The notes below the pieces were generated by a model. It was not told the origin of the DNA. It did not search any database and was given only the letters and a program-made list of their open reading frames with translations. This document shows, one piece after another, positions 1 through 64,000 of a stretch of 64,000 nucleotides of DNA (position 1 is its first letter; each line of letters begins with the position of its first letter). The translations under genes and the position numbers were made by a program. The stretch comes from Candidatus Atabeyarchaeum deiterrae (GTDB lineage Archaea > Asgardarchaeota > Atabeyarchaeia > Atabeyarchaeales > Atabeyarchaeaceae). The DNA lies in the NCBI GenBank assembly GCA_037310415.1, contig CP147780.1, positions 1,792,001 to 1,856,000 on the forward strand, in the 5' to 3' direction.

Positions 1-780
1 CGCTGCAATCTCACCTTCGGGGTGCATTACGATCATCTTGTAGTTCCTCTCCTTCTCGGCCATGAAGGTAAGGAGGGCCGACATCGGTGTCATGGGATAG
101 GCCACGTAGAGTCCACAACCAGCTGCTATTGCACCTGTTCCTATCGCTTCATTTCCAGTAAGAAAGATGTGGTACTTCCCCTCTGCCTTAGTTTTCTCCA
201 GTCGACATTCGAAGTCATCCTCAAAGTTGTTCTTCAAGTACTCGTATCCGTTCTGTGCCGCTTTGATACTCGCCTCGGCAGCAACTGGCTTGTCACTGAA
301 GGTGTCCCTCAAGACATCCTCCAGTATCTTAAAGTCGCAATTGACGAGTTTCACAGCAGCTCCAAGAGCAACAGTGTTTCTCGAAATGGCATCTTGCTTT
401 AAGTCCTCCGTAACAATCTTCTTCAGAGGAACCGGGTAGAACTTCAGGTCTTTCCTTCCAAGTTGCTTCTGCGCATCAGGCAAGTCAATTGGGTCGTGAA
501 TGATCCCAGCGCCTGGCGCAAGCTCATTCTTATGCAACATGACTGTCTCTGCGTTCAATGCTATTAGCAGGTCAATATAATCTGTTTGCGAGTAAACTTC
601 TTGGTCGCGTATCCATGCTACATAGAAGTTATGTCCTCCTCGAATAAGCGATTGATAATCGTTCATGCCGAAAGCATAAAGTCCTCCTCGCATGGCGGCT
701 TTCACGAAGAGATAGCCAGCTCGAGTAATGCCAGCTCCAGCTTCTCCTCCTACCAGAATAGATAGATCGTTGACTTTCAT
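1..780 (-). CDS. korA: 2-oxoacid:ferredoxin oxidoreductase alpha subunit (gamma-alpha fused type), 5' part; runs off the window start
   Basis: Not in the ORF track. Manual translation from ATG at 780 gives MKVNDLSILVGGEAGAGITRAG...NDYQSLIRGGHN, the GGEAG and IRGG motifs of OFOR alpha. Confidence 0.88.
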   Translation of the reverse strand, partial: MKVNDLSILVGGEAGAGITRAGYLFVKAAMRGGLYAFGMNDYQSLIRGGHNFYVAWIRDQEVYSQTDYIDLLIALNAETVMLHKNELAPGAGIIHDPIDLPDAQKQLGRKDLKFYPVPLKKIVTEDLKQDAISRNTVALGAAVKLVNCDFKILEDVLRDTFSDKPVAAEASIKAAQNGYEYLKNNFEDDFECRLEKTKAEGKYHIFLTGNEAIGTGAIAAGCGLYVAYPMTPMSALLTFMAEKERNYKMIVMHPEGEIAA

Positions 781-1070
781 GTTTTCTTCCCCAGTCCAGT
801 TTTGCAGATGTCTCGACTACACTGGCAATAGTTACAGGTGGATTCAGGAGTCCCTCTGCCGCTCCTTCTGATTCTGAATAGGTTTTACAGAAACGATAAT
901 GAGATAAAAACATTTCTTAGGATCAGGTTGGACGATGCATTTGTGTATTCCGCAATGACTACGTTCAATAATTCGGTGAACATGATTAGGTTTATTATGA
1001 GCGTCATAGGATAGTCGTACTGAAGTCCACCCAAGATCCGAAGTCGAGAAGCTGCGGGGTAACTTGTTCT

Positions 1071-3050
1071 ATGTCGCTACTTTCCGCTATCAAGAACCTT
1101 CTTCACAGGAAAAAACAAAAGGAGCTATTCCAGTGTGCCGTCGAATTGAAACACGTAGAGGAGCTGACACTCGGAGGAGAACTTGAAGAAGCACTCCAAG
1201 AAGTGGAGAAACTCGAGAAAAGCAGTGAGCTTGTCAAAGAAGAACAAACTGCCTGCAAACTCTTGAAGAGCGACATCCTCAACGAGATGGGCAATCACGA
1301 AGATGCGCTGACGCTCGCAAAACAGGCGTCAGAAGAAAGCAAGGCGCTTGGTAGCCAGTCACAGTTCGTGGAAGCCGCGACGAGAAAAGCGAATGCATTC
1401 CATAGACTTGGTCGCTACGCTGAAGGACTCAAAGCAATCGAAGAAGGTGAACAGGTTCTCGAGAAGATGCCGCAGCTACAGCCGCTGGAGTCAGCAGAGA
1501 AGCGGAAACTCCTTCTGAATCGCAAGGGCACCCTATACATAGAGAAGGGAGAAATGGATTTCGCGATCAAATGCTTTCAAGACAGCCTGGTTCTGTCGAG
1601 AGAGCTCGGGGACAAACGAGGAGTTGCCTCAACCCTAAACAACATTGGCTATTCCTACCACTTGAAAGGTGAACTGGATCTTGCCCTGGAAAACTATCAG
1701 AACAGCCTAGAGATTCTTCAAGAAATAGATTACAAGCTTGCTATCAGTGCTGCCCTCAACAATATCGGTCTCACATACCACTTAAAAGGCGAACTTGACC
1801 TAGCGCTGCAGCATTTTCAGAAGAGTCTTGCGGTTGCCGAGACTATCGCGTACATGCCACTTATCGCAATAAACCTGGGAGGCATAGGTGTCATCCACTA
1901 CGAGCAAGGTGAAGTTGACTCTGCCTCAAATTACTATGGAAGGAGTCTGGCCATACACGAAGAACTTGGAAACAGTCTCTACACATCTGAAATACTTTTC
2001 AGGTTAGTCGTCTTGGAGATGGAAAGAGGCTCCGCCGAGACTGCTAGCGACTACCTTCGCAAGTTGAAGACAATCAGAGAAAAAGAAGAAAACAAGATCA
2101 TCAGCCAGCGATACCACCTCTCTGAAGCCCTACTTCTGAAAAATAGTGACAGAATAGTGGAGAAGGCTAAGGCCCAAGAGATCTTCAAACAAGTGGCGGA
2201 AGAACCCGTTGTTTCACTTGAGCTTACCACTTTTGCATCGCTCAACCTCTGCGAGTTACTCTTGCTGGAGTTGAAGACTTTTGGAAATGAGAAGATTCTG
2301 AGAGAACTGAAGACGATCTACCAAATGCTACTCGATATTGCTAGTCTGCAAAAGTCCTATTCACTGCTCGCGGAAACCTACTTACTGCAATCTAAGCTTG
2401 CGCTGCTGGAGCTGGACGTGAAACAGGCACAGAAGCACCTTTCTGAGGCAGAGCAAATTGCAGGCGATAAAGGCCTCCGCAGACTTGCTGTAAAGGTGTC
2501 GAATGAGCATGATTCACTGCTTGACCAGTCGAGCAAGTGGAATGACCTTGCCCAGAGGAACGCGTCTATAGCTGAAAGACTTGAATTGGCCCAACTTGAA
2601 GACACGATGGCAAAAATGATATTGGGAAGATCAGAAGAGATCCCCGAAGTGCCGGAGGAGCCAGTAATGTTGTTGACGATGGATGAAGAAAGTGGGTTAA
2701 CATTGTACTCCAAGAAATTTCTTCCTGAAGGACAACTTGATGAGCAAATCATTGGCGGATTCTTGACGGCGATCAACAGTTTTGGCCGTGAGTTGTTTTC
2801 AACCACAGGGTCACTCGAACGAATAAAGCATCAAGACTTCACAATAATGATGAAGCCTCAGAAACCTCTGATGTTCTGCTATGTGTTCAAGGGACAGTCT
2901 TATCATGCCCTGCAGAAACTGGATCGTTTTATACTGGCCTTGCAGAACTCGCAGACAACTTGGAACGCCATAGTCAATAGGAGCCTGAAGAGAGATTCAT
3001 CTGAGGTAGCATCAATCGAACAATTTGTGCGGGAGATATTTGTGTCATAG
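1071..3050 (+). CDS. TPR-repeat protein with C-terminal longin-like domain
   Basis: Repeated LNNIGxxYxxKGELDLAL TPR units. The C-terminal ~130 aa (PVMLLTMDEESGLTLYSKKF...GGFLTAINSFGRE...FCYVFKG) match the longin pattern. Confidence 0.8.
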   Translation: MSLLSAIKNLLHRKKQKELFQCAVELKHVEELTLGGELEEALQEVEKLEKSSELVKEEQTACKLLKSDILNEMGNHEDALTLAKQASEESKALGSQSQFVEAATRKANAFHRLGRYAEGLKAIEEGEQVLEKMPQLQPLESAEKRKLLLNRKGTLYIEKGEMDFAIKCFQDSLVLSRELGDKRGVASTLNNIGYSYHLKGELDLALENYQNSLEILQEIDYKLAISAALNNIGLTYHLKGELDLALQHFQKSLAVAETIAYMPLIAINLGGIGVIHYEQGEVDSASNYYGRSLAIHEELGNSLYTSEILFRLVVLEMERGSAETASDYLRKLKTIREKEENKIISQRYHLSEALLLKNSDRIVEKAKAQEIFKQVAEEPVVSLELTTFASLNLCELLLLELKTFGNEKILRELKTIYQMLLDIASLQKSYSLLAETYLLQSKLALLELDVKQAQKHLSEAEQIAGDKGLRRLAVKVSNEHDSLLDQSSKWNDLAQRNASIAERLELAQLEDTMAKMILGRSEEIPEVPEEPVMLLTMDEESGLTLYSKKFLPEGQLDEQIIGGFLTAINSFGRELFSTTGSLERIKHQDFTIMMKPQKPLMFCYVFKGQSYHALQKLDRFILALQNSQTTWNAIVNRSLKRDSSEVASIEQFVREIFVS

Positions 3051-5324
3051 GGTAGAGCCTATGCATATCCTGTTCCATAGTTCTATCCTGAGTTTCTCCA
3101 GATGTTTGCTTGATGCAACTCTTTCTCCATCGAGGTAGACGTTCAGGCCTTGGTTCGTCGCGTCTGCTGCGCTTGCGTTCCATGATACTGCAACGTTATG
3201 TCCTTGATAGGGCACTCCTTGGATAGAGAAATCTTCAAGGTTGAAGGGAAGAGGATCGATCAGAAGCGATCTCTCGGCAGGATCTGTGGGTCTTATTCCA
3301 CAGACATATTTGATGATCAAGTCGACCACCCATGAATGCTGATAGTCGTCCACACCCCTATAGGTGCATGGATCGCCGGTCAGCGGGTTGTAGTGCTCGT
3401 AACAATTAGGCCGGTTGAAGTCCTCATCAAAGAACATCATCTTAATGTATTCTAAGATGAAGTTGGCGGCAACGCTCCGAAGAGGCTCATCGCCGTTGCT
3501 TTCCGCCGTGTAGACCAGCGCCTCTGCAATGTGGCTGTTAGTCATGGGCCAGACTCGTCCGTTCCATGGGCACATCATGCGCTTTCCCTTCCACTCTGCG
3601 TCGGCACTGAAGTATTCGCTTTCCATGCTGAGAGTTGCCACGGGGGTTGGAGTCCAGAACTCTTTATCGTTCAACAAGTGCTCCTTGATTGACGGTAAGT
3701 GCTCTTGTGTGGCGATGTCGGACATGAACGGGTAGAAGCATGTTATTGCTTTCACTTTGCTCTTTTCGTGGTCAGAGGGTCTCACGTCGTAGAACATCTT
3801 GTCCTTATGATCCCACATGATGTCGCGGATGGCACTTCGGCATTTTACCGCGCTGGCCAATAGCTTCTTTGCATCTTCCTTCTTGCCAATCTTCTCTGCA
3901 ATGTAGCTTAGTGCATTCTGCAGTTCGTAGATGTAGACTGTTGCGTCGACTCCCTCCAAGGGCTCTTGAAGAGGTTGATCCTTGTCTGCTTCTGCATCAG
4001 CATGCAAGTATCTCGGGTTAAGTTCCTGACCCGACTCCATCTCATCTAATATGTCGTAGAGGTAGTCGTGGTCGCAATCCCTCTCATCATTGAAGTAGTT
4101 TAAGTATCTCATTAGTGGTTCATAGACCTGTCTGAGGAATTCTAGATCGGGATGAACCTTGTGCAGCTCGGTTGCGACTTTACCCCAATTGGCATGATAG
4201 AATGTGTTATCTCTCAGGTCAGCAGTGCCCACAATTCCCGGGAGGAAACCATTTGGCTTCTGGTAATGGAAAAGTCCGAGCATGCACCCTTGCGCTAAAG
4301 TGGGGTTCTTCGTCCAGCGCGTCTCAAGAACATGGGTTTGGGCAGAGTAGGAGATGTGTTTTCTGAAAACCCTCAATCCCTCATATACGCACGGGTACTT
4401 GTGATTGCCAAGCTTTCCAATGGTCATAAGGTGGAGACCGTACCACCTGTACCAGTAATATTTCTCAATATAAGGGTTCGAGCAGTGAAACTCTGGGACC
4501 TCTGAGAAGAAGCTTCTCCAAGACTCAGAACTTGCATCTGGCTGCTTCCTGACTATTTCTTCCTCCAATCTCTTCACGGCTTCATCCCCAGACAAAGAAA
4601 ATGAAGAGCTGAAAGAAAAAGCTGCTGTGCCTTTTGTCGATAGTCTCAATGGGTATTGTAACCCGATGTATAGCAGCCCGTAAGGATCGGTCCCCACTTG
4701 GCGTTTAATCTCATTCTTGAATTGTCCCCCATGTATCTTGTCGGCGAAGGGCGTTAGGCTCCAAAGCGGTTTATTCTCTGAGCCTTGAGAAAGGTTGACA
4801 GTGAAGGAGGAGAAACCTTGTTTAGAGCCCATCACCTGTATGATGTTGGGGTTCTTGCGAAAAACCATCATGCTCTTTGTATCGACAGGTCTTGCATCTA
4901 TGACCGATGCTGCGGGATACGCCACCCAAGGAACCATATGTAGAAGTTGGCCCTCCTTTGCTTTGGCTCCCTTCATTTGAGCTATCTCAAGTGTGGAGGT
5001 GAGAGCGTAGCTGGCTGATGCAGTTCTCCACTCTGTAACCTCAATTCCTTGCGATGAAACGTACTTCTGCTTGAAGTATGAAGGAGTCCATTCACGACTC
5101 GAAAGATCACATTCCAGTTGGATCGGTCGAAGATTCTCGTCAAGAATAGTCATGGTGAAGACGGGTTCGACTTTAATGTCGTAAAAGTCTGCATAGTCAT
5201 AGAACCCAAGCACATCAAGATACTCAGGAAAGGACGGTGCATAAATCAAACCGGAACCATTCCCCAAAAACCACTTGTCTCCCCTGCGCGAGAGAAGAGA
5301 AAGCGGATCAAAAGACTGCGACAT
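3045..5324 (-). CDS. Glycoside hydrolase of (alpha/alpha)6 GH63/MGH1/trehalase-like type
   Basis: ESGQE motif, YFYD-like segment, WNGRVWPMTN and EHYNPLTG motifs. Start MSQSF follows GGAGG. Confidence 0.75.
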   Translation of the reverse strand: MSQSFDPLSLLSRRGDKWFLGNGSGLIYAPSFPEYLDVLGFYDYADFYDIKVEPVFTMTILDENLRPIQLECDLSSREWTPSYFKQKYVSSQGIEVTEWRTASASYALTSTLEIAQMKGAKAKEGQLLHMVPWVAYPAASVIDARPVDTKSMMVFRKNPNIIQVMGSKQGFSSFTVNLSQGSENKPLWSLTPFADKIHGGQFKNEIKRQVGTDPYGLLYIGLQYPLRLSTKGTAAFSFSSSFSLSGDEAVKRLEEEIVRKQPDASSESWRSFFSEVPEFHCSNPYIEKYYWYRWYGLHLMTIGKLGNHKYPCVYEGLRVFRKHISYSAQTHVLETRWTKNPTLAQGCMLGLFHYQKPNGFLPGIVGTADLRDNTFYHANWGKVATELHKVHPDLEFLRQVYEPLMRYLNYFNDERDCDHDYLYDILDEMESGQELNPRYLHADAEADKDQPLQEPLEGVDATVYIYELQNALSYIAEKIGKKEDAKKLLASAVKCRSAIRDIMWDHKDKMFYDVRPSDHEKSKVKAITCFYPFMSDIATQEHLPSIKEHLLNDKEFWTPTPVATLSMESEYFSADAEWKGKRMMCPWNGRVWPMTNSHIAEALVYTAESNGDEPLRSVAANFILEYIKMMFFDEDFNRPNCYEHYNPLTGDPCTYRGVDDYQHSWVVDLIIKYVCGIRPTDPAERSLLIDPLPFNLEDFSIQGVPYQGHNVAVSWNASAADATNQGLNVYLDGERVASSKHLEKLRIELWNRICIGSTL

Positions 5325-5621
5325 CACGGTTAACCTCCGTTTGAGCATGTGTATCTATTCGGGTCAGAGCGTGAACCATTGAAATAGTATTATGTTGCAT
5401 GTCCGCCTATAAGACTGTTTTAACAGTTGAAATCTGAAATAGCTTTTCGCAGATGAGTACTGCTGTGGCAAGGGTATTCCGATTAGTATTTATCGTGGCT
5501 TTCCTCTAAGTACTAACGGATCTGGAGGAAAATGCCAAGTTTGGCTGGACGGGGGTAACAGTCTTTGTGTGCTGCCGCCGATTTGGAAAGCAGAGCTCAA
5601 AGGGAGCGAATAAGGGACGAC

Positions 5622-6149
5622 ATGATGGGTACTAGAAAAGGTGAGGAACTCCATCTGCCTTCTGATATTCAATGGTACACAATATCTAGTGGAGACCTCG
5701 GTCTTTTGATCCTGACGGTTCTGTTCGTGATTTTGGGAGCCTTCGTTCTAATCTATGCCGTAGCATTCGCATTTGCGAATATTGTTAGTCTTGGAGAAGT
5801 TGCGGCTGCAAGGAAATACAGAAGGAAAACCGAAAGGTTGGGACTGGAAGAACGAGAAGGGCGCAAAATTGCGGGGAAGTTGAGCCGTACAACCATCTAC
5901 TTCACGAGTGTCCTTCTAGCCTTGACTGTCGAAGAAGGTTATAGATACATCTTTCACACCGGGTCAGCAGACAGTTTGATTTGGGCGTTTAGAATAGTCT
6001 GCTTCGCACTCTTCATCTTAATCACAGGAGTGCTGTTCGTGAGGCTCTACCGATGGATGTCATTCAAGTCCTCGACAACGTACCAGAAAACGATCAATAA
6101 GATCAAAGAGGTTGAGAAGGGTTCATACAAGAGGATCTACGAAAAGTAG
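5622..6149 (+). CDS. Hypothetical membrane protein (about 3 TM helices)
   Basis: ORF with three hydrophobic segments. Confidence 0.55.
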   Translation: MMGTRKGEELHLPSDIQWYTISSGDLGLLILTVLFVILGAFVLIYAVAFAFANIVSLGEVAAARKYRRKTERLGLEEREGRKIAGKLSRTTIYFTSVLLALTVEEGYRYIFHTGSADSLIWAFRIVCFALFILITGVLFVRLYRWMSFKSSTTYQKTINKIKEVEKGSYKRIYEK

Positions 6150-6566
6150 AGTAGAAGTCGGTCAAGCATGCATACCCGCGGCGACCCATGTAACCTCACC
6201 TCTCTATTCTTTTTGTGGGGACCGCGATAGAATCCAATGCAACAACGATTGAAGACAAGTCCGCGATGAGAATCACAAGAACGAATAAAGTCATATAATG
6301 CTCATTCCATTTCCGATGGCAGATCGCAAATTCGCTTGAGAACGTAAATGGAATCATTGGAGAACTTCAAGTAATGTGACCAGTTCCCTTATATCAGCGA
6401 GGCTGTTTCTCAGTTCAATGGACTCCAACCTCTGCATTTATCGTATGTTACAAATAACTCTCATGAATCGTTTTGAGTCATGGAAGCTCACTCGACTACA
6501 GTCGTTTAGGAGTCAACTAAAGCAATGTTGAACACTTTGTATTTACCAAGAAGAAGGCGATGTTAG

Positions 6567-7892
6567 GTGACTGAACCAAAAGGAGCAGCTGCAAAGGAAA
6601 AGAAAGGCGGAGACGTCGCCATTAAGTGGCACGGATTCTACCAAGGGAAAATAGGAACCAACATAAAAGTCCCGATAACCTCACTTAACGACTTCTCATA
6701 CTGGTACACACCCTACGTGGCTGATGTTTGCAGAGCGATCCAAGCAGACGAACACCGACAGTATGAGTTGACGAACAAGTCGAACCTCGTTGCAGTCGTT
6801 ACAGATGGCACTAGGATCCTCGGTCTTGGAGACATAGGTCCAAAGGCAGGAATGCCAGTCATGGAGGGAAAGGCGATGATCTTCAAATACCTTGGAGACG
6901 TTGATGCCTTCCCCATATGCCTTGGCACTAAGGACGAGGATCATATAATCCAAGCGGTGAAATGGATAGCGCCAACTTTCGGCGGAATTAACTTGGAAGA
7001 TATTGACTCACCGAAGTGCTTCAAGATCCTACAAGAACTCACGAAGCAACTAGATATATTTGTCTGGCACGACGACCAACAAGGAACGGCGACAGTAATA
7101 CTCGCGGGACTAATCAATGCATTGAAAGTCGCAGGAAAGAAAATAGGCGAAATCCAGACTGCCATAATTGGCGCGGGCGCAGCAGGCATCCCAACAGCAA
7201 GACTTCTCATCGAAGCTGGGACAAAGCAGGAGAACATCATCATGGTTGATAGCAAGGGAATACTCTCCAACGATAGACGAGACATGGACAAATGGAAAGC
7301 CGGAATCGCGAGAATAACCAACGGCGAACAAAGAACTGGGGGAATAGAAGAAGCATTGAAAGACTGCGACGTGGTGATAGGAATCTCGAAACCGGGACCA
7401 GGCGTGATAACTAAAGAAATGGTGAAGTCAATGGCAACAAACTCAATAGTCTTCGCACTCGCAAACCCGACACCCGAAATACTGCCCAGTGAGGCAAAAG
7501 AAGCAGGAGCAAAAGTAGTAGCAACAGGCAGATCAGACTTCCCTAACCAGGTCAACAACAGCATAGGGTTCCCCGCAATCCTAAGAGGTGCACTGGACGT
7601 CCACGCGAAGACAATAAACGCGGAAATGATGATTGAAGCCGCCACAGAAGTCGCCAAGTTCGCCGAAGAGAAAGGTCTGAGCGACGACTATATTGTTCCA
7701 AGAATGACAGAGCTCGAAATGTATCCAAGAGAAGCAGCAGCAATCGCGCGCGCAGCAATCAGAACAGGTGTGGCCAAGGTCAAAGTTGATCCGAAGAAAA
7801 TACAAGAAGACACATTGAAACGAATAATGGCTAACAAAAAGATCAACGAGCTATTAGTGAAAGAGAACTTCATAAAACCGTTCCCACAATAG
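6567..7892 (+). CDS. mae: NAD(P)-dependent malic enzyme
   Basis: YTPYVA, TDGTRILGLGDIG, PVMEGKA, INLEDI, HDDQQGT, GAGAAG and ATGRSDFPNQVNN motifs. Confidence 0.95.
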   Translation: MTEPKGAAAKEKKGGDVAIKWHGFYQGKIGTNIKVPITSLNDFSYWYTPYVADVCRAIQADEHRQYELTNKSNLVAVVTDGTRILGLGDIGPKAGMPVMEGKAMIFKYLGDVDAFPICLGTKDEDHIIQAVKWIAPTFGGINLEDIDSPKCFKILQELTKQLDIFVWHDDQQGTATVILAGLINALKVAGKKIGEIQTAIIGAGAAGIPTARLLIEAGTKQENIIMVDSKGILSNDRRDMDKWKAGIARITNGEQRTGGIEEALKDCDVVIGISKPGPGVITKEMVKSMATNSIVFALANPTPEILPSEAKEAGAKVVATGRSDFPNQVNNSIGFPAILRGALDVHAKTINAEMMIEAATEVAKFAEEKGLSDDYIVPRMTELEMYPREAAAIARAAIRTGVAKVKVDPKKIQEDTLKRIMANKKINELLVKENFIKPFPQ

Positions 7893-8304
7893 CAATAAAG
7901 CGATTGCAGGCGATACAAACGCACCAAGATTCTTTCTTCTAATTTCTGTTTCTCTGATATTGACGCGGGACGACTCCCATTGGGTTCTACTCCGATTATG
8001 TCAATTGGCCTTCTTGACCACAGCGTACGCATCCTTTGCTTCGCGCTTACATCTTCCTGCACATATCCCCTTTTACGCTATGCTCCCCGATGCCGGATTC
8101 TGACTAATTGCCGACCAAGTTCACAACGTCGCAGTTAGTCTGGTAACTCTCGATTCCGGGCACTTGTCTCAAAACTGCCGCTCTCTTCGGAAGAATATCG
8201 AAAGACTTTTTTATGAGATACTATGACTTAACACTATAATCCATGGCATCAAATCTTCCGAGAACGAGAGGGAACGTCAAGTCATTTTTGGAGAATGATG
8301 CGTT

Positions 8305-9348
8305 TTGAGAATACTCAAGATGAAGAAGGACAATTTGGACTGCTTCCTTGAGGAAACCAGTTCATTTGGGGAACTCTGGGGTCCCACCAAGGAAAATGGC
8401 AAATTCACTTACGACAAGATCAAGGATCGAAGTCGACTATACTTGGGAAGCGAGATTCCAATGATTCCTCCGAAGAAACTATTCCACCCTCCAACCTTTG
8501 ACATGTTTCGTTTCTCCGAAAAAGGGCTTGAGCCAAACTATGATTGGGTTACAGACAGAGTCTTATTTGGAATCCACCCATGCGACATACACGGGCTCCT
8601 AATTCTGGACAAGTTCTTCACTGGGTCACCGGCAGATCCTTACTGGAGCAAGGCGAGAGAAAAAACGATCGTCGTGGGCTACTCATGCATCCCATGCGAA
8701 AGTTGCCTGTGCAAGTCCACTAACACTGATATTGTTCACGAAGGGTTCGACCTGTTCTTTACGGATCTCGAAGACTACTACCTGGTTTGGGTCGGTTCAA
8801 GCGTCGGAGACGACATGACACGAGTGCGACAAGACATATTCGATGAGAGAGTTGAGAAGGAAGATATCAAGAAATACTTTGAATGGAGGAAGGAAAGGGA
8901 CAGCTGCTTCGTTAAAGACTTTGAATTCAAGAATCTACCTGATATGATGGAACTAAGTTATGGAACGAAAGTATGGGACAACTGGGGGGAAAAATGCCTC
9001 TCATGCGGGCAGTGCACAATGGTCTGCCCGACCTGCAACTGCTATGACGCTTACGATCAGATCGAGTTGAGCACGGAGTTCAAGGGGACACGTCAGCGTC
9101 ATTGGGACTCTTGCATGTTTTCTGATTACTCTCTTGTCGCGGGTGGACAGAACTTCAGAGGCAAGCGATCTGACCGCGTCAAGCTATGGTATACTCACAA
9201 ACTCAGAGCATATGAGACAGAATCAGGCAAACCAGGCAATCCTTCATGTGTTGGTTGCGGGCGGTGTGTCAAGACCTGCCCCGTTGACATAAACGTGTTA
9301 ACAGTTTCAGACTCGCTCTTGACAGGGGAGGTGCCAAAGAAGCAATGA
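8305..9348 (+). CDS. hydB: Group 3b [NiFe] (sulf)hydrogenase beta subunit (Fe-S)
   Basis: GIHPCD, CLSCGQCTMVCPTC and CVGCGRCVKTCP motifs. First gene of the operon. Confidence 0.9.
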   Translation: MRILKMKKDNLDCFLEETSSFGELWGPTKENGKFTYDKIKDRSRLYLGSEIPMIPPKKLFHPPTFDMFRFSEKGLEPNYDWVTDRVLFGIHPCDIHGLLILDKFFTGSPADPYWSKAREKTIVVGYSCIPCESCLCKSTNTDIVHEGFDLFFTDLEDYYLVWVGSSVGDDMTRVRQDIFDERVEKEDIKKYFEWRKERDSCFVKDFEFKNLPDMMELSYGTKVWDNWGEKCLSCGQCTMVCPTCNCYDAYDQIELSTEFKGTRQRHWDSCMFSDYSLVAGGQNFRGKRSDRVKLWYTHKLRAYETESGKPGNPSCVGCGRCVKTCPVDINVLTVSDSLLTGEVPKKQ

Positions 9349-10208
9349 ACAGATCAAGTAGCGCTAATACACCAAACGAGAATCCTTACCTATCTGAGCC
9401 ATGCCGCATACTGCGCAAGATAGACTTGGCTGAGGGCGTCAGACTGTTCCAGATCCGACCAACAAATGAGAGCTCGACGCTTGCAGCGAACTATGCTCCT
9501 GGCCAATTCGTCATGGTCTCAGTTCCTGGAATAGGTGAAGCGCCTTTCTCTATCTCATCTACTCCTACACGTCCTGGTACCATGGAGTTAGGGATCAGAA
9601 AGGTCGGGAGAATAACTGAAGCGATATTCCAGCTGAAAGAAAAGGACATCATGTTTGTTAGAGGACCATACGGGAATAACTTTAACATCTCCGCGATGGA
9701 AGGCAAAGACCTAATTATCGTCGCTGGGGGAATAGGGCTAATCCCTCTGCGCTCGGTGCTACTTTTCGCGCTCGATAATAGGGAGCTCTTCAAACGGATA
9801 ATGTTTCTGTATGGCGCGCGAACGCCAGACGAAAGACTGTACAAGAATGAGTTGACCGAGCTGAAAGAGCGCGGAGATGTGGAGTGCCACTACTCGGTCG
9901 ACCGTGATCCCACAGGGAAATTCCTTGGAAAAGTTGGAGTAGTCACAACACTCTTTGCTGATCTCAAAGACATAGAGCCTGAGAAGACATCCGTCGTAAT
10001 CTGTGGTCCCCCGGTCATGTACACCTATGTGATAAGAGAACTGCTCAAGCTGAAAATACCTAAGAACCAGATCCAAATGACGCTCGAACGCCGAATGAAG
10101 TGCGGAATAGGCAAGTGCGGTCACTGCGCCTTGGACGAACTGTACACGTGCAGAGATGGGCCAGTCTTCACATACTGGGATGTAATCCACTTCAGGGAGT
10201 TGATCTGA
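9345..10208 (+). CDS. hydG: Group 3b hydrogenase gamma subunit (FAD/NAD(P)-binding, 2Fe-2S)
   Basis: PGQFVM, RGPYGN, AGGIGL, CGPPVM and MKCGIGKCGHC motifs. ATGA overlap with hydB. Confidence 0.92.
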   Translation: MNRSSSANTPNENPYLSEPCRILRKIDLAEGVRLFQIRPTNESSTLAANYAPGQFVMVSVPGIGEAPFSISSTPTRPGTMELGIRKVGRITEAIFQLKEKDIMFVRGPYGNNFNISAMEGKDLIIVAGGIGLIPLRSVLLFALDNRELFKRIMFLYGARTPDERLYKNELTELKERGDVECHYSVDRDPTGKFLGKVGVVTTLFADLKDIEPEKTSVVICGPPVMYTYVIRELLKLKIPKNQIQMTLERRMKCGIGKCGHCALDELYTCRDGPVFTYWDVIHFRELI

Positions 10209-10236
10209 AGGAGGAGCATTTTGGAGGACTATCATC

Positions 10237-11040
10237 ATGTCAAAGGCAAAAGAAGTAACAAAGCCTAAGCTCGGCATTTACGAATTGACAGGTTGTTCCG
10301 GCGAACAGTTAATTTTCCTCCACAGCGAGGAACTCTTACTCGACCTAGTGAAAGTCTTCGATTTACGGGTCTGGGTCATGGCAACAAGCGGTCCAGAAAT
10401 AGACGACGTAGACGTCGCCTTAATTGAGGGTTCCGTGGGCACAGAGCAGGATGCTGAACGGCTAAAGGAAATCAGAAAACGGGCTAAGACTCTAGTAGCC
10501 ATCGGTGACTGCGCCTGTTACGGATGCATCCAAGCCCAGTCAGCCAACGACGGAAAGTATCAGGAAAGACTGAAACTCGTCTACGGAGACCCCTCAAAGA
10601 TAACCGTTCGCAAACCCATGGAGGCCCAACCAGTCGACGCAATAGTCAAAGTAGACTACTCTCTACCCGGCTGCCCGATAAACGCAAGGCAGACCTTTGC
10701 ACTCGTCACTAGACTTGCAAGAGGGTTCCAACCAGAGTCACCCAAGTTCCCAGTGTGTCTGGAATGCAGAATGAAAGACAATAATTGTCTCCTATACAAC
10801 GGCAAGTTCTGCCTCGGACCAATAACCCTGGCTGGATGTGGCGCTGTCTGCCCGTCCTACAACCTCCCCTGTGTGGGTTGCTTTGGATTGAATGAAGATG
10901 GCAACCTAACCTCTGAAATAAAGAAACTTGAGGAGAACGGATTTAAAAAAGAAGATGTGATTCGACGAATCCGAACCTTTGGAGGAACCAAGGCAGCCAA
11001 AACCATAGAGAAACTACTACAGGAGGGAACACTGAAGTAA
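10237..11040 (+). CDS. hydD: Group 3b hydrogenase delta (small) subunit
   Basis: IEGSV, AIGDCAC, LPGCP, VCLEC, CLGPITLAGCGAVCP and CVGCFG motifs. Confidence 0.92.
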   Translation: MSKAKEVTKPKLGIYELTGCSGEQLIFLHSEELLLDLVKVFDLRVWVMATSGPEIDDVDVALIEGSVGTEQDAERLKEIRKRAKTLVAIGDCACYGCIQAQSANDGKYQERLKLVYGDPSKITVRKPMEAQPVDAIVKVDYSLPGCPINARQTFALVTRLARGFQPESPKFPVCLECRMKDNNCLLYNGKFCLGPITLAGCGAVCPSYNLPCVGCFGLNEDGNLTSEIKKLEENGFKKEDVIRRIRTFGGTKAAKTIEKLLQEGTLK

Positions 11041-11230
11041 ACTACCACCGTCTTAAGACGGTGGCTTTCCGTTTAGGTGATAGATATGTGGCACAGCCAA
11101 ACTCACATCACCTGCATCTGGACGGCCGAGGCGGTTTACGTCGCCTCGCTCGGCGGAAACCTGGGCTCACCCGCTCCGCCGAGTGACTGGCTCTTTGCAT
11201 GGGTTTTACGCCCAGTCAGCAACCCTATAC
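11037..11230 (-). ncRNA. Putative TnpB-type omegaRNA/reRNA scaffold inside the element
   Basis: Four consecutive internal stems plus the right-end hairpin, with a TATA-like TTCTTAAA near 11256-11263 upstream on the minus strand. The 5' end is approximate. Confidence 0.55.
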
Positions 11231-11316
11231 CCAAACTAGTAGCACTATGCGGAGGTTTAAGAACTCAACGCAATTCCTCCACTCTTTGAAAGGGTGGTCT
11301 CTTTGTGGTGATTAAT
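11037..11316 (-). mobile_element. Non-autonomous IS200/IS605-family element (280 bp, no transposase or TnpB) with both end hairpins
   Basis: Right end on the minus strand: AAAG, a perfect 20-nt palindrome (11045-11064), then TAGTTTAC. Left end: GAGA at +16..+19 followed by a hairpin (11279-11297), preceded by target TCAT. Removing the element restores an ATGA stop/start overlap. Confidence 0.82.
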
Positions 11317-12624
11317 ATGAAGCGAGACGAAAAATCAATTGACATCGAATACCTTCCCCGAGTTGAGGGGCATGGAGCTATAACAATAGAGATTACGGAT
11401 AGTGGTAAGGTTGGCGATGTGAAAGTCGACATACCAGAAGCTCCAAGACTCATAGAAGCCTTAGTGGTGGGCAAGACTCCTGAAGAAGACTTGAACATGG
11501 TTCCTAGAGTATGTGGCATATGTTCCTTCAGCCACAAGTATGCAGGCATCCGCGCCTTTGAAAAAGCATTGAATGTGGTTCCCTCTAAGAAAGCAGTCGC
11601 ACTAAGAACCCTCCTACATATTTCCGAAACCCTCCAAAGCGACGTTCTACACGTCTTCTTCCTTTCACTACCTGACCTCCTAGGTTACCCCAACGCCATA
11701 GCCATGGCTAGCGACTACAAAGACGCGGTCTTGAGTGCCATGAAGATGAAAGGGTTCGCCAACAAGATGATGGAAATAGGATCCGGTCGATTCGTACACG
11801 GAGAAAACCCAGTCATAGGAGGCTTCGGGAGATACCCATCTGAAGAAGAGCTAACACCACTCAAAGAACAATCACAAGAACTCATTCCACTAGCTGAAAA
11901 AGCAATGAAGCTGCTCGGAGACATGGAAATCCCAACATTCCCAGAACGAGAAACGATCTTCATGTGCCTCAAACCGCCAACAGGAGAATACGGCTTGGTC
12001 GGAGACACGGTATTCGTCTCGGACGGAAAAGAGACACCAGTAGAGAACTACGAACAACTCACAAACGAGAGAGTAGTCTCCCATTCGTTTGCAAAGCGAT
12101 CAACCTACGGCGGAAAACCCTTCACCGTCGGTGCCCTTGCAAGAATAAGCCTCCTCGGAGACCGCCTCAAAGGAATAGCGAAAAAGTATTACGATCAATA
12201 CTACGGTGAGCAGTGGAAGAAGAACATACTATACAACATCCACGCTCAAGCACTTGAAATCCTCTGGTGCCTGCAGGCAGTATTCCCGGTTGTAGACGAG
12301 ATCGTAGAAGCAGAAACGCCGAACGAAGGGATCGCAAAACGAGGCAGGGCAACAGGCAAGGGAACTGGCGCAGTCGAAGCGCCGAGAGGAATACTGTATC
12401 ACCACTATGAGGTCGAGAACAATCTAATCAAGCGCTCCAACATTATCACACCTACCGCGCAGAACCTTGACGACATCGAGGAGTACCTTAAAGTCGCGGC
12501 GACCAACCTTCTGAAGCAGAATGAAAAAGAGGATCTTCCGGCTAAGTTGGAGATGGTTGCGAGAGCATTCGACCCGTGCATCAGCTGCTCAGTACATGTG
12601 CTGCGACTCAAGTCTGGCCAATAG
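11317..12624 (+). CDS. hydA: Group 3b [NiFe] hydrogenase alpha (large) subunit
   Basis: RVEGHG, L1 RVCGIC, EAPRG and L2 DPCISCSVH followed by a short cleavable tail. Confidence 0.95.
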   Translation: MKRDEKSIDIEYLPRVEGHGAITIEITDSGKVGDVKVDIPEAPRLIEALVVGKTPEEDLNMVPRVCGICSFSHKYAGIRAFEKALNVVPSKKAVALRTLLHISETLQSDVLHVFFLSLPDLLGYPNAIAMASDYKDAVLSAMKMKGFANKMMEIGSGRFVHGENPVIGGFGRYPSEEELTPLKEQSQELIPLAEKAMKLLGDMEIPTFPERETIFMCLKPPTGEYGLVGDTVFVSDGKETPVENYEQLTNERVVSHSFAKRSTYGGKPFTVGALARISLLGDRLKGIAKKYYDQYYGEQWKKNILYNIHAQALEILWCLQAVFPVVDEIVEAETPNEGIAKRGRATGKGTGAVEAPRGILYHHYEVENNLIKRSNIITPTAQNLDDIEEYLKVAATNLLKQNEKEDLPAKLEMVARAFDPCISCSVHVLRLKSGQ

Positions 12625-13211
12625 AGTGCTCCAGAGAAACAGGGTTTTCAAACTCACGCCACACTGCATTTTGCATTCATCAAACTGGGAGAAAAGACGG
12701 AGCACGCACCTACTTGAACTCCGGCCAGCGTTGCAGGTGGTGGCATAAGCCGACTTATGTGTATCATGGGCGTTTCAATATGAACAATGTTGGAAACGGA
12801 TGCGATGATTAGGCGTTAATCTTTCTGGCATATCCCACTAAGCTGATTTTTCTCCACCCTTCAATCGAGTTAAATAGTCTTCACTCTATAATGCTATCCG
12901 TCGAAGAGAAGATTACATCTAATGAGCTATAGCTTCAGCCAAGTCATCTGCCAATCATTATCCCTAGTCGTTCGAGTATGATCTCGTATGGTGACCGCAT
13001 GAGGTCCGAGGAAAGAATGCCTCCACCCTGAGGGCGAGTACATGGTGGGGAAAACCCTCAGGATCTATGTCCCAGGGCTCTGTGGAGATCACCAGGATTC
13101 GCTGCCCGGCGGCATAGTTAGTGTTAGCGTGACCGATTTGATTTCGTGATTATTCAAGCCAGCGCTTTGACGGCATGAGTGTATTCTCGAATCAAGAGGT
13201 CGATAGTAATA

Positions 13212-13874
13212 ATGCAGCAAACCGGTGGACATAGAAACCATAGGACCATACTAGGAGAGCAAGCTTGTCGAGTTGTTAGAGCATCCTTGGAGGAACAGTG
13301 TTGGAGGATGCACACGTTTGATTGGGTTCCTATCTTTTCATGTTGTCAGACCTGCTCCAATGAGAAGAAACTATCGGAGGAAGCACGCAAGTCCTATGGA
13401 TGGACTAGGCCTGATTTTCTAGCGAAGTCCCTGTCCGGGAATCTCTGCCTTTTGGAAGTCAAGGGCAAGAGCAGACGCAAGTTTGTCGTTGATGACTTTA
13501 GGTATGAATCTTATGTATACTGGGAGCGATTTCTTGGCATTCCAGCATTCGTAGTTTTCTATGTAAGCTCGGATAACAGACAGGACGATAGCAGATTATA
13601 TCTGCATAAGGTCCTTGATGAGGACGTTAGAATTGGTGATATCGGCGATAACTTGGAGCTACTTGTGGACACAGAGGGCAATGTGAGCCAGACAAATGAT
13701 AAAGTCATATCGTTGAAACGAATAGATTCAGGATGGTTCCTAAGTGAAGAGCTTGAACAACAAATTGATGCCTGGGATGTATCTGAAAGTCTCTCAAAAT
13801 GGATCGAAAGAAAGGACTCCGATTTAAACACCGAGAAATTGTCAGAATCGGCCGTACGCCACCTGCTGCAATGA
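13212..13874 (+). CDS. PD-(D/E)XK nuclease-fold protein
   Basis: RPDFL...LLEVKGK catalytic pattern. ATG at 13212 follows GAGGT. Confidence 0.65.
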   Translation: MQQTGGHRNHRTILGEQACRVVRASLEEQCWRMHTFDWVPIFSCCQTCSNEKKLSEEARKSYGWTRPDFLAKSLSGNLCLLEVKGKSRRKFVVDDFRYESYVYWERFLGIPAFVVFYVSSDNRQDDSRLYLHKVLDEDVRIGDIGDNLELLVDTEGNVSQTNDKVISLKRIDSGWFLSEELEQQIDAWDVSESLSKWIERKDSDLNTEKLSESAVRHLLQ

Positions 13875-14370
13875 GCGTTGAAGCCAGTAAGTCGGATGCT
13901 GGATTTCCGCTACGTTACTCATCGTCATGGTGTTCATGCCCCATTGGCCCAGTGAGATAATGGAAATGTCGTGAAACTAATGAGGACAAATGCGGATGCG
14001 GACGGAGCAGTTAGTCGGAACTTGGTTTTGCAGGAGCCAACCAGGAAATGCATTAGTCTGTCTTGCGTTCTCTTCAGTCTCGCTGCTGTGTGCGCCGAAA
14101 GTGACGGAGCAAAACATAGACCAGGTATGTACGCTGTGATTGCGCTGCTAATATACACTCTGATTTGAACTCTCAATTGTCGAGCCTGCATTTCTCTCCT
14201 CCGATCTGGGCTCTCGATTACATGGCTCATGCGTCGTTTGGACTCTTAATTCTCAAACACATGTCCGGGTGACCAAGGAGTGGAGCGCCACTCGAATATC
14301 TCTGAATTGCCAGAGGCAACTTACCAAAGATTTTTAATACCCCAATCCTACCTTCAGTCAGGGTGAGGGA

Positions 14371-17010
14371 ATGCAGGACAAACCCAAGCTATTGGTTAAA
14401 TTCTCAGGATTGCCAGATGCGACAAGTGGCTTCTTCTTGCCTGGCAATAACTGGCTTATTACTGGTCATCAGAATGGCTTAGTCCTCAGATGGGATGTCG
14501 AGAAAGGCACGAGTGATCTCTTGTACAAGTGCGCTTCGGAAATTGAGACGATTTCGGGATCAGGCGGGAAGAGTATCGTAATTGGCACTCATGCAGGCGA
14601 ACTTGTCGTTCTGGATCTGGAAAACCCGAAAAACGCCGAGGTGATCCAAAAGGCTACATATGACAAGCATTCGCGAATTTGGAGAACGGTTTGGCCCACG
14701 AAAGGTGGCATAGTATTCACCTCAACATATGGTGTAATGAATGCCGTTTCGAGAACAATGGAGGGACGTTGGGAAAACGTCCCCCTCTCTGGTCATTCTG
14801 ACAGTATATTTGGTTTGGGCAACTTCGACGGCACTCTTTTGGCTTCTGGAGACTACAGGGGCAATATCCTAATCTGGAAATCCGAAGCGGGCAGGTACGC
14901 TGTGATTCAAACTCTCAAGGTCAACCAGGTCATACAAGGTATATCATGGCACAAGGATCGATCATTTGCGGTGATCGGACAAGCCGGACGCATCTATTTG
15001 TACGAAGAAACTGAGAGTAACACGCAACAATGGCAACTTATCGTCGAAGTGAGCAATGCGAGTAGTTACGGAAGATGCGTACACATAACAGACGACGGAA
15101 AGACTGTTTTTGCAGGAACGGACAATGAACTAATTCAGTTTGACATAGATTCTCAACAAGTTGGATCGATCGATATTGCGGGCGCAAGAACGCTATTCTC
15201 AAAAGGCGATACAATCTACGTTCTGACAGGAAACGCATTCGAGTCGTTTCAGAAAAAGAAAATAGAAGTTAAGGTAGGCTTCATAAGATACAGGTATGCG
15301 AAAATCAGCTTGATCGGACAAACGGGTGTAGGAAAAAGCACCCTCTGCAATTTTATTATAACTGGATCGCCCGGAGACTTGAAGTCGACTTTCGGCAGGA
15401 GGGTATGGAACTGGAGCATCCTGGGCGATGAGTCTCTTGAGAGGCGAATCATTTTCTACGATCACGGTGGTCAGGAGACAGTCCTCGGCACATTCTTGCC
15501 TTTCATAACGGATTCTGATCTCATCCTCATTGTCTTTCAACAGAACGACAAAGGGACGTTTAGAACTGCTCTTAGAACTCTAGACCAGATCAAGACCAGT
15601 CTAGCTCCAAAGACAAAGATATTCTTTGTGCAAACTCACATCGATCATCGAATGAATGAGATTGATGAGTCCTACGTTAAGAGCCTCGTTGACTCGGGGC
15701 AGATCAACGGTCACTTCAAAGTGTGTCCTTCGGACGGTTCAGGAGTGGAGGAACTGAAGTCCCGCTTGGCCAAAGAGATATCTTGGGTCGACGCACGGAT
15801 TATGATCCAATCCCAAAGCGTGGATGGCGTCATAAAGACAATCTCATCTCTGCAAGACAGGAACGTCAACACGATCAGATTTGAATTCTTCAGGAAGGCG
15901 TATGGGCAACTAGGTTTGAACATATCAGCCAAACATCTCGAATTCCTGCTCCGAGACTTAAGCGACCAAGGCATGATCGACTATTACCCTAAAGTCAGCG
16001 ATTTGATCATCATTAGCGACGAGAAGTACAATGAACTGCGAACACAGATTCCCATCTTCGTAGATCAGCACAACGGAATTGTCTCATTCGACGACCTACT
16101 TGCCGCCTTTGGACATCACGAGTACTTGCCGATATTGGACTTGGTATATCAGAGCTACGGTGTATCCATCAAGGATCAGAACCTAAGAGTTTTCCCAGAG
16201 AAACTGAAGAGCGAAATCATAACTATTCCTGAGAAGTACAGCCACCTTTTGAAAGGGAGCCAGCCTAGGGTCGTGTCTACACCGCCACGCAAGATCGAGG
16301 TAGCTCGCTTGATTGCAGCTCTTTCTGAACTCAACCTGCGATGCATTGACGCATCACAGAGTGATGGTCTGTTTTCATGGGAAGAGAATGCATGTGTCTA
16401 CTATAGGTTCCAGAGATTTGGCGATGCAATGCAGGGAGAAGTTGTCAGATGGACGTACTTTATTGCCGGCGCCAAGAAGCAGACATGCGAGCGTCTTGAA
16501 GGCGAGTTCCAAAGCATTGTCGAGAAGCTTTATGGTCCCTTTGTCGCAACCTCTCAGAACAATCTTAAAAAAAAACCGTTGAAGAAGGAAATTAGGTTCG
16601 ACGTTGCACTTTCTTTCGCCGGAGAGCAGAGAGATTACGTGAGGCAAGTAGACGAGATCCTTGAGGGCAAGGGCGTCAAAACATTTTTCGCTGAGTTTTA
16701 CACTCACCAGCTCTGGGGAACGAACCTTGCAGAGTACCTCAATGATGTTTTCTACTCACAGTCGAATTATTGTATGATGTTCGTCTCCAAAGAGTATATA
16801 GAGAAAGCTTGGCCAACGCATGAACGCAGAAGTGCGATTGCCAGACAGATCAAACAGTTTGGCAACTACATATTGCCCGTCATATTTGACGATTCTGAGG
16901 TTCCAGGTTTTCAGCTTTCATCAATAGGATATTTAGACGCGAGAAAAATGTCTCCATCAGATGTGGCTAATCAATTTGTCAAAAAACTGGAAGCAAGTCA
17001 GGGCAGTTAG
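14371..17010 (+). CDS. WD40-like beta-propeller - Roc GTPase - COR-like - TIR multidomain protein
   Basis: N-terminal WD-type blades (GHSDSIFG...LASGDYRGNILIWK). P-loop GQTGVGKST, G3 DHGGQE and G4-like THID. C-terminal FDVALSFAGEQR...WPTHE TIR domain. Confidence 0.85.
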   Translation: MQDKPKLLVKFSGLPDATSGFFLPGNNWLITGHQNGLVLRWDVEKGTSDLLYKCASEIETISGSGGKSIVIGTHAGELVVLDLENPKNAEVIQKATYDKHSRIWRTVWPTKGGIVFTSTYGVMNAVSRTMEGRWENVPLSGHSDSIFGLGNFDGTLLASGDYRGNILIWKSEAGRYAVIQTLKVNQVIQGISWHKDRSFAVIGQAGRIYLYEETESNTQQWQLIVEVSNASSYGRCVHITDDGKTVFAGTDNELIQFDIDSQQVGSIDIAGARTLFSKGDTIYVLTGNAFESFQKKKIEVKVGFIRYRYAKISLIGQTGVGKSTLCNFIITGSPGDLKSTFGRRVWNWSILGDESLERRIIFYDHGGQETVLGTFLPFITDSDLILIVFQQNDKGTFRTALRTLDQIKTSLAPKTKIFFVQTHIDHRMNEIDESYVKSLVDSGQINGHFKVCPSDGSGVEELKSRLAKEISWVDARIMIQSQSVDGVIKTISSLQDRNVNTIRFEFFRKAYGQLGLNISAKHLEFLLRDLSDQGMIDYYPKVSDLIIISDEKYNELRTQIPIFVDQHNGIVSFDDLLAAFGHHEYLPILDLVYQSYGVSIKDQNLRVFPEKLKSEIITIPEKYSHLLKGSQPRVVSTPPRKIEVARLIAALSELNLRCIDASQSDGLFSWEENACVYYRFQRFGDAMQGEVVRWTYFIAGAKKQTCERLEGEFQSIVEKLYGPFVATSQNNLKKKPLKKEIRFDVALSFAGEQRDYVRQVDEILEGKGVKTFFAEFYTHQLWGTNLAEYLNDVFYSQSNYCMMFVSKEYIEKAWPTHERRSAIARQIKQFGNYILPVIFDDSEVPGFQLSSIGYLDARKMSPSDVANQFVKKLEASQGS

Positions 17011-17091
17011 CGGGTGAACCCATGGCCATCATTCATATGTATTAGAAATCGAGGATCCAGTTCGATCTCCGCAAAGCGGGAGGAGAGAGTT

Positions 17092-17634
17092 ATGTCGGTC
17101 GTTTCCGGTAGCTTCCTTGATGATTTCTGTCTTGCTTGTCAGAGGATCGGTTCAGATTACTTCGACGTACCGATGAAAGGTGGGAAGCCGAAGTATCTTG
17201 AGAGAGTCTACTGCTATGAACTTTACCATCGGCTCCGCAGCTGCTCTCGACTTGCCTTGTCCCCGGTTACTCTGTTTGGAGAACCTGATAAATCCGCATA
17301 CCGCAGACTGAGCGAAAAGGTACGAGCGAAGAAACCAGATCTTATATTTCATGTCCCGGGCGAAGCCAGGAACTTGATTGTCATTGAGGTGAAACCAGCA
17401 AAAATGAGGCGAAATGGTCTTTGGAAAGACATCAATACCCTAAGTACTTTCTTGAGTGATGTTGACACGCAATACCTTTATGGTATCATGCTTGTTTACG
17501 GGGCACTCGAAACAGGGGGCTTACCTTGGTTCGTTAAGATTGATCTCCGCAATCTCGCAGGCGATTACGCGAATCGCATCCTTCTCCTGTGGCATGCACA
17601 TCCGGGAGAGAAGCCTTCGCTGGAGACATGGTAG
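17092..17634 (+). CDS. PD-(D/E)XK nuclease (ERVYCYELYH-type)
   Basis: ERVYCYELYH...GEPDK...KPDLIFH...IEVK. ATG at 17092 follows GGAGGAG. Confidence 0.7.
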   Translation: MSVVSGSFLDDFCLACQRIGSDYFDVPMKGGKPKYLERVYCYELYHRLRSCSRLALSPVTLFGEPDKSAYRRLSEKVRAKKPDLIFHVPGEARNLIVIEVKPAKMRRNGLWKDINTLSTFLSDVDTQYLYGIMLVYGALETGGLPWFVKIDLRNLAGDYANRILLLWHAHPGEKPSLETW

Positions 17635-17877
17635 GCAATTCGCATAGGCACACTTATGTGCGTCATTTTCCATGTTCGCGCGTGCGACCCAGCGGTCCGG
17701 TTAAGAGGATAGCCTTTTGGCAATCCATCGTAGAAGACCATGATTAGTAGATGGGACAATTCGGGGACGAACCTTGATTGCCCGAGCAATCATGACTGCC
17801 AGCAATTCTTAGTAAACATATATAGGCTAATCGTCGTACCGATCCAATCATATCCAGTCTAAAGCACCTTCGACGTC

Positions 17878-18657
17878 TCAAAAAGTAATCGCATGGATCC
17901 TGAACAGTTCCGCTAGCGTCTCTCCTGGAATCAGAGAGCAATAGGTTTTCTTTCTTTCGTTTATCCTGACAAAATGGTGATGAGCGGCTTGTATGGAAGT
18001 CTGCACCGCTCTTGACAAGGCACGTCCATAGATCCAGACGAACCCGTCAATGTTGTATTCCAGCGCCTTTGATGTCTGAGACCTAATCTTGTCCTCGGAA
18101 ATATCGTCATTCAGAGTCTTGATCTGAAACCCAATTATCGCGCCGCTTATCTTCTTCGATACGTCAATCCCAGAATATTCCTTTATTCCGTGCAGCGATA
18201 ATTGGAATGATTTGGCAATCCTTTGGAGCAGGACATCAAAAGCGCTAAGCAGTTTATCATGGGGACTATAGATTCTTTCAAATCTTGAAACTATCTGCTC
18301 TCTTTCCTTGGCGAATTTGGACTTATCGTATCCTATTTCGATATATCCGGAGACAAAGTTGTTGGCAATTTCAAAACCGGATGGTTCATGATAGTTTACA
18401 TCGATCTTTGAAAGGCGTGGGTACAGAAGGTCATTAACGGTCTGTCTATCAACGGCGTTCACTCTGAAGAACGGTGTTTTCAGCGCTCTGACTGCGGCAA
18501 GGAATGACGTCTTAGCGACTTTTCCTTTGCCCACCTCTACTAATTGGCAATATGAATGGGCAATCATCTCCGCGAAGCAGTCTACATCTTGGAATCCAGC
18601 CTCATGAATGATGTCCATCACGATCGACAGCACACGCCTTTCGAATTCCACTCTCAA
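17878..18657 (-). CDS. Restriction-endonuclease-fold protein (D...QxK, Mrr-like catalytic motif)
   Basis: SGIDV...GFQIKT motif in the C-terminal half. Last gene of the HTH operon. Confidence 0.6.
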   Translation of the reverse strand: MRVEFERRVLSIVMDIIHEAGFQDVDCFAEMIAHSYCQLVEVGKGKVAKTSFLAAVRALKTPFFRVNAVDRQTVNDLLYPRLSKIDVNYHEPSGFEIANNFVSGYIEIGYDKSKFAKEREQIVSRFERIYSPHDKLLSAFDVLLQRIAKSFQLSLHGIKEYSGIDVSKKISGAIIGFQIKTLNDDISEDKIRSQTSKALEYNIDGFVWIYGRALSRAVQTSIQAAHHHFVRINERKKTYCSLIPGETLAELFRIHAITF

Positions 18658-18718
18658 TCTGTTCGCACCCTAATTATCGTTCCTTCAATCGCTTCACAAC
18701 TGTAGCCGTCACTAAATC

Positions 18719-19111
18719 TTACTCGATCCCGAAGTCCTTTGAGAGTCTATGACTGATTCTAAGGAGTGCGTCGACCTTTGTCTTCCCGTAGATCGTCCCT
18801 TTCGCGTTAACTTCCTTGACTTCAATCAAACTCATTTCTTTGAGTTTCGGGATTTCCCGAGAGACATCGGGTCCAAGCAATTTCAAATCATTCGCGATAT
18901 CTCCAACAACTCTTGTGCCATCAATTGCAAGGTAGATTCTCGCCCTATTGACTGCCTTCTTCTTTCCTGGAACATTACCAAAGAAATCCATTATCTCAGC
19001 CAAGATCTCCTTGCCATGGGCGCGCGTTATTAGCTCAATGTTCCCATCGATGGATTCTTGGTGCCACCGTATTCTTTTGATCTCTTCGAATAGATCCTCG
19101 GTCTCTGGCAT
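18719..19111 (-). CDS. Small winged-HTH protein (array member 5)
   Basis: IYLAIDGTRVVGDIANDL...VSREIPKLKEMSLIE. Preceded by RBS GGAGTG. Confidence 0.75.
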   Translation of the reverse strand: MPETEDLFEEIKRIRWHQESIDGNIELITRAHGKEILAEIMDFFGNVPGKKKAVNRARIYLAIDGTRVVGDIANDLKLLGPDVSREIPKLKEMSLIEVKEVNAKGTIYGKTKVDALLRISHRLSKDFGIE

Positions 19112-19125
19112 GTTCTGGTCACTCC

Positions 19126-19434
19126 TTAAATCGGGAATAGCTTCCTGTAGAACTTTCCTCCTGGTCTCTCGATCTCATATATGATGCCAACCTCCTCCCA
19201 TTCGGCAAGTATGGGGCTTAGGGTCGGTTCTTTCACGCCCACGATCTCAGCGATCTGTGAGAGAGAATGATTGCCATCACATGCATTGTAGCCGTTGATA
19301 TACCTCTCTGGATCTTGCTTTTTTCTCGCGGTTACTATGTTGCGCACGGATTCAGGTTTGAAAACTAGTCGCCCTAGCAGAGAGATTATGATCTCACTTT
19401 GCTTTACTAACTTCATTACGGGTACTTCACTCAA
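19126..19434 (-). CDS. Small winged-HTH protein (array member 4)
   Basis: YNACDGNHSLSQIAEIVGV...LSPILAEWEEVGII. Preceded by RBS GGAGG. Confidence 0.75.
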   Translation of the reverse strand: MSEVPVMKLVKQSEIIISLLGRLVFKPESVRNIVTARKKQDPERYINGYNACDGNHSLSQIAEIVGVKEPTLSPILAEWEEVGIIYEIERPGGKFYRKLFPI

Positions 19435-19664
19435 TTTCCTGCCTCCAATGCCTCGCTATTTCATGTCGATTCGTCATTTCTTGAAGTTGCCGGTAAAGGA
19501 TACGAATTTTTGGAGAGGCACCGTGGATTCTCCGTTGCCTCCCGGTTTGTCAGCCAGAACTGTTGACAACTCGCCAAGCACTCAGTCACCCTCAATCATA
19601 AGCAAAGAGGAGAACTGTGTGACGACAAAAGCCCGATTCATGCTGACTCGTCCTGAGAAGACCT

Positions 19665-19964
19665 CTAGACGTCTAGGTTATCCAAGTTGACGTACTTCTT
19701 GCTTCGCGCCTTCCCCGAACTCAAGATAAGACCTCTCCTTTCCCAGAGAGGCAATACCGATTCAAGTTGTCGATTATCTGTGTAACCAGCAAATTGTGCT
19801 ATCTCATCTATTAAACGTTTACCATCTAGAGCTTCGTAAGCTTTTCGTTGCTGGTCAGTTTTCAGCAACTCGGCCTTGAGACCATCAACCATCGCTCTTG
19901 TTTGCATGAGGATGAGCTTGACTATGATCGATGCCTGCCTTGCAGGCTCATCGTGTTCGCTCAC
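19665..19964 (-). CDS. Small winged-HTH protein (array member 3)
   Basis: AYEALDGKRLIDEIAQFAG...LPLWERRGLI. Preceded by RBS GGAGGTG. Confidence 0.75.
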   Translation of the reverse strand: MSEHDEPARQASIIVKLILMQTRAMVDGLKAELLKTDQQRKAYEALDGKRLIDEIAQFAGYTDNRQLESVLPLWERRGLILSSGKARSKKYVNLDNLDV

Positions 19965-20104
19965 GGTAAACCCACCACCTCCTTTTCATGAGAAATGTCT
20001 TGGACACTGCCAGATTTCTCAACAGCGCCAGTCCGGGTCCAGTCGTCTCGCCGCTCTCGGTCCCGTATGGTGAGGATATATACACGCGATCCTCTGCTTC
20101 CTTC

Positions 20105-20356
20105 TTAGCCCGTTTCCGGGCTCCCTTTTCCACTCCTTTGCTTTCTAATCATGGACAGCGTAACGTTAACGGTATTCGTTGTAGTCCCGATTGTTGTCGC
20201 TATCTGGCTAGGTCCGAGACCTGCATCAAATAGCACCTCGATCTGTTTTTTCTGGCTTTTCATATCCTTGATTATGTTGAGAGCGGATAGCCGTATCAGA
20301 GTATCTAACCTCAATGCTATTTCAGAAAGTTGAGGATCACCCTTTATGGAACTCAC
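20105..20356 (-). CDS. Small HTH protein (array member 2)
   Basis: RLDTLIRL N-terminal helix and GLGPSQIATTIGTTTNTVNVTLS HTH. Preceded by RBS GGAGGTGA. Confidence 0.75.
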   Translation of the reverse strand: MSSIKGDPQLSEIALRLDTLIRLSALNIIKDMKSQKKQIEVLFDAGLGPSQIATTIGTTTNTVNVTLSMIRKQRSGKGSPETG

Positions 20357-20431
20357 GTTTCTTTTTCACCTCCAACCGGGGCTTCTCTTGTCTTAGTTTG
20401 TTCTTCGAGTAGTTACGCCTCTTTTGATGTC

Positions 20432-20767
20432 CTATTTCAAGGGAGAAATCTCGATTCCGAAATCCTCGAGTGAGAAGACTCGCTTAGCTCGTTCTCCTCC
20501 TTTCACGCTTGAGAGTTCTGCAAGGCCTGCTCTTGACCACTTCTTCCACCACTTAGTCACGGTCACATAGCTCGCCCCGCAGTTATTGGCGACCTCTTGG
20601 CTGCTACGTCCATCGCTGAAATGGTAGGCAAGTTTTTCTTCATCACTTTCAAGCATGTCCTCGAGGAGTTTCTTAACTGTCGGGATGCTTGTGACCTTCA
20701 ACCACTTCAGTATCTCTTCAAGGATGCGTATTTTCTTCTCATTGAGGTCCTTTTCGTCGTTGGACAT
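20432..20767 (-). CDS. Small winged-HTH protein (array member 1)
   Basis: ILEEILKWLK helix and AYHFSDGRSSQEVANNCGAS..TVTKWWKKWSRAGL. Confidence 0.75.
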   Translation of the reverse strand: MSNDEKDLNEKKIRILEEILKWLKVTSIPTVKKLLEDMLESDEEKLAYHFSDGRSSQEVANNCGASYVTVTKWWKKWSRAGLAELSSVKGGERAKRVFSLEDFGIEISPLK

Positions 20768-22136
20768 TCTTGTCGTAATCCCCCATGCATGAACCCCTGA
20801 TCAGATTATTCTGCCAGATCGAATATAACAATTTCTTTTGTTCTGTATCTGATGGCAGAGAGGATTGCGAATTCCCTCACGGGGAACCACAGGTTCCATA
20901 AAGTCCTCGGTGAAGCGTTCTAGCGGTCTGTCTGCCACGGTGTCGCCCTCATCTGCAATCCTGTAAACTGTGGCTTGAAACCCTCTAAACCCCCCGTGGA
21001 AGTTTCGTGATGGAAGTGACTCCGCCTGGGATATTGACCGAGAAAAGTGAATTATCTCTCTCAAATTGGGTTTTGGTTGCTCTCTTGGCCTTGCTAATCT
21101 TAGTATCATGAAAGGAGGACACAACTGCCAACCCTCCATGTGCCCCATCAACGAACACAATCAGTAGAAAAGAATTGGATGATTCTTTCCTTCCCGTAAC
21201 CTGGAACCAACCTGGTGAATGTTTTAGGGGATGCGAAAACTGGCGCTAGTCAGTGTAACCTTGGAGCCAGCAATTCATAATCTAAATGATCCGGACCGTT
21301 GGGGCGCGTTGACAGTCGATTCCTGTCTAGACCACCAGCAGATACACACAGGTCGAGTCATGTACGGTCCTGCAGCTAGAAAAGCAACCTAGAAAAGTGG
21401 ACTTGTGAATACGCAGCGATGCTCTTTCGGACTCCCAGCTGGTGAGAAGGTATGACTTTCAAACCAATATCAAGTCGATACCTCTTAGCGGCCTTGAACT
21501 CTGAGATATAATGAATCAACGTGATTGACTGCTACTTGTTCATTGCACTCCATCGACAAACCTAGAACGAGCCTCCACCCACCCCGACGGTTCTTTCCAG
21601 CGGACTACCCATCTCTATTTTTGGATGGACTATCGTATCGACGTGCGTATCTTTCCATTATTCGAATCGGTAGCAACAGGTAGTACTATAGCGTCTGGCC
21701 TGGTTCACATAAGCCGGGTTGTGTGCAAACGCTTGTCTGAAAAGGCGGTCAAGACATTAGTGTGCATTTAGTCAGTCTTTGTGATTCCCTGGCTCAGCGA
21801 AGATTTGTCAAATGCGCGTCGTCGAAAGGTATCCTCGTGGCCAGTAGACCTCAGTACGTGAAAGAACTTGTTTGTTTCTATTCTTCTCAGCTTGACCCCT
21901 TTTCTGATTGGTCGTCACCTCACTGTCTTCGGATTGGATGAGCCCAATCGGTTCCGGGATATCAGGCTCCGAGAAAAGGCGGGGAGCGAGTCAACAAGAA
22001 TGTATCAGGAGCTTAAAGACGTCCCAACGAACTAGAGTTGAAAGTGAGCTTTCAGGAGGAGTGCGGGATGAAATTGGCTGTCGAGGAGGATTTCTCTTGA
22101 AAGCGAATGCTTCAGAATGCCGGGGCTTAACTGAAG

Positions 22137-22751
22137 CTAGTGGAATATCTTGAGCAACGCGTAGCCTTGGAATGCTGACCATAAGACCAAACCATACACG
22201 GCCAGTTTCTGCATCCATGCTGTGCCTATAAGAAAGATATGCAGCAGACATATGGCGGCCACTATTATGCCAACGAGCGCGAACCATTGGTTATAATTCT
22301 TGTTAAGAAGAATGGCAACCGAATATATCACGATGGCTGAGGCGTAGAGCAGGAAGAACAGTATCGTTGACATGCCGTGTTCTAAGGGGAATATGTCACC
22401 AGCTAAGATGGCAAGCGCAGATAGGAACGGTGCCGCCGCGAGACCAAGAACAGTGCCCACGTAACCCAGATATTTCACCGAATTCGGTTTCGTGAAGACG
22501 GTGTGAATAGACAGCCAGAATGGAACGGAACAGACCGCAGCAGACGTGCAGGCTGCAGAGAACAAAACATAGTTCACCGTATTAGGCTGACCGGCCACCT
22601 GTGTTAATCCTAGTTCACTGAAGTAGTTCGCAAGAAATGAGTAACCGCCAGGGTAAATCAGCATGCTCGTAAATGTGAGGATGACGAAAAGGACGCCGCC
22701 AAGTATCCCGCTAACTGCACCATACCATTTCCATGACCCAGTCACTCGCAA
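22137..22751 (-). CDS. DUF998-like multi-pass membrane protein
   Basis: YPGGYSFLANYFSELG motif and about 6 TM helices. Confidence 0.7.
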   Translation of the reverse strand: MRVTGSWKWYGAVSGILGGVLFVILTFTSMLIYPGGYSFLANYFSELGLTQVAGQPNTVNYVLFSAACTSAAVCSVPFWLSIHTVFTKPNSVKYLGYVGTVLGLAAAPFLSALAILAGDIFPLEHGMSTILFFLLYASAIVIYSVAILLNKNYNQWFALVGIIVAAICLLHIFLIGTAWMQKLAVYGLVLWSAFQGYALLKIFH

Positions 22752-22909
22752 TCACCTTCTGCGTCTTATTGCCTTGTCTTTTATTGTCTGATTCTTCACC
22801 CTAATATACTCAGCTCACTCCTAGTTGATGAGAAACTTGGTTCAACGTCGGGTTGAGATCGGAACCAGCAGGATCTGGAATCCAGTGGGGGGCTCCAGAT
22901 ACGATTCCG

Positions 22910-23263
22910 TCAGCTACCCGTTGTGATCGGCTTGTATGATTCGACGAAGCTTTTGGCAAATTCCATTGCGTTCCCCTCAGTGCCTCTGTGAACCTTGTCT
23001 ACCCTTGTCCTTAGATGATGGTAGAACTCATGCAGGACTACAAACGGGTTCATCAACACGTCGCTGTTCAGAACAGATATCGTTCTGTCTCTGGCCGTAT
23101 AGCACCCCAGCACATTCTTCCGGTGCCCCTTGGGCAGACCAACTTTTATTCTGGGCACGCTGACATGGTAGTAGTCTGCGAGCAGCTCTAAGGCGTTCTC
23201 AGGTCTGCCGTCCAATATAAGCTGGACGACAGAGGTCTTGAACTTGATTGGGTCCACAGGCAT
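22910..23263 (-). CDS. Small zincin-like (HExxH) protein
   Basis: VVLHEFYHH followed by E...A.EFA. Confidence 0.65.
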   Translation of the reverse strand: MPVDPIKFKTSVVQLILDGRPENALELLADYYHVSVPRIKVGLPKGHRKNVLGCYTARDRTISVLNSDVLMNPFVVLHEFYHHLRTRVDKVHRGTEGNAMEFAKSFVESYKPITTGS

Positions 23264-23466
23264 TCCTTTTGCCTTCGACGAATTGGATCAGCTTCTTGGG
23301 TTGCTACCACATTCTAAATGACTCTGGTCTCTAGCTCACTCAGCTGCACATATATATTTATTAACTTCCCAATCTAACGTCTCTAAGAATGCATTTGAAG
23401 GTTGAGACTAGGGGCAACACGCAGCTTTGGCAAAACGGAAGAGGATACTAGTGGTGAGATGAGCAA

Positions 23467-24654
23467 ATGACAAAAATACAATTGGCTGATAACCTCTACT
23501 GGGTTGGCGTGGTAGACTGGAACCTGAGGGACTTCCACGGATACACGACCAATCGTGGAGGAACCTATAATTCTTACCTCATAGTTGATGAAAAGACGGC
23601 GCTGGTTGATACAGTCAAGTACGTTTTCCGTGAAGAACTCGTGGAGAAAATCAGTGAAATTGCAGATCCAGAGAAACTTGACTATGTTGTCATAAACCAT
23701 GTTGAACAGGACCATTCAAGTTCATATTTGGAGATCTTGAAGCTGGCTAAGAACGCTACGATTATTGCCACTCAGCGAGGAAAGGAGGCACTCATCAAGC
23801 ATTATGGTGAGGTCCCCAACGAGATCAAGACAGTCAAGACTGGGGATGAGGTGAAGCTTGGCAAACGAACTTTGAGATTCATTGAGGCTCCAATGATTCA
23901 TTGGCCCGACAGCATGATGACTTACGTAGTTGAGGATGGAATTCTACTATCGAATGATGCGTTCGGTCAGCATTACGCGACTTCCGGTCGTTTCGATGAT
24001 GAGGTTGACGAACATGTCCTGATGGAGGAGCTGGCGAAGTACTTTGCAAACATCTTGATGCCGATTACGACTTTGATTGTTCGGAAGATTGATGAGGTTA
24101 CGCAGATGGGCGTCCCGCTGAACATGATTGCCCCCAGCCATGGAGTGATTTGGCGTTCGAACCCACAGAAAGTTGTCAGAGCATATCTGGATTGGTGTAA
24201 GGGATTCCTCAATAAACCAAAAGTCGTAGTGGTCTATGATACAATGTGGGGAAGCACGGACAAGATGGCGAGAGCCATAGTCGAGGGAGTCAGAAGCACA
24301 GGCGCAGAAGCCAAGCTCATGAAGCTTAGGATAGCAGAGATGAGTGATATTGTCACAGAGATCTTGGATTCGAAGGCCGTGATTGTCGGTTCCCCAACTC
24401 TGCACAATGAGATTTTTCCAACCGTGAGCGGGTTCATGACATACATTTCGGGATTGAAACCCAAGAGCAAGATATGGGGTTTCTTTGGTTCCTTCGGTTG
24501 GGGTGGAGGAGCAGTCAAAAAGATGATAGCGATGGCGAACGAAGCGAAATTCGAAGTGCATGAAGCCAGCTTGGAAATCAAGTACATCCCGACGAAGGAA
24601 GAACTGGAAAGATGCATAGCTTTCGGAAAAGAAATTGCCGAGAAGATAATCTAA
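23467..24654 (+). CDS. fprA: Flavodiiron protein (FprA/ROO, O2/NO reductase)
   Basis: HVEQDHSS, HWPDSM, SNDAFGQH and PSHG motifs plus flavodoxin domain YDTMWGST. Confidence 0.95.
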   Translation: MTKIQLADNLYWVGVVDWNLRDFHGYTTNRGGTYNSYLIVDEKTALVDTVKYVFREELVEKISEIADPEKLDYVVINHVEQDHSSSYLEILKLAKNATIIATQRGKEALIKHYGEVPNEIKTVKTGDEVKLGKRTLRFIEAPMIHWPDSMMTYVVEDGILLSNDAFGQHYATSGRFDDEVDEHVLMEELAKYFANILMPITTLIVRKIDEVTQMGVPLNMIAPSHGVIWRSNPQKVVRAYLDWCKGFLNKPKVVVVYDTMWGSTDKMARAIVEGVRSTGAEAKLMKLRIAEMSDIVTEILDSKAVIVGSPTLHNEIFPTVSGFMTYISGLKPKSKIWGFFGSFGWGGGAVKKMIAMANEAKFEVHEASLEIKYIPTKEELERCIAFGKEIAEKII

Positions 24655-24728
24655 ACTCGATGATTCAAGCCCAATTATCTTCTTTTCTTGGCGCGTAGTG
24701 TGGGCGAGCGTCTGTGAATGAGTTAGTT

Positions 24729-25226
24729 TCACTCCTTCAGGAGATAACTCATGTAGGATTTGTATGGTGGTTCGAAGTCAATCTGCCACATGAGGCAGAT
24801 AAGTTCGCCTCTGTGGTGTATCTCTTCTTCCACAACGTGTACTAGCAAATCCTCAATGCGGAATTTGTTCTTACCGCGTGGAAACTCTTTGTCCAGTTGT
24901 GCTGGAATTAGTTTCGCAAGGGCGGCTCGGCTTTCTGTCTCAACGTCATTCATGTATTTTTCCATTGTTTTTATGTTTTCGAAGCTTCTTTCATAGCCTT
25001 TGCTTGACTCTTTGTCTCTCTTTCCAGATGCCAACGCCTTCAACCAGCTTTCCTCTGCGTCTAAGCTATGAAGAAAGACATTCCGTATGGAACCGAAACT
25101 TGCACCCCGATCCTCAATGACTTTTTCCCAGGGAAGCTTCGCCATGCTCTCAAGAAACTTGCGCCTACAATACCAGTTGTACTCAAACAATGCTCTAATA
25201 TCTATCATAATATCAACCAGATACAT
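24729..25226 (-). CDS. DinB/YfiT family protein
   Basis: FGSIRNVFLH and HVVEEEIHHRGEL. Confidence 0.85.
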   Translation of the reverse strand: MYLVDIMIDIRALFEYNWYCRRKFLESMAKLPWEKVIEDRGASFGSIRNVFLHSLDAEESWLKALASGKRDKESSKGYERSFENIKTMEKYMNDVETESRAALAKLIPAQLDKEFPRGKNKFRIEDLLVHVVEEEIHHRGELICLMWQIDFEPPYKSYMSYLLKE

Positions 25227-25550
25227 GCATGTAGCAGTTGATTAGAAGCTTTAGTGTTTCGCTCCTAAATTAGTTTGCGGAGTCCAGCTCACTTCCGCCT
25301 CTGATTCATCTGCGAGAGTAATGAGGAGCTTGAGCATGGAGAAGCATGGCTATGAGGCAGAGACGGGCACGAAATTTGATTCTTCTCAATAAGTTCGCGA
25401 TGACATTGCACTCAATTTAAAAGTCCTCTCTGAAATAACTAATGTCAGAGAATTGCCCGTAAAGTCACGTTTAGGGGTGTTATTGTTGTTCTGTCTGATG
25501 AGAAAAGTGGAAAGAGAAATTCCTAATGATGCACTCGGAGGACTGCAAAA

Positions 25551-26537
25551 ATGAAAGCAAATCCGAAAACACTTCTTGTTACCGGTATGGGGTTTCTGCC
25601 TGACTGGATTAGCCAACACATTAAGAGTGCTGAAATCGTATGCACGTTTGACGTAACTGAGGAAAGTCTTGGCAAAAAAGTGAAGGGCTTCGATGGAGTA
25701 CTGTTCATGCAAACCGTTAGCCACTACAAGATCACCAGAAAGATAATCGAATCTGGAGACAAGCTTAGATTCATCCAATCCGGAGGCGTGGGGTATGAGC
25801 AGATCGATGTGGACGCGGCGACCGATCATGGAGTCGTCGTTATGAACGTGCCAACCGCAACAACGGTGTCAGTCGCGGAACACGCCATTGCTCTGATTCT
25901 GGCATGTGCAAAGAATATAGTCAAGATGCACAAGACTATTCTCGCAGGTGGATGGCGCACAATGGATTTTGGAGTGGAACTTTCGAAGAAAACGTTGGGC
26001 ATAATAGGGCTTGGCAGGATCGGAAAGGCAGTGGCGGAGAGAATGAGGTCATTTGAAATGGCGATTCTCGTTTTCGACCCGTATGCGGAGGAAGCTGATG
26101 TCAGAAAGATGGGATGTAAGAAGGTTGATCTAGCGACCCTGCTTAAGGAGTCCGATGTCATTACGATCCATTCCCCTCTCACGAAAGAGACAACGGGATT
26201 GATCGGAGAACCCGAATTCAACGTAATGAAAAGCTCAGCCATTCTTGTGAATACTGCGAGAGGAGGAGTCATAGACGAGAAGGCGCTAATCAAAGCACTG
26301 ACTGATGGACGCGTAGGTTACGCTGGGCTTGATGTCTTTGGGATGGAGCCCGTAGAGAAAGATAATCCTTTGCTCTTGCTGGAGAATGTCATTCTGACAC
26401 CACATAGTGCTGTACAGAATCAAGACGCTATGGCGAGATTAATGAACCAAAACGGCATCCAAGTGGAAAAGGCGCTTAATGGGAACTACGAGAATGTCGT
26501 TAACCCCGATGTTTTAAAGAAGTTAGCTAAACGTTAA
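25551..26537 (+). CDS. D-isomer-specific 2-hydroxyacid dehydrogenase (SerA/GyaR-like)
   Basis: GLGRIG, NTARGGV, LDVF..EP and TPHSA motifs. Confidence 0.92.
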   Translation: MKANPKTLLVTGMGFLPDWISQHIKSAEIVCTFDVTEESLGKKVKGFDGVLFMQTVSHYKITRKIIESGDKLRFIQSGGVGYEQIDVDAATDHGVVVMNVPTATTVSVAEHAIALILACAKNIVKMHKTILAGGWRTMDFGVELSKKTLGIIGLGRIGKAVAERMRSFEMAILVFDPYAEEADVRKMGCKKVDLATLLKESDVITIHSPLTKETTGLIGEPEFNVMKSSAILVNTARGGVIDEKALIKALTDGRVGYAGLDVFGMEPVEKDNPLLLLENVILTPHSAVQNQDAMARLMNQNGIQVEKALNGNYENVVNPDVLKKLAKR

Positions 26538-26561
26538 GCGAGAAGTTGGAGAACTGTCTGA

Positions 26562-28685
26562 TCACGGGTCATTGGGATTCAGTAACTTCAGCATTTTGCT
26601 TGCGTCTGTCGTTGGTAAGCTGCACTTGTAATCTCTGCAAACGTAAGCTGTGGCTTTGCCTTCTTTGCTCACCAAGTCGATTGTGAATTCAGCGAGTGCA
26701 GTTAACTCCACGTTTTCCTCTTCGGTAGGTTTGAAGATCACTACCTTGTTTGGTAGAAAGTTACCCCTAACAGCTTTGAGCAAACCTTCTGTATCCTTGG
26801 CGTCGCTGCGTCCTACTATGACGACCTCACTTGTAGGCCCTATGGCAAAATCTACAGCTGTCAGCATCTGTGTGTAAGCAGAGGGCATCCCGAAAACAGC
26901 GCCGTATGCTGATTGCATAATCCCAGTGGCTTTCTGTTCGAAGTCAGTTCTCTCTGCCATGTGTGCGAGTCGAAGCAAGTTGAGTGTTGCGACAGAGTTG
27001 CCTGAAGGGTAAGGTCCATCATAGAACTCCTTCCTTCTAATGAAAGCCGTCTCGACATCATTCGCCGTCATGTAGAATGCTCCATTCCCCTCATCCCAAA
27101 AATGGCTCACCATTTGTTCAGTCAATTCAATTGCAGATTTCAAGTACTTTGCCTGGAAGGTTGTCTCATAGAGTTCTATGAGTCCCCAAACAAGAAACGC
27201 ATAGTCATCCAATAGGGCCGGTATAGCTGCCTCTCCGTCTTTGTAGCGATGGTAGAGTCTTCCCGTAGAATCAAGCATCTTGCTGAGAATGAAGTCAGCT
27301 GCGCCTTTGGCAGATTCACGGTATTCGGTCACTTCGAGAGATTGGGCTGCTTTGGCCAACGCCGCAATCATCAATCCATTCCAGTCTGTAAGGATCTTGT
27401 CGTCTTTGTTAGGATGCACGCGTTTTTCCCGAACAGCAAAAAGCTTACTTCTTGCCACCTCGATGAGGTTCGCTAGTTTATCCGTTGAGGTTCCTAGATC
27501 AGAGGCGATTTCTTGAGGTGGCTTCTTCATGTACATAATGTTGTCTGCCAACTTCTTAGTTGTGTTTTTGCTGAGATTTCCTTCTTCTTCTACGTTGAAG
27601 ACCTTAGCGACTAGTTTTGCTTCTTCATGGGAAAGTGTTTGGTCGATCTGGTGTTTGGTCCACAGGTAGAATGCCCCCTCTCTTCCTTCGTTGTCAGCAT
27701 CGATCGATGAGTAGAATCCACCTTCTGGCGAAGTCATGTCTCTTGAGACAAAAGTGAGAATATCATCGACAATCTCGAGGTATTCTCTTTTTCCAATAAC
27801 CTGGTAAGCTTCCGCGTATGCCATCGTAAGCATAGCTTGATCGTAAAGCATTTTCTCGAAGTGGGGAACGAACCAACTTCGATCGACGGAGTAACGGTGG
27901 AAGCCGAAGCCAATGTGGTCGTGGATGCCACCCAGATACATCGAGTCAAGTGTCTTCTCCACCATTTGTCGCGCTTTCTCAGACTTCTTGCGCTTACAGT
28001 AGCGGAGTAAGAAGGTCAGATTGTGTGGCGTTGGGAACTTTGTCCCGCTGCCAAATCCTCCCCACATTTCGTCAAAATTCTCAAGCAGCAAATCATATGC
28101 CGCGTCAATCTCAGCCATTCCCACTTTTTCTTCTCCAAACGTGTCCGACTTCATTTCGGATCTTAGTAGATCCATCGTGAGTTCTCCAGCGGACTCTATA
28201 AGCTTGTTTCTGCTAGATGCCCAAAGTTCGCTGATTCGTGGGATCAGCTGTATCAACCCAACTCGTCCATACATATTGTCTCTCGGAATGTAAGTGGCAG
28301 CGTAGAAAGGTTTTCTCTCAGGCGTCATTATGATCGTGAGCGGCCACCCACTGCTGCCCGTCATCATTTCACAAGCCTTCATGTATGCGTTGTCAATGTC
28401 AGGCCTCTCCTCTCTATCAACCTTGATGCAGACAAATGATTCATTCAACAACCTGGCTACTTCAAGATCTTCGAATGACTCCTTCTCCATGACGTGGCAC
28501 CAATGACAGGCAGAGTAGCCAATTGAAAGGAAAATCGGTTTGTTTTCCTTTTTCGACTTGTCGAATGCTTCCTGTCCCCAAGGATACCAGTCTACAGGAT
28601 TGTGGGCATGTTGCAGCAAATATGGGCTCTTCTCATGGATTAGCCGGTTTGTTCCTTTGCTACTCGAGCCATCATGTGTGGCCAT
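26562..28685 (-). CDS. YyaL/SPATA20-like thioredoxin + six-hairpin glycosidase-like protein
   Basis: [31 protein letters not shown] and [11 protein letters not shown]. Confidence 0.93.
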
Positions 28686-28738
28686 GGGTATTCCACCTGC
28701 TGCCAGATGCTTTGGCCAACTTCCAGAAGGTTCGGTCT

Positions 28739-29572
28739 CTATCGTCTGATCGATCGTGTGGTCCTACGACTTCGAATGCTATTCATGAAGATGCAGATAT
28801 TGAATGGCAGGATCGTGCTGTCGATCCCAATTCTCTCTTCTGTATACTCGACTGGTGCGTCTCTCACTAGTACGAATGGAACTCTCTCATCGGCTTCACC
28901 CATAAGTAGTTTTGCTGCGGAGGCGATGTCATCGATAACTGATTGAAAGGTTACACGCAGTGATCTGCCATAGAGATCCTTCCTGCCAACATAATTCTTC
29001 AAGGGTTTCAATCCCGCAAAGCCGAGTGCAACGCCTATGGTTCCTCTTCTACCTGGCAGTAACCCAGAATCGGCGACGACAACGGCAACCCTTTTCCCAG
29101 TACTATCGATAATTCTCTCCCGCATCAGCCGGGCGGATTCATCAGCATCGTCTGGCGGCAATGTGAACGAGTCGATTGGGGAATTGGCAGAGTCGATACA
29201 TGCGTTGACGCATGGAAAGCCCTTCCTGACCGCAAGAATAAAGCCAGGTGATCCGCCGACGATGGAGTCAGACTCGCCCAAGATTAGCTGCATCAGCGCT
29301 GGGGTGACTTTGTTTTTGGTTGCAAGCTTGGTCGCCTCTTTTGTCACTTTGACGTCTGAGACCCTGCGTACTTTGCCTTCAACGAGTCCGACGACCTTCG
29401 ATGCCACAACTACCACGTCGCCGTCGTTCAAAGTCAATCCATTCCTCTTAAGCGCGCTGATGAACACTTGAGCCAAGTCATCATGCTCGGCAATAAGAGA
29501 GGTTTCCACCGGGAATAACTCCATCGGGCTTCTTGTCAAGGTGATACACCTGCCGGTTAAACCATCATTCAT
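28739..29572 (-). CDS. cofE: Coenzyme F420-0:L-glutamate ligase
   Basis: [26 protein letters not shown] and LMGEADE motifs. The true start may be MELFP near 29524. Confidence 0.85.
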
Positions 29573-29782
29573 TCTTCTTTTATTGATTTTCCATACAACC
29601 TACCTGCAGACGGAGGGGAAGTCATGTGTTGAACATCTCGGGTGTATTGCGAAGATCGCACTTTCCACCAAATCCTTTTAGAGAGAGTCAGCTTATTCTG
29701 TTCGCTTGTCACCCGAGGCAGGAAAACATCTCTATGTTATACTGCCTAAACCAAAACGTCTGCTTGAGGTGAATTAGGTCAA

Positions 29783-30253
29783 ATGACTCGAACGCTAAAC
29801 CCCATGTTTACGGCAATTGGCGTCTGTTCGCTATTGAGTTCGTTGGATAAAATGGGGATAACCCCAACGTTGATAGCGCGTCAAGCCTCCAAAGTGATTG
29901 GACCAGTGCTAGCTGATTTTGGAAAGATGACTTTGGGACCAGGCAAAGAGATGCGCGCAACAAACTTGGACGAATTCGTTGCAGGTCTCAGAATAGCTGC
30001 ACAGGTAGGTGGATTAGCAGACCCCCAAGCAGTGGAAGCTAGCCAATCCAACCAGGAGATCACCATAAAGTGGTCCGATTGCGGATTGAAAGACATGGTC
30101 TACGCTGGGAAACTATTCGGTTATAGCAGTTGTCCGCTGTGTCTCCCAGGCGTCATAATAGTAGGTTTGCTAGACGTATTTCACATGGCCGAGATTCGTG
30201 AAATGAAAGTTGAGAAGAGCGGAAACACTTGCTTAATACACGTATCATCGTAG
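29783..30253 (+). CDS. Hypothetical V4R-like Cys-containing protein
   Basis: IKWSDC...CPLC...C-terminal TCLIHV Cys pattern. Confidence 0.45.
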   Translation: MTRTLNPMFTAIGVCSLLSSLDKMGITPTLIARQASKVIGPVLADFGKMTLGPGKEMRATNLDEFVAGLRIAAQVGGLADPQAVEASQSNQEITIKWSDCGLKDMVYAGKLFGYSSCPLCLPGVIIVGLLDVFHMAEIREMKVEKSGNTCLIHVSS

Positions 30254-30426
30254 TCACCAGAAGCAGCATCGCGGCATACGCGCTCGCGTTGTCAGTCGGG
30301 ATCGGCGAGGAGAACCTGCCATGAGAAGCTTGCTGAATTCACCTCCCTGGGAAAGATAAGAAAGAGGGGCGTACGGTCTGGCATTGAGCGACTAATTCTT
30401 GTCCCGTGTTCTATACTTCACATTTC

Positions 30427-30750
30427 TTACTTGGATCGAGCCTTCCTGGACTTCTCAGCTCGGGCAGGTACAACCTTCCCATGCTCTAGCTCGTCCCAAT
30501 CTGGTAATTCCAAGGCATTCGAAGAGAAAAGTTCGACTTTTCCCCACTTCGGGCACGCATAGACTATAAACGGTACAGTGTCTTCTCCCAGTTCCGCCAA
30601 TTGACCAAATATGGCTCCGAGCGCACCACTTCTTCCACCCGTCCTGAACTTGACCGTTCCAAAAGAACGCATTTTGACTTTGCAGTCACGACAGATCACT
30701 CCAGAATCGATCACAGCCAAAACGTCACCACCCTCCGAACCAGAACTCAA
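30427..30750 (-). CDS. Small zinc-ribbon protein
   Basis: CRDC...YACPKWGKVELF. The fourth Cys is replaced by Trp. Confidence 0.6.
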   Translation of the reverse strand: MSSGSEGGDVLAVIDSGVICRDCKVKMRSFGTVKFRTGGRSGALGAIFGQLAELGEDTVPFIVYACPKWGKVELFSSNALELPDWDELEHGKVVPARAEKSRKARSK

Positions 30751-30979
30751 GGAGCTGGAAAAATCGCTCTCAACAGGAAGTCGTTCCTCAACATCATTAG
30801 CAGATCATGCAGAATGCGAGCAGCACAGATAAGGTTTTTGCGTTGCTTCGGTCTGTGTGCGTTCCCCTAAAAGGGAAAGCCAAAATAACATCACACCTGA
30901 AGACTCAATTTCAAATCTGGGTCAGATCAGGCAACGTCGGGCAAAGAGTATAAATAACACTCTCGATTGAGTACCGTTC

Positions 30980-31945
30980 ATGGAAATCAAAGAGATTAAT
31001 TTGAGAGAGTTGAATCCAAGGAGATTCATTGAGGAGAAACTACAGGAGATCCAAGCATCTGTCGTTGATGGAGTAGCTGTCAATGCATTGTCTGGAGGAG
31101 TAGATTCTTCGACAGTGACCATGCTAGGCCACAGAGCACTTGGGGATCGGCTGAAAACAGTCTTCATTGAAAACGGGTTGATGCGCGAAGGCGAGCCCAA
31201 TCAAGTGATCTGCACATTTGAGGAAATGGGCGTGAAGGTCGAACTGATCAATGCAAAGGATCAGTTCTTCGCCGCGCTCAAGGGAGTAACGGACCCAGAA
31301 GAGAAGAGAGAGGCAATTACACAGACATTCTACAAAGAAGTGTTTGGCAAGATCGTTAGGGAAAGCGGAGCCAAGTTTCTACTTCAAGGAACCAACTACA
31401 CGGATGTTGAAGAAACCGTTGCAAAGATCAAGAGACAACACAATGTCCTAGAACAACTTGGAATTGACACGCAAGAACAGTTCGGGTACAAAGTGATTGA
31501 ACCCATAATTCAACTTAGAAAAGATGCTGTGAGAGTTGTAGCAAAGAAGCTTGGACTACCAATGGAAATATGGAGCAGAATGCCCTTCCCAGGACCAGCT
31601 CTAGCTGCAAGAGTGATTGGCGAAGTCACGCCAGAAAGAATCGAGATCGTGAGAAAAGCCACAGCAATCGTCGAACAGGAACTTGCAAAAGTAGATGCGT
31701 TCCAGTACTTTGCCATCTTGCACGAGGATAAAGTTACTGGAATGAGAGATGGCAAGAGAGATTTCGGGTACCAGATCGAAGTGAGATGTTGGGATAGTGT
31801 CGACGCGACCTCTGCAACTCCGACCAATCTTCCATACAAGGTTCTGGAGAAACTTGCTGACAGAATGACAGGTGAGGTTCCTGGAGTTGTGAGCATGACT
31901 TACAATATGGCTAGAAAGCCCCCCTCAACGATGGAAGCAGTCTGA
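30980..31945 (+). CDS. guaAB: GMP synthase subunit B (ATP pyrophosphatase)
   Basis: ALSGGVDSS, DPEEKR, HNV, PFPGPALA and RKPPSTME. No glutaminase domain (archaeal split form). Confidence 0.9.
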   Translation: MEIKEINLRELNPRRFIEEKLQEIQASVVDGVAVNALSGGVDSSTVTMLGHRALGDRLKTVFIENGLMREGEPNQVICTFEEMGVKVELINAKDQFFAALKGVTDPEEKREAITQTFYKEVFGKIVRESGAKFLLQGTNYTDVEETVAKIKRQHNVLEQLGIDTQEQFGYKVIEPIIQLRKDAVRVVAKKLGLPMEIWSRMPFPGPALAARVIGEVTPERIEIVRKATAIVEQELAKVDAFQYFAILHEDKVTGMRDGKRDFGYQIEVRCWDSVDATSATPTNLPYKVLEKLADRMTGEVPGVVSMTYNMARKPPSTMEAV

Positions 31946-32041
31946 ACGGCGAAATGATAAGAGCTTGGCAATTGACTGTAGTGGACGCGATGTCACGCGT
32001 CGCTGAGCTTCTTTTTTTGGGACCTCGGCCAGAATCTATTC

Positions 32042-32602
32042 TTATTCACCCTTGTAACCATTGATGTAGGCGAACTTCTCGAAGGGTAGCCTCTCGGGTC
32101 TTTGCTTCTCACTTAACTTCTGTTTCTCTGAGAGAACTGGGCTTATTGCCTGCGAGCGCTTACCTATGTTGATGAGGGTAATCAGTATCATGTCGTTAGG
32201 AATGCCGAGTATTGCTTTCACCTTGTCTTCAGCGTATCCAGCAACAGGATGCGCAACGAGCCCCAGTTCAGTTGCTCTGAGAATGAGGAACGCTGCAGCC
32301 ATGCCTGTGTCAAACAGGTAGTATATCCTCTCTCCGAAGACGCAGTCAAGTTCTTTCTTGCTGAATACTGCAATAATCATCGATGATGCTCTCATCCATT
32401 CATTTCCCTTGGAAAAGGTTGAATGCAACTTCTTCAAGATTTCAGGGTCGTAGACAAAGATGTACCTCCAAGGCTGGAAATTGTTACACGAAGGCGTCAG
32501 CTGAGCGCACTCTGCTAAGTCTTTGATCAGGTCTTCAGTTATCTCTACCTGGCCGAGGGAGCGATAAGCTCTTCTTTCAAGCATTGCCTGCTTTACATTC
32601 AT
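32042..32602 (-). CDS. Nitroreductase family protein
   Basis: RRAYRS, PSCNNFQPW and DTGMA...LGL motifs. Confidence 0.9.
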   Translation of the reverse strand: MNVKQAMLERRAYRSLGQVEITEDLIKDLAECAQLTPSCNNFQPWRYIFVYDPEILKKLHSTFSKGNEWMRASSMIIAVFSKKELDCVFGERIYYLFDTGMAAAFLILRATELGLVAHPVAGYAEDKVKAILGIPNDMILITLINIGKRSQAISPVLSEKQKLSEKQRPERLPFEKFAYINGYKGE

Positions 32603-32740
32603 AAGACCATCCACCTCTGAGTCTTGAAACCACATCCCAATATCATAGTTTTAGCGTTTTGTCAGACCTGAACCACAGATGAAAAGTCGCATGTCTCCTG
32701 TGAACTCGCATCATGGTCGACAGTAAGCAGTCGACGTTTC

Positions 32741-33328
32741 CTAGAGTTTGAAGACCCTTTTACCGTACTGATTGACTTTTACATTGTTACAGACAAACGA
32801 CTTTGAAGAAAGATCAATCAGCATTATCCCGATTTCTTTCTTCAAACGGTTTCTCACAAAGTCTATCGTCACAGTGTCGAATCCCTTCTCAGACACGTAA
32901 GCCAGCCACGACCACTTGATGCTATTCTTAGACATGTACTGCTCAGTCGAGGCGACCATTTTCTCTAGCTGTTGAACTGATGGGTTCTCTCCACCCCTGG
33001 GGGAGAAAACCACGGCAAGGGTCTCCCATGCCGGAACTGCTACACGTCCGATTCTGGACAGGAGGAAGCCCTTCACAGCCATATTCCCTCGGACGAGAAG
33101 ATCAGCTTTTGCCTCGCCAAGTCTAGCTTGTCTCAAAGAGGAGTACCAAGTGCTTAGCAATTTGCCCTTGCTGTAAATCCTCTTCTCGACTTTGTCCACG
33201 TATTCATCTATCTTCACGGACTCCACCAAGAATCGGGGTGACTGCCCTCCAACATTCAAGGAATATGAAGGTTTGTGGATATTATCTTTTGCCTTCGCCA
33301 GGTTGCCAAATGTGAAACTATGACTCAT
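32741..33328 (-). CDS. Hypothetical protein, possibly a degenerate restriction-endonuclease-like fold
   Basis: ADLLV...VSEKGFD pattern without a clear ExK. Confidence 0.45.
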   Translation of the reverse strand: MSHSFTFGNLAKAKDNIHKPSYSLNVGGQSPRFLVESVKIDEYVDKVEKRIYSKGKLLSTWYSSLRQARLGEAKADLLVRGNMAVKGFLLSRIGRVAVPAWETLAVVFSPRGGENPSVQQLEKMVASTEQYMSKNSIKWSWLAYVSEKGFDTVTIDFVRNRLKKEIGIMLIDLSSKSFVCNNVKVNQYGKRVFKL

Positions 33329-33355
33329 AGCTGAGACAAACAAGGAATAACACAG

Positions 33356-33372
33356 AAAAAAAAGGTGGGGTT
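33356..33372 (-). terminator. Oligo-T terminator after the APC permease
   Basis: T-tract on the minus strand shortly after the permease stop codon. Confidence 0.4.
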
Positions 33373-33387
33373 TGTGAGGCAAACCTT

Positions 33388-34977
33388 CTACTCTGGCGGG
33401 ATCGCACCGTAGATCTTACTTACATCAATGCCGCGTTTCTTATTTCTGCTCTTGTAGTAGAGGTAGATCGCCGCGCCCACGACGAACGTGATCAATGTCA
33501 GGGCAACTTCCAAGAACGGGTTGTACAGATAGCCAGCCATACTCACAAGTTCTTGGTTAAAGACGACGTAGAACACAAAGCCAATCGCGAACAGCCAGAA
33601 TATTATGCCAACGATCCCAAAGAAGTACAATGTGGCGGGTCCGCCCAGCTTCGCACCTTTCTCATATGCAGACTTGAACTTCTTTATGAAGAACAATGCA
33701 GCGATGCAGATGAAAAGATACGTGAAGGTGTCGATGATGGTTATGAAGAACAAAGAGAACAGCGGGCCAATCCCAGTTAGAATCACTCCAGGGATAGCCA
33801 AAGCGCAGCAAAGCACTATCGACCAAACTGGACTATGGAATCTCTCACTGACGTCAGCGAATTTTTCAGGGAACTCGCGGTCAAATGCCCAAGCGAAAGT
33901 TGATCTTGTTGCTATCGCCAAGAACGGCGGCAAGTCATTCAAGAGCCACAACGCCCCAGTAATTGCCACGAAAATCGCGACTATTGGTATTTGGAAGAAA
34001 TAGACCGCTGCAAACAATGGCAGAGTTGCGGGGGCGACACTTTTACCGTAGCCACCATTGCCGTATGCGTAGAGGAAGTTCGGTCCCACAGACAATGCCA
34101 GACCGCCAACATAGGCCACGAAGAACACTATTATCAAAAGCATTCCAATAACGTTAGATGTGATCATATTTCTCTTCGGGTTCTTGACTTCTCCTCCAAC
34201 GTATGATGCTGCGTAGAAAGCCGTGAAGGCAAAGATTACCCCCGGAAGCGCTGCAAGACTACCAATGAAAGATGGGGTGTATGTTGCCCCCGATGTCATT
34301 ATAGTGCCGTACGTTGCCGTCGATCCGAATACCGCATTCCAGAAACCTTGGAAGTCTCCTGCCGTATGCACCAGCAATCCGAAAATTGTAATGAGGCTTC
34401 CTATGACTGGAATTATGAAGAGCAACTGTACTACCCGACCCCAAATGTTGAAGCCCAGCACTGCGATCAAGGATATCAATATCACAAGTACGATAGCCAG
34501 AATCATCTGAACCAAGACATCGCCCAACAAGGTTCCTGCTGCCGTCAAGCCTGCGACGCCAGTTACTGCTCCCGCTATAGTGAAGCTGCTTCCCCAGAAG
34601 GATATATCCCACCACGCAAGAAGTCCTGTCGATAGAGCAATGGATACCCATGAGCCCCATGTAGTGAGGAACCCTGCTGCTGGGCTGACTGTCCTGCTTA
34701 TAATAACGTAGGGTCCGCCGGATCTAGGCATGGCGGATGACATTATGCCCAAGCATACTGCTGAACACAGGAATGGTATAGCAGCAAAGAGCACCATAAT
34801 CAAGGGATCCACTGTGTTGACGCTACCGGAATATCCGTATGATTGTACTGCGAAGCCGTTGATCCCTGCTCCTATGACTGCGCTCATAACCATTGCTATT
34901 GCCGTGAACCAGCCGATTTCTCGTACTAAGCCTGTTGCCTCTCTGGCGAATACTGTCTTACCCTTTCCCTTTGACAA
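33388..34977 (-). CDS. APC-family amino acid/polyamine permease
   Basis: FAREATGLVREIG, MPRSGG and GGEVKNP motifs, about 12 TM helices. Confidence 0.9.
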   Translation of the reverse strand: MSKGKGKTVFAREATGLVREIGWFTAIAMVMSAVIGAGINGFAVQSYGYSGSVNTVDPLIMVLFAAIPFLCSAVCLGIMSSAMPRSGGPYVIISRTVSPAAGFLTTWGSWVSIALSTGLLAWWDISFWGSSFTIAGAVTGVAGLTAAGTLLGDVLVQMILAIVLVILISLIAVLGFNIWGRVVQLLFIIPVIGSLITIFGLLVHTAGDFQGFWNAVFGSTATYGTIMTSGATYTPSFIGSLAALPGVIFAFTAFYAASYVGGEVKNPKRNMITSNVIGMLLIIVFFVAYVGGLALSVGPNFLYAYGNGGYGKSVAPATLPLFAAVYFFQIPIVAIFVAITGALWLLNDLPPFLAIATRSTFAWAFDREFPEKFADVSERFHSPVWSIVLCCALAIPGVILTGIGPLFSLFFITIIDTFTYLFICIAALFFIKKFKSAYEKGAKLGGPATLYFFGIVGIIFWLFAIGFVFYVVFNQELVSMAGYLYNPFLEVALTLITFVVGAAIYLYYKSRNKKRGIDVSKIYGAIPPE

Positions 34978-35075
34978 ACCCTCTTCTCCTCTTGTCTCTC
35001 CATTTCGGAGTGTTTACTAGGTCTGGTAGAAGATGAATATATAGTTTTACATCGAAGGGGTCGGAAAGGGTGATT

Positions 35076-35813
35076 CTACCTTCTGACTTCCTCCACGTCT
35101 TCGTACCATTTGACTTTTTCACCTACTCTGTCGCGCATTCGCCATCTCATTGACTTTGGCTCATCTTCCAGCCTCTTTGCAAAAGTCTTGATTCTAGTCT
35201 TGATTGTCCGCATATGCTCATCTTTAAGCGCGTAGTCATCGACGAATTTGGAAATCTTCTCAGCATTCGTCGTGAGCGTCTTGTAAAGTCCCCAGTCTTC
35301 GGAGCATAGCTTGGCAATGTAGCCAATGTCTATCATGTCGTTGTCCTTTTTCCCAAACTCATGGTCGTTAAGTATGGCTATGGTGTCTCGAATGTCCTTT
35401 TCATTGATTTTGACTATCTGAAGCTTAGTGATGAGAAGGTCTTCGAGCGGGACAGTATACTCATCAATTTCTATTCTATTCTTAAGGTCCAACTTGTGGC
35501 ACATCTCAAAGACATCAAGGAAGATGTCTATGTCGATCTTCTTCTTCGTGTCCCAGAACTGCAGCCTTTTCCTTCCGTGCAGGGCATTAAACCTCTTGTT
35601 AGGCTCAAAACCCATGTCGGTAAGTATGTTCTTTATGTCCCTGTCTTGTTTTGCGTGGCCGACGAGGTCTATGTCAGCGTAGGTTCGTGTCAAACTTCTA
35701 TGTTTTGCGCTGGGGCAGCGCATTCCTATTGCCACTCCACCTAAGGCTCTAAGAACAACATTGCGCTTCTGTGCCTCATCGATGATTTTCGTAGCCTGCT
35801 CGACAATGTCCAA
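35076..35813 (-). CDS. Pol-beta-superfamily nucleotidyltransferase
   Basis: LGGVA...R.YADIDL...IDIF...LLITKL. Confidence 0.8.
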   Translation of the reverse strand: MDIVEQATKIIDEAQKRNVVLRALGGVAIGMRCPSAKHRSLTRTYADIDLVGHAKQDRDIKNILTDMGFEPNKRFNALHGRKRLQFWDTKKKIDIDIFLDVFEMCHKLDLKNRIEIDEYTVPLEDLLITKLQIVKINEKDIRDTIAILNDHEFGKKDNDMIDIGYIAKLCSEDWGLYKTLTTNAEKISKFVDDYALKDEHMRTIKTRIKTFAKRLEDEPKSMRWRMRDRVGEKVKWYEDVEEVRR

Positions 35814-35894
35814 TTCAATTCACGTCCAGAAGCTTGTATTCATTTTCTGGGTACCTCATCGACTTGCAGTATTGAAACAACGCACCGCTCTGTT

Positions 35895-36839
35895 CTAGCC
35901 TTCGACTCTCCAGTATTTGGAGATCTTGTCTTTCTCTAAGTCGACAAGGAACCCTCTTAAGATTCCCTCTCCGTACTCTGACCCAGGATTGACGCATAGG
36001 GTTTTGCCGAGTTTCGCTACTCCAGCTGACTCGTGAACATGCCCATGAAGTCCGAGTTTGGGTTCGTATTTTCTGAGCAAGTCGTATACTGAGGTGCTGC
36101 CCACTGGAATCATGACCTGCTGTCCACCAGTTACGACTGGTTTGAGCGTCTTGTCTAGCTTTGGCGCGGTATCGAGGCTGGTTTTGAACGGCGGAGCATG
36201 AAGGTTTGCGATCAGGTGGCTATAATCATCTGTGAGTTTGAAGAGACGTTCAAAACGCTTCAGAAGCTTGGGTTCTGGTTCCTCCCTTGCAGTGTTCCAT
36301 GGAGTGGGGTTCACCCACCCAGAGGTGATCATGGAATGATACTTGTCTACGTCAACAAGTTTCTCCTCAGGGTTGATCACTTTTTTGCCTGAATCGAGTA
36401 TGGCATCGATCGCGAATCTGTCGTCATTACCAGGGGAAACGAATACCTTCACCTCTCCTTCGAGTTTCCTGTCAGCTATTTCCATCCATCTTTTCATTCC
36501 TTCGAGAATCAGTTTGTCGAAAAGCTTGTCGAGCTTGCTCTTGCTTTTTTCCAACTCTTCATACTCACTCTTGCCGCAGACATATGGGTAGTAGCCGGTG
36601 GTCATGATCTTCGCCTTCAGCTTTTCGACCTCTTCCTTTGATCTTAGGACCTCGTCCCTTCCAAATGCTCGGGCTTCATATGTACCGTTAGCCTCTTCAA
36701 CTATTGGGATGATGAGTTTGCCGGTAATGTCTCCCCCCATTATGGATACATCTGCTTTGTAGAATTTCGCAGCATTGAGAAACTTCTTCCAGCAGATCTC
36801 ACTCCCGTGAATATCTGACGTGAAATATAGTCGTGTCAA
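35895..36839 (-). CDS. Calcineurin-like metallophosphoesterase
   Basis: SDIHGS, GGDITGK, PGNDD, HAPP, HGHVHE and NPGS motifs. Confidence 0.9.
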   Translation of the reverse strand: MTRLYFTSDIHGSEICWKKFLNAAKFYKADVSIMGGDITGKLIIPIVEEANGTYEARAFGRDEVLRSKEEVEKLKAKIMTTGYYPYVCGKSEYEELEKSKSKLDKLFDKLILEGMKRWMEIADRKLEGEVKVFVSPGNDDRFAIDAILDSGKKVINPEEKLVDVDKYHSMITSGWVNPTPWNTAREEPEPKLLKRFERLFKLTDDYSHLIANLHAPPFKTSLDTAPKLDKTLKPVVTGGQQVMIPVGSTSVYDLLRKYEPKLGLHGHVHESAGVAKLGKTLCVNPGSEYGEGILRGFLVDLEKDKISKYWRVEG

Positions 36840-36981
36840 CCCAGCCTCTCCTCATGAAGCTTGACTTTATGAGGTATTTCAATCTTTGCTTTTCTTACTC
36901 GGCAGAGTTGGCCATGGGCTTGATGCCTCCACCTATGCGTACATTCAACAGCTGTACTTCATTCAAAAAGAAACGTATAAC

Positions 36982-37021
36982 AATGGCGCCTGGCGGAGAG
37001 TCTCAACAGCCGAGCGCCATT
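36982..37021. repeat. Intergenic inverted repeat / hairpin
   Basis: AATGGCGC...GCGCCATT arms with further internal pairing, followed by a T-rich tract on the minus strand. Probably a terminator for the RING gene. Confidence 0.5.
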
Positions 37022-37040
37022 TGAGTTGATCGATTATGGT

Positions 37041-37847
37041 TCAGAAGGATTCTTCGGTGATGTGTTTCTCGCAAATGGGACAACGGTCCTTGGTCTTGAG
37101 CCACTCTAAAATATGTTCTTTGTGTGCTGGATTTCCGCAGTGAGGACAGAATACGACGTCATCCGCTTTGCTGATTTCTAAGTTGCATACCATACATCTT
37201 TTCGCAAGGGCAGATCTTTCAGAGGCGATAGTCCTAGTGGCCATCGGTCCAACTTCGGTATATTCGGCTAGTCTTTGTGGTGAGAGTCTGCGGCCCCCTG
37301 CGGCCATGTTGCGAGCTACTATTGCCACTATCATCACTATGAATATGGCGACGGACGATAGCGGAAGAAAAACGACTAACATGAGACCTCCAGATCCCAT
37401 GAATCCACCCGAGAACATGGGACCAAGAAATACGAAGAGGAAGCCGAAGACGAAGATCATCGGGACTAACAGAAATGGCAGAACGATGAGTGGAGTCTTG
37501 TTGAATCCTCTTGTTGGAAGGATCTCGTTAGTTTCATCGCATTCCAATCTATCCACATCTACTGACTCAGGCACATTGTCACCTGTTTTCCACTTTCTGG
37601 CTCTACCCCAGATGGTGACTGTATTGCCTGGCATAACGCCAATGTTCTGCGCTCTCATGTCGATCAGACAGGTAACTGGCTTCCCACCAACTCTAACGGT
37701 CATAGCCCCCACCTGCTTAACCCAACTGCTCGCGCTGCCCTGCGCGCCGCTAACGCGGGTCTCAGGTGATATCCGGACTTCTACAACTATTCCGGTGAAT
37801 CTGACTAATAACGGGCGTGAAGCATTGTAGTTAGGATTGTAAGACAT
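37041..37847 (-). CDS. Membrane protein with C-terminal RING-type zinc finger (putative E3 ligase)
   Basis: Two TM helices, then CMVC-x12-CPHC-x4-HKEH...W...CPIC. Confidence 0.75.
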   Translation of the reverse strand: MSYNPNYNASRPLLVRFTGIVVEVRISPETRVSGAQGSASSWVKQVGAMTVRVGGKPVTCLIDMRAQNIGVMPGNTVTIWGRARKWKTGDNVPESVDVDRLECDETNEILPTRGFNKTPLIVLPFLLVPMIFVFGFLFVFLGPMFSGGFMGSGGLMLVVFLPLSSVAIFIVMIVAIVARNMAAGGRRLSPQRLAEYTEVGPMATRTIASERSALAKRCMVCNLEISKADDVVFCPHCGNPAHKEHILEWLKTKDRCPICEKHITEESF

Positions 37848-38126
37848 CGAGTTCCCTCAATTTTCTTGCGATTATTCACCTATTTCCTCTTTTGGGATAT
37901 TGATGAATATAAAATTTCTGATAGGCGTTGACGGAGGCACCTTTGAGTCCTAACGGCGGCATCAGATTGGTTTTTACTCAAGAACCACACGGAGCGAGAG
38001 GAATCAACTCGCTATTCGCTGATGAGAGTCAATGTGTTCGAATAGTCATTCTGGAGAAATAAAGCTACTCTTTTGTTACATCCTCAAGAGGGAGGCAATC
38101 GATGCCTCTGCATCCCAAGATCCATA

Positions 38127-39260
38127 TCAGAGCATCTTCTCATCAATCTTGACGTTCCTCCTTCTGAGCTCCTCAAGTACTCGCTGGGATACTCCCTCAT
38201 CTTGGCCGAGAATCTCCAAAGGCACCACACCTTTCTGCCCTACTTCCCCACCCGCGACGAGGAGTGAAAGAATTGCTATAGGGTAGCCTGTCGTGCGTGC
38301 CATCGAGGAGATATTACTCCTCTCGTCGAAACGGTCAAGGACCCGATACCTCACGGCTCCACTTTCTCCACTAACGTCGACCTGAAGAATCGTCAAGTCC
38401 TTTTCTCCCTTCCTCAGCTTCAGTGTGGAGGAAATGAAGGACTCCATGAAATCCCTAGGCTTCACTCCAAGGACGACCGGCTCACGCGCAAAGAGACCAA
38501 GATCAACCAGCGTTTTGATTTTTTCAACATGTCCAGGATACCTGATAGTTTTCTCATCCATGTCCTTGAGCTTCACAGTATTCACCAGTGTCCTCAACCC
38601 ATCAGTGTAGAAACACTCAAGCTTTCCAACGCCCGGAAACTCAAAGAGTTCCAAGCCTGATAGGGCCTCAACATCCACGATCTTTCCGTTCTTAACTATT
38701 CGGGCCTTCCTTGTGTATTCGTCAACGACTGCTTCGGCCGAGAAAACGAGTCTATAGTTCAAAGGCGGTTCTGGTTTCTGGGGCAGACCACCGACTTTTA
38801 TGCGTGCCTCCCTTGGATTCTTGACTTTGGTCAAACCAAGCCCTACAAGAAAGTTGCTGAGACCAGGGGCAACGCCGCAGTCCGGTACGATGATGATTCC
38901 TGCATGTTTTGCTTTTTCCGTGAGTGCTAAGGGGTTCTCCTCTCCGAATGACACGTCAACGAGGTCTACCCTCGCCTCTATTGCTGTCTCCATGACTCGG
39001 AAGCCTAGACTCCCAGGAACAGCGGAGGCGACAACATCGTATCCGCCTTTCATAACACTTGCAAGTGAATTCCTATCTGTGACATCCATCTTCTGATATT
39101 TGCACCCAGGAACGGTTCTGATTTCTCGATCTCCAATTACTACGTCTGCTCCGCTCCTGGCAAGCTCTTGAGCGAGAACAGAGCCAATCATTCCGGCACC
39201 AAGAACTAGGATTTTTGCCCCTTTGATCAACTCGAATCGCCCCGCTTGAATGTTTGTCAT
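38127..39260 (-). CDS. Saccharopine dehydrogenase / lysine 6-dehydrogenase family
   Basis: GAGMIG, DCGVAPGLSN, VGGLP, TDGLRTL, RYPGH and MARTTG motifs. Confidence 0.88.
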   Translation of the reverse strand: MTNIQAGRFELIKGAKILVLGAGMIGSVLAQELARSGADVVIGDREIRTVPGCKYQKMDVTDRNSLASVMKGGYDVVASAVPGSLGFRVMETAIEARVDLVDVSFGEENPLALTEKAKHAGIIIVPDCGVAPGLSNFLVGLGLTKVKNPREARIKVGGLPQKPEPPLNYRLVFSAEAVVDEYTRKARIVKNGKIVDVEALSGLELFEFPGVGKLECFYTDGLRTLVNTVKLKDMDEKTIRYPGHVEKIKTLVDLGLFAREPVVLGVKPRDFMESFISSTLKLRKGEKDLTILQVDVSGESGAVRYRVLDRFDERSNISSMARTTGYPIAILSLLVAGGEVGQKGVVPLEILGQDEGVSQRVLEELRRRNVKIDEKML

Positions 39261-39403
39261 CGAGCGCCATGGGTTGGCGTTGTTATATACTTTCTTCTGA
39301 TGACTGCAAATCGTGTACGCTAGAAGATCCTTTGGTTGGTTCAAGAACGAAGACAATGCTTTCGTTTATTGTTAAGCTCGGCATGGTAAACGCTGGGTTC
39401 GGT

Positions 39404-40318
39404 CTACTTGTGCTTGATGAAAGTCCCGTTCTCATACTCTTCGAAAGCTATCCTCAGTTCTTCTTCTGTGTTCATGACTATTGGGCCATACCACGCAACT
39501 GGTTCGCGAATCGGCTTCCCAGACATCAGAAGAAACCTTACCCCCTTGTCCCCCGCCGTGATTGCCAGTTGATCGCCATCTTCGTACATGACCAAGTTCT
39601 CTGCGCTGATGTCGGCACTGCGCTCAAAGTCAGAGTAACTGAGGCTCTCTATCCTCAAAGCATGGGGGTCTCTCCGCTGATCAAAGTACCCGTTCCCTTC
39701 TATCACATATGCGATCACCGTATGACCGCGCTTGACATTGCGTGAGAAACTGGCTTTTGCTGGGACCATGACATCCAAGTATTCAGGATCTGTAACAATA
39801 TCCCTGACTGGTCCCTTGACCCCGCCTGCCTCGCCACAAATGATCTTAACCTTGATACCATTGTCAAGAACAACCTGCGGGATCTGATCGCCCTTGACTT
39901 CCCTGTAGCGGGGATCCATCATCTTATGAGATGCCGGAAGATTCGCCCACAGCTGAAAACCCCACATCAACCCATCCTTTTGACCCTTAGGCATTTCCTG
40001 ATGAATAATACCGCTACCAGCGGTCATCCACTGCACATCGCCTGAACCAATGATTCCCTTATTACCCATACTATCCCCATGCTCGACTCGCCCATACAGA
40101 ACATATGTGATGGTTTCGATGCCTCTGTGAGGATGCCATGGAAATCCCTTTACATAGTCTCGCGAGTTTTTTGAATGGAAGTCGTCCAGCAGCAAGAATG
40201 GATCAGGTTGTGGGACGTGGAATGATCCGAATGCTCGCTTCAGGTGAACCCCAGCGCCCTCAATAGTAGCAGCGCTTCTCAGTATCCTCCTGATTTTTCT
40301 GACAATACTCATTGCCAT
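39404..40318 (-). CDS. Pirin family protein
   Basis: DPFLLLD, HPHRGIET, WMTAGSGIIHQE and QLWANLP. Confidence 0.95.
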   Translation of the reverse strand: MAMSIVRKIRRILRSAATIEGAGVHLKRAFGSFHVPQPDPFLLLDDFHSKNSRDYVKGFPWHPHRGIETITYVLYGRVEHGDSMGNKGIIGSGDVQWMTAGSGIIHQEMPKGQKDGLMWGFQLWANLPASHKMMDPRYREVKGDQIPQVVLDNGIKVKIICGEAGGVKGPVRDIVTDPEYLDVMVPAKASFSRNVKRGHTVIAYVIEGNGYFDQRRDPHALRIESLSYSDFERSADISAENLVMYEDGDQLAITAGDKGVRFLLMSGKPIREPVAWYGPIVMNTEEELRIAFEEYENGTFIKHK

Positions 40319-40491
40319 CGCCCACCTTCTGATTATATGGGATGCCGTATAAGAACTCCGTCGTAACCTTTGATTTTACAGAAGCAATACAAAGGATCTG
40401 CAAACGGGGTCGGCTTACCTTCTGGAGCAACTGCTGCAGGGCTCCAATGAGATCATGGCAAAGCCCCGCTAAAAACAAGAAGGTGTCTCAT

Positions 40492-40707
40492 CTATACAGC
40501 AGGTGCCATGAGGGAGAGTCTATCTTCTGTCATCTGAAGGACGGGTCTGAATTCCATGCACATAATAGCTTTCAGGGTTCCGGAGAACCTGCTGTGCGCT
40601 GCAAGCATCGGGCAGCTCTCTGAGTTTCCGCAATCGAGGCAGATTCCTTCGATTCTACACACTTCGATCACCCAGTCTTCCTCATTTTTGGTGTCCATAT
40701 TATTCAC
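40492..40707 (-). CDS. Small Cys-rich hypothetical protein
   Basis: CLDC...C...CMEF pattern. Confidence 0.45.
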   Translation of the reverse strand: MNNMDTKNEEDWVIEVCRIEGICLDCGNSESCPMLAAHSRFSGTLKAIMCMEFRPVLQMTEDRLSLMAPAV

Positions 40708-40843
40708 AAGACTGGCTCAAGTATTAGGGGAGACCGACGTAAAAGTGAATGTGAGATAGAGAAATTGCCAAAAGGTCAGAACTAAGAAAGGCAAACGCTC
40801 TATATTATCAGCCAGTCAGGGTACGCGTTCTACCAAGGATCCT

Positions 40844-42220
40844 TCAGCCTGATACTGTCAAATCGCCGAGTACCATGCTTGGTATCTTGCCAACATCCAA
40901 AAGGCGAGCATCTGAACCGATATGCGGAACCTTCTTGAGCGCTTCGAAGAAGCTGCCGGCCACACTTATGGATTCAAGCGGACGCGTTATTTCTCCTTTC
41001 TCGATTAGATAAGCATTTGGCGCTACTACACTAAACTCACCCGTTGTTAAGTTGGACATTCCGATGCCTATCACCTGGTCGGTGACGAGAATACCATCTC
41101 CGACTTCCTCAACCAGTTCGCTGGCGCTCTTGAGTCCATGGTTGACTACCAGGTTTGTCGTCGAAGTTTTGGGTAACTGGAGGAATGGCTCAGGCCACTC
41201 TCTTTTTGCATTACCAGTACTCTCCACATTTTCTCTGTGGGATGAGTAGCTGTTGTAGATGTATGACTTCAATACACCCTTTTCGATTATTGTGGTAGTG
41301 CGCATAGGAATTCCCTCCCCATCTATCATTGAGGTTTCGATCCCTTCTGGTAGTTGACCATCGTCAACGGCAGTAACGTTCTTGCTCGCCACTCCTTTGC
41401 CAAGCATGTTCTTGTAGCAGCTTCTGCCTTCGATCACATTTTCGGCGTCTGCCGCGGCGCCCAACATGTACGTGTATAATTCTCCGATGGACACGCTTTC
41501 CCATATCACATCGTTCTTTCCCGTCCTCCCAAGCGGTTTGGCTTTCAGCATCTTAAGTGCCTTGGTGGTTGCGTTTTCGCCAAGTTGGCTAAAGTCTACG
41601 AGTTCTCGTGTAACGATTAGATCCGATCCAGTCTTCTGTTTGCCTTCATCCGCTACCGTGCTCCTGGCGCTTGCCTTCATATATGCGGTTCTTGCAGATC
41701 CTTCTATTCCCCTTGAGTTTGCAACGGCATAACATGCTCTGACCACCGATAGACTGCCGTACAGCGATTTCACACGCTCATCATTTTGGAGCGCCCCTTT
41801 TGCAAGCTCACTGACGGACGCGAGCGCATCATCCTCAGATAACCCAATGATCCGTCTGTCGATGATGCCATCCTTTGAAGACATTGCAACGGGGTCTGGC
41901 AAGTGCTTGAAGCTAGGGTCCAAAGGGCGTATTCTTGCAACTGACATGGCCTCAATGACTGCATTTTCAACGCTCTTGCTGCTGGTTCCGGTTTCAGCAG
42001 CGAACCCCACCTTTCCTTCTACTACCACTCGGATTCCAAGACCAGCCGGGAAACCGCGCCGGCATTCGACAGTCTTTTTTCTAATGTTGACTGAAATGAT
42101 GTCTGCGGCTGAGAGGAAAGCTTCTGCCTCATTTGCGCCTTTCTGTATTGCTTTCCTGACTGCCGAGTCAGACAGAGCCAGTAGATCGCTCCGAAGTGAG
42201 TTCAAGTCTATGGTTGCCAT
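40844..42220 (-). CDS. pmbA: PmbA/TldE family protein
   Basis: GIRVVVEGKVGFA, DGEG, STGNA and TGEFS. No HExxxH motif. Confidence 0.88.
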   Translation of the reverse strand: MATIDLNSLRSDLLALSDSAVRKAIQKGANEAEAFLSAADIISVNIRKKTVECRRGFPAGLGIRVVVEGKVGFAAETGTSSKSVENAVIEAMSVARIRPLDPSFKHLPDPVAMSSKDGIIDRRIIGLSEDDALASVSELAKGALQNDERVKSLYGSLSVVRACYAVANSRGIEGSARTAYMKASARSTVADEGKQKTGSDLIVTRELVDFSQLGENATTKALKMLKAKPLGRTGKNDVIWESVSIGELYTYMLGAAADAENVIEGRSCYKNMLGKGVASKNVTAVDDGQLPEGIETSMIDGEGIPMRTTTIIEKGVLKSYIYNSYSSHRENVESTGNAKREWPEPFLQLPKTSTTNLVVNHGLKSASELVEEVGDGILVTDQVIGIGMSNLTTGEFSVVAPNAYLIEKGEITRPLESISVAGSFFEALKKVPHIGSDARLLDVGKIPSMVLGDLTVSG

Positions 42221-43650
42221 TATTCCGCGCCTCCGAACTGCACTTCACTCAGCAAGAGGTGCGGTCCTCCTATTCCAACAGGAAGTGGGAACTGCTCGAA
42301 TTTGCCACAGCCACCAAAGTAGCTGCTCCATATGAGAAGCTCCTTTGTTGCACCTTCAATATGGCTTAGAAAAGACAATATTGAACCTGAGAGTGTAACT
42401 CCGCGCAGTGGGTATTTCATCTCGCCATTTTCAACGCAGTATCCCCTAGACGCTGTGAATGTAAAGGTCCCCTCGACGCTCGCTTGCCCGCCGGATGCCC
42501 TGATGGCATAGATCCCATCTTTCAATGACTCCAAGGCTTCCTCTAGAGACAGGTCGCCTGGCGCGAAGTACGTGTTTCTCATTCTGACGATCGGAGGGAA
42601 GTTATAGTCTACCGCCCTTGCGTTCCCAGTTGAATCAGTGTTCATTGCGGACGCTGTCTCTCGGCTATGCAAATAACCGAGCAGCTTTCCCCTATCCATT
42701 ATCACAACTTTCCTCGTTTTGACTCCCTGGTCATCAACAGGTACCCAAAACCCGTTCTTTCCGTCTTGCTGCGGGGTCCCTTCATCTATTATTGTTGCAT
42801 TCTCAGACCCCAGTTGCTCTCCAAGTTTTCCCTTGAGGGCTGACATCCCAGACGTTATGAAATCTGCCTCGGTCCAGTGACCGAAGCTCTCGTGCGCAAG
42901 TACTCCCACTAACATGTTCTCACACAGAGCTCTGTGCTTGCCTGCCGGAGCTGGCTTTGCCTCGAGCTTCTCCGCCGCCCATTTACCAGCATTCTCCCCT
43001 AGCGTCTCAGGAGTATGACCTTCTGTTTCGAACCCTTCAAGCCCGAAGCTGCCGCCGAACCAATCCATTCCATCACCAAGTATGCTTCCCCTGCCAGAAA
43101 CTACGTAGACTAGGATATCAACGACTATGGGAGACCACGAACTCTCGCTTCCACTGCTGTCGACGAAGCATCTCTCACCGTACAGTTCGTGGTATGCTGC
43201 ACTGATCGATGCTATTTCTTTTCCGTGTTCTTGGGAGCTTTCGATTGTACGCATGACAAGGTCTTTCTTGAGTTCCAAAGAGGTATCTTTAGGATGTTTC
43301 TTTACTTCTAACTTCATGTCTTTCTGATTGAAATCAGGAGTATCGGCAAGTCTCAGCTTCTCTCTGGATGCCAGACTAGTCGCCTTGGCGATTCTAAAGG
43401 CTCTGCTGGCGGCCTCACTTACAGCTGTCTTTGACAGATCCACAGTGTAAGAGTAGCCAATGGCGCCCCGATAGAAAGCGTCTATTCCGATGCCTGTCCT
43501 TCGTACAGACGTCACGTCTCTGACTGCCTTGTTCTCCGCAGTAATAGTGCGAACGAATTGATCCTCGAATCTGGCCTGCACGAATTCGCTGCCCAAAGCT
43601 TCAGCCTTTTTGACACCATGCTCTAGTAGGTCAGACAAACCAACCACCAC
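42220..43650 (-). CDS. tldD: TldD family metalloprotease
   Basis: HESFGHWTEAD, DDQG, RMRNTY and GCGK motifs. Confidence 0.9.
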   Translation of the reverse strand: MVVGLSDLLEHGVKKAEALGSEFVQARFEDQFVRTITAENKAVRDVTSVRRTGIGIDAFYRGAIGYSYTVDLSKTAVSEAASRAFRIAKATSLASREKLRLADTPDFNQKDMKLEVKKHPKDTSLELKKDLVMRTIESSQEHGKEIASISAAYHELYGERCFVDSSGSESSWSPIVVDILVYVVSGRGSILGDGMDWFGGSFGLEGFETEGHTPETLGENAGKWAAEKLEAKPAPAGKHRALCENMLVGVLAHESFGHWTEADFITSGMSALKGKLGEQLGSENATIIDEGTPQQDGKNGFWVPVDDQGVKTRKVVIMDRGKLLGYLHSRETASAMNTDSTGNARAVDYNFPPIVRMRNTYFAPGDLSLEEALESLKDGIYAIRASGGQASVEGTFTFTASRGYCVENGEMKYPLRGVTLSGSILSFLSHIEGATKELLIWSSYFGGCGKFEQFPLPVGIGGPHLLLSEVQFGGAE

Positions 43651-43903
43651 GTTGGAGTTGAATGAGGGAATGGATTCTTATAGGTTTCTTATCTGAGGGC
43701 CTGGGAAAAATGGCTATTTCTCAGAAGAAGTGAACTCCGTTGGGCCTTTGAGCTTGCTCGGTGACCCCAGCTCATTCCGCTCTTGTTCTTGAGCTGATGT
43801 CGCAAAAAGAAGTCGACAAGATAACCCAAAAATAGAATAAAGAATGCAGATACACAAACTGCATCCCGCAGGTTAACCTCTTCACTGATCTTCAAGTTCT
43901 TTC

Positions 43904-44638
43904 CTAGTCAAGTTTCTCGAATTCTGTCTTTGCCGCTCCGCACACGGGACAAACCCAGTCGTCCGGCAGATTCTCGAATGGCGTTCCGGGCTTTACTCCT
44001 GAGTCGGGGTCGCCTTGTGCCGGGTCATAAATGTACCCGCAAACGGAGCACTTGTACTTGGACATCTTCGGCTGAGCAGCCGCCTTAGCCGGTTTAGCAG
44101 CAGGTGCTTTCTTCGACATACCTTTAGCCTCCTCTTTTATGTATGTTGCAGCAGTCTTGGGTGTAAGTCCTTTTTTCACTTGATGGTAATAATCATAAGT
44201 CATTGGTTCTGCGTCGGATTTAAGAATATCGGCATCGACCACTTTTCCAAGGAAGACAGTATGAGTGCCACAGTCAAGGCTCCCGATGACTTGAGCCTCA
44301 AAGTAACCCATGCCATAGTCCAAGACTATTGGAGCACCAGTTACGCCAACCCTGTATTTTGCGTTCTTGAACTTGTCTACGTCTCTGCCAGACTTGAAAC
44401 CGAATGTTCCTATGAAAGTCATCGGCGTTTCAGTTGATAGAATCGTCGCGGTGTAGACTTTGCTCGTCTGTATGTAACTGTGAGTCAGGTTTTGTTTGTT
44501 GATACTCGCAACTATCTCTGGTGGCTCGCTTGTCACTTGGAAAAGGCTATTACAGATTTGCCCGTTGAATCTTCCTTCCTTCTTTGAAGAAACAACGAAC
44601 ATTCCGCAACAAATTCTGCGAAAAGTATCAGTATTCAT
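43904..44638 (-). CDS. hrb: Flavin reductase-rubredoxin fusion (high-molecular-weight rubredoxin)
   Basis: [11 protein letters not shown] and GTHTVF, plus C-terminal [10 protein letters not shown]...WVCPVC. Confidence 0.9.
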
Positions 44639-44794
44639 TCTACCTCTCCTCAGCGATGGTGATAGCACTTTAGCTTGAAGTTGATTTGAGCTGCTAAATA
44701 ATCTTTTCCGTCATGTTAGCGAGAGTCCATCGGACTACTCTTACTGGGTCCGCACTATGCTTATATACAATGTAATATAGCTTTTGACGAGGAG

Positions 44795-45088
44795 ATGGAT
44801 GCAATGAAGCTGACGGTGCGATACTTTACGATACTTCGCAGCATCACAGGGAAGCGTGAAGAGAGAATCGACGCCGACGAGGGCTCTACAATAGAAGACA
44901 TACTTAGAACGCTTGTAAAGAAATATGGAAAGGATTTCGAAAAACTTGTTCATTCGGGAAGGGAACAGAGAGGGCTGAAGATTCTTTTCTTTGTTGACGG
45001 GCGCAATATCGAGGAGATGGAGAGTCTGAAAACTAGGCTTAATGGCGGCAGTGTGGTTGCACTGATGCCTCCGGTTGCTGGCGGTTGA
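44795..45088 (+). CDS. MoaD/ThiS/SAMP ubiquitin-like sulfur carrier
   Basis: Beta-grasp size, ending PPVAGG. Confidence 0.9.
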   Translation: MDAMKLTVRYFTILRSITGKREERIDADEGSTIEDILRTLVKKYGKDFEKLVHSGREQRGLKILFFVDGRNIEEMESLKTRLNGGSVVALMPPVAGG

Positions 45089-45093
45089 TCGGA

Positions 45094-46038
45094 TCAGCGA
45101 AGCGTGCCAGGGTCGCTGTAGTGAGGCTTCTCTTTGTGAATTCTGTCAATGATTTCTGTCTGGAAAACATCGCTTTTGCTCAAGGGCTTTGAAATGTAGC
45201 CCATTTCTTTCAGCACAGGCACAAATGATAGCGTAGATTTCACATACTCTTCAGGGAGGCTTGCGCAGTATTTCGGTGAAACCTTGAACACTTCTAACAG
45301 AAAGTCTTTGCTCACGATGCCTATTGCCTTTGAAGCCATCCTCGCAGCCTCCTCGGGCTTCTCTCTTATGAGATTGGATGCTTCCTCGTGCAGTAAGAGA
45401 AAGTCTTCCAACATCTTGCTCGAGTTCCTTATCGTTTCAGAAGTTGCCACAATCCCGTAGCTTGGGTTGTAAGGCCACATGACTTCTGGTGGCAAGATCA
45501 TCCTTGCTTTGAGGAAGATAGCACATAAAATGGCGAGTTGAGGTGTGCCGCAGCCACCGTGAACAGTTTTTTCTTCCATTGCTTCCAGTACGAAATCAGT
45601 CCATGGGAAGTTCTTGATCTCTACATCTCCTTGTAGTCCTGCTTGGCTTACTAGTCTGCGAATAATTACATCATGGATTGATCCTTTAGTTGGTGTGCCA
45701 ATAGCTTTTCCCTTGAACTGTCTGAGAACCCCGCTGACTGTTCCGACTTCATTCAATGGGATGAAATCGCTCGTGGCAGTCAGGATCGTGCCTTCGACGT
45801 GTCCGCCAGCAACACACTTGACCGCAAGACCTTTGCTGATTCCGATCATGGTTGGGGGCAACCCAATGTAGGCAATGTCTAATTCTCCTCTAATGAATGC
45901 CTTGATCATCTCTGGACCAGTCCCGAAGATCCTCCAGCTTACGTCAACGTTCATTCGATTCTCAACCCATTCCCCTCCCATGAGGACGAAGGCTGTGTGA
46001 TATGCGGTTGAGAGATGACCGATCCTAAGCTGCTTCAT
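45094..46038 (-). CDS. NMT1/SsuA/TauA-type ABC substrate-binding protein
   Basis: GHLSTAYH, GELDIAYIGLPP and GSIHDV. No signal peptide evident. Confidence 0.8.
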   Translation of the reverse strand: MKQLRIGHLSTAYHTAFVLMGGEWVENRMNVDVSWRIFGTGPEMIKAFIRGELDIAYIGLPPTMIGISKGLAVKCVAGGHVEGTILTATSDFIPLNEVGTVSGVLRQFKGKAIGTPTKGSIHDVIIRRLVSQAGLQGDVEIKNFPWTDFVLEAMEEKTVHGGCGTPQLAILCAIFLKARMILPPEVMWPYNPSYGIVATSETIRNSSKMLEDFLLLHEEASNLIREKPEEAARMASKAIGIVSKDFLLEVFKVSPKYCASLPEEYVKSTLSFVPVLKEMGYISKPLSKSDVFQTEIIDRIHKEKPHYSDPGTLR

Positions 46039-46087
46039 TGATGTGAGGCCTCCATTGTGGCCAATGCCATGTTTGTTATGAGTTACC

Positions 46088-47227
46088 CTATTCCCTTAAA
46101 GCTTCCATTACGTTGCTCTTTATGTGGGTGGGGGTAAGAGGGACATCTGGAAGATCCGCATTTCCAGGCCTGGCTATCACATGAACGAAATTCGGACCAC
46201 CTTTGAGGCAATCCTCCAATACGGATAGAATCTCCACTCGGCTAGCAACTTTGGAAACCCTTCTTATGCCAAGACCTATTGCAGTGGTCGCGAGATCAAC
46301 GCCGTGGCTTGTTGCCGTCGCTTGGTTTCCGGTTGATCCATGCACACCGTTGTCTATTTCAAGAATGGTGAGATTACTCGGCTCAGCGATCGCTATCGTG
46401 GAGAGGGTGCCCAAGTTTGTTAATGTGCTACCATCTCCTTCGATCACGGTTACATGTTTCGAAGTGAACAGTGATATCCCTAGTCCTATTGATGAGGCTA
46501 AACCCATGCTTCCAAGCATGTAAAAGTTGGATTTCTGGTTAATTACGGAGTGCAATTCTTTGCATGGGACTCCCAGATTGCATACGACTACTTTTCCTTC
46601 AAGATAGGGAATAGCAGTCTTGAGTATCTCAAGCCTTGTTAGGATCGGTTCAGGGTGTCTCGACCGTTCGATCGTTTGGACATGAGCAGCTTTTCTGTTT
46701 CTGGATTCACCTGTGTTATCACTCGTGGGTACTTCATGTTCCCATATCGAAGGACTAAGTAGAACCGCGCGGACTTCATTATCTTCATATGCCTTGAGAG
46801 CTGCTTCAGCTATGCGGGGGGCATCTTTGCCGTCCTCAATAACGCTGTACTTGATGCCTACAGCCCTGAGTATCTTGGGTAGGTTTTCCCCGAGGGGAAC
46901 TTGAGCCGGAATCTTCTCCTTGTAGACTCCTCTCCAGCTAACTAAGATCAAAAGAGGCAATTGATAAGTTAGGGTCAGAGAGCATAATGCATTCATCATG
47001 TTACCTATTCCAGAGCTTTGAACTAGCATTGCGGGTTTGGCGCCTGCGAAATACGCCCCAGCACAGATTCCAACTCCTTCTTCTTCGCGAGATAATATGA
47101 CATGTCTAAACCTGCGTGCCGTTATTTGGTAAAGACGCTTCACCTTTTCGCATGGAAGCATTGCGAAGAAGTCTATACCTGCTTCTGCTAGTATTTCAAC
47201 TATTGTCTGAGAGATCTCGGAACCCAT
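46088..47227 (-). CDS. comDE: Fused sulfopyruvate decarboxylase (ComD-ComE)
   Basis: LPCEK, REEEGVGICAG and QSSGIGN (ComD) plus NFYMLGSMG, GDGS and DNG..GSTGNQ (ComE, TPP binding). Confidence 0.85.
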   Translation of the reverse strand: MGSEISQTIVEILAEAGIDFFAMLPCEKVKRLYQITARRFRHVILSREEEGVGICAGAYFAGAKPAMLVQSSGIGNMMNALCSLTLTYQLPLLILVSWRGVYKEKIPAQVPLGENLPKILRAVGIKYSVIEDGKDAPRIAEAALKAYEDNEVRAVLLSPSIWEHEVPTSDNTGESRNRKAAHVQTIERSRHPEPILTRLEILKTAIPYLEGKVVVCNLGVPCKELHSVINQKSNFYMLGSMGLASSIGLGISLFTSKHVTVIEGDGSTLTNLGTLSTIAIAEPSNLTILEIDNGVHGSTGNQATATSHGVDLATTAIGLGIRRVSKVASRVEILSVLEDCLKGGPNFVHVIARPGNADLPDVPLTPTHIKSNVMEALRE

Positions 47228-47449
47228 CAGCGAATCCTCCTCTTTCAAGTTCAGCAATAGCGAGTTACTGATCCGCTTTCTGCACCATTCTCCTTTGAGA
47301 CTGTGACCAAGCTAGGTTAGAGTTTCTTGCATATTAATAGAATAGTGCTGGAGTCTCTTTTGATGATTGAGCATGGAATGCGCTCGTCGCCTAGATTGAC
47401 AATAATGCTTAAATTACATCACGCTTAATGGGAGAAGGAGGCGTGAAGT

Positions 47450-48622
47450 ATGGCTCCAAAGAAAGTTCAGGATGTCATTTCGAAGGATTTTGCAAGTTGC
47501 CGTGAGAATGATCCTCTGTCCCGTTGCCTTGAACTCTTTGAAAAAGGCAAACCGCCAGCATTAGTTGTGCTTGATGTCAAGGGCAAGTATAAAGGTGTTT
47601 TGGCTCAGCGGTGGATAACGAGATCTGGACTCGACCCATCCAAAGCCAAGGTCGAGAACCTGATGCGTTCCGCTCCTAAGCTTGCGCCTGAAGACTCACT
47701 AAGTAGGGCGGCTCAGCTCATGATAGAGAGTGAAATAAAGCAGCTTCCAGTTTTCGACAAAGACAAACTTGTGGGTTTCGTTACTGACGAGGATATTGCT
47801 CATGCGGCGGTCATTGACGAATGGGGAAACATGCACGTCAATCAAACTATGACAAAGAAACCCTACGTCGTTGAAGAAGACGAATCTGTCGGAGCTGTTC
47901 TAAGCCTCTTCAGAGAACATGACATATCTCACGCTCCCGTGATGAGCAAAGGAAAGCTAGTCGGGATGGTAAGTGTGATCGATTTCGTGAAACACTTGCT
48001 TAAGCCTCTAGAACGGCCAAGACGAAGCGGCTTCACAGTTGAGAAGTCGAAGATGCTGGGGGGTCTTGTAAAAGACATAATGTCATCACCTGTCGTCACC
48101 GTAACACCTTTCACTACCCTGAGGGATGCAGAAGAAAAAATGCATAAAAGCGGTGTGCACTCACTGGTAGTAATCGAAGAAGGCAAGATCGTAGGCATCG
48201 TAACAAAGAGAGACTTCCTTGAACCATTGGCGCAGACGGAAATGAAGGAGAGAGGTGTGAATGTTCAGTTTGCAAACAAGGAAGTAAGGATAGATGATAT
48301 CGAACGGCAACACATACTAGATGATTTCAAGTCTTTTGCGGAAAGATACCAGAAGTTGGTTGAGCCTGGTACGCTCTTCGTTTATATGAAAACCCATGGA
48401 GCAAACCACAGAGGGGAACAGCTAATTCATACTCGTCTCCAACTGAGAACAAAGACAGGCAATTTCTTCAGCTCCGCTGACGGATATAACGCCGAACAGA
48501 CGTTCCGGGTAGGTTTGGAGCACCTCGAAAGACAGTTGGTCAAAAGCAAGGAGTTCGAAGAGACCAAAGATTTTACTGAGAACTATCTGAGGCGAATAGG
48601 ATGGCCCAATTCAGAACTCTGA
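47450..48622 (+). CDS. 4xCBS + C-terminal HPF/RaiA-like domain, putative archaeal ribosome hibernation factor (HibA-like)
   Basis: Four CBS repeats and a C-terminal beta-alpha-beta-beta-beta-alpha segment ending ...ADGYNAEQTFRVGLEHLERQLVKSK. Confidence 0.75.
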   Translation: MAPKKVQDVISKDFASCRENDPLSRCLELFEKGKPPALVVLDVKGKYKGVLAQRWITRSGLDPSKAKVENLMRSAPKLAPEDSLSRAAQLMIESEIKQLPVFDKDKLVGFVTDEDIAHAAVIDEWGNMHVNQTMTKKPYVVEEDESVGAVLSLFREHDISHAPVMSKGKLVGMVSVIDFVKHLLKPLERPRRSGFTVEKSKMLGGLVKDIMSSPVVTVTPFTTLRDAEEKMHKSGVHSLVVIEEGKIVGIVTKRDFLEPLAQTEMKERGVNVQFANKEVRIDDIERQHILDDFKSFAERYQKLVEPGTLFVYMKTHGANHRGEQLIHTRLQLRTKTGNFFSSADGYNAEQTFRVGLEHLERQLVKSKEFEETKDFTENYLRRIGWPNSEL

Positions 48623-49219
48623 ATCTCACCACATTCATTTGAACTGCCTTGTTAGATCTTAGACTAGAAGCACAAGTTACTGCTCTTACAGACCTACATT
48701 CTCCTTTTTGACGACCAGCCTCGCGCCAGAGTCTCCCTTCCATGAAGAAGGTGATTTGATGGAAGAAAGGTGCATCTCCTGTTTCTGCCAGATCTGCGTC
48801 AGTTATCTATCTCACGCTTGGTCCCTATCAGCGTAGTCTTTCGGATTACGCGATATGATGAACCTATTTACAGGATAGGAAACGCTTTTCGATAGTCGGC
48901 CCCAGAATGCCACACTTTGCCCTTTGTTGGATATCTATGATGACCAATCCAGACATGAGCCTCAACGTCCTCAAGCATGTAGTACTTGAGAACCTGCTCA
49001 GGATGTCCTCCTTCGTGACACGTGGTGTATTCTCCCAGACCACCAGCACTAGACTTTCAAGGAGAGTCGCCAACTCCTCGTCGCCGTTTTCTTCAAGTTT
49101 CAGCCGAGCTCGAATCCCTACTATGGCCTAAGTCAGCTCCCCGAAGTTGGGATATGGGCTTTATATGTTTCGAGAGCGTTCTTGCCTTATGATGAAAGAT
49201 GATGGTGGGGTAGAAAATA

Positions 49220-50563
49220 GTGGTCAAAGACCTGGAGAAGGTCAAGCGGGAACTAGTTCATCAGTTCCCGCTGCACGTGTGCAAATTGCTAAAACAGAAA
49301 GAAGTAATGACACTGCTTCTGTCACTTATCGTGTTGGTGTCGTTGCTCCCAGCAAATTGTAGCTCCTCGGCATTGACAACTGCGGTGGCTCAACAGCCGC
49401 CTATAAAGTTCATACGCACTGTTCAAGTAACGCCAGATGACCAATTCCTGACTGGCAGCTTCGCCCGCATCAATTATGTTCCTGCAACTGATCGTTTTGT
49501 TGTCACATTTGGAACGAAAGCCAGTACACAGACGAATGTAACTCTGGGAGCAGGATACGCCTACAAGGAGTATACCCTAGAAATGCAGGAGACCGGCCGT
49601 ACCGGTCTCCTCGAATGGTACGCCAATTCGAGTGAGGCAGGTGATTCAGGCTCATGCATGGTCAACAACACCTACTATTGTGCATTCGTGTCCCAGAACC
49701 AGGGAAACCCCTATGGCTGGCGCCTAATCAAATACGACGCTGCCAACTGGACGAGACTACAAGAGGCGTACGTTCCGCTTCCAGAACCAAACGAGGGAAA
49801 CACCGATCCAATGGTTGCATACATTAACGGGCAGCTTGACGTAAGTGGCCAGTATAACTCTTCAGGAATATGGCAGGAAGGGAATTCAACTGTTCATCAC
49901 TTCTTCACGGCCAATCTCGAACCGATACGACTGATTAACCTCGCAGATACTCCGCACATTTGTGGGTCCTCCATTGTTTTTGTGGATGACGTCTACTATT
50001 TTGTCTCGGCCAACTCTTACTTTGGCGGTTTGGTGCTAATGAAATACAATAGTGACTGGAACTATCTTGGGATGAAGAACTTGACTCAGCAGGCCCATTG
50101 GTCACAAGGCATGGTGTTTGACGGAGAACGCTTCTATGTCGCTTACTTGGACACCAGCGGGAGAAGTCATCCAACCTTCTTTCCAGTCTACCCGAACGTG
50201 CACCTCGCAGTATTTGACCGCAATTGGAACCTCTTGCACGACGCGATTCTCACAAATTTCCCCTACGGGGGTGACAAGAAGGGAGGAAGACCGTGGGTGA
50301 CGCTCCATGGGAACCTGCTGTACGTATCCTACGATGTGGACACGGTGAATACAACGACGGAAAATGAGGACCTAAAGTGGCAGGCCTATGTGGCTGTTTT
50401 TGAGATATCACAGGTAACGCAAGGAGTACCTTGGCCGTCGTTAATCTTTGCAGCAGGAATCGTGGTTGTTGCCGGTGTAGCAGTTACATATATCTTCCTG
50501 AAGAGACGTGAACGAAGGTCAACCTCCGGATATTCGAAGCATAGAAGATTCTACGACCACTGA
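49220..50563 (+). CDS. Secreted, C-terminally anchored beta-rich (propeller-like) surface protein
   Basis: Signal-like LLLSLIVLVSLLPA, many NxS/T sequons, and a C-terminal TM helix followed by KRRERR. The true start is probably MTLLL. Confidence 0.65.
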   Translation: MVKDLEKVKRELVHQFPLHVCKLLKQKEVMTLLLSLIVLVSLLPANCSSSALTTAVAQQPPIKFIRTVQVTPDDQFLTGSFARINYVPATDRFVVTFGTKASTQTNVTLGAGYAYKEYTLEMQETGRTGLLEWYANSSEAGDSGSCMVNNTYYCAFVSQNQGNPYGWRLIKYDAANWTRLQEAYVPLPEPNEGNTDPMVAYINGQLDVSGQYNSSGIWQEGNSTVHHFFTANLEPIRLINLADTPHICGSSIVFVDDVYYFVSANSYFGGLVLMKYNSDWNYLGMKNLTQQAHWSQGMVFDGERFYVAYLDTSGRSHPTFFPVYPNVHLAVFDRNWNLLHDAILTNFPYGGDKKGGRPWVTLHGNLLYVSYDVDTVNTTTENEDLKWQAYVAVFEISQVTQGVPWPSLIFAAGIVVVAGVAVTYIFLKRRERRSTSGYSKHRRFYDH

Positions 50564-50761
50564 CAAAATCACCCTGCGGCTTTGAATGTCACTTAGTATA
50601 CAAATATGTGTGGTTATAGACCTACAGCCTTCTTTTTGGCGACCAATGTACGATAAGAATTTCTGTTGGAGTGTGTTGAAGAAAGAGAGATCTGTAAGGA
50701 CACGATTTCGTGGGCACAGGAAAGACTTATTCCTATTGCAGTCTGATTTCACTCGAGTCTT

Positions 50762-51634
50762 TCAATCCTTTTTCAATATTCTTGCCTTGGCTTTCTTCGC
50801 ATCGTCATGAACTGGATCAACGTTGAGCGCCTCATCGTAGCATTTTGTCGCTTCTTGGGTTATTCCAAGCTGCTCGAATGTTGTGCCCATACTGTACCAT
50901 GCGTCTGCATCTCTCGGGTTTATTCTGATTACCGTTTTGAAACATACGATTGCATCTTCAAACCTGCCCAGATCCTGCAGAGTGGCACCTCTATTGTACC
51001 ATGCTTCAAGATAATCCGGAGCTATCTTGATAGCTTCATCGTAGCATGTTATTGCTTCCTCAAGCCTGTCAAGCTGACCGAGAGTCGCGCCTTTGTTGAC
51101 CCATGCGCCAGCGAGTTTGGGGTCTAGTCTGATGGCTTCGTCATAGCATTTTATTGCTTCCTCGAACCTGCCCAGATGCTTCAACGCTAGGCCTTCGTTA
51201 TTCCAAGCCATAGTAAACTTCGGATCTAGCTTGGTCGCTTGCTGATAACAAGTTAGTGCTTCCTCAGCTCTACCACTCTCATAGAGAGCAACACCCTTGT
51301 TGCACCACGCTTCAGCGTGGTTGGAGTTCAGTTCAATTGCTTTTTCGTAGCATTTCAGCGCCTCTTCAATTCTGCTAAGCCCATGGAGAGCCACGCCCTT
51401 ATTCACCCAGGCTTCCACGAGTCTTGGATCGATTTCGGTCGCCTTGTTAAAACACTCAAGTGCATCGTTGGTTTTGCCTAGCCTAATCAGTTTAAGACCC
51501 TTGTTGTACCATTGAGCGGCCTCTTCGTTCTGTTTTGGTTGCGTTGGCAAGGTGCATTGCCTCTTGCATACGTGTCGTGTTCGTTGGCACTTCTTTTCCT
51601 GAAGAATTTCTCCTTTATATAGGTAGCTGCCCAC
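50762..51634 (-). CDS. TPR repeat protein
   Basis: About seven AWxNKGxxLxxLGRxEEA repeats. The start is probably downstream of the ORF-track start. Confidence 0.9.
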   Translation of the reverse strand: MGSYLYKGEILQEKKCQRTRHVCKRQCTLPTQPKQNEEAAQWYNKGLKLIRLGKTNDALECFNKATEIDPRLVEAWVNKGVALHGLSRIEEALKCYEKAIELNSNHAEAWCNKGVALYESGRAEEALTCYQQATKLDPKFTMAWNNEGLALKHLGRFEEAIKCYDEAIRLDPKLAGAWVNKGATLGQLDRLEEAITCYDEAIKIAPDYLEAWYNRGATLQDLGRFEDAIVCFKTVIRINPRDADAWYSMGTTFEQLGITQEATKCYDEALNVDPVHDDAKKAKARILKKD

Positions 51635-51753
51635 GTTAAACAGCTGCTTGTTGCGACCAAAAACTTATCATGAATCTGAGCTCATGTTGTGAAGCAAAAG
51701 GGCATAACTATAATGCTTTGAGATTCAGTTTGGTTAAGAAGGTGTTTGTTGAG

Positions 51754-52173
51754 ATGAAGGTTACGACAATACGAGACAAAGTTGTGATTGCCGCGACGCC
51801 TGACGAAGTCTACGATGCTTACATGGACGCAAAGAAGCACGCGGCGTTTACAGGTAGCAAGGCAACCTGCGATCCGAAGATTGGAGGAAAGTTCACGGCT
51901 TGGGATGGATACATTTCAGGAAAGAACCTTGAACTTGAGAAAGGCAAGAAGATTGTTCAAGAGTGGGTCACCACCGATTGGCTTGATGGCTATCTTCCCT
52001 CGAAACTCGAGTTGACTCTCAGTAAAATCAAAGGCGGCACGGAGCTAAGCATGGTACATTCAAACGTGCCAGAAGAGCAAGCTGAGGACATCAAACAAGG
52101 TTGGGTTGACTTCTACTGGGCGCCAATGAAGAAGTATTTCGATAAGCAGTCTGGGCATCAGCGAGGCAAATAG
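51754..52173 (+). CDS. SRPBCC/AHSA1-like protein
   Basis: PDEVYDAYMD, GGKFTAWDGYISG and QGWVDFYW. Confidence 0.88.
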   Translation: MKVTTIRDKVVIAATPDEVYDAYMDAKKHAAFTGSKATCDPKIGGKFTAWDGYISGKNLELEKGKKIVQEWVTTDWLDGYLPSKLELTLSKIKGGTELSMVHSNVPEEQAEDIKQGWVDFYWAPMKKYFDKQSGHQRGK

Positions 52174-52220
52174 CACAACTGGGCATTCTGCTTACGCAAT
52201 TTGAAAGCGGAGGAAATGGT

Positions 52221-52469
52221 ATGAAATTACATAGCTACGTAGGTGGCATTCTTGTCAAGCTTCTGAGTATCATCATGATAATGATAGGAGTCCTTCTATT
52301 CCTCTATTCAGACTACATATCTCAAGAGACCGGAGTGCCAATTGGGGCATATTGGATTGTATCGTGGATCCTCTTCATCATGGGCTTAATCGTTTTTGCA
52401 GGCGGTGTTGTTGTGCAGAGGCGCGCATTGAAGCGTCTTAGAACCCCAACTCCCCATCCTTCTGCTTAA
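52221..52469 (+). CDS. Small 2-TM membrane protein
   Basis: Two hydrophobic helices, preceded by GGAGG. Confidence 0.6.
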   Translation: MKLHSYVGGILVKLLSIIMIMIGVLLFLYSDYISQETGVPIGAYWIVSWILFIMGLIVFAGGVVVQRRALKRLRTPTPHPSA

Positions 52470-52601
52470 GGTTAGGCTGTTCGATACGTCTCAAGAGAGA
52501 ACTTGTGACTTCAAAGCAGGGGACCATCCTGAGCTGGACAACGACTCTAAGGTTTATTAGGTTCGGATTCCTTCAGTCAATAGAACAGGTGCTCGAAAGT
52601 C

Positions 52602-53447
52602 ATGTCTATCAAGATTCAGGATCTCCCCGACGTCGTCGAGATAGCATTGTTGTTGAATCTGGAAAAAGATGAAGCGGTTCCAGCGGCCGAATTGAAGCAA
52701 AGGATCGACAAGATCTGTGGAGAGAATTCTTGCATTGATAGCAGAGACTTCAACAAGGCGTCGGACAGGATGATGTCCGACAGGCTAATCACCGGGCGAA
52801 ATGGATTGGTTAAATTAACCAAGCGCGGTGCAAGTTTGGGAAGAGACTGGCGTAACCTGCTTTTGAAGAGAGAACCTACTCTTGAGGTAGTTGCAGGTTT
52901 AACTGATGGTTCAGTTACCGGACTCGTCGTTATACTCTCCGCATTTACGGCAAGCTTGGCGCCCAGCATAGCTATATTTGCGGCTTTGCTCACACTTTCT
53001 TCGGTGGCGATAACGAATTTCTCAAGTTTTCTGCTCGGCGGAATAACTGAGGATATATCAGATATGATAACTCTCGAGAGCCTGTTGAACCATAGCCTGA
53101 GTGACATTCCTAGCATCAAGGAGCGAGACAAGTCGCTTAGATTACTTAAAGAGCTTTTTGTGCTCTTGCACAGGCAGATAAGCAGGGCAAACATTTACGC
53201 AGCAACACTCTGCTGTACGACGACGCTTCTCGCTGGTTTCATTCCAATAGTTGTGTATTTGACACTACCGAAACCGTTCAATATCGTGTTGTCGCTTTGC
53301 ATAGTGGCGGTCACTGTAGGGTTTTTCTTGGTTCATTACCGTTCTAAGCGAACGAAGGTGCACTGGAAGGTTACGTTGCTGGAGACAATTGTGATCATAT
53401 TGATCGCAGTATTCGCCTCATTATTACTCGGCGCCGGAGGGATATAG
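52602..53447 (+). CDS. wHTH + VIT1/CCC1-like membrane protein
   Basis: N-terminal wHTH (VKLTKRG), then VVAGLTDG and five TM segments ending LLET...FASLLLG. Confidence 0.65.
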   Translation: MSIKIQDLPDVVEIALLLNLEKDEAVPAAELKQRIDKICGENSCIDSRDFNKASDRMMSDRLITGRNGLVKLTKRGASLGRDWRNLLLKREPTLEVVAGLTDGSVTGLVVILSAFTASLAPSIAIFAALLTLSSVAITNFSSFLLGGITEDISDMITLESLLNHSLSDIPSIKERDKSLRLLKELFVLLHRQISRANIYAATLCCTTTLLAGFIPIVVYLTLPKPFNIVLSLCIVAVTVGFFLVHYRSKRTKVHWKVTLLETIVIILIAVFASLLLGAGGI

Positions 53448-53545
53448 AACGAAAGATGGATGTCGCGTCCTGCCCTTTCCAGACACGCGCGTGGGAATGC
53501 CGCTTCAGAAGTGCTACTTTCTAAATCGATCCCGTTGAGAGCGGA

Positions 53546-54352
53546 TCAAGGTGGCTCCGCCCTCTTCGTCCTTTGTTCTGCGATCTCACAATACTCTGGG
53601 GTAATCTCAAACCCGACATAGTGTCTCCCAAGCTTCTTTGCTGCGACCGCTGTTGACCCACTTCCAATGAAGGGATCTAAGACGATCCCTTTCGGCGGGC
53701 AGAAACACGTTATGAAATCAATTGGGATCTGGTCTGGAAATGGTGCGGGATGTTTTCTTTTCAAAGGATCTTTATCTCCAGCCATCAAGTAATCCCAAAT
53801 GGTTCCCCGGCACTTGGTCGGGTTTATTGGTCTTGTGACTGTTTTCGTGGTTTCGCCGGTGGTTCTTCTGTTGCCGCTGCCAGTCAAGATTTCTCCGGCA
53901 TGCTTCGATGGAACCATTAGAAGCTTCTTGTTGAAGTATTGGGGTTTCTTGCCCTTCAAGAAGATCGGCATGTACTCATGGTCGACCCTGAATCTGGCTT
54001 TCCACCATGCGCCTTCTGTTCCATACTTTCTGTAGATTATCGTCTCAAATAACCTGAAGCCGATATTGTCGCACCAGTCAATTATTAATCGGAACGATGT
54101 GAGGGTTTTTGCGAAGGCTTTGGTCTGGTCTTGGATTACCATTACTGCTATTCCGCCATCTTTCAGAACTCTGTACGCTTCTTTGCCAGTTGAATGCAGG
54201 TCGACTGAGAATCCTTTGTACGTTCTAAGGTTATCGTATGGTGGAGACGTAACGACAAGGTCTATTGAGTCATCTGGAAGTTTTCTCATCCCTTCCAGGC
54301 AATCCATGCAGTAGATCTTGTTGAGCTCCAGTTCGCCTACCTTGATGGACAT
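53546..54352 (-). CDS. Orphan beta-class N4-C/N6-A DNA methyltransferase
   Basis: Motif IV TSPPY precedes HPAPFP and motif I DPFIGSGST. Confidence 0.9.
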   Translation of the reverse strand: MSIKVGELELNKIYCMDCLEGMRKLPDDSIDLVVTSPPYDNLRTYKGFSVDLHSTGKEAYRVLKDGGIAVMVIQDQTKAFAKTLTSFRLIIDWCDNIGFRLFETIIYRKYGTEGAWWKARFRVDHEYMPIFLKGKKPQYFNKKLLMVPSKHAGEILTGSGNRRTTGETTKTVTRPINPTKCRGTIWDYLMAGDKDPLKRKHPAPFPDQIPIDFITCFCPPKGIVLDPFIGSGSTAVAAKKLGRHYVGFEITPEYCEIAEQRTKRAEPP

Positions 54353-54457
54353 GATGCTCCACCTTACTGTGCCCTTGACCGTTCTCCGTGAACCTAGGTA
54401 TTAAGAAATGCGGCTTCAGAAAGCTCCTAATGCCAATGAATGTTACGGCCATTCTGT

Positions 54458-55435
54458 CTACACTGAAAAGTCAATTGTGACCTCATGTTCGGCCATAGCT
54501 TTGCCGTCAGGCTGCGTTTTTGCTCGTGAGCCCTGAATTTCCAGTTCGCCAAACTTCAAACCGGAGGACTTAACGTCGGAGTTGTACGATTGGATTACTG
54601 CACGAGGGCCTTTTGGATTTGACTTTGCAGGATCCACACACTCTTCTTGGTTCTTGGCGCCAGTTCGCGAAAACATTGAGATCAAGATGTTCTTTCCATG
54701 TCTTTTGTAAACGTATGTTAATCGGGCTTCTCGTGGGTTAGGTAGATCCTCTGGACGAACACCTAACTTCAATTCCTTCTCTCCGTCAATTCGGAACGAC
54801 AGACGATCCTTGAAGGGTGCCAAGTGAGACGAAGGAATTGGATCGAAGTAATGAATCGGCTGCGCGTTTTTGGTGACTGGAATATTCACAGCCCCTGACC
54901 CGTCGTCCCCCAGTGGCACCTGCAAAATAGTCCATAGGGCAAAAGGTGACTCGAAGTTTTGGGCTGTCAGATGGTCGTGAATTCTCACCCTTCCCCACTG
55001 TGTGTCCTCTCTTTGTCGCACTTCAGCAAGTTCAATGCGCTTCGTAATTTTGCCAGTAAAGGTTTGTCCTGAAGCCATGTTTTTGGCGGATACGGTGCTT
55101 TCAAGTTCAACAGCATGAGCTTCCTTTAAAACTATTTTGAAGTTGGCAGGGTCTATTCCTTTCGGACACCGCCAACCTTTAAACTCCTCAGGGTCATCGT
55201 AGAAGTAAGTTCGTTCAGGCGAAATCCAAGTACGGATTCCTCCAGTGTTCCATTCTCTCTTTTTTAACACATCATCAATGTTCGGATTAACCCACAACAA
55301 GTTCCCTTTTCCGATGTCTACGCCCAGAACTCGTCCTCCGTACGAAAGGACTAGAATAGAAGCCCGCTCAGAGTGAATCTCCACTGTCTCAGCATATTCT
55401 CCAATTCGGTTCGACAGTTCTTCTAGCTCTGGCAA
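54458..55435 (-). CDS. Hypothetical protein, mutarotase-like supersandwich (DUF4380/DUF6786-like)
   Basis: YGGRVLG...LLWVN...WNTGGIRTWISPE...FGELE. Confidence 0.55.
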   Translation of the reverse strand: MPELEELSNRIGEYAETVEIHSERASILVLSYGGRVLGVDIGKGNLLWVNPNIDDVLKKREWNTGGIRTWISPERTYFYDDPEEFKGWRCPKGIDPANFKIVLKEAHAVELESTVSAKNMASGQTFTGKITKRIELAEVRQREDTQWGRVRIHDHLTAQNFESPFALWTILQVPLGDDGSGAVNIPVTKNAQPIHYFDPIPSSHLAPFKDRLSFRIDGEKELKLGVRPEDLPNPREARLTYVYKRHGKNILISMFSRTGAKNQEECVDPAKSNPKGPRAVIQSYNSDVKSSGLKFGELEIQGSRAKTQPDGKAMAEHEVTIDFSV

Positions 55436-55474
55436 ATAGATGGTTCACCCTCCCTGATGTTATAGCCTACCTCT

Positions 55475-56032
55475 CTATTCTGTCTTCCTATCCGAGACGA
55501 TCGTCTCGCGTCTGATTTCGGGATCGGTAAATACGTCTGTTTCATCTCGACTGCGGGTGGAAAACTCTGAGACTATGGCACCCTTGTCTCCACCTTGGAA
55601 CCAGTGAAGTACATTCGGCAGTAACGTGAACTGGTCTCCAGGTTTCAGAACCACTTCGTTCCAGACTGTGAAGTAGCGCTTCCTTTTGGCAGGCACAATT
55701 GCCTTTGGCCTTGGCGTAGGCTTCCCAGGGACATGGAGGTACACTTCGCCCCAGCGGCAGCGGAAAGTCTCCTCCTTGCCGGGATCGGCGCCGATTGGTG
55801 CGTGCCTGTGTTCGGGGCAGATTTGGCGTGGAAAGAGCACGAGTTCCTTTGCACATACACGTTCTGTGTTCACGTAGACGATTAATTCGAGACCAATGTT
55901 CTTGAGATCCCCAAGACATAGATCAGCTACCTCAATATGAGACCGCTCCTTAGGCGTCACAACAATGCCAGCTTTTCTCAACATCTCGTTGGCACGCGTA
56001 CGAGCAGTTTCATATTCTTCTCGAGAGATCAT
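55475..56032 (-). CDS. D-lyxose/D-mannose isomerase (cupin)
   Basis: CAKEL...QICPEHRH...GKEETFRCRWG...HWFQ...SEFST...DVFTDP. Confidence 0.9.
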   Translation of the reverse strand: MISREEYETARTRANEMLRKAGIVVTPKERSHIEVADLCLGDLKNIGLELIVYVNTERVCAKELVLFPRQICPEHRHAPIGADPGKEETFRCRWGEVYLHVPGKPTPRPKAIVPAKRKRYFTVWNEVVLKPGDQFTLLPNVLHWFQGGDKGAIVSEFSTRSRDETDVFTDPEIRRETIVSDRKTE

Positions 56033-56162
56033 GGCATGTCTTCCTCCTGCAACGATACGTCTTGTATAGGGCTATGAGATGTGTAGCGGCTGAAATAAGA
56101 ATTGCTGAGGTCACCTGCTGCAACCCAAAGGCTAATAATCTCAGCCAAGGATAACAGGTGCC

Positions 56163-56648
56163 ATGACATATCACTTGAGACGAAAAGATAAGGAAATAAC
56201 TGACGAAGCGGAACTCATCAAAATACTCAAATCAACCAAGTACATCACCATGGCGCTGTGCAAGAATAATCAGCCTTACCTGGTCACGCTGAGCCACGGA
56301 TATGATGACCAACGGAAGTGCATCTACTTTCATTGCGCCTCAGAAGGAAAGAAGATAGACTACATGAAATCGAACAACGAAGTCTGGGGCCAAGCATTCG
56401 TGGACCATGGTTATGACGAGGGCCAATGCAACCATCTTTTCTCATCAGTCCACTTCTCAGGCAAAGTGACCTTCATCGAAAAACCTGAGGAAAAAGTGAA
56501 AGCAATGCAATGCATGATGAGGCAACTCGAAAAGAATCCTGAACCCATGATAGCCAAACTCAATGCTGAGAAACTAAAGGATGCGCTCTTAGGTAGAATA
56601 GACATAGAGCACATGAGTGGCAAGCAGCCAGAAAAGAAGGGCAAGTAG
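56163..56648 (+). CDS. Pyridoxamine 5'-phosphate oxidase / NimA-like flavin-binding protein
   Basis: LRRKDKEI, PYLV, IYFHCASEGKK and SGK motifs. Confidence 0.88.
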   Translation: MTYHLRRKDKEITDEAELIKILKSTKYITMALCKNNQPYLVTLSHGYDDQRKCIYFHCASEGKKIDYMKSNNEVWGQAFVDHGYDEGQCNHLFSSVHFSGKVTFIEKPEEKVKAMQCMMRQLEKNPEPMIAKLNAEKLKDALLGRIDIEHMSGKQPEKKGK

Positions 56649-56689
56649 ACCGAGCCCGAGAAAACAAGGAACGATATGAAGGAAGAGAC

Positions 56690-57016
56690 ATGGTACGCAA
56701 GACTCATCCATATAGACGCGGATACACCTTTGAGAGACGGGTTCGTGCTCACCTTGAAAAGGACGGATGGTTTGTAGTTAGGCAAGGCAAATCAGCTTTT
56801 CCAGATCTCATTTGCCTGAAGAAAGGTAAAGTCATGCTTGTGGAGTGCAAGGTCGATGGCTACCTCCGCCCTGAAGAGAGGAGAACGCTATTGGAGACCT
56901 CAACAAAGATTGGCGCAGAATCAGTTATTGCTTTCCGCGAGGGCAAGAAGATAATCTTGAGAAATCTAGGGAAAGAGGGCGTTACTGCACCCCATGAACA
57001 GGTCATACAGAATTGA
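56690..57016 (+). CDS. hjc: Archaeal Holliday junction resolvase (Hjc/Hje-like)
   Basis: GYTFERRV...GWFVVR..S..PDL...VECK. Confidence 0.75.
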   Translation: MVRKTHPYRRGYTFERRVRAHLEKDGWFVVRQGKSAFPDLICLKKGKVMLVECKVDGYLRPEERRTLLETSTKIGAESVIAFREGKKIILRNLGKEGVTAPHEQVIQN

Positions 57017-57162
57017 GAATATTATTCGGGATTTTTCTTGTAGTTGCTCATGACAATCTACCAAGAAAGTCATCCCGCAAGAGAAATCATTCTAGCGCCA
57101 ATACTCTTACCTTTCCAGATATAGTAGTCCTGCTTTTCCATGAAGACTTCTCCAGCGCTCAT

Positions 57163-58014
57163 CTAAGTGAACTCTTTTCTTTCGAACAGTACCAGGCCCA
57201 AAACTGCCGTGACGATAAAGTACACTGACATAATCAATAATCCTTCAGGTATTGTGACGTTGAAGGTGGTAAAGGTGCGCGGGCCAAAATGCTGTACGGA
57301 AGTCTGCGACGGATACGGGTCTACGAGTACGTTTCCTATTACTCCCGCTCCGTAAGTTAGGATGAACCAGGGCTCAATCTGGGCAAAGGTAGCAACGAAG
57401 AGTTGAACAATGTTGAACGCGAAAAGAAAGAGAATGGCAGTGACTAGGATGGACATGGAGCTGCTCTTAAATAGCGAGCTGAAGAAAAATGTCAAGCCCA
57501 GAACTGCAACAAGATAGAAACATGCAAGAAGCAGGGAATCGACAAACTGGTAAGGTATACTTGAGAAGTAGTACAATCCGTTGGCCACGGTGATTGCAGC
57601 GAACACGCCCAGTATTGCCAATGATGCGATGAGAGCTGACAACCATTTTCCTATATATATTGACGATCTTCTAATGGGGTTTGGAACTCCGAAATAGCCA
57701 GTCTTGTTTTGGAATTCGCCAGAAATAGCATCACCACCGAAGAAGATTCCAGAAAGCACTATCACATAAGTGGCGATATTTCCCCACCAATCATCATAAA
57801 ACGACAAATCACTTGCAAGAAAACTTTCTGGACGATAATATCCAACAACCAGAGTGAGAACGGCGCTTATCAAAATCGCTATGGTCAGAAGTATGAAGAA
57901 CCTTCGGGATCTTACGTAATCCAGAAGCGTGTACTTCATGGTAATGCCAACTTGCTTTATGCTGCTCGGCACCTTGTTTCCGACTGCAATTTTGGTTTTG
58001 CTCATGTTTATCAC
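57163..58014 (-). CDS. ABC-2 type transporter permease
   Basis: DAISGEFQNKTG...PIRRSSIYIGK, about 6 TM helices. Confidence 0.88.
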   Translation of the reverse strand: MINMSKTKIAVGNKVPSSIKQVGITMKYTLLDYVRSRRFFILLTIAILISAVLTLVVGYYRPESFLASDLSFYDDWWGNIATYVIVLSGIFFGGDAISGEFQNKTGYFGVPNPIRRSSIYIGKWLSALIASLAILGVFAAITVANGLYYFSSIPYQFVDSLLLACFYLVAVLGLTFFFSSLFKSSSMSILVTAILFLFAFNIVQLFVATFAQIEPWFILTYGAGVIGNVLVDPYPSQTSVQHFGPRTFTTFNVTIPEGLLIMSVYFIVTAVLGLVLFERKEFT

Positions 58015-58952
58015 AACGTGCTCTTTATCAGTTTGAGATATGCGTCTTCGAGGTCTGAGGTCGCCTGCCTGTAGCTAACTACGCCGACGTTCAGCGCTAC
58101 AATGCCCGCAAGAATTCTTTCCTGTGCGTCCAACCCGCCTTTGAAACTTATCTGGAAGGTTGTATCGCCGCTCTTTTCAATTTTGTCGATGCTTGGGACG
58201 CTTGCAGCTATCTTGTTTAGCAGTTCCGCATCCAACTGGCGGCGCAGTCCAACCTCAATAACGTTTTCTCCACCCGAAACTCTAGCCGTTACATTAGAAA
58301 TCGTATCATAAACGATCAATTTCCCATGGTCTATCATGGCCACTTCGTCGCAGACATCTGCTACTTCGCTGAGAATATGAGAGCTCATGAAAATCAGCCT
58401 CTCCTTACCCTTCAGAGATTTTATAATACCCCTGACCTCACTCATGCCTCTGGGATCTAGCCCAGTGGTAGGCTCATCCAGCAGAACCACGGACGGCTCA
58501 CTGAGAAGCGCAGATGCGACACATATTCGCTGTTTCATTCCCTTCGAGAACTTGCCAACTCTCTTGTCGATCCATTTTTCCATTCGGACTTCAGATACAA
58601 CCTCTTCTATTCTCTTTTTTCGTTCGGCGCGTGACACTCCTCGGATCTCAGCAATCATCGTCAATGCCTCTCGTGGTGTTAGCGCAGGGTAAATCTCGGG
58701 TATTTCGATAAGTGCGCCTACAGAAGCAAGCGCCCTTTTCTTATCCGTATGTACGTTAACACCATTTATCAGAGCTTTTCCTGAGGAAGGTCTAATCAGA
58801 TCAGTAAACAACTTGAGGGCAGTTGATTTCCCAGCACCGTTGGGGCCCAGCAAACCGACGCACTTCGCGCCCTCAATCTCCAGATTCAAATTGGAGAGAG
58901 CTGGAAAGGACCCGTATTTTTTCGAGAGTTTAATCGCTTCAATCGATGGCAT
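58011..58952 (-). CDS. ABC transporter ATP-binding protein
   Basis: GPNGAGKST, FSKGMKQR, LLDEPTTGLDP and SSH. Confidence 0.93.
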   Translation of the reverse strand: MPSIEAIKLSKKYGSFPALSNLNLEIEGAKCVGLLGPNGAGKSTALKLFTDLIRPSSGKALINGVNVHTDKKRALASVGALIEIPEIYPALTPREALTMIAEIRGVSRAERKKRIEEVVSEVRMEKWIDKRVGKFSKGMKQRICVASALLSEPSVVLLDEPTTGLDPRGMSEVRGIIKSLKGKERLIFMSSHILSEVADVCDEVAMIDHGKLIVYDTISNVTARVSGGENVIEVGLRRQLDAELLNKIAASVPSIDKIEKSGDTTFQISFKGGLDAQERILAGIVALNVGVVSYRQATSDLEDAYLKLIKSTL

Positions 58953-59037
58953 CCTAATCGCTTCCCAATATAACGTAACTGTATAACTTAAAAGGCGAAC
59001 TAACTCGGAGGGAGTTGCTTTTGTTAAGAAGCAAGAT

Positions 59038-59334
59038 TCAGGTTCTAAAGCGTAGTCTTGGAAACTTGAGCTGTCCCACATACTTCATTATCCAGCTTAC
59101 CAGCTCATCATAAGCTTCGACCCCCGCTTTGGCAAGGATCACGGAGCCGTCGATGTCTATCTCGATGAAGCCTTTGTTGGACATCCAAGCCAAGTACTTC
59201 ATCAGTTTGTCGTAGGCTAATCCAGTGTTGGTCGCGAGGGCTGTCTTGTTCATCCTGTTCTTCTCTTTTAACGCCTTGATTACCCTCGCGATGACGTAGA
59301 GATCAGGCTTGGAACTCGTCTCTTTTGAATTCAA
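59038..59334 (-). CDS. Winged-HTH transcriptional regulator
   Basis: NKTALATNTGLAYDKLMKYLAWM..KGFI. The start is uncertain. Confidence 0.8.
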   Translation of the reverse strand: MNSKETSSKPDLYVIARVIKALKEKNRMNKTALATNTGLAYDKLMKYLAWMSNKGFIEIDIDGSVILAKAGVEAYDELVSWIMKYVGQLKFPRLRFRT

Positions 59335-59974
59335 GGCTCAACCACCGCAATTCTAAAAGTAACATGTCCAGTGCGTGGATCTCCTTATAGCGTCTAAGAA
59401 GATCTTTGCCTAGGACAAAAAGAACAATCAAAAGTGAAAACGGCGCCAAAATAAAGCCACTGAAAGGTATTATTCTATGGAAAATGAAGAAGTTGATTGC
59501 GTTCCATAAAAGATTTAATCCGAAAAATGTAACGAACCAATATGCTGCAGTTTTCAAGAACCCATATAATGCATAACCGAGTTTTCCCATTACTATTTCG
59601 TCAAGCGTCTTGTCCCAATTTAGCTCCGACAGCATCTTCAGAGCTGATGGAAAACCATGGGACAGCTCTTCTTTCCACTCTCCCGTCTTAGTCGAGTTTA
59701 CACGTCTCCGCACATGAAGAATTCCTGCGGCGATGCCTAAAACTGGAATGAGAAGCATGATAGAGGTTGCCAGAAGGAAAAGGGGTCTGTCGAGTGTAAG
59801 CCTTAGTTCGAAAAAGTCAAACAGCATGGCGAGGACAAGATTTACTGTCATGGAGCCTCCGACGATCAGTGCAAATCTCTTCAAAGATCTGGCAAGCGCG
59901 TCATATCTCTTTACATGGTCGAGCGTCTCCATGAGCTCCTCGACCTTGGAGACAACACTTTCTTCTCTCATCAT
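59303..59974 (-). CDS. Hypothetical 4-TM membrane protein
   Basis: Four hydrophobic segments. Overlaps the wHTH gene. Confidence 0.6.
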   Translation of the reverse strand: MMREESVVSKVEELMETLDHVKRYDALARSLKRFALIVGGSMTVNLVLAMLFDFFELRLTLDRPLFLLATSIMLLIPVLGIAAGILHVRRRVNSTKTGEWKEELSHGFPSALKMLSELNWDKTLDEIVMGKLGYALYGFLKTAAYWFVTFFGLNLLWNAINFFIFHRIIPFSGFILAPFSLLIVLFVLGKDLLRRYKEIHALDMLLLELRWLSLEFKRDEFQA

Positions 59975-60400
59975 AGGCCTTTCACATTGGATACTACGTT
60001 TGGATATCCGTCGCAGTAAGGAAGGTTGCTTACTGCTGAACGTAAGCTAAGCATCTTTATTACAGATATAAGTTAAACTCCCTCCCGATGAGCAAATAGT
60101 AAGTGGCGCGGTTGCAGAACGTAGTAACAAATCTATTAGGCTTGAAGTCTGGAGGAATTAGACTCAAATACCCGAGAGTCCTAGAGTCTTTCGGTGGAGC
60201 CCTATAAGCACAACTCTTCTATTTTTGTGCTTATCTGAGGCACATGGACTTCAGTGCAGCTTGTGTATCGAGCGCTAGTTGAGTCTTACCGTTGATGTCA
60301 AGAAGACCATTGCGAAAAGGACTACGGCCTCGAAGCTCGCCAGACATGGGAAGCCCGGGGTAATTCGACATGTGGCTAAATAATCCTTAGAATCGGAGAC

Positions 60401-61015
60401 TCATGTTATTTGTTCGTCGAGTACTCCAACAAGGCAGGGGCAGCTACTGAGGACGCTGCAGAAGCCGTAGAGGTCAGACCTGCCGTCGAGCCTGCGGAGA
60501 CAACAAGAGCGCAAAGTAGGAACATCTTGTGAATTTGCAAAGGAAACACACATCAGGTTAGCTTTGCCAAATCTCTTTTCGTACTGTTCGAATACAGCAT
60601 CAACATAAGCATCCAGACTTTCTCGAAGCAATTCCTGCCAAACTGGGTGTTCCTTTACCTGCCGTTTTGTCAGCCAGTCGGTGTTTATTTCATTTCTGTC
60701 AAATGTTTTTCCTTTGAGTTGTTTGAATTGCTCTTCCGTGAGAATAAGAACACTGTTCCCAAGTTTTGTGTCAACCATGGGGCCAGTAAGGAGGTTTGAG
60801 ATTATTTTGATTTCGTTGTTGAAACAACCAACTGCGTCTGGTGTGTCAAAGTAGTTGAACCACCAGCCATTAATAAGTGTCTCATTTCCTGAGGTCAAGA
60901 CTTCCAGCCTCTTCTCTGCCACTTCTTTTGTTGTCATCAGCCTTCTTCTATCTGCCGTCGACGCCAAGACTCTAAGGGGCACAATTGAGTTGTCAAGGTT
61001 TGAATCAGCAGTCAT
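60401..61015 (-). CDS. Putative DGR target-like protein with C-terminal variable region
   Basis: 18 of 22 consecutive codons at 60434-60499 end in C. HPVWQEL...PTLR...RS...G...LVGV resembles DPANN DGR target proteins. Confidence 0.6.
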   Translation of the reverse strand: MTADSNLDNSIVPLRVLASTADRRRLMTTKEVAEKRLEVLTSGNETLINGWWFNYFDTPDAVGCFNNEIKIISNLLTGPMVDTKLGNSVLILTEEQFKQLKGKTFDRNEINTDWLTKRQVKEHPVWQELLRESLDAYVDAVFEQYEKRFGKANLMCVSFANSQDVPTLRSCCLRRLDGRSDLYGFCSVLSSCPCLVGVLDEQIT

Positions 61016-61036
61016 TTCGATCTCGCCCCCAGCTAC

Positions 61037-62182
61037 TTACATACCTTGTTCGACGATTGGGTTTTTCGGTTTCAATGCTTCGTTGATCATTTTCTCTGCA
61101 ACTATTGTTTTGCCACTCATCTCTGGTCTCCTCCCCTTGGCGAACATCTTGGTCTTCAGCCACAGTGAAACGTAGACCAAGCCGATAAGCACAGGAACTT
61201 CGATTAGAGGTCCTATAACTGCCGCGAAAGCTTCTCCCGAGTTTATCCCAAACACTCCAATAGCCACGGCTATTGCAAGCTCAAAGTTGTTGCTCGCCGC
61301 CGTAAAGGAGAGCGTCGCTGTTTCAGGATAGCTGAATCTCAAACGCCAAGACAGGAGAAAAGAAGAGACAAACATTATCAGGAAATACAATGCCAGAGGC
61401 ACAGCCACTCTGAGAACATCAAAAGGCAAATTCAGTATATACTCACCTTTCACGGAGAACATTATGACTATTGTGAAGAGCAGACCGATGATGGCGGTGG
61501 GGCTCAGCCTCGGAATGAATTTCTCTTCATACCAAGCCTTCCCCTTTCGATGGATCAACGTGAACCTTGTGATTATTCCAGCGGCGAAAGGAACGCCAAG
61601 AAAGATCAATACGCTTTGCGCGATATCCCAAACCGAGATATTCACAACCATGCCCGCCGACCCACTTATCCAAGAAGAGAGCAAGGTAACAAAGAAGTAG
61701 GCGTAAATCGAGTAGAACACCATCTGGAAGATCGAATTGAGAGCAACCAATACAGCCGCATACTCACTGTCACCGCCTGCAAGCAGGTTCCATATCAAGA
61801 CCATAGCAATGCATCTAGCCAACCCAACTATTATGATCCCAACCCTGTAATCAGGCAAGTCGGGTAGAAAGAGCCAAGCCAGTGAAAACATGAGAAAGGG
61901 TCCAATCACCCAGTTGAGGAAGAGCGACACTCCAAACATCTTCTTAGCGCCCTTAATCTTCCCGAGCTCCTCATACTTCACCTTAGCAAGGGGAGGATAC
62001 ATCATCCATAGCAGTCCGATGGCAATGGGAAGCGAAACAGTTCCTATCTGGAGCATGTTAAAAATCGTCGCAATCTGTGGGAATGCCCACCCTGCTCCGA
62101 CGCCGATAGCCATCGCCAGGAAAATCCAGATCGGAAGTAACCTATCAAGCAGCGAGAGTCTCTTCAAGGATTTCTCGGGCAT
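61037..62182 (-). CDS. acr3: Acr3-family arsenite efflux transporter
   Basis: [40 protein letters not shown] and GPLIEVPV. Confidence 0.95.
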
Positions 62183-62475
62183 GTTCCACGCCGCTATCTA
62201 AGTTTATATTTACGTATTTAGATTCATTAATATGAATCCACAAGAAGTGACATATATATCTTATTATGATCGGTTCAGAAGCGACAAGAGGTTAACATAG
62301 ATATTAGTTTGGAGTAATGTTCAGATGAGGTGCAGACCGTCACCGAAAGAAATAGGGGCAACGCGGCGCTAGCCGTTTCATAGATCTTTCTAGCTTCAAG
62401 GTGTCTCCATAGCTCAAGCGGCTGAGGTTACTTTCCGGCAAAATACATATTTGGTCTCGTTGATATGAACTAGCG

Positions 62476-62877
62476 GTGGATGAGAATATGTCGAAAAATC
62501 GTTCGGACCGAAGACTAGTTAGGCTGGTTGCTTCGCCCTATTGCCAGGGCAAGGATGCTTCTAAGTACGCGGGTGAGTTGAAGGAGTTGGCTGACAAGGT
62601 AGCGAACAGAGATTTGGCCATCAGAGAAAGCCGGCTCTTCAAGGCTCTGAGTGACGACAGCAGAATTAGAATATTGAAGTTATTAATGGTTCGCAGGATG
62701 TGTGTTTGCGAGATAATGGCTGCACTGGACATGACACAACCAACTGCGTCTCACCACCTGGTGCTGTTGGAGAAGGAGGGTTTGCTGGAAAGAAGGAAAG
62801 AAGGGAAGTGGGCTTACTATTCTCTTGCAAACCCGAAGATTGTTGAGGCCATAAAGAGGTTCATTATTGGGAGGTAA
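62476..62877 (+). CDS. arsR: ArsR/SmtB family repressor
   Basis: FKALSDDSRIRIL...MCVCEI...SHHL...GKWAYYSL. Divergent from acr3. Confidence 0.92.
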   Translation: MDENMSKNRSDRRLVRLVASPYCQGKDASKYAGELKELADKVANRDLAIRESRLFKALSDDSRIRILKLLMVRRMCVCEIMAALDMTQPTASHHLVLLEKEGLLERRKEGKWAYYSLANPKIVEAIKRFIIGR

Positions 62878-62905
62878 CTCCTGACAAAGAGCTGGTGCTG
62901 GGTAG

Positions 62906-63622
62906 ATGAAGTACGCGATTTTCTCTGATGTTCACGGCAACCTTCCTGCCCTTGAGGCGGTTCTCCTTGACATTGAAGGGCAAGGCGTGAAAAAGATTCT
63001 CCACTGTGGGGATCTAGTTGGATACGGCCCCTTTCCAAATGAGGTGATAAGCCTCATAACGAGCAAGGGAATCGCAGGTGTGATGGGCAACTATGATGAA
63101 GGTGTCGGCTTCGAGAGAGATGACTGCGGGTGCGTCTATATAGACGAAACGCAGAGATTGCTCGGTCAGCGCTCCTTAGATTGGACGAAGGCCCACGTCC
63201 CAAGGAAGAATAAGGAATTCCTGAAGGCCTTGCCGCGCGAGTTGCGCTTCAGCCAAGCGGCATTCGAGATCCTTCTCACTCATGGTAGCCCCAGAAGGAT
63301 CAATGAGTACCTATATGAAGACAGACCAGCGAAAACCTTCAATCGCCTCCTGCAGGCGGGAAGATGCAATCTCCTCGTGTGTGGACATACGCATCTGCCC
63401 TACCACAAGGTGATAGACGACAAACATATCGTAAACGTTGGAAGTCTTGGAAAGCCCAAGGATGGTGACCCAAGAGCAACTTACGCTCTCTTGACTCCAG
63501 CTGCAGAGTTAAGCGTACGTTTTAGAAGAGTTCAATATGATGTGGAAAGAATGACGAGCGCCATCGAGGCTTCAGAGTTACCACACGAGTATGCAGAGAT
63601 GATAAGAAGAGGAACAGGGTAA
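62906..63622 (+). CDS. Metallophosphoesterase (YfcE-like, ars-associated type)
   Basis: SDVHGN, GDLVGYG, GNYD, DCGC, HGSP and GHTH motifs. Confidence 0.9.
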   Translation: MKYAIFSDVHGNLPALEAVLLDIEGQGVKKILHCGDLVGYGPFPNEVISLITSKGIAGVMGNYDEGVGFERDDCGCVYIDETQRLLGQRSLDWTKAHVPRKNKEFLKALPRELRFSQAAFEILLTHGSPRRINEYLYEDRPAKTFNRLLQAGRCNLLVCGHTHLPYHKVIDDKHIVNVGSLGKPKDGDPRATYALLTPAAELSVRFRRVQYDVERMTSAIEASELPHEYAEMIRRGTG

Positions 63623-63830
63623 CATGCCATATTGGTTGTTTTCAGAACTTCTTAGGTTCGTACTTGACGCATCCGCTGGCCACCGCAATAAGGAAAACTA
63701 AGTATGACGTACAAATGGCGGGCGTAACCAAGGCAAAGACACCAAGGAGTGCTGCTTCTGCTTGACTCGAATAGATGACCTTCATATGTATAGCAGGTCC
63801 GACTCTATGGTTAATACGGCGAGAGGTGTG

Positions 63831-64000
63831 TTAACCCTTAATTGCTATCTCGGGCTCAATGACTACCTCAGGTCTTATTGATTCTGCCACCAGACTGAAT
63901 TTCCTCGCTAGCTGCATCGCCTGTTTGACCTTCTCTTCTGTCGACATTCTAACTACTATTCTTGGCTTCAAAATAATCTTCGTAAAGACGGATGTTCTAT
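63831..64000 (-). CDS. OsmC-like protein, 3' end (partial)
   Basis: Manual translation ...FTKIILKPRIVV...AMQLARKFSLVAESIRPEVVIEPEI*. Confidence 0.55.
   Translation of the reverse strand, partial: RTSVFTKIILKPRIVVRMSTEEKVKQAMQLARKFSLVAESIRPEVVIEPEIAIKG

Follow-up and report, generated by a model that had tools for sequence, protein, structure and literature searches.

We report that the 280-bp segment at the junction of hydD and hydA in the window (the whole 64,000-nucleotide stretch of DNA analysed here) very probably arose by deletion from an IS200/IS605 element with a tnpB gene, and inserted 3' of the tetranucleotide TCAT into an ATGA overlap between these two genes (Table 1). The four hyd open reading frames find their best matches in the beta, gamma, delta and alpha subunits of sulfhydrogenase-type [NiFe]-hydrogenases. 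The element combines a left-end module of about 80 nt with a right-end module of about 200 nt. Both ends carry subterminal imperfect palindromes on one strand, and terminal inverted repeats are absent. All of the individual sequence features named in the preliminary description of this region, namely the TCAT, the GAGA at positions +16 to +19, the hairpins, the AAAG and the reading frames, are present as described.

Table 1. Features of the element and its insertion site in the window, and sister elements in the host genome (G000).
Feature	Coordinates	Strand	Remarks
hydD-like gene	10237..11040	+	Small subunit of a group 3b (sulfhydrogenase-type) [NiFe]-hydrogenase; residues 9-259 match profile positions 5-257 of 261; full length
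Flank 3' of right end	11017..11036	-	Antisense to the last hydD codons
Whole element	11037..11316	-	280-bp non-autonomous IS200/IS605 element (MITE/PATE); ends common to sister elements; no ORF matching any family
GTAA	11037..11040	+	Reverse complement of the right cleavage site TTAC
Terminal TAGTTTAC	11037..11044	-	Follows the right hairpin
Right-end module	11037..11236	-	About 200 nt; fold omega RNA-like and conserved
Right hairpin	11045..11064	-	Perfect, 8 bp
Right guide AAAG	11065..11068	-	
TTCTTAAA	11257..11264	-	Conserved as GAGTTCTTAA across left-end alignments of the family
AGGAATTGCG	11269-11278	-	Conserved; follows the left hairpin
Left subterminal hairpin	11279..11297	-	Imperfect, CCAC..GTGG
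Left guide GAGA	11298..11301	-	Positions +16..+19; assigned by the IS608 pairing rule and covariation in sister copies
GGTGAT	11307..11312	+	RBS-like hexamer, separated from the hydA ATG by 4 nt; putative RBS
Start of left end	11316	-	
Target	11317..11320	+	ATGA, start of hydA; its reverse complement TCAT (minus strand, 11320-11317) adjoins the left end
hydA-like gene	11317..12624	+	Large subunit; residues 8-431 match profile positions 5-426 of 426; full length, intact
c409	G000:408323-409686		1364 bp; sole gene encodes a 422-aa TnpB (Pfam Cas12f1-like_TNB, 5e-18)
c2085 and c311			About 390 bp each; protein-less; keep coding remnants of the TnpB C-terminus
L019:322-2937	G000:2362821-2365436		Sister mini-element interrupted by foreign DNA; right hairpin broken after CCACCTATTGAAATA
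L020	G000:2003800-2006000		Apparent solo left end, ending at G000:2005771; right end not recognisable
c1485			More distant tnpB element; opposite orientation
Mini-element	~G000:2216682		Opposite orientation

The assignment of the segment to the IS200/IS605 elements was examined by comparison with sister elements. A profile of the left ~90 nt, searched with nhmmer against the host genome, recovered six copies including the one in the window, with E-values of 1e-16 to 4e-25. The left end of the window element matches the five other sites with E-values of 1e-18 to 4e-25, and its right-end signature recurs at four. The element is therefore more than a chance combination of motifs. Altogether, both ends recur in at least eight related elements in the host genome, and also in relatives, which gives about nine copies in the host genome when the window is included. 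All sister left ends in the host genome adjoin TCAT (one adjoins TCAC) on the top strand of the element and have 17-20 nt to the hairpin foot, and no target duplication was seen for the other copies. The whole 280-bp element has no second copy in the host genome, and a search of 400 genomes of the phylum with its interior gave no match. The orientation of the element is fixed by c409, as the tnpB of this full-length sister runs from the shared left end; the preliminary description had proposed an IS200/IS605 mini-element in precisely this orientation. Like the window element, c409, which is of the tnpB-only IS1341 type, has the left-end core, the GAGA guide, the TCAT target and CCACC..GGTGG hairpins, but its right end reads CAAA...TAGTTGAC.

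Two of the sister sites contain additional DNA. The interrupted mini-element L019 encloses about 2.2 kb with a 414-aa ORF without known family and a 202-aa Peptidase_M48-like ORF (Pfam 7e-13), and this interior could be a nested insertion or captured cargo. Directly interior to the left end of L020 are ORFs of 139 and 74 aa, whose N-termini resemble, by look only, a PIN/AbrB (VapBC-like) pair. The six closest left ends (312145, 409686, 1803316, 2005771, 2085668 and 2365436) share the same chromosomal orientation, and only c1485 and the element at ~2216682 are oppositely oriented. A possible reason for the shared orientation is that single-strand transposition favours one strand with respect to replication.

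The ends of the element follow the guide rule of IS608. For IS608 the left cleavage has been published to lie 19 nt 5' of the hairpin foot, the guide AAAG goes with the cleavage site TTAC and the guide GAAT with TCAA, and A+16 pairs with T-3 and A+17 with T-4. The positional rule that joins +16 to -3, +17 to -4 and +19 to -1 fits both ends of IS608. Applied to the window element, this rule gives TCNT for GAGA, where TCAT is seen, and TTNC for AAAG, where TTAC is seen. The earlier proposal that GAGA specifies TCNT and that both ends fit is thus what the published rule yields, and it is also upheld by covariation in the sister copies: c1485 has AAGA with TTAT and CAAG with TGAC, while the Borrarchaeota copies and the element at ~G000:2216682 have GAAG or GATG with TCAC or TCGC. 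Exceptions to the rule are the right end of c409 (CAAA with TGAC) and that of c311 (TTAA).

The likeness to IS608 extends to the subterminal hairpins on one strand, the 4-nt guides 5' of the hairpin feet, the distance of 19 nt between the left hairpin foot and the junction, and the absence of a target duplication. In contrast to IS608, which targets TTAC and is cleaved on the right at TCAA, the window element has the target TCAT and the right cleavage site TTAC; moreover, this right site ends 8 nt after the hairpin foot and not 10 nt, and the element carries neither tnpA nor tnpB. The right hairpin has a folding energy as DNA of -9.1 kcal/mol (z -4.3). On the active strand, the left hairpin of the window copy has a C:A mismatch, and its stability as DNA is marginal (-3 kcal/mol, z -0.6); on account of this weak left hairpin the window copy may be immobile.

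To identify the uninterrupted junction, the hydD-hydA stretch was searched against 41 relatives. hydD and hydA are adjacent in two genomes of the same family (G001 and G002), and the element is absent from both. The junction in G001, AAGAAATGAA, reads ...GCC AAG AAG TGA AGA... with a GTGA overlap, and that in G002, AAGAAGTGAAG, reads ...GCC AAG AAA TGA ATC... with an ATGA overlap. These junctions match the predicted empty allele in structure, and the 280 bp are therefore an insertion; the empty-site comparison that had been suggested in the preliminary description thus gave the expected answer. The N-termini of hydA also align, with VKRS.. and MNQR.. in the relatives and MKRD.. in the window. 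No join that skips the element was present in the contigs of four DNA metagenome runs, contigs being an assembly product from which rare variants are dropped. Likewise, the predicted empty allele (...CTGAAATGAAG...) had 0 matches in a pattern scan of the JGI metagenomes, a collection that may not include this organism and where a 23-mer from the element interior also scored 0. A contig obtained in another study bridges the right junction with 2 mismatches. Four hydA differences are listed for that run (11406, 11409, 11499 and 11505), and every one of them falls on a third codon position when counted from the ATG at 11317. This hints that the insertion has persisted while hydA was under purifying selection, the contigs concerned being of low depth and not linkable to one strain.

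In its present form hydD ends CTG AAG TAA, of which the final G and the TAA are supplied by the element. In silico deletion of 11037-11316 gives CTG AAA TGA overlapping the ATG of hydA, and the TGA within the ATGA of the target was the hydD stop before the insertion. The hydB/hydG overlap at 9345-9348 is likewise ATGA, so that the sequence agrees with the idea that excision restores the type of coupling seen between hydB and hydG. The split last codon of hydD, AA|A, has become AAG. As AAG keeps the Lys, the TAA follows directly and hydA keeps its own ATG, both hydD and hydA stay intact. The reading frames therefore support the view that the insertion into the ATGA overlap would be silent at the protein level. 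The native AGGAGGG (11023-11029) now lies 288 nt upstream of hydA, and the putative RBS GGTGAT has taken its place. Two in-frame GTG codons at 11305-11316 (GTG GTG ATT AAT ATG) could lengthen hydA by four residues; in the relatives, the hydA starts are the ATG or GTG codons that align with 11317.

A 5-nt repeat, TGAAG, is present at both junctions of the window copy, and we considered whether it could be a target duplication. Such a duplication would delete the ATG of hydA and fuse the two genes, which contradicts the junctions in the relatives, and the other copies of the element are without duplication. We therefore judge the TGAAG repeat to be coincidental.

The right-end module was delimited with the help of metagenome contigs that are ~90% identical to 11077-11236 and diverge beyond 11236, which sets its length at about 200 nt. 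In two wetland runs such contigs occurred at 2-4x the depth of the host genome; this points to parents or sisters of the element residing in other organisms of the community that are more abundant. The right 128-200 nt of the element can be aligned with c2085, c311 and the 3' ends of the full tnpB elements L070-L073 of G002, the identity to the latter being 63-67% over 128 nt, while c2085 and c311 are themselves 75-86% identical to these parents. By comparison, the 3' region of c409 cannot be aligned with the interior of the window element, the right module of which is closer to the G002 elements. The host genome contains no close TnpB of the L070 type, the best one being 33% identical.

An alignment of seven sequences yielded a consensus fold with 59 pairs, 20 of which show compensatory changes; resting on 7 sequences, this covariation gives moderate support to the fold. 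The Alifold energy was -55.8 kcal/mol compared to -20.5 +/- 3.4 kcal/mol for shuffled columns (z -10). The opposite strand gave a weaker fold than the element strand (-47.2 kcal/mol), and 44 G-U cells were counted. An Rfam scan of positions 9000-14000 at E<=1 returned no match. Like an omega RNA, the module occupies the 3' end of the element, lies on the tnpB strand and stops at the right boundary, and in fold and position it looks as an omega RNA scaffold would. If the module were made as an omega RNA, the 20 nt that flank the right end (Table 1) would, by their position, be its guide. The TTCTTAA motif of TTCTTAAA, some 25 nt upstream of the ~11236 module boundary, is possibly the TATA box of a promoter for tnpB and the omega RNA, and the module may be transcribed.

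Since the left end is common to c409 and the right module aligns with the 3' ends of tnpB elements, we favour an origin of the window element by deletion from such a parent. An internal deletion would have kept about 80 nt of the left end, with the GAGA, the hairpin, AGGAATTGCG and the probable promoter, as well as about 200 nt of the right end, with the omega RNA-like scaffold, the AAAG, the hairpin and the TTAC. A Y1 transposase acting in trans would then have inserted the single-stranded DNA into the strand complementary to the hyd coding strand, 3' of TCAT. Seen from the coding strand, the insertion point would lie directly 5' of the ATGA in which the hydD stop overlapped the hydA start. 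With the GTAA of the right end making AAG and TAA, and with the ATG of hydA kept, the insertion would be tolerated and hydA would presumably continue to be expressed.

Where the transposase would have come from was considered by inspecting tnpA genes. The host genome encodes one Y1 tnpA (a 179-aa ORF), located in the IS605-type element L025 (G000:1376458-1380471) together with a 442-aa tnpB. The left end of L025 shares only the GCAAGAAA-hairpin-ATGAATTGCG motifs, and its hairpin sequence differs. The host genome yielded no Y1 transposase whose hairpins clearly match. G001 and G002 contain tnpA elements whose ends are related, whose target is TTCAT and whose right end has the form CAAG-hairpin-TAGTTGAC. 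Thus, of the tnpA and tnpB with the same ends that the preliminary description had called for, tnpB was found in the tnpB-only element of 1364 bp, whereas the host tnpA shares no more than the flanking motifs. From these sequences, mobilisation in trans appears plausible.

Protein-less elements of this kind are known from Geobacillus stearothermophilus, where PATEs with IS200/IS605 ends have in many cases retained the omega RNA and need TnpA and TnpB to be supplied in trans; the TAM or target of ISGst5, an element that carries IscB, is TTCAT (Meers et al. 2023, bioRxiv 10.1101/2023.03.14.532601). PATEs that carry an omega RNA and the TTCAT target have thus been published already, and the window element belongs to a known class. 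It differs from the bacterial ISGst PATEs in that its host is archaeal, probably an Asgard archaeon, and its parent a tnpB-only element of the IS1341 type; the passages of Meers et al. (2023) considered here describe no insertion into an overlap of operon genes. The window element and its sisters document TnpB-type elements and their omega RNA-only derivatives in a probable Asgard archaeon. The window element is also a clean illustration from nature of how an insertion inside an operon overlap can be silent at the protein level owing to the sequence logic of a single-strand transposon, its target being the reverse complement of ATGA and its right end reading GTAA.

This fit between element and site had been taken in the preliminary description as a possible adaptation, in the sense that the TCAT target and the stop and RBS at the ends of the element had evolved for harmless landing in translationally coupled ATGA junctions. 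Indeed, judged by sequence, all three features work at hydD/hydA as described, and a TTAC right end placed in any ATGA overlap directly gives NNG TAA. Moreover, the full-length relative L115 (from an Aenigmarchaeota MAG) is apparently located in an ATGA overlap, after a zinc-ribbon-like ORF of 77 codons, and L106 is possibly another such case; the upstream ORFs of both L115 and L106, however, are without family match. Against an adaptation speaks the distribution of the copies in the host genome. None of the about eight other copies lies in an overlap, and only the ATGA of the window copy is a real gene start. Crude ORF-based gene calls for the host genome gave 29,950 ATGA sites, of which 802 (2.7%) are at gene starts; among the ATGA sites that do not disrupt coding sequence, gene starts make up 14.7% by the same crude calls. 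The 5,452 non-disrupting sites include 32 ATGA overlaps and, with this background, the single overlap among about nine copies is not significant (p ~0.05). Accordingly, the TCAT flanks anticipated for other copies are there, but an enrichment at ATGA overlaps in the host genome is not. In addition, the GTAA stop is an automatic by-product of the TTAC cleavage site, and relatives with TGAC have no immediate stop. The RBS-like left end is equally frequent at gene starts and away from them (6/25 versus 6/25), so that we reject it as an adaptation, and an RBS-like end is lacking in those subfamilies that occur most frequently at start codons. Right ends could be placed at few loci only, by matching of hairpin arms, and many copies are at contig ends. 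On balance, we consider an adaptation of the element to coupled junctions improbable. Even less credible, and in our view very unlikely indeed, is the reading that the element has been domesticated as a stand-alone guide RNA gene, the guide of which would be antisense to the 3' end of hydD and would direct a TnpB-like protein to regulate the hyd operon. The omega RNA-like fold has been kept although tnpB is gone, a probable promoter appears to be retained, and the guide position falls on hydD. Yet the flank of any TnpB element is its guide, so that selection is not needed to account for this position. The TAM (TCAT, which TnpB requires beside its target) and the guide sequence would be found together only in the empty site, and the host genome contains no cognate TnpB. 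A deletion derivative that inserted at a TCAT and was tolerated there remains the preferred explanation for the window element.

A search with the left-end motif GCAAGGAGACC-N14-26-GGAGGAATTGCG around a hairpin identified 72 loci (L076-L147) in Methanotrichaceae, Ethanoperedens, DPANN lineages, Asgard MAGs, Clostridia, cyanobacteria, Geobacter and others. The GCAAGGAGACC-hairpin-GGAGGAATTGCG core is identical letter for letter across archaeal phyla and bacteria, which is unusually strong for a transposon end across domains. (T)TCAT flanks 53 of the 64 scored copies, without target-site duplication, and a T at -5 (TTCAT) is found in about three quarters of the TCAT-flanked copies, the spacer being 17-20 nt. 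The 53 are independent TCAT-flanked copies from archaea and bacteria that were left after removal of duplicate flanks.

As the reverse complement of (T)TCAT is ATGA(A), it is conceivable that this family is preferentially targeted to, or retained at, start codons, with hydD/hydA as one instance, although we hold this to be less likely than not. In its favour, 25 of the 53 TCAT-flanked copies have an ORF of at least 100 aa starting exactly at the target ATG, and NCBIfam or Pfam matches indicate true N-termini for ArgD, a GT2 glycosyltransferase, Lrp, an LMW-PTP, a dCTP-deaminase-like protein and CitG. The expected fraction is 14.7% when sites in the host genome that do not disrupt coding sequence are considered, or 20%, the share of all ATGA sites in the same loci that are followed by 100 open codons, and nulls of 15-25% give binomial p-values of 3e-8 to 4e-4. 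It should be noted, however, that the null stems from crude ORF calls in one genome, and that a null of 30% leaves a p-value of only 0.006. Among the Asgard copies there is no excess (about 4-5 of 26). A mechanism is not evident, the target does not visibly extend past the T at -5, and an insertion at this position should separate a gene from its promoter. The start-codon bias is thus suggestive, and unexplained. A wider reading, which we also consider less likely than not, is that elements with the GCAAGGAGACC-hairpin-GGAGGAATTGCG core and a (T)TCAT target occupy host start codons (ATGA, gene overlaps of this sequence included) about 2-3x more often than expected from tolerance of non-coding insertion alone, which would imply either a targeting bias towards regions of translation start or an unrecognised way to keep the downstream gene expressed. 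A search of the literature on start-codon targeting by IS200/IS605 elements returned nothing relevant, and the start-codon occupancy of the (T)TCAT-targeting group may, on this preliminary basis, be new. If true, this bias would bear on how abundant elements and their TnpB/IscB nucleases choose sites or survive at them, and on how frequently the expression of neighbouring genes is rewired.

Lastly, a Methanophagales MAG harbours a 238-bp mini-element of the same family (L143:3841-4078), placed exactly at the start codon of a citG gene that is full length (Pfam 2e-74, profile positions 2-284 of 284), and the right end of this mini-element has the form AAAG-hairpin-TAGTTTAC, as does that of the window element.

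What the first reader, a model, noticed from the sequence alone, without database searches (positions are those of the whole stretch)
11020..11265. Stand-alone omegaRNA-like cassette antisense to the hydrogenase operon
Seen: the element interior is almost entirely stems: 11184-11190/11212-11218, 11149-11157/11175-11183, 11127-11133/11142-11148 and 11075-11081/11107-11113, then the right-end palindrome. A TATA-like box lies upstream on the minus strand. Established: TnpB reRNAs derive from the right end and take their guide from flanking host DNA. Inference: this copy expresses a guide (TTCAGTGTTCCCTCC...) that would direct a trans-encoded TnpB to the empty hydD/hydA junction (TAM TCAT). It may also modulate hydD/hydA expression as an antisense RNA.
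Basis: partly seen in the sequence, partly recalled or inferred. Interest (0 to 1): 0.72.

Follow-up and report, generated by a model that had tools for sequence, protein, structure and literature searches.

The report
Gene-less transposon carrying a guide RNA
The spacer between two hydrogenase genes is a 280-base protein-less jumping element of the IS200/IS605 family that still carries the folded guide-RNA scaffold normally found at the end of tnpB genes; this kind of element is already known from bacteria, so it is a clean but ordinary find.

Summary
Window 11037-11316 (top strand = minus) is a 280-nt tnpB-less IS200/IS605-type element (PATE/MITE). It sits exactly in the ATGA stop/start overlap that joins hydD and hydA in two related genomes.

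- **Ends:** its left and right ends align with two tnpB-carrying elements and with other gene-less copies in the same genome.
- **Target motif:** the tetranucleotide next to the left end is TCAT, as in 10 of 12 family members.
- **RNA scaffold:** a covariance model built only from nine tnpB 3' ends hits the 64-kb window once, at 11186-11037 on the minus strand (100 bits, E 1.7e-30, full length). Over 34 family members, 43 of 49 pairs show compensatory changes.
- **Mobility:** metagenome contigs from other studies hold 88-95% identical copies with different flanks, one breaking exactly at 11037.
- **Host genes:** the insertion keeps both hyd genes intact. The right end supplies hydD's stop codon, and the left end supplies a Shine-Dalgarno-like GGTGAT before hydA.

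Not shown: transcription, use by a TnpB in trans (the best candidate in this genome is only 31-37% identical to the TnpBs linked to the closest scaffolds), or any antisense effect. This is a new member of a known kind.

The parts
11037..11316 (-). Whole non-autonomous IS200/IS605-type element (280 nt, no protein gene)
   Evidence: Both ends align with gene-less copies and with tnpB elements of the same genome. Relatives have hydD and hydA joined with no spacer. A contig of run X8 diverges exactly at 11037. Element length about 280 nt.
11317..11320 (-). Transposon-adjacent motif TCAT (ATGA on the plus strand, holding the hydA start codon 11317-11319)
   Evidence: TCAT flanks the left end in 10 of 12 family elements, one has TCAC and one is offset by a base. 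Two X8 copies also end in ATGA on the plus strand.
11298..11316 (-). 19-nt left-end terminus. On the plus strand it reads as a Shine-Dalgarno-like GGTGAT (11307-11312), 4 nt before the hydA ATG
   Evidence: Coordinates. The 16S rRNA 3' end of this genome ends in GGATCACCTCCT.
11279..11297 (-). Left-end subterminal hairpin
   Evidence: Conserved, with changes that keep the stem, in gene-less copies and upstream of two tnpB genes.
11255..11269 (-). Conserved left-end block holding the TATA-like TTCTTAAA (11263-11256). Putative promoter inherited from tnpB
   Evidence: Found in all left ends compared. In the tnpB element at genome 408323-409690 it begins about 30 nt before the predicted start codon. 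Promoter function is inferred.
11184..11219 (-). Hairpin upstream of the scaffold, specific to this copy's lineage
   Evidence: Present in the minimum-free-energy fold. Outside the family model. Broken in one natural copy.
11037..11186 (-). omegaRNA-like scaffold: P1 11149-11183, P2 11128-11147, P3 11075-11113, long-range helix 11067-11071/11118-11122, P4 (right-end hairpin) 11044-11065, conserved terminus 11037-11044
   Evidence: Only hit of model R1 in the window: 100 bits, E 1.7e-30, model positions 1-181. 43 of 49 model pairs form in this copy. Family covariation.
11017..11036 (-). Predicted guide. It is flanking host DNA and is antisense to the last codons of hydD
   Evidence: It follows directly on the conserved right-end terminus, after which the flanks of all family members diverge. 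The 20-mer is unique in the genome at up to 3 mismatches. The guide role is inferred from TnpB biology.
10237..11040 (+). hydD (NiFe-hydrogenase small subunit type, 267 aa). The third base of its last codon and its TAA stop (11037-11040) come from the element
   Evidence: Pfam PF01058. Same length as the G001 orthologue. Junction reconstruction.
11317..12624 (+). hydA (NiFe-hydrogenase large subunit), intact
   Evidence: Pfam PF00374. Its N-terminus is collinear with the G001 and G002 orthologues.

Best explanation
Window 11037-11316 is a protein-less derivative (PATE/MITE) of an IS200/IS605-family, tnpB-only insertion sequence. Its top strand is the window's minus strand. It keeps three parts of the parent element:
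- the left end, with the subterminal hairpin and the A/T-rich block that precedes tnpB in full-length relatives;
- the right-end hairpin;
- in its last 150 nt, the structured RNA scaffold that overlaps the 3' end of tnpB in full-length elements (the omegaRNA or reRNA scaffold).

**Shown.** The identity, the boundaries and the conserved structure are shown. The element inserted 3' of TCAT, exactly inside the ATGA stop/start overlap of hydD and hydA. Both genes survived. The right-end terminus supplies the last base of a synonymous Lys codon plus a TAA stop. The left-end terminus places GGTGAT 4 nt before the hydA ATG.

**Inferred.**
1. A Y1 TnpA transposase inserted the element by single-strand peel-and-paste.
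2. The element is transcribed from the inherited left-end promoter across the right end.
3. That would give an omegaRNA whose guide is 11036 to about 11017.
4. A TnpB made elsewhere would load this RNA and cut only the empty junction (TCAT followed by the guide match) if the element ever excises. The element would then be restored by recombination.

I put the identity at about 0.9. I put present-day use by a TnpB at about 0.35-0.45.
For: **Ends.** Both ends align with gene-less copies at genome 311756-312146 and 2085274-2085668. They also align with the ends of tnpB elements at 408323-409690 and 1485417-1486639. The inner stem of the right-end hairpin covaries between copies.

**Empty site.** In G001 and G002, hydD and hydA overlap as GTGA and ATGA with no spacer. 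Removing 11037-11316 recreates exactly that overlap.

**Mobility.** Contigs of runs X7 and X8, from other studies, hold copies 88-95% identical to the interior but with other flanks. One breaks at 11037, and two end in ATGA on the left-end side.

**TAM.** TCAT lies next to 10 of 12 family left ends.

**Scaffold.**
- Model R1 was built from nine tnpB 3' ends only. It gives one hit in the window, 11186-11037 minus, at 100 bits, E 1.7e-30, full length.
- A sequence-only HMM built without the window gives E 2e-14.
- In the seed alignment 29 of 49 pairs show compensatory changes. 84% of cells are paired, against 33-46% when partners are slid.
- Over 34 family members 43 of 49 pairs show compensatory changes. 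87.5% of cells are paired, against 34-44% slid.
- 43 of 49 pairs form in the window copy.

**Strand.** The family alignment holds many G-U pairs that would be A-C on the other strand. Four natural transitions in stems of X7/X8 copies (11071, 11113, 11131, 11150) all give G-U on the minus strand and A-C on the plus strand.

**Candidate partner.** An intact-looking TnpB with the same scaffold type is in the genome at 408324-409592.

**Literature.** PATEs that often encode omegaRNAs, to be used in trans by TnpB, are described in bioRxiv 10.1101/2023.03.14.532601.
Against: - No experiment has shown that the tnpB-linked scaffolds of this subfamily are omegaRNAs. That rests on position and analogy.
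- No Rfam family matched the window copy or the full-length L176 element.
- The copy is single in this genome.
- The apex of its P1 helix is cut to 2 nt, against 28-40 nt in the closest tnpB-linked forms. More distant tnpB-linked members do have 5-nt apices.
- The closest scaffold (72-76%) belongs to a tnpB in another organism (L176).
- The best TnpB in this genome is only 37% identical to the L176 TnpB and 31% to the G002 type, so a compatible partner may be missing.
- Only one Y1 transposase gene was found, inside a different IS605-type element.
Confidence: 0.8

Rival explanations
1. Same origin, but the element is now an inert fossil. It would be an orphaned guide-RNA cassette with no compatible TnpB or TnpA in this genome, neither mobile nor used, and tolerated because it happens to keep both hyd genes readable.
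For: It is a single copy in the genome. No tnpB in the genome carries the same scaffold subtype. The two other full gene-less copies are also of a subtype whose tnpB is seen only in the sister genus G002. There is only one Y1 transposase gene. The P1 apex is deleted.
Against: 43 of 49 scaffold pairs are still intact. All conserved single-stranded motifs of the model are kept. Near-identical copies elsewhere changed stems only to G-U pairs. This fits recent activity or constraint, though it could also mean the copies are simply young.
Confidence: 0.35
2. The element has been taken over by the host. Either its minus-strand RNA acts as an antisense regulator of the hydD-hydA junction, or the plus-strand copy inside the operon mRNA acts as a structured spacer that sets the ratio of small to large hydrogenase subunit.
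For: The RNA would be fully complementary to the intercistronic mRNA and to the hydD 3' end. The plus strand also folds well (z -4.1). The insertion replaces translational coupling by an independent Shine-Dalgarno-like site.
Against: The insertion is absent from the same operon in both related genomes. Every antisense insertion has this complementarity. The structure is inherited from tnpB elements, and its G-U pattern points to the minus strand, not to the mRNA. There are no expression data.
Confidence: 0.05
3. It is not a mobile element at all, but a chance GC-rich structured intergenic spacer or an operon-specific RNA motif.
For: No whole-length copy elsewhere in the genome by BLAST. No Rfam hit.
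Against: End homology, the TCAT rule, the empty site in relatives, copies with other flanks in metagenomes, and the covariance-model hit at E 1.7e-30.
Confidence: 0.01

Closest known systems
PATE-like minimal IS200/IS605 elements of Geobacillus stearothermophilus (Meers et al., bioRxiv 10.1101/2023.03.14.532601)
   Same: They have no protein gene and keep conserved left and right ends. They are described as often encoding omegaRNAs that a TnpB from another element must use in trans. They need a TnpA made elsewhere.
   Different: Those are bacterial. Here the host is an archaeon of a wetland metagenome (an Asgard archaeon according to earlier notes of this scan, which I did not check). The ends, the TAM (TCAT) and the RNA family are different, and no activity has been measured.
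TnpB reRNA/omegaRNA of ISDra2 and relatives (from my own knowledge of Karvelis et al. 2021 and Altae-Tran et al. 2021)
   Same: The scaffold overlaps the 3' end of tnpB and the right end. The guide is the flank just outside the right end. The TAM equals the transposon's target motif next to the left end.
   Different: No detectable sequence or Rfam-level similarity. The comparison rests on position and architecture. The window copy lacks tnpB.
IS608 of Helicobacter pylori, the reference for Y1-transposase peel-and-paste elements (from my own knowledge)
   Same: Subterminal hairpins on one strand at both ends, no inverted repeats, no target duplication, and insertion 3' of a fixed tetranucleotide. 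The 19-nt distance from the cleavage site to the left hairpin foot is the spacing I recall for IS608.
   Different: A different target (TCAT instead of TTAC). The parent elements here carry tnpB only. I did not work out the pairing between the DNA guide and the cleavage site.
sotRNAs of haloarchaeal IS1341-type tnpB genes (from my own knowledge of Gomes-Filho et al. 2015)
   Same: Archaeal sense-overlapping RNAs from the 3' end of tnpB, later recognised as omegaRNA-like.
   Different: They overlap an intact tnpB. I did not compare sequences.

Membership tests
IS200/IS605-family non-autonomous element (PATE/MITE) | Subterminal hairpins at both ends on the same strand, without terminal inverted repeats | tested here: met
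   Left hairpin 11297-11279 and right hairpin 11064-11045, both read on the minus strand.
IS200/IS605-family non-autonomous element (PATE/MITE) | Insertion 3' of a conserved tetranucleotide with no target-site duplication; a scarless empty site | tested here: met
   TCAT beside 10 of 12 left ends. Removing 11037-11316 recreates the ATGA overlap seen in G001 and G002, with no duplicated bases.
IS200/IS605-family non-autonomous element (PATE/MITE) | Ends homologous to those of protein-coding members of the family | tested here: met
   Left and right ends match the tnpB elements at genome 408323-409690 and 1485417-1486639, and L176.
IS200/IS605-family non-autonomous element (PATE/MITE) | No transposase or nuclease gene inside | tested here: met
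   280 nt. The open frame upstream of the right end is 37 aa. The only longer frames are 41- and 70-aa plus-strand ORFs with GTG starts.
IS200/IS605-family non-autonomous element (PATE/MITE) | Mobility: copies at other sites | tested here: met
   Contigs of X7 and X8 hold 88-95% identical copies with other flanks. These are contigs only and the organisms are unknown. No second copy in this genome.
IS200/IS605-family non-autonomous element (PATE/MITE) | A compatible Y1 TnpA available in trans | tested here: inconclusive
   One PF01797 gene in the genome, at 1377345-1377641, next to a different tnpB. Its end specificity is unknown.
TnpB omegaRNA (reRNA) | Lies at the right end on the tnpB-sense strand and stops at the transposon boundary, so that the flank becomes the guide | tested here: met
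   The model hit ends at 11037, the boundary.
TnpB omegaRNA (reRNA) | Shares a conserved, covarying secondary structure with the 3' ends of tnpB genes | tested here: met
   R1 was built from tnpB 3' ends only: E 1.7e-30. Covariation. About 15 of 34 family hits lie at the end of a long open frame (295 aa or more). Pfam confirmed L176 and L017 as TnpB.
TnpB omegaRNA (reRNA) | Match to a curated omegaRNA family | tested here: not met
   No Rfam 15 family at E up to 10 for the window copy or for the full-length L176 element. This RNA family seems not to be curated.
TnpB omegaRNA (reRNA) | Transcribed and processed to scaffold plus a guide of about 16-20 nt | not testable with these tools
   No RNA holder listed.
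TnpB omegaRNA (reRNA) | Bound by TnpB and directs TAM-dependent DNA cleavage | not testable with these tools
   Needs biochemistry. The candidate partner is the TnpB at genome 408324-409592.
cis-antisense regulatory RNA of the hyd operon | A minus-strand transcript that changes hydD/hydA expression | not testable with these tools
   No expression data. The element is absent from the orthologous operons.

The most novel reading that the evidence does not exclude
The cassette has been co-opted. Its guide RNA, alone as an antisense RNA or loaded into a TnpB-family protein, would tune expression of the hydD/hydA junction of a NiFe-hydrogenase operon in an Asgard archaeon. A milder form of this reading also remains open. 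In it, the gene-less members of this family carry a Shine-Dalgarno-like left-end terminus, and their TCAT target is the reverse of ATGA. Together these would let them land on start codons in antisense without silencing the gene.
Probability: 0.05. Interest if true: 0.7.

Novelty: new member of a known kind. Interest (0 to 1): 0.33.

Why it matters
The result shows that guide-RNA-only mini-transposons, described so far for bacterial IS605 elements, also occur in this archaeal phylum, and often. Model R1 hit 24 of 150 sampled genomes, and about half of the hits I examined lack tnpB. It also yields a covarying RNA family with exact transposon boundaries and a TAM, which Rfam does not cover. That family could be used to annotate these genomes and to pick TnpB/omegaRNA pairs for testing. 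The insertion itself is a tidy natural example of how such an element can split two translationally coupled genes without breaking either. None of this changes the current picture of TnpB biology.

Tried and rejected
- **Rfam.** The whole window at gathering score, 10800-11500 at E up to 10, and the full-length L176 element at E up to 10 gave nothing relevant.
- **RNA evidence.** No RNA holder was listed for the stretch. The one metatranscriptome-labelled run that I laid (X12) placed no contig on it. So nothing can be said about expression.
- **Exact right-end palindrome.** Scans of the metagenome and genome collections for it found nothing.
- **Looser right-end pattern.** Nearly all were chance matches: only L176 and loci of this genome and its relatives carried the upstream motifs.
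- **BLAST of the whole element.** Against the genome and 40 relatives it found only the 45-nt left-end block. That first suggested a unique sequence. The family appeared only when the ends were aligned separately.
- **Pseudoknot.** I looked by eye for pairing between the conserved GCGG(A) in the P1 interior and the linker after P2. The registers differ between subgroups, so I left it out.
- **Hairpin 11184-11219.** It is not part of the conserved family.
- **MAFFT alignment with the gene-less copies.** It misaligned P3. I used the alignment of tnpB-linked sequences only.
- **Relatives of the L176 genome.** The search gave one further partial match (G154) and no closer parent.
- **Promoter scan.** I did not run the sigma-70 promoter scan, because it does not apply to archaea.

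Full report
**Setting.** The window is G000:C1:1792001-1856000 of a 2.76-Mb single-contig genome. DNA runs that hold this stretch are wetland and freshwater-sediment metagenomes. Earlier notes of this scan call the organism an Asgard archaeon; I did not check the taxonomy. ORFs 8305-9348, 9345-10208, 10237-11040 and 11305/11317-12624 carry the Pfam domains of a four-subunit NiFe-hydrogenase: an Fe-S subunit, an FAD/NAD subunit, the small subunit PF01058 and the large subunit PF00374. The finding lies in the 276-nt gap between the small-subunit gene (hydD) and the large-subunit gene (hydA).

**Observation.** The segment folds better than dinucleotide shuffles on both strands, with z -3.1 on minus and -4.1 on plus. 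Energy alone therefore cannot tell the strands apart. GC content rises to 0.64 inside the gap, against about 0.45-0.5 around it.

**It is a transposon, and its boundaries are exact.**
- BLAST of the whole gap found no second copy in the genome. It found only a 45-nt block near the hydA side that recurs at several places.
- Two of those places lie about 40 nt upstream of tnpB genes, in the tnpB sense. The others lie in 400-600-nt gene-free gaps.
- Read on the minus strand, the gap aligns at both ends with gene-less elements at genome 311756-312146 and 2085274-2085668. Both hairpins also recur at the two ends of the tnpB elements at 408323-409690 and 1485417-1486639.
- The right-end hairpin keeps its outer stem, and its inner stem covaries.
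- In the two genomes of the sister genus, the orthologous hydD and hydA overlap as GTGA (G001) or ATGA (G002) with no spacer.
- Deleting 11037-11316 from the window recreates that arrangement exactly. The last hydD codon becomes AAA, followed by TGA, with the hydA ATG overlapping it.
- A contig of run X8 that is otherwise about 94% identical to the element diverges precisely at 11037. Two other contigs end on the left-end side in ATGA.
- Across the family, flanks diverge directly after the conserved right-end terminus. TCAT precedes the left end in 10 of 12 elements.

The element is therefore 11037-11316 (280 nt), with its top strand on minus, inserted 3' of TCAT without duplication. That is the signature of IS200/IS605 elements. 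It has no protein gene.

**The last 150 nt are a conserved RNA scaffold of tnpB 3' ends.**
- The best outside match is L176 (record JASEEY010000011.1, labelled a Methanocellales MAG). There a 420-aa TnpB gene (Pfam PF07282 and a weak PF01385 hit) ends in a right end that is 76% identical to window 11037-11164.
- I aligned nine 3' ends of tnpB genes from L176, G000, G001, G002 and G004, without the window and without any gene-less copy.
- RNAalifold and my own bracket string give helices P1, P2, P3 and P4. 29 of 49 pairs have compensatory changes. 84% of cells are paired, against 33-46% when the 3' partners are slid. No shuffle of 500 reaches the observed values.
- The covariance model built from that alignment (R1) finds one hit in the 64-kb window: 11186-11037 on the minus strand, at 100 bits, E 1.7e-30, covering all 181 model positions.
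- A plain HMM built without the window finds the same place at E 2e-14.
- In the window copy 43 of 49 model pairs form, and the conserved unpaired motifs of the model are kept.
- The main difference is the apex of P1: 2 nt here, against 28-40 nt in the closest tnpB-linked forms. More distant tnpB-linked members have 5-nt apices.

**Family and strand.**
- R1 hits six places in this genome: two tnpB-linked and four gene-less, one of these partial. It hits 24 of 150 sampled genomes of the phylum.
- Over 34 aligned members, 43 of 49 pairs show compensatory changes. 87.5% of cells pair, against 34-44% when slid. This alignment is fitted to the model, so it leans towards the structure, but the seed result is independent of that.
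- About 15 of the 34 lie at the end of a long open frame, and the rest stand alone.
- Many pairs are G-U in the tnpB sense.
- In the near-identical metagenome copies, the four transitions that fall in stems (11071, 11113, 11131, 11150) all give G-U on the minus strand and A-C on the plus strand. This is a small and not independent sample. It agrees with an RNA read from the minus strand.

**Likely mechanism.** The shown parts are the identity, the ends, the TAM-like motif and the scaffold homology. The rest is inferred from established TnpB/IS605 biology.
- A Y1 TnpA inserted the element as single-stranded DNA.
- The left end carries a conserved block with TTCTTAAA (11263-11256). In the genome's own tnpB element this block begins about 30 nt before the predicted start, so it is a plausible archaeal promoter.
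- Transcription from there across the right end would give a scaffold followed by the guide window:11017-11036:-.
- That 20-mer occurs only here in the genome at up to 3 mismatches. At the occupied site the right-end terminus precedes it, not TCAT.
- A TnpB loaded with this RNA would therefore cut only the empty junction after excision. This is the retention mechanism described by Meers et al., who also note that PATEs often encode omegaRNAs that must be used in trans.

**Whether a partner exists here is open.** The only tnpB in the genome with a strong R1 scaffold is the one at 408324-409592. By eye in the translation, it keeps the RuvC Asp, Glu and Asp motifs and the zinc-ribbon cysteines, and it matches PF07282. 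It is only 37% identical to the L176 TnpB and 31% identical to the G002 type. Its own scaffold is 61% identical to the window copy. Only one Y1 transposase gene was found.

**Effect on the host operon.** This follows directly from the sequence. The insertion separates two genes that are translationally coupled in relatives. hydD keeps its length of 267 aa, as in G001. The base at 11037 makes the last codon AAG, still Lys, and 11038-11040 give TAA. Both come from the conserved right-end terminus. hydA keeps its ATG, and GGTGAT now lies 4 nt upstream of it. GGTGAT is complementary to the 16S rRNA 3' end of this genome. Whether hydA expression suffers is unknown.

**Comparison with known systems and verdict.** The element meets every computable defining feature of an IS200/IS605 PATE and of an omegaRNA locus, except a match to a curated RNA family (none). 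Transcription and TnpB use could not be tested. PATEs that carry omegaRNAs are already described in bacteria. The paper on mobile elements of Atabeyarchaeia, a wetland Asgard lineage, mentions neither TnpB nor IS200 nor MITEs. Whether that paper covers this genome I cannot say. I rate this a new member of a known kind.

Noticed in passing
L003:1161-1551 and L002:1156-1550 (genome 311756-312146 and 2085274-2085668): Two further gene-less elements of the same family, about 390-395 nt, with full R1 scaffolds (154 and 160 bits). Their scaffold subtype matches tnpB genes of the sister genus G002, not any tnpB of this genome.
   Followed up: partly
L004:1324-1458 (genome 2365209-2365343) and genome 2005687-2005773: Broken members. 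One is a partial scaffold that lacks the end of the right hairpin (59 bits). The other is a lone left end with TCAT and no R1 hit beside it.
   Followed up: partly
L176:1813-3177: A full-length 1365-nt tnpB element in a MAG labelled Methanocellales carries the scaffold closest to the window copy (72-76%), closer than any scaffold in the window's own phylum sample. This hints at transfer of the element between distant archaea in the same habitats.
   Followed up: partly
window 11298-11316 and the matching left-end termini of other copies: The gene-less copies of this genome and the two X8 contigs read, on the strand opposite the element, as GGTG(A/G)T or GGAGG a few bases before the ATGA of the target. 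The tnpB-carrying elements do not. This could be chance. It could also help antisense insertions at start codons to be tolerated.
   Followed up: partly
phylum sample, loci L301-L330: Model R1 hits 24 of 150 sampled genomes. Roughly half of the 34 hits examined have no long open frame upstream, so stand-alone scaffolds are common in this phylum.
   Followed up: partly
L032:1501-2751 and L033/L043: The tnpB orthologues closest to the genome's 408324-409592 gene are interrupted in relatives. G001 has an in-frame TGA, and G002 contig C101 has the gene split into two overlapping frames.
   Followed up: no
window 14371-17010 (+): An 879-aa protein that combines WD40 repeats, a Roc/Ras-type GTPase domain and a C-terminal TIR domain, about 1.7 kb downstream of the hyd operon.
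   Followed up: no
window 13179-13874 (+): A 231-aa ORF with no Pfam hit, between the hyd operon and the WD40-Roc-TIR gene.
   Followed up: no
window 11065-11070 and 11037-11040 (minus strand): The four bases just 5' of the right hairpin foot are AAAG and the element ends in TTAC. I did not test this.
   Followed up: no

What the first reader, a model, noticed from the sequence alone, without database searches (positions are those of the whole stretch)
17878..20767. Operon of five paralogous small HTH proteins capped by an Mrr-like nuclease
Seen: five co-oriented genes of 83-130 aa, each with a purine-rich RBS, followed by a D...QxK nuclease. All share an N-terminal amphipathic helix (ILEEILKWLK, RLDTLIRL, IIVKLILM, IIISLLGRL and a weaker one in member 5). 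Four share Y-x3-DG-x(4-5)-[EQD][IV]A, and three continue to W-x3-G[LI]. They are too diverged to be recent duplicates. Inference: the N-terminal helices could assemble a hetero-oligomeric DNA reader that gives the nuclease combinatorial specificity or controls it, for example as a modular restriction or abortive-infection system or a multi-antitoxin switch. I do not recognise this layout as a named system.
Basis: partly seen in the sequence, partly recalled or inferred. Interest (0 to 1): 0.88.

Follow-up and report, generated by a model that had tools for sequence, protein, structure and literature searches.

The report
Poly-wHTH array with nuclease effector
Five related small DNA-binding proteins and a restriction-type nuclease form a conserved, horizontally spread archaeal gene cassette whose last gene is replaced elsewhere by TIR, caspase-like or other killing domains, which is the signature of an immune system that has only been predicted on computers and never tested.

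Summary
Six intact, co-oriented minus-strand genes lie at 17878-20767: five small helix-plus-(w)HTH proteins and a 259-aa PD-(D/E)xK nuclease with invariant D165, Q178 and K180.

It is not a chance cluster. Across 56 nuclease loci with upstream sequence, the g5-type gene sits directly before the nuclease in 51. It is preceded by arrays of about 4-10 paralogous small genes, in 27 different combinations among 31 loci. These loci come from Bathyarchaeia, Asgard genomes and sediment metagenomes.

The nuclease's first ~90 residues form a helical module. The same module occurs fused to TIR, CHAT and at least six other C-terminal domains, and each such gene with enough upstream sequence again follows a g5-type gene and an array. 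HEPN proteins also join some arrays.

The cassette lies in an ~8.4 kb insertion that sister genomes lack. Elsewhere it rides 6-7 kb integrative elements.

An October 2026 preprint predicts "poly-wHTH systems", meaning wHTH runs with HEPN or TIR effectors. This is most likely a new variant of that class, with a REase effector, an adaptor domain and a fixed g5 subunit.

The proposed hetero-oligomer remains untested. The scan noted this same stretch twice, only on this genome.

The parts
20432..20767 (-). g1, family A: N-terminal helix plus wHTH (111 aa); first gene of the array
   Evidence: ORF. It is 65% identical to the Freyarchaeum orthologue. The family profile matches MntR/MarR wHTH at E 4e-4. 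Family A is present in 25 of 31 full loci.
20105..20356 (-). g2, family B: N-terminal helix plus short HTH (83 aa)
   Evidence: ORF. Its orthologues are 33-47% identical. The profile matches CooA and sigma region 4 HTH at E 2e-4. Elsewhere the B domain is fused or adjacent to HEPN_Swt1.
19665..19964 (-). g3, family C: N-terminal helix plus wHTH (99 aa); the rarest family
   Evidence: ORF. It is 41% identical to L001 gene 4. hhalign gives 97-98% probability to families A, D, F5 and F9. Family C is present in 8 of 31 full loci.
19126..19434 (-). g4, family D: N-terminal helix plus wHTH (102 aa); usually the penultimate gene
   Evidence: ORF. Its orthologues are 57-69% identical. The model (pLDDT 84.6) has helix 4-24 followed by a winged helix, and Foldseek matches SmtB/MarR at probability 1.0. 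It is the penultimate gene in 30 of 44 loci. The N-helix is its most conserved segment.
18719..19111 (-). g5, family E: ArsR-like wHTH with an N-terminal helical region (130 aa); the invariant gene directly before the effector
   Evidence: ORF. It is 62-78% identical to orthologues in Bathyarchaeia and Freyarchaeia. The profile matches ArsR/CzrA at E 5e-6. It lies immediately upstream of the nuclease in 51 of 56 loci and upstream of the TIR, CHAT, X1, X2 and X3 effectors.
17878..18657 (-). Effector (259 aa): N-terminal ~90-aa helical adaptor module (signature T-x-F-F-x-x-N) plus a C-terminal PD-(D/E)xK nuclease (E160, D165, Q178, K180)
   Evidence: Alignment A2. Model at pLDDT 89. Fold matches. 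The N-module is shared with TIR, CHAT and other effectors. No Pfam or PADLOC family matched.
20768..20850 (-). Possible archaeal promoter: a purine-rich tract followed by TTATAT about 50 nt before the g1 ATG
   Evidence: Read directly from the sequence. This is inference only; no transcript data were available.

Best explanation
This is a horizontally mobile archaeal conflict (immune or abortive-infection type) cassette of the 'poly-wHTH' kind.

**Proposed mechanism.**
- A set of paralogous small proteins, each a conserved N-terminal helix followed by a (w)HTH, forms the nucleic-acid-binding sensor part.
- The g5-type protein is the fixed last subunit. It couples the array to an effector through the effector's ~90-residue N-terminal helical module.
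- In this window the effector is a PD-(D/E)xK DNase that cuts DNA once the array has engaged foreign or abnormal DNA.
- Diversity arises from which paralogues are present, not from rapid change within each paralogue.

**Shown here.**
- Gene content, folds and catalytic motif.
- Strict linkage between the g5-type gene and the effector.
- Effector swapping on a common N-terminal module.
- Patchy, island-borne and element-borne distribution.

**Inferred.**
- DNA binding by the array.
- Physical assembly through the N-terminal helices.
- Contact between the g5-type protein and the adaptor module.
- Nuclease activity and the immune role.
For: **1. Conserved linkage.**
- The g5-type gene directly precedes the nuclease in 51 of 56 loci.
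- Arrays have a median of 6 genes (up to 10) in 31 loci with at least 3 kb of upstream sequence, in 27 different architectures.
- Orthologues keep their positions across phyla.

**2. Paralogy.** The array families are homologous to one another over their full length, N-terminal helix included.

**3. Effector swapping.**
- An exhaustive profile search found about 45 cluster representatives that share only nuclease positions ~3-90.
- These carry other C-terminal domains: TIR (P0143), CHAT (P0145, P0155, P0156), two further D...xK-type families and others.
- In all five such loci with enough upstream DNA, a g5-type gene and an array precede the effector.

**4. HEPN proteins join arrays.** HEPN_Swt1 lies next to or is fused with the B-type HTH. 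A Hypoth_Ymh gene sits inside about 11 arrays.

**5. Defence-island neighbours.** These include type I R-M, Hachiman, OLD-TOPRIM, GmrSD and, in this window, WD40-Roc-TIR.

**6. Patchy distribution and insertion.**
- The nuclease was found in 4 of about 185,000 species genomes.
- The g5 family was found in 5 of 400 genomes of the phylum.
- Both same-family genomes lack the cassette.
- The two flanking genes are 2.0-2.45 kb apart in those genomes and 10.8 kb apart here.

**7. Active site.** The nuclease fold and catalytic residues are intact.

**8. N-helix constraint.** The N-terminal helix is as conserved as the wHTH or more so. In family D it scores 0.93 against about 0.75.

**9. Prior prediction.** A 2026 preprint independently predicts runs of wHTH genes with HEPN and TIR effectors as immune systems.
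Against: - There is no experimental or expression evidence for any member.
- No evidence of a complex was obtained.
- The array proteins within each orthogroup are well conserved between phyla (62-78% for g5, 57-69% for g4). They are not fast-evolving, which is unusual for an arms-race sensor and differs from the preprint's description.
- Several copies lie inside 6-7 kb integrase-bounded elements whose only other cargo is this cassette. A role in the element's own biology is therefore not excluded.
- No methyltransferase or other self-protection gene is present. If the nuclease is active, how it is held in check is unknown.
Confidence: 0.55

Rival explanations
1. The cassette is a toxin-antitoxin-like addiction module with extra regulators. 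The g5-type wHTH protein is an antitoxin and autorepressor of the adjacent effector toxin. The other small HTH proteins are transcription factors that tune the operon rather than parts of one complex.
For: - The g5-effector adjacency is strict, with short gaps or overlaps (61 nt here, a 4-nt overlap in L077).
- g5 is ArsR-like, a classic autorepressor fold.
- The cassette is carried on small integrative elements, where addiction modules are common.
- Effector swapping also occurs in TA families.
Against: - A TA pair does not need 4-10 further paralogous genes kept in semi-conserved order across phyla.
- The N-terminal helix shared by all array families suggests a common protein-level role.
- The adaptor module on every effector points to recruitment rather than simple neutralisation.
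Confidence: 0.2
2. The cassette is the core maintenance or regulatory module of a family of small integrative elements. The wHTH proteins act as repressors, excision cofactors or partition adaptors, and the nuclease acts in recombination or replication. The copy in this window would be a remnant that has lost its integrase.
For: - A tyrosine integrase flanks the array in about 9 loci.
- Direct repeats of 27-33 nt bound units of 6.0, 6.4 and 7.3 kb that hold little else.
- ParA-like genes paired with a long family-A wHTH protein lie beside two arrays.
- Many small wHTH proteins are typical of archaeal plasmids and viruses (PMC4158269).
Against: - Most loci have no integrase, and neither does this window.
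- Replacement of the nuclease by TIR, CHAT or HEPN domains fits killing effectors, not recombination or replication enzymes.
- No relative was found in the viral, phage or plasmid collections.
Confidence: 0.15
3. The genes are ordinary, independent transcription factors that happen to lie next to an unrelated nuclease gene.
For: In the single-sequence scan, each small protein on its own gives only sub-threshold generic HTH hits in Pfam.
Against: The same linkage recurs in more than 50 loci from different phyla, with position-specific orthologues.
Confidence: 0.03

Closest known systems
Poly-wHTH systems (PRA-wHTH based), predicted in bioRxiv 10.64898/2026.10.19.760177 (22 Oct 2026)
   Same: - Runs of separately encoded wHTH genes, some with six or more copies.
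- N-terminal extensions on the wHTH proteins.
- An exchangeable downstream effector, including HEPN and TIR.
- Defence-island contexts and no experimental data.
   Different: - The effector here is a PD-(D/E)xK nuclease. CHAT and at least two further D...xK families also occur, and none of these is listed in the preprint.
- All effectors share a ~90-aa N-terminal helical module, and the g5-type subunit always sits next to the effector. The preprint describes neither feature.
- The wHTH orthogroups here are conserved between phyla rather than rapidly diverging.
- Homology of these wHTH families to the preprint's PRA-wHTH domain could not be tested, because no sequences were held.
ParA-wHTH systems (PwHTH1), same preprint
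   Same: [quoted passage not shown] This is the architecture of g1 and g3-g5.
   Different: There is no ParA in this cassette or in most loci. A ParA-like gene lies beside the array in only 2 of about 70 loci.
Effector-associated-domain (EAD) and Death-like adaptor conflict systems (Kaur et al. 2020, PMC7159879; Kaur et al. 2021, PMC8195603)
   Same: A small helical N-terminal module is shared by alternative effectors (REase, TIR, caspase-like CHAT), which implies recruitment of the effector to a sensor.
   Different: - No NTPase core is present.
- The module was not detected on the partner proteins by profile comparison.
- No Pfam EAD or Death-like family matched.
- What I state about EADs beyond the titles and abstracts listed comes from my own knowledge.
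Mrr / Type IV and Type ISP restriction nucleases
   Same: The nuclease core has the same fold and the D...QxK motif. The best structural matches are the Mrr-like domain of LlaBIII, AF1548, MspJI and AspBHI. The functional logic is also similar: winged-helix DNA readers combined with a nuclease.
   Different: - Here the readers are separate multi-paralogue genes, not a fused domain.
- There is no sequence-level match to Pfam Mrr_cat.
- The N-terminal domain is a helical bundle, not a winged helix.

Membership tests
Poly-wHTH systems (bioRxiv 10.64898/2026.10.19.760177) | Several genomically linked wHTH genes or domains, some systems with six or more | tested here: met
   There are five in the window. 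The median is 6 and the maximum 10 in the 31 loci with at least 3 kb upstream.
Poly-wHTH systems (bioRxiv 10.64898/2026.10.19.760177) | A downstream effector gene that is exchanged between systems (HEPN, cNMP cyclase, HKD, TIR) | tested here: met
   TIR, CHAT, HEPN_Swt1 or Ymh, and several nuclease-like domains occupy the effector position. REase and CHAT are not on the preprint's list.
Poly-wHTH systems (bioRxiv 10.64898/2026.10.19.760177) | The wHTH is homologous to the PRA-wHTH domain defined in the preprint | not testable with these tools
   No sequences or supplementary files of the preprint are held.
Poly-wHTH systems (bioRxiv 10.64898/2026.10.19.760177) | Rapid sequence diversification of the wHTH proteins | tested here: not met
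   Orthogroups are conserved between phyla. g5 is 62-78% identical to its orthologues, family D has a mean column identity of 64%, and g1 is 65% identical to the Freyarchaeum copy. Variation lies in which paralogues are present.
ParA-wHTH systems (same preprint) | A ParA NTPase gene coupled to the wHTH genes | tested here: not met
   No ParA is in the window cassette. A deviant Walker A motif was found near only 2 arrays.
ParA-wHTH systems (same preprint) | [quoted passage not shown] | tested here: met
   The g4 model has helix 4-24 before the winged helix. The profiles align through the N-terminal helix.
PD-(D/E)xK restriction-endonuclease fold, Mrr-like branch | An alpha-beta-beta-beta-alpha-beta core with the acidic residue and (E/Q)xK on neighbouring strands | tested here: met
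   Model. Z 9.0, 8.9 and 8.8 to the LlaBIII nuclease domain, AF1548 and the R.BspD6I small subunit. D165, Q178 and K180 are invariant.
PD-(D/E)xK restriction-endonuclease fold, Mrr-like branch | Sequence match to Pfam Mrr_cat (PF04471) or another curated nuclease family | tested here: not met
   No Pfam family matched at E up to 1 for the window protein, and none matched consistently among 34 homologues. The PDB sequence profile search found no nuclease.
PD-(D/E)xK restriction-endonuclease fold, Mrr-like branch | Fused N-terminal winged-helix DNA-binding domain, as in Mrr | tested here: not met
   Residues 1-106 are modelled as a helical bundle with only generic helical matches.
EAD / Death-like adaptor conflict systems | A small helical module at the N-terminus of alternative effectors | tested here: met
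   The same ~90-aa module, with signature T-x-F-F-x-x-N, sits on REase, TIR, CHAT and at least six other C-terminal domains.
EAD / Death-like adaptor conflict systems | The same module on the partner (sensor or NTPase) protein, allowing homotypic pairing | tested here: inconclusive
   hhalign of the nuclease profile against all nine array families gave probabilities of 0.4% or less. Short helical segments are hard to detect this way.
EAD / Death-like adaptor conflict systems | An NTPase core (STAND or similar) | tested here: not met
   No NTPase lies in the cassette in the window or in the recurrent architecture.
Type II toxin-antitoxin pair | A small DNA-binding protein encoded directly beside the toxin | tested here: met
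   The g5-type gene is adjacent to the effector in 51 of 56 loci.
Type II toxin-antitoxin pair | Direct neutralisation of the toxin by the antitoxin | not testable with these tools
   This needs co-expression or binding experiments.
Known defence systems in PADLOC-DB v2 | A match to any system model | tested here: not met
   The small proteins gave only weak hits to wHTH tails of CasR/CARF (best E 1.7e-4), and the nuclease gave none.

The most novel reading that the evidence does not exclude
This is an NTPase-free archaeal immune system, present in Asgard archaea among others. Up to ten paralogous helix-wHTH proteins assemble through their N-terminal helices into a hetero-oligomeric DNA reader. 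A fixed subunit (the g5 type) docks a dedicated helical adaptor module that can carry a DNase, TIR, caspase-like protease or other killing domain. This would be adaptor-based effector recruitment, analogous in logic to Death-domain signalling but built on a different module.
Probability: 0.3. Interest if true: 0.8.

Novelty: new variant of a known kind. Interest (0 to 1): 0.64.

Why it matters
**Why the system would be unusual.**
- If it is an immune system, its sensor is a variable set of small DNA-binding paralogues. It would not rely on an NTPase, a guide nucleic acid or DNA modification.
- It would show modular effector recruitment through a previously undescribed adaptor domain in Asgard archaea and Bathyarchaeia.

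**What is ready to test.**
- The g5-adaptor pair and the orthogroup catalogue give concrete reagents: which genes are core (g5 type plus effector), which are optional, and which residues to mutate (D165, K180; the T-x-F-F-x-x-N signature).
- The poly-wHTH class has so far only been predicted computationally.

**Annotation gap.** The nuclease family and the adaptor module have no Pfam or PADLOC model, so current defence-annotation pipelines miss them.

Tried and rejected
- **Complex prediction.** Complex prediction for the g5-type protein with the nuclease, both given as alignments, returned no verdict (score 0.00 in two runs). This is neither for nor against binding.
- **RNA evidence.** No RNA holder was listed for the stretch.
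- **Fusions of the g5 type.** A search for longer proteins containing a g5-type domain found none. This is weak evidence only.
- **Pfam and PADLOC.** Pfam was searched on the window proteins and on 34 nuclease homologues. PADLOC was searched. No family was found for the nuclease, and the small proteins gave only sub-threshold HTH hits.
- **PDB sequence profiles.** The nuclease and the X1 and X2 effector families gave no meaningful match.
- **ESM Atlas.** The search with nuclease residues 1-110 gave only generic helical neighbours. The VIA-align matches of residues 1-90 to archaeal filamentous-virus capsid proteins (Z 6.3-7.5) fall within the range the tool says is common for helical bundles.
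- **Virus, phage and plasmid collections.** No relatives were found in IMG/VR contigs (g5 profile), GenBank phages or PLSDB plasmids (nuclease).
- **Own genome.** There are no further paralogues of any of the six genes.
- **Mobile-element signs around the window copy.** There is no integrase remnant and no flanking direct repeat.
- **Literature.** The 2014 archaeal 'dark matter' survey (PMC4158269) and the Atabeyarchaeia/Freyarchaeia MGE paper (PMC11529989) do not describe this cassette in their main texts.
- **Link to the neighbouring WD40-Roc-TIR gene.** I considered and rejected a functional link. That gene is convergent and does not recur in the other loci.
Full report
**What is in the window**

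Six intact ORFs lie head to tail on the minus strand:

| Gene | Coordinates | Length |
|---|---|---|
| g1 | 20432-20767 | 111 aa |
| g2 | 20105-20356 | 83 aa |
| g3 | 19665-19964 | 99 aa |
| g4 | 19126-19434 | 102 aa |
| g5 | 18719-19111 | 130 aa |
| nuclease | 17878-18657 | 259 aa |

- Each gene has a GGAGG-like tract 8-14 nt before its start. The gaps between genes are 75, 140, 230, 14 and 61 nt.
- A purine-rich tract followed by TTATAT lies about 50 nt before the g1 ATG. It could be an archaeal promoter (inference only).
- On single sequences, Pfam gives only sub-threshold HTH hits for the small proteins and nothing for the nuclease. PADLOC gives nothing usable.
- The genome (2.76 Mb, one contig) has no other copy of any of the six genes.

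**The nuclease**

- It has 99 homologues of about 250 aa in the large protein collection. All are unnamed and have no Pfam domain.
- In an alignment of 34 homologues, E160, D165, Q178 and K180 are invariant.
- The AlphaFold model (pLDDT 89.4) has two parts: a helical N-terminal region, and a C-terminal alpha/beta domain in which D165 and Q178-x-K180 sit on adjacent strands.
- The C-terminal domain matches restriction-endonuclease folds:
  - Z 9.0 to the nuclease domain of the Type ISP enzyme LlaBIII;
  - Z 8.9 to AF1548;
  - Z 8.8 to the small subunit of R.BspD6I;
  - Foldseek E 7.6e-4 to EcoT38I.
- 'Mrr-like' is therefore right for fold and motif. Sequence membership in Pfam Mrr_cat was tested and not met.

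**The small proteins**

- The loci gathered below yielded orthologues of each window gene and four further families of small array proteins (F5, F7, F9, F12).
- Profile-profile comparison shows that A (g1), C (g3), D (g4), E (g5), F5, F7 and F9 are homologous to one another at 93-99% probability. The aligned regions include the N-terminal helix.
- B (g2) pairs with F12 (98.5%) and more weakly with F5 and F9 (92%). None of the families resembles the nuclease.
- Matches to solved structures:
  - the E profile matches ArsR/CzrA repressors at E 5e-6;
  - the A profile matches MntR/MarR at 4e-4;
  - the B profile matches CooA and sigma region 4 HTHs at 2e-4.
- The g4 model (pLDDT 84.6) has a long helix (residues 4-24, modelled with lower confidence) followed by a canonical winged helix. 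Foldseek places it with SmtB, MarR and TFE.
- The proteins are neutral to basic.
- Within families, the N-terminal helix is conserved as strongly as the wHTH. In family D it is the most conserved segment, at 0.93 against about 0.75.

**The cassette is conserved**

- The first contexts examined all showed the nuclease preceded by 4-8 small co-oriented genes. These came from a JGI metagenome, Ca. Freyarchaeum, Ca. Bathyarchaeum tardum and others.
- Sixty more metagenome loci and four species genomes were then collected, and all ORFs were classified with family HMMs.
- Of 56 loci with at least 400 nt upstream of the nuclease, 51 have an E-type gene immediately upstream. The five exceptions are partial matches of the nuclease domain alone inside other proteins.
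- Of 31 loci with at least 3 kb upstream, 29 have four or more array genes (median 6, maximum 10), in 27 different architectures.
- Gene order is semi-fixed:
  - D is penultimate in 30 of 44 loci;
  - F5 followed by F7 often opens the array;
  - A is usually in the middle.
- The window's order, A-B-C-D-E, is unique in this set.
- Orthologues are well conserved between phyla. Compared with the Freyarchaeum copies, g5 is 76% identical, g1 65% and the nuclease 54%.

**Effector swapping**

- An exhaustive profile search of 1.84 billion cluster representatives found only 16 strong full-length relatives of the nuclease.
- It also found about 45 representatives that match only positions ~3-90.
- Their C-terminal parts are:
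  - TIR (P0143);
  - CHAT caspase-like protease (P0145, P0155, P0156);
  - two larger families with D...xK-type motifs (X1, X2);
  - several smaller groups.
- An alignment of the N-terminal parts shows a common signature that includes T-x-F-F-x-x-N.
- Wherever enough upstream DNA was available, these genes are again preceded by an E-type gene and an array:

| Locus | Genes before the effector | Effector |
|---|---|---|
| L077 | E | TIR |
| L082 | B F9 A E | CHAT |
| L079 | A A D F9 A E | X1 |
| L081 | F5 F9 A E | X2 |
| L083 | B F9 E | X3 |

- Another Asgard genome has A B E followed by a further effector type.
- HEPN proteins also take part:
  - HEPN_Swt1 is adjacent to a B gene in Freyarchaeum;
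  - it carries a B-type HTH in L079;
  - it caps a separate F9-C-E-like array in L083;
  - a Hypoth_Ymh protein, which scores against a profile I built from these three HEPN_Swt1 proteins, sits inside about 11 arrays.
- An invariant partner gene, a shared N-terminal module and interchangeable killing domains together form the usual comparative-genomic signature of a conflict system.

**Context and mobility**

- Neighbours include type I R-M, Hachiman, OLD-TOPRIM, GmrSD and, in this window, a WD40-Roc-TIR protein.
- The family is rare and patchy:
  - the nuclease was found in 4 of the species genomes scanned;
  - the E family was found in 5 of 400 genomes of the window's phylum;
  - neither was found in the two genomes of the same family.
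- The phylum is the one that contains Ca. Freyarchaeum, because handle G037 is that genome by size and coordinates. The window therefore comes from an Asgard archaeon.
- In the sister genomes, the hydrogenase large-subunit gene and the flavoprotein gene that flank the island are 2.0-2.45 kb apart. Here they are 10.8 kb apart. About 8.4 kb, including this cassette and the WD40-Roc-TIR gene, is therefore an insertion.
- In about nine other loci a tyrosine integrase flanks the array. Direct repeats of 27-33 nt bound units of 6.0, 6.4 and 7.3 kb that contain little besides the cassette.
- The window copy has no integrase remnant or flanking repeats.
- No relatives were found in the virus, phage or plasmid collections.

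**Comparison with what is known**

- PADLOC has no model for the cassette.
- The paper on complete Atabeyarchaeia and Freyarchaeia genomes used DefenseFinder and PADLOC. Its main text does not mention this cassette.
- A bioRxiv preprint of 22 October 2026 (10.64898/2026.10.19.760177) predicts two related classes:
  - 'poly-wHTH systems', which are runs of wHTH genes (some with six or more) carrying N-terminal extensions, followed by HEPN (most often), cNMP cyclase, HKD or TIR effectors;
  - mainly archaeal 'ParA-wHTH systems', whose wHTH carries an elongated N-terminal helix.
- The preprint proposes that the arrays coat invading DNA and that the effectors act as a backup.
- The present cassette fits the poly-wHTH layout and shares the HEPN and TIR effectors.
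- It differs in five ways:
  - REase and CHAT effectors;
  - the common adaptor module on all effectors;
  - the invariant E-type subunit;
  - conserved rather than fast-evolving orthogroups;
  - no ParA, apart from a ParA-like gene beside two arrays.
- Homology to the preprint's wHTH domains could not be tested, because no sequences were held.

**Mechanism and verdict**

- The best-supported reading is a mobile conflict cassette. In it, the paralogous helix-wHTH proteins form the nucleic-acid-binding part, the E-type protein links them to the effector's N-terminal module, and the effector here is a DNase.
- The linkage, the folds, the motif, the effector swapping and the mobility are shown.
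- The assembly, the E-adaptor contact, the DNA target and the immune role are inferred.
- The main rivals are a TA-like addiction pair with accessory regulators, and a maintenance module of the small integrative elements.
- I rate the finding real and interesting. It is a new variant of a class that has only just been predicted, and nothing in that class has been tested experimentally.

Noticed in passing
L006:1239-8330; L012:3165-9622; L038:103-7398: These are small integrative elements of 6.0-7.3 kb bounded by 27-33 nt direct repeats. In L006 the integrase ORF begins with about 125 residues of a DUF763 protein, and a near full-length DUF763 gene lies at the other end. One repeat copy sits inside each of the two. 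This suggests integration into the DUF763 gene, with both genes kept open.
   Followed up: partly
window 12625-23466: About 8.4 kb between the hydrogenase large-subunit gene and the flavoprotein gene is absent from both same-family genomes, where the two genes are 2.0-2.45 kb apart. Besides the cassette, the insertion holds the 879-aa WD40-Roc-TIR gene (14371-17010) and two ORFs with no Pfam match (13179-13874, 17014-17634).
   Followed up: partly
L028:3067-4677; L060:3578-5163: A ParA-like gene (deviant Walker A motif KGGVGKT) is divergently paired with a longer (~220 aa) family-A wHTH protein right beside the arrays. It could be a partition module of the carrying element, or a link to the preprint's ParA-wHTH systems.
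   Followed up: no
L013:4911-5714 (also L014, L026): A 267-aa HTH plus Schlafen/AlbA_2 protein is inserted inside the wHTH array in three loci.
   Followed up: no
L031:407-1408 (also L030, L035, L038): A 333-aa Cys-rich protein with no Pfam family recurs next to the integrase on the elements that carry the cassette. It may be the elements' replication protein.
   Followed up: no
L085:7598-7876; L086:7503-7772; L087:3032-3310: Three other Asgard genomes carry ~93-aa ORFs that match only the effector's N-terminal module (E about 1e-9). Two of them have an in-frame stop nearby, and none has an array next to it. They could be stand-alone modules or decayed effectors.
   Followed up: partly
L043:5544-8501 (protein P0129, 971 aa): The nuclease domain also occurs at the C-terminus of a ~970-aa protein with TPR-like repeats on a 1.9 Mb metagenome contig. 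It has no upstream array.
   Followed up: no
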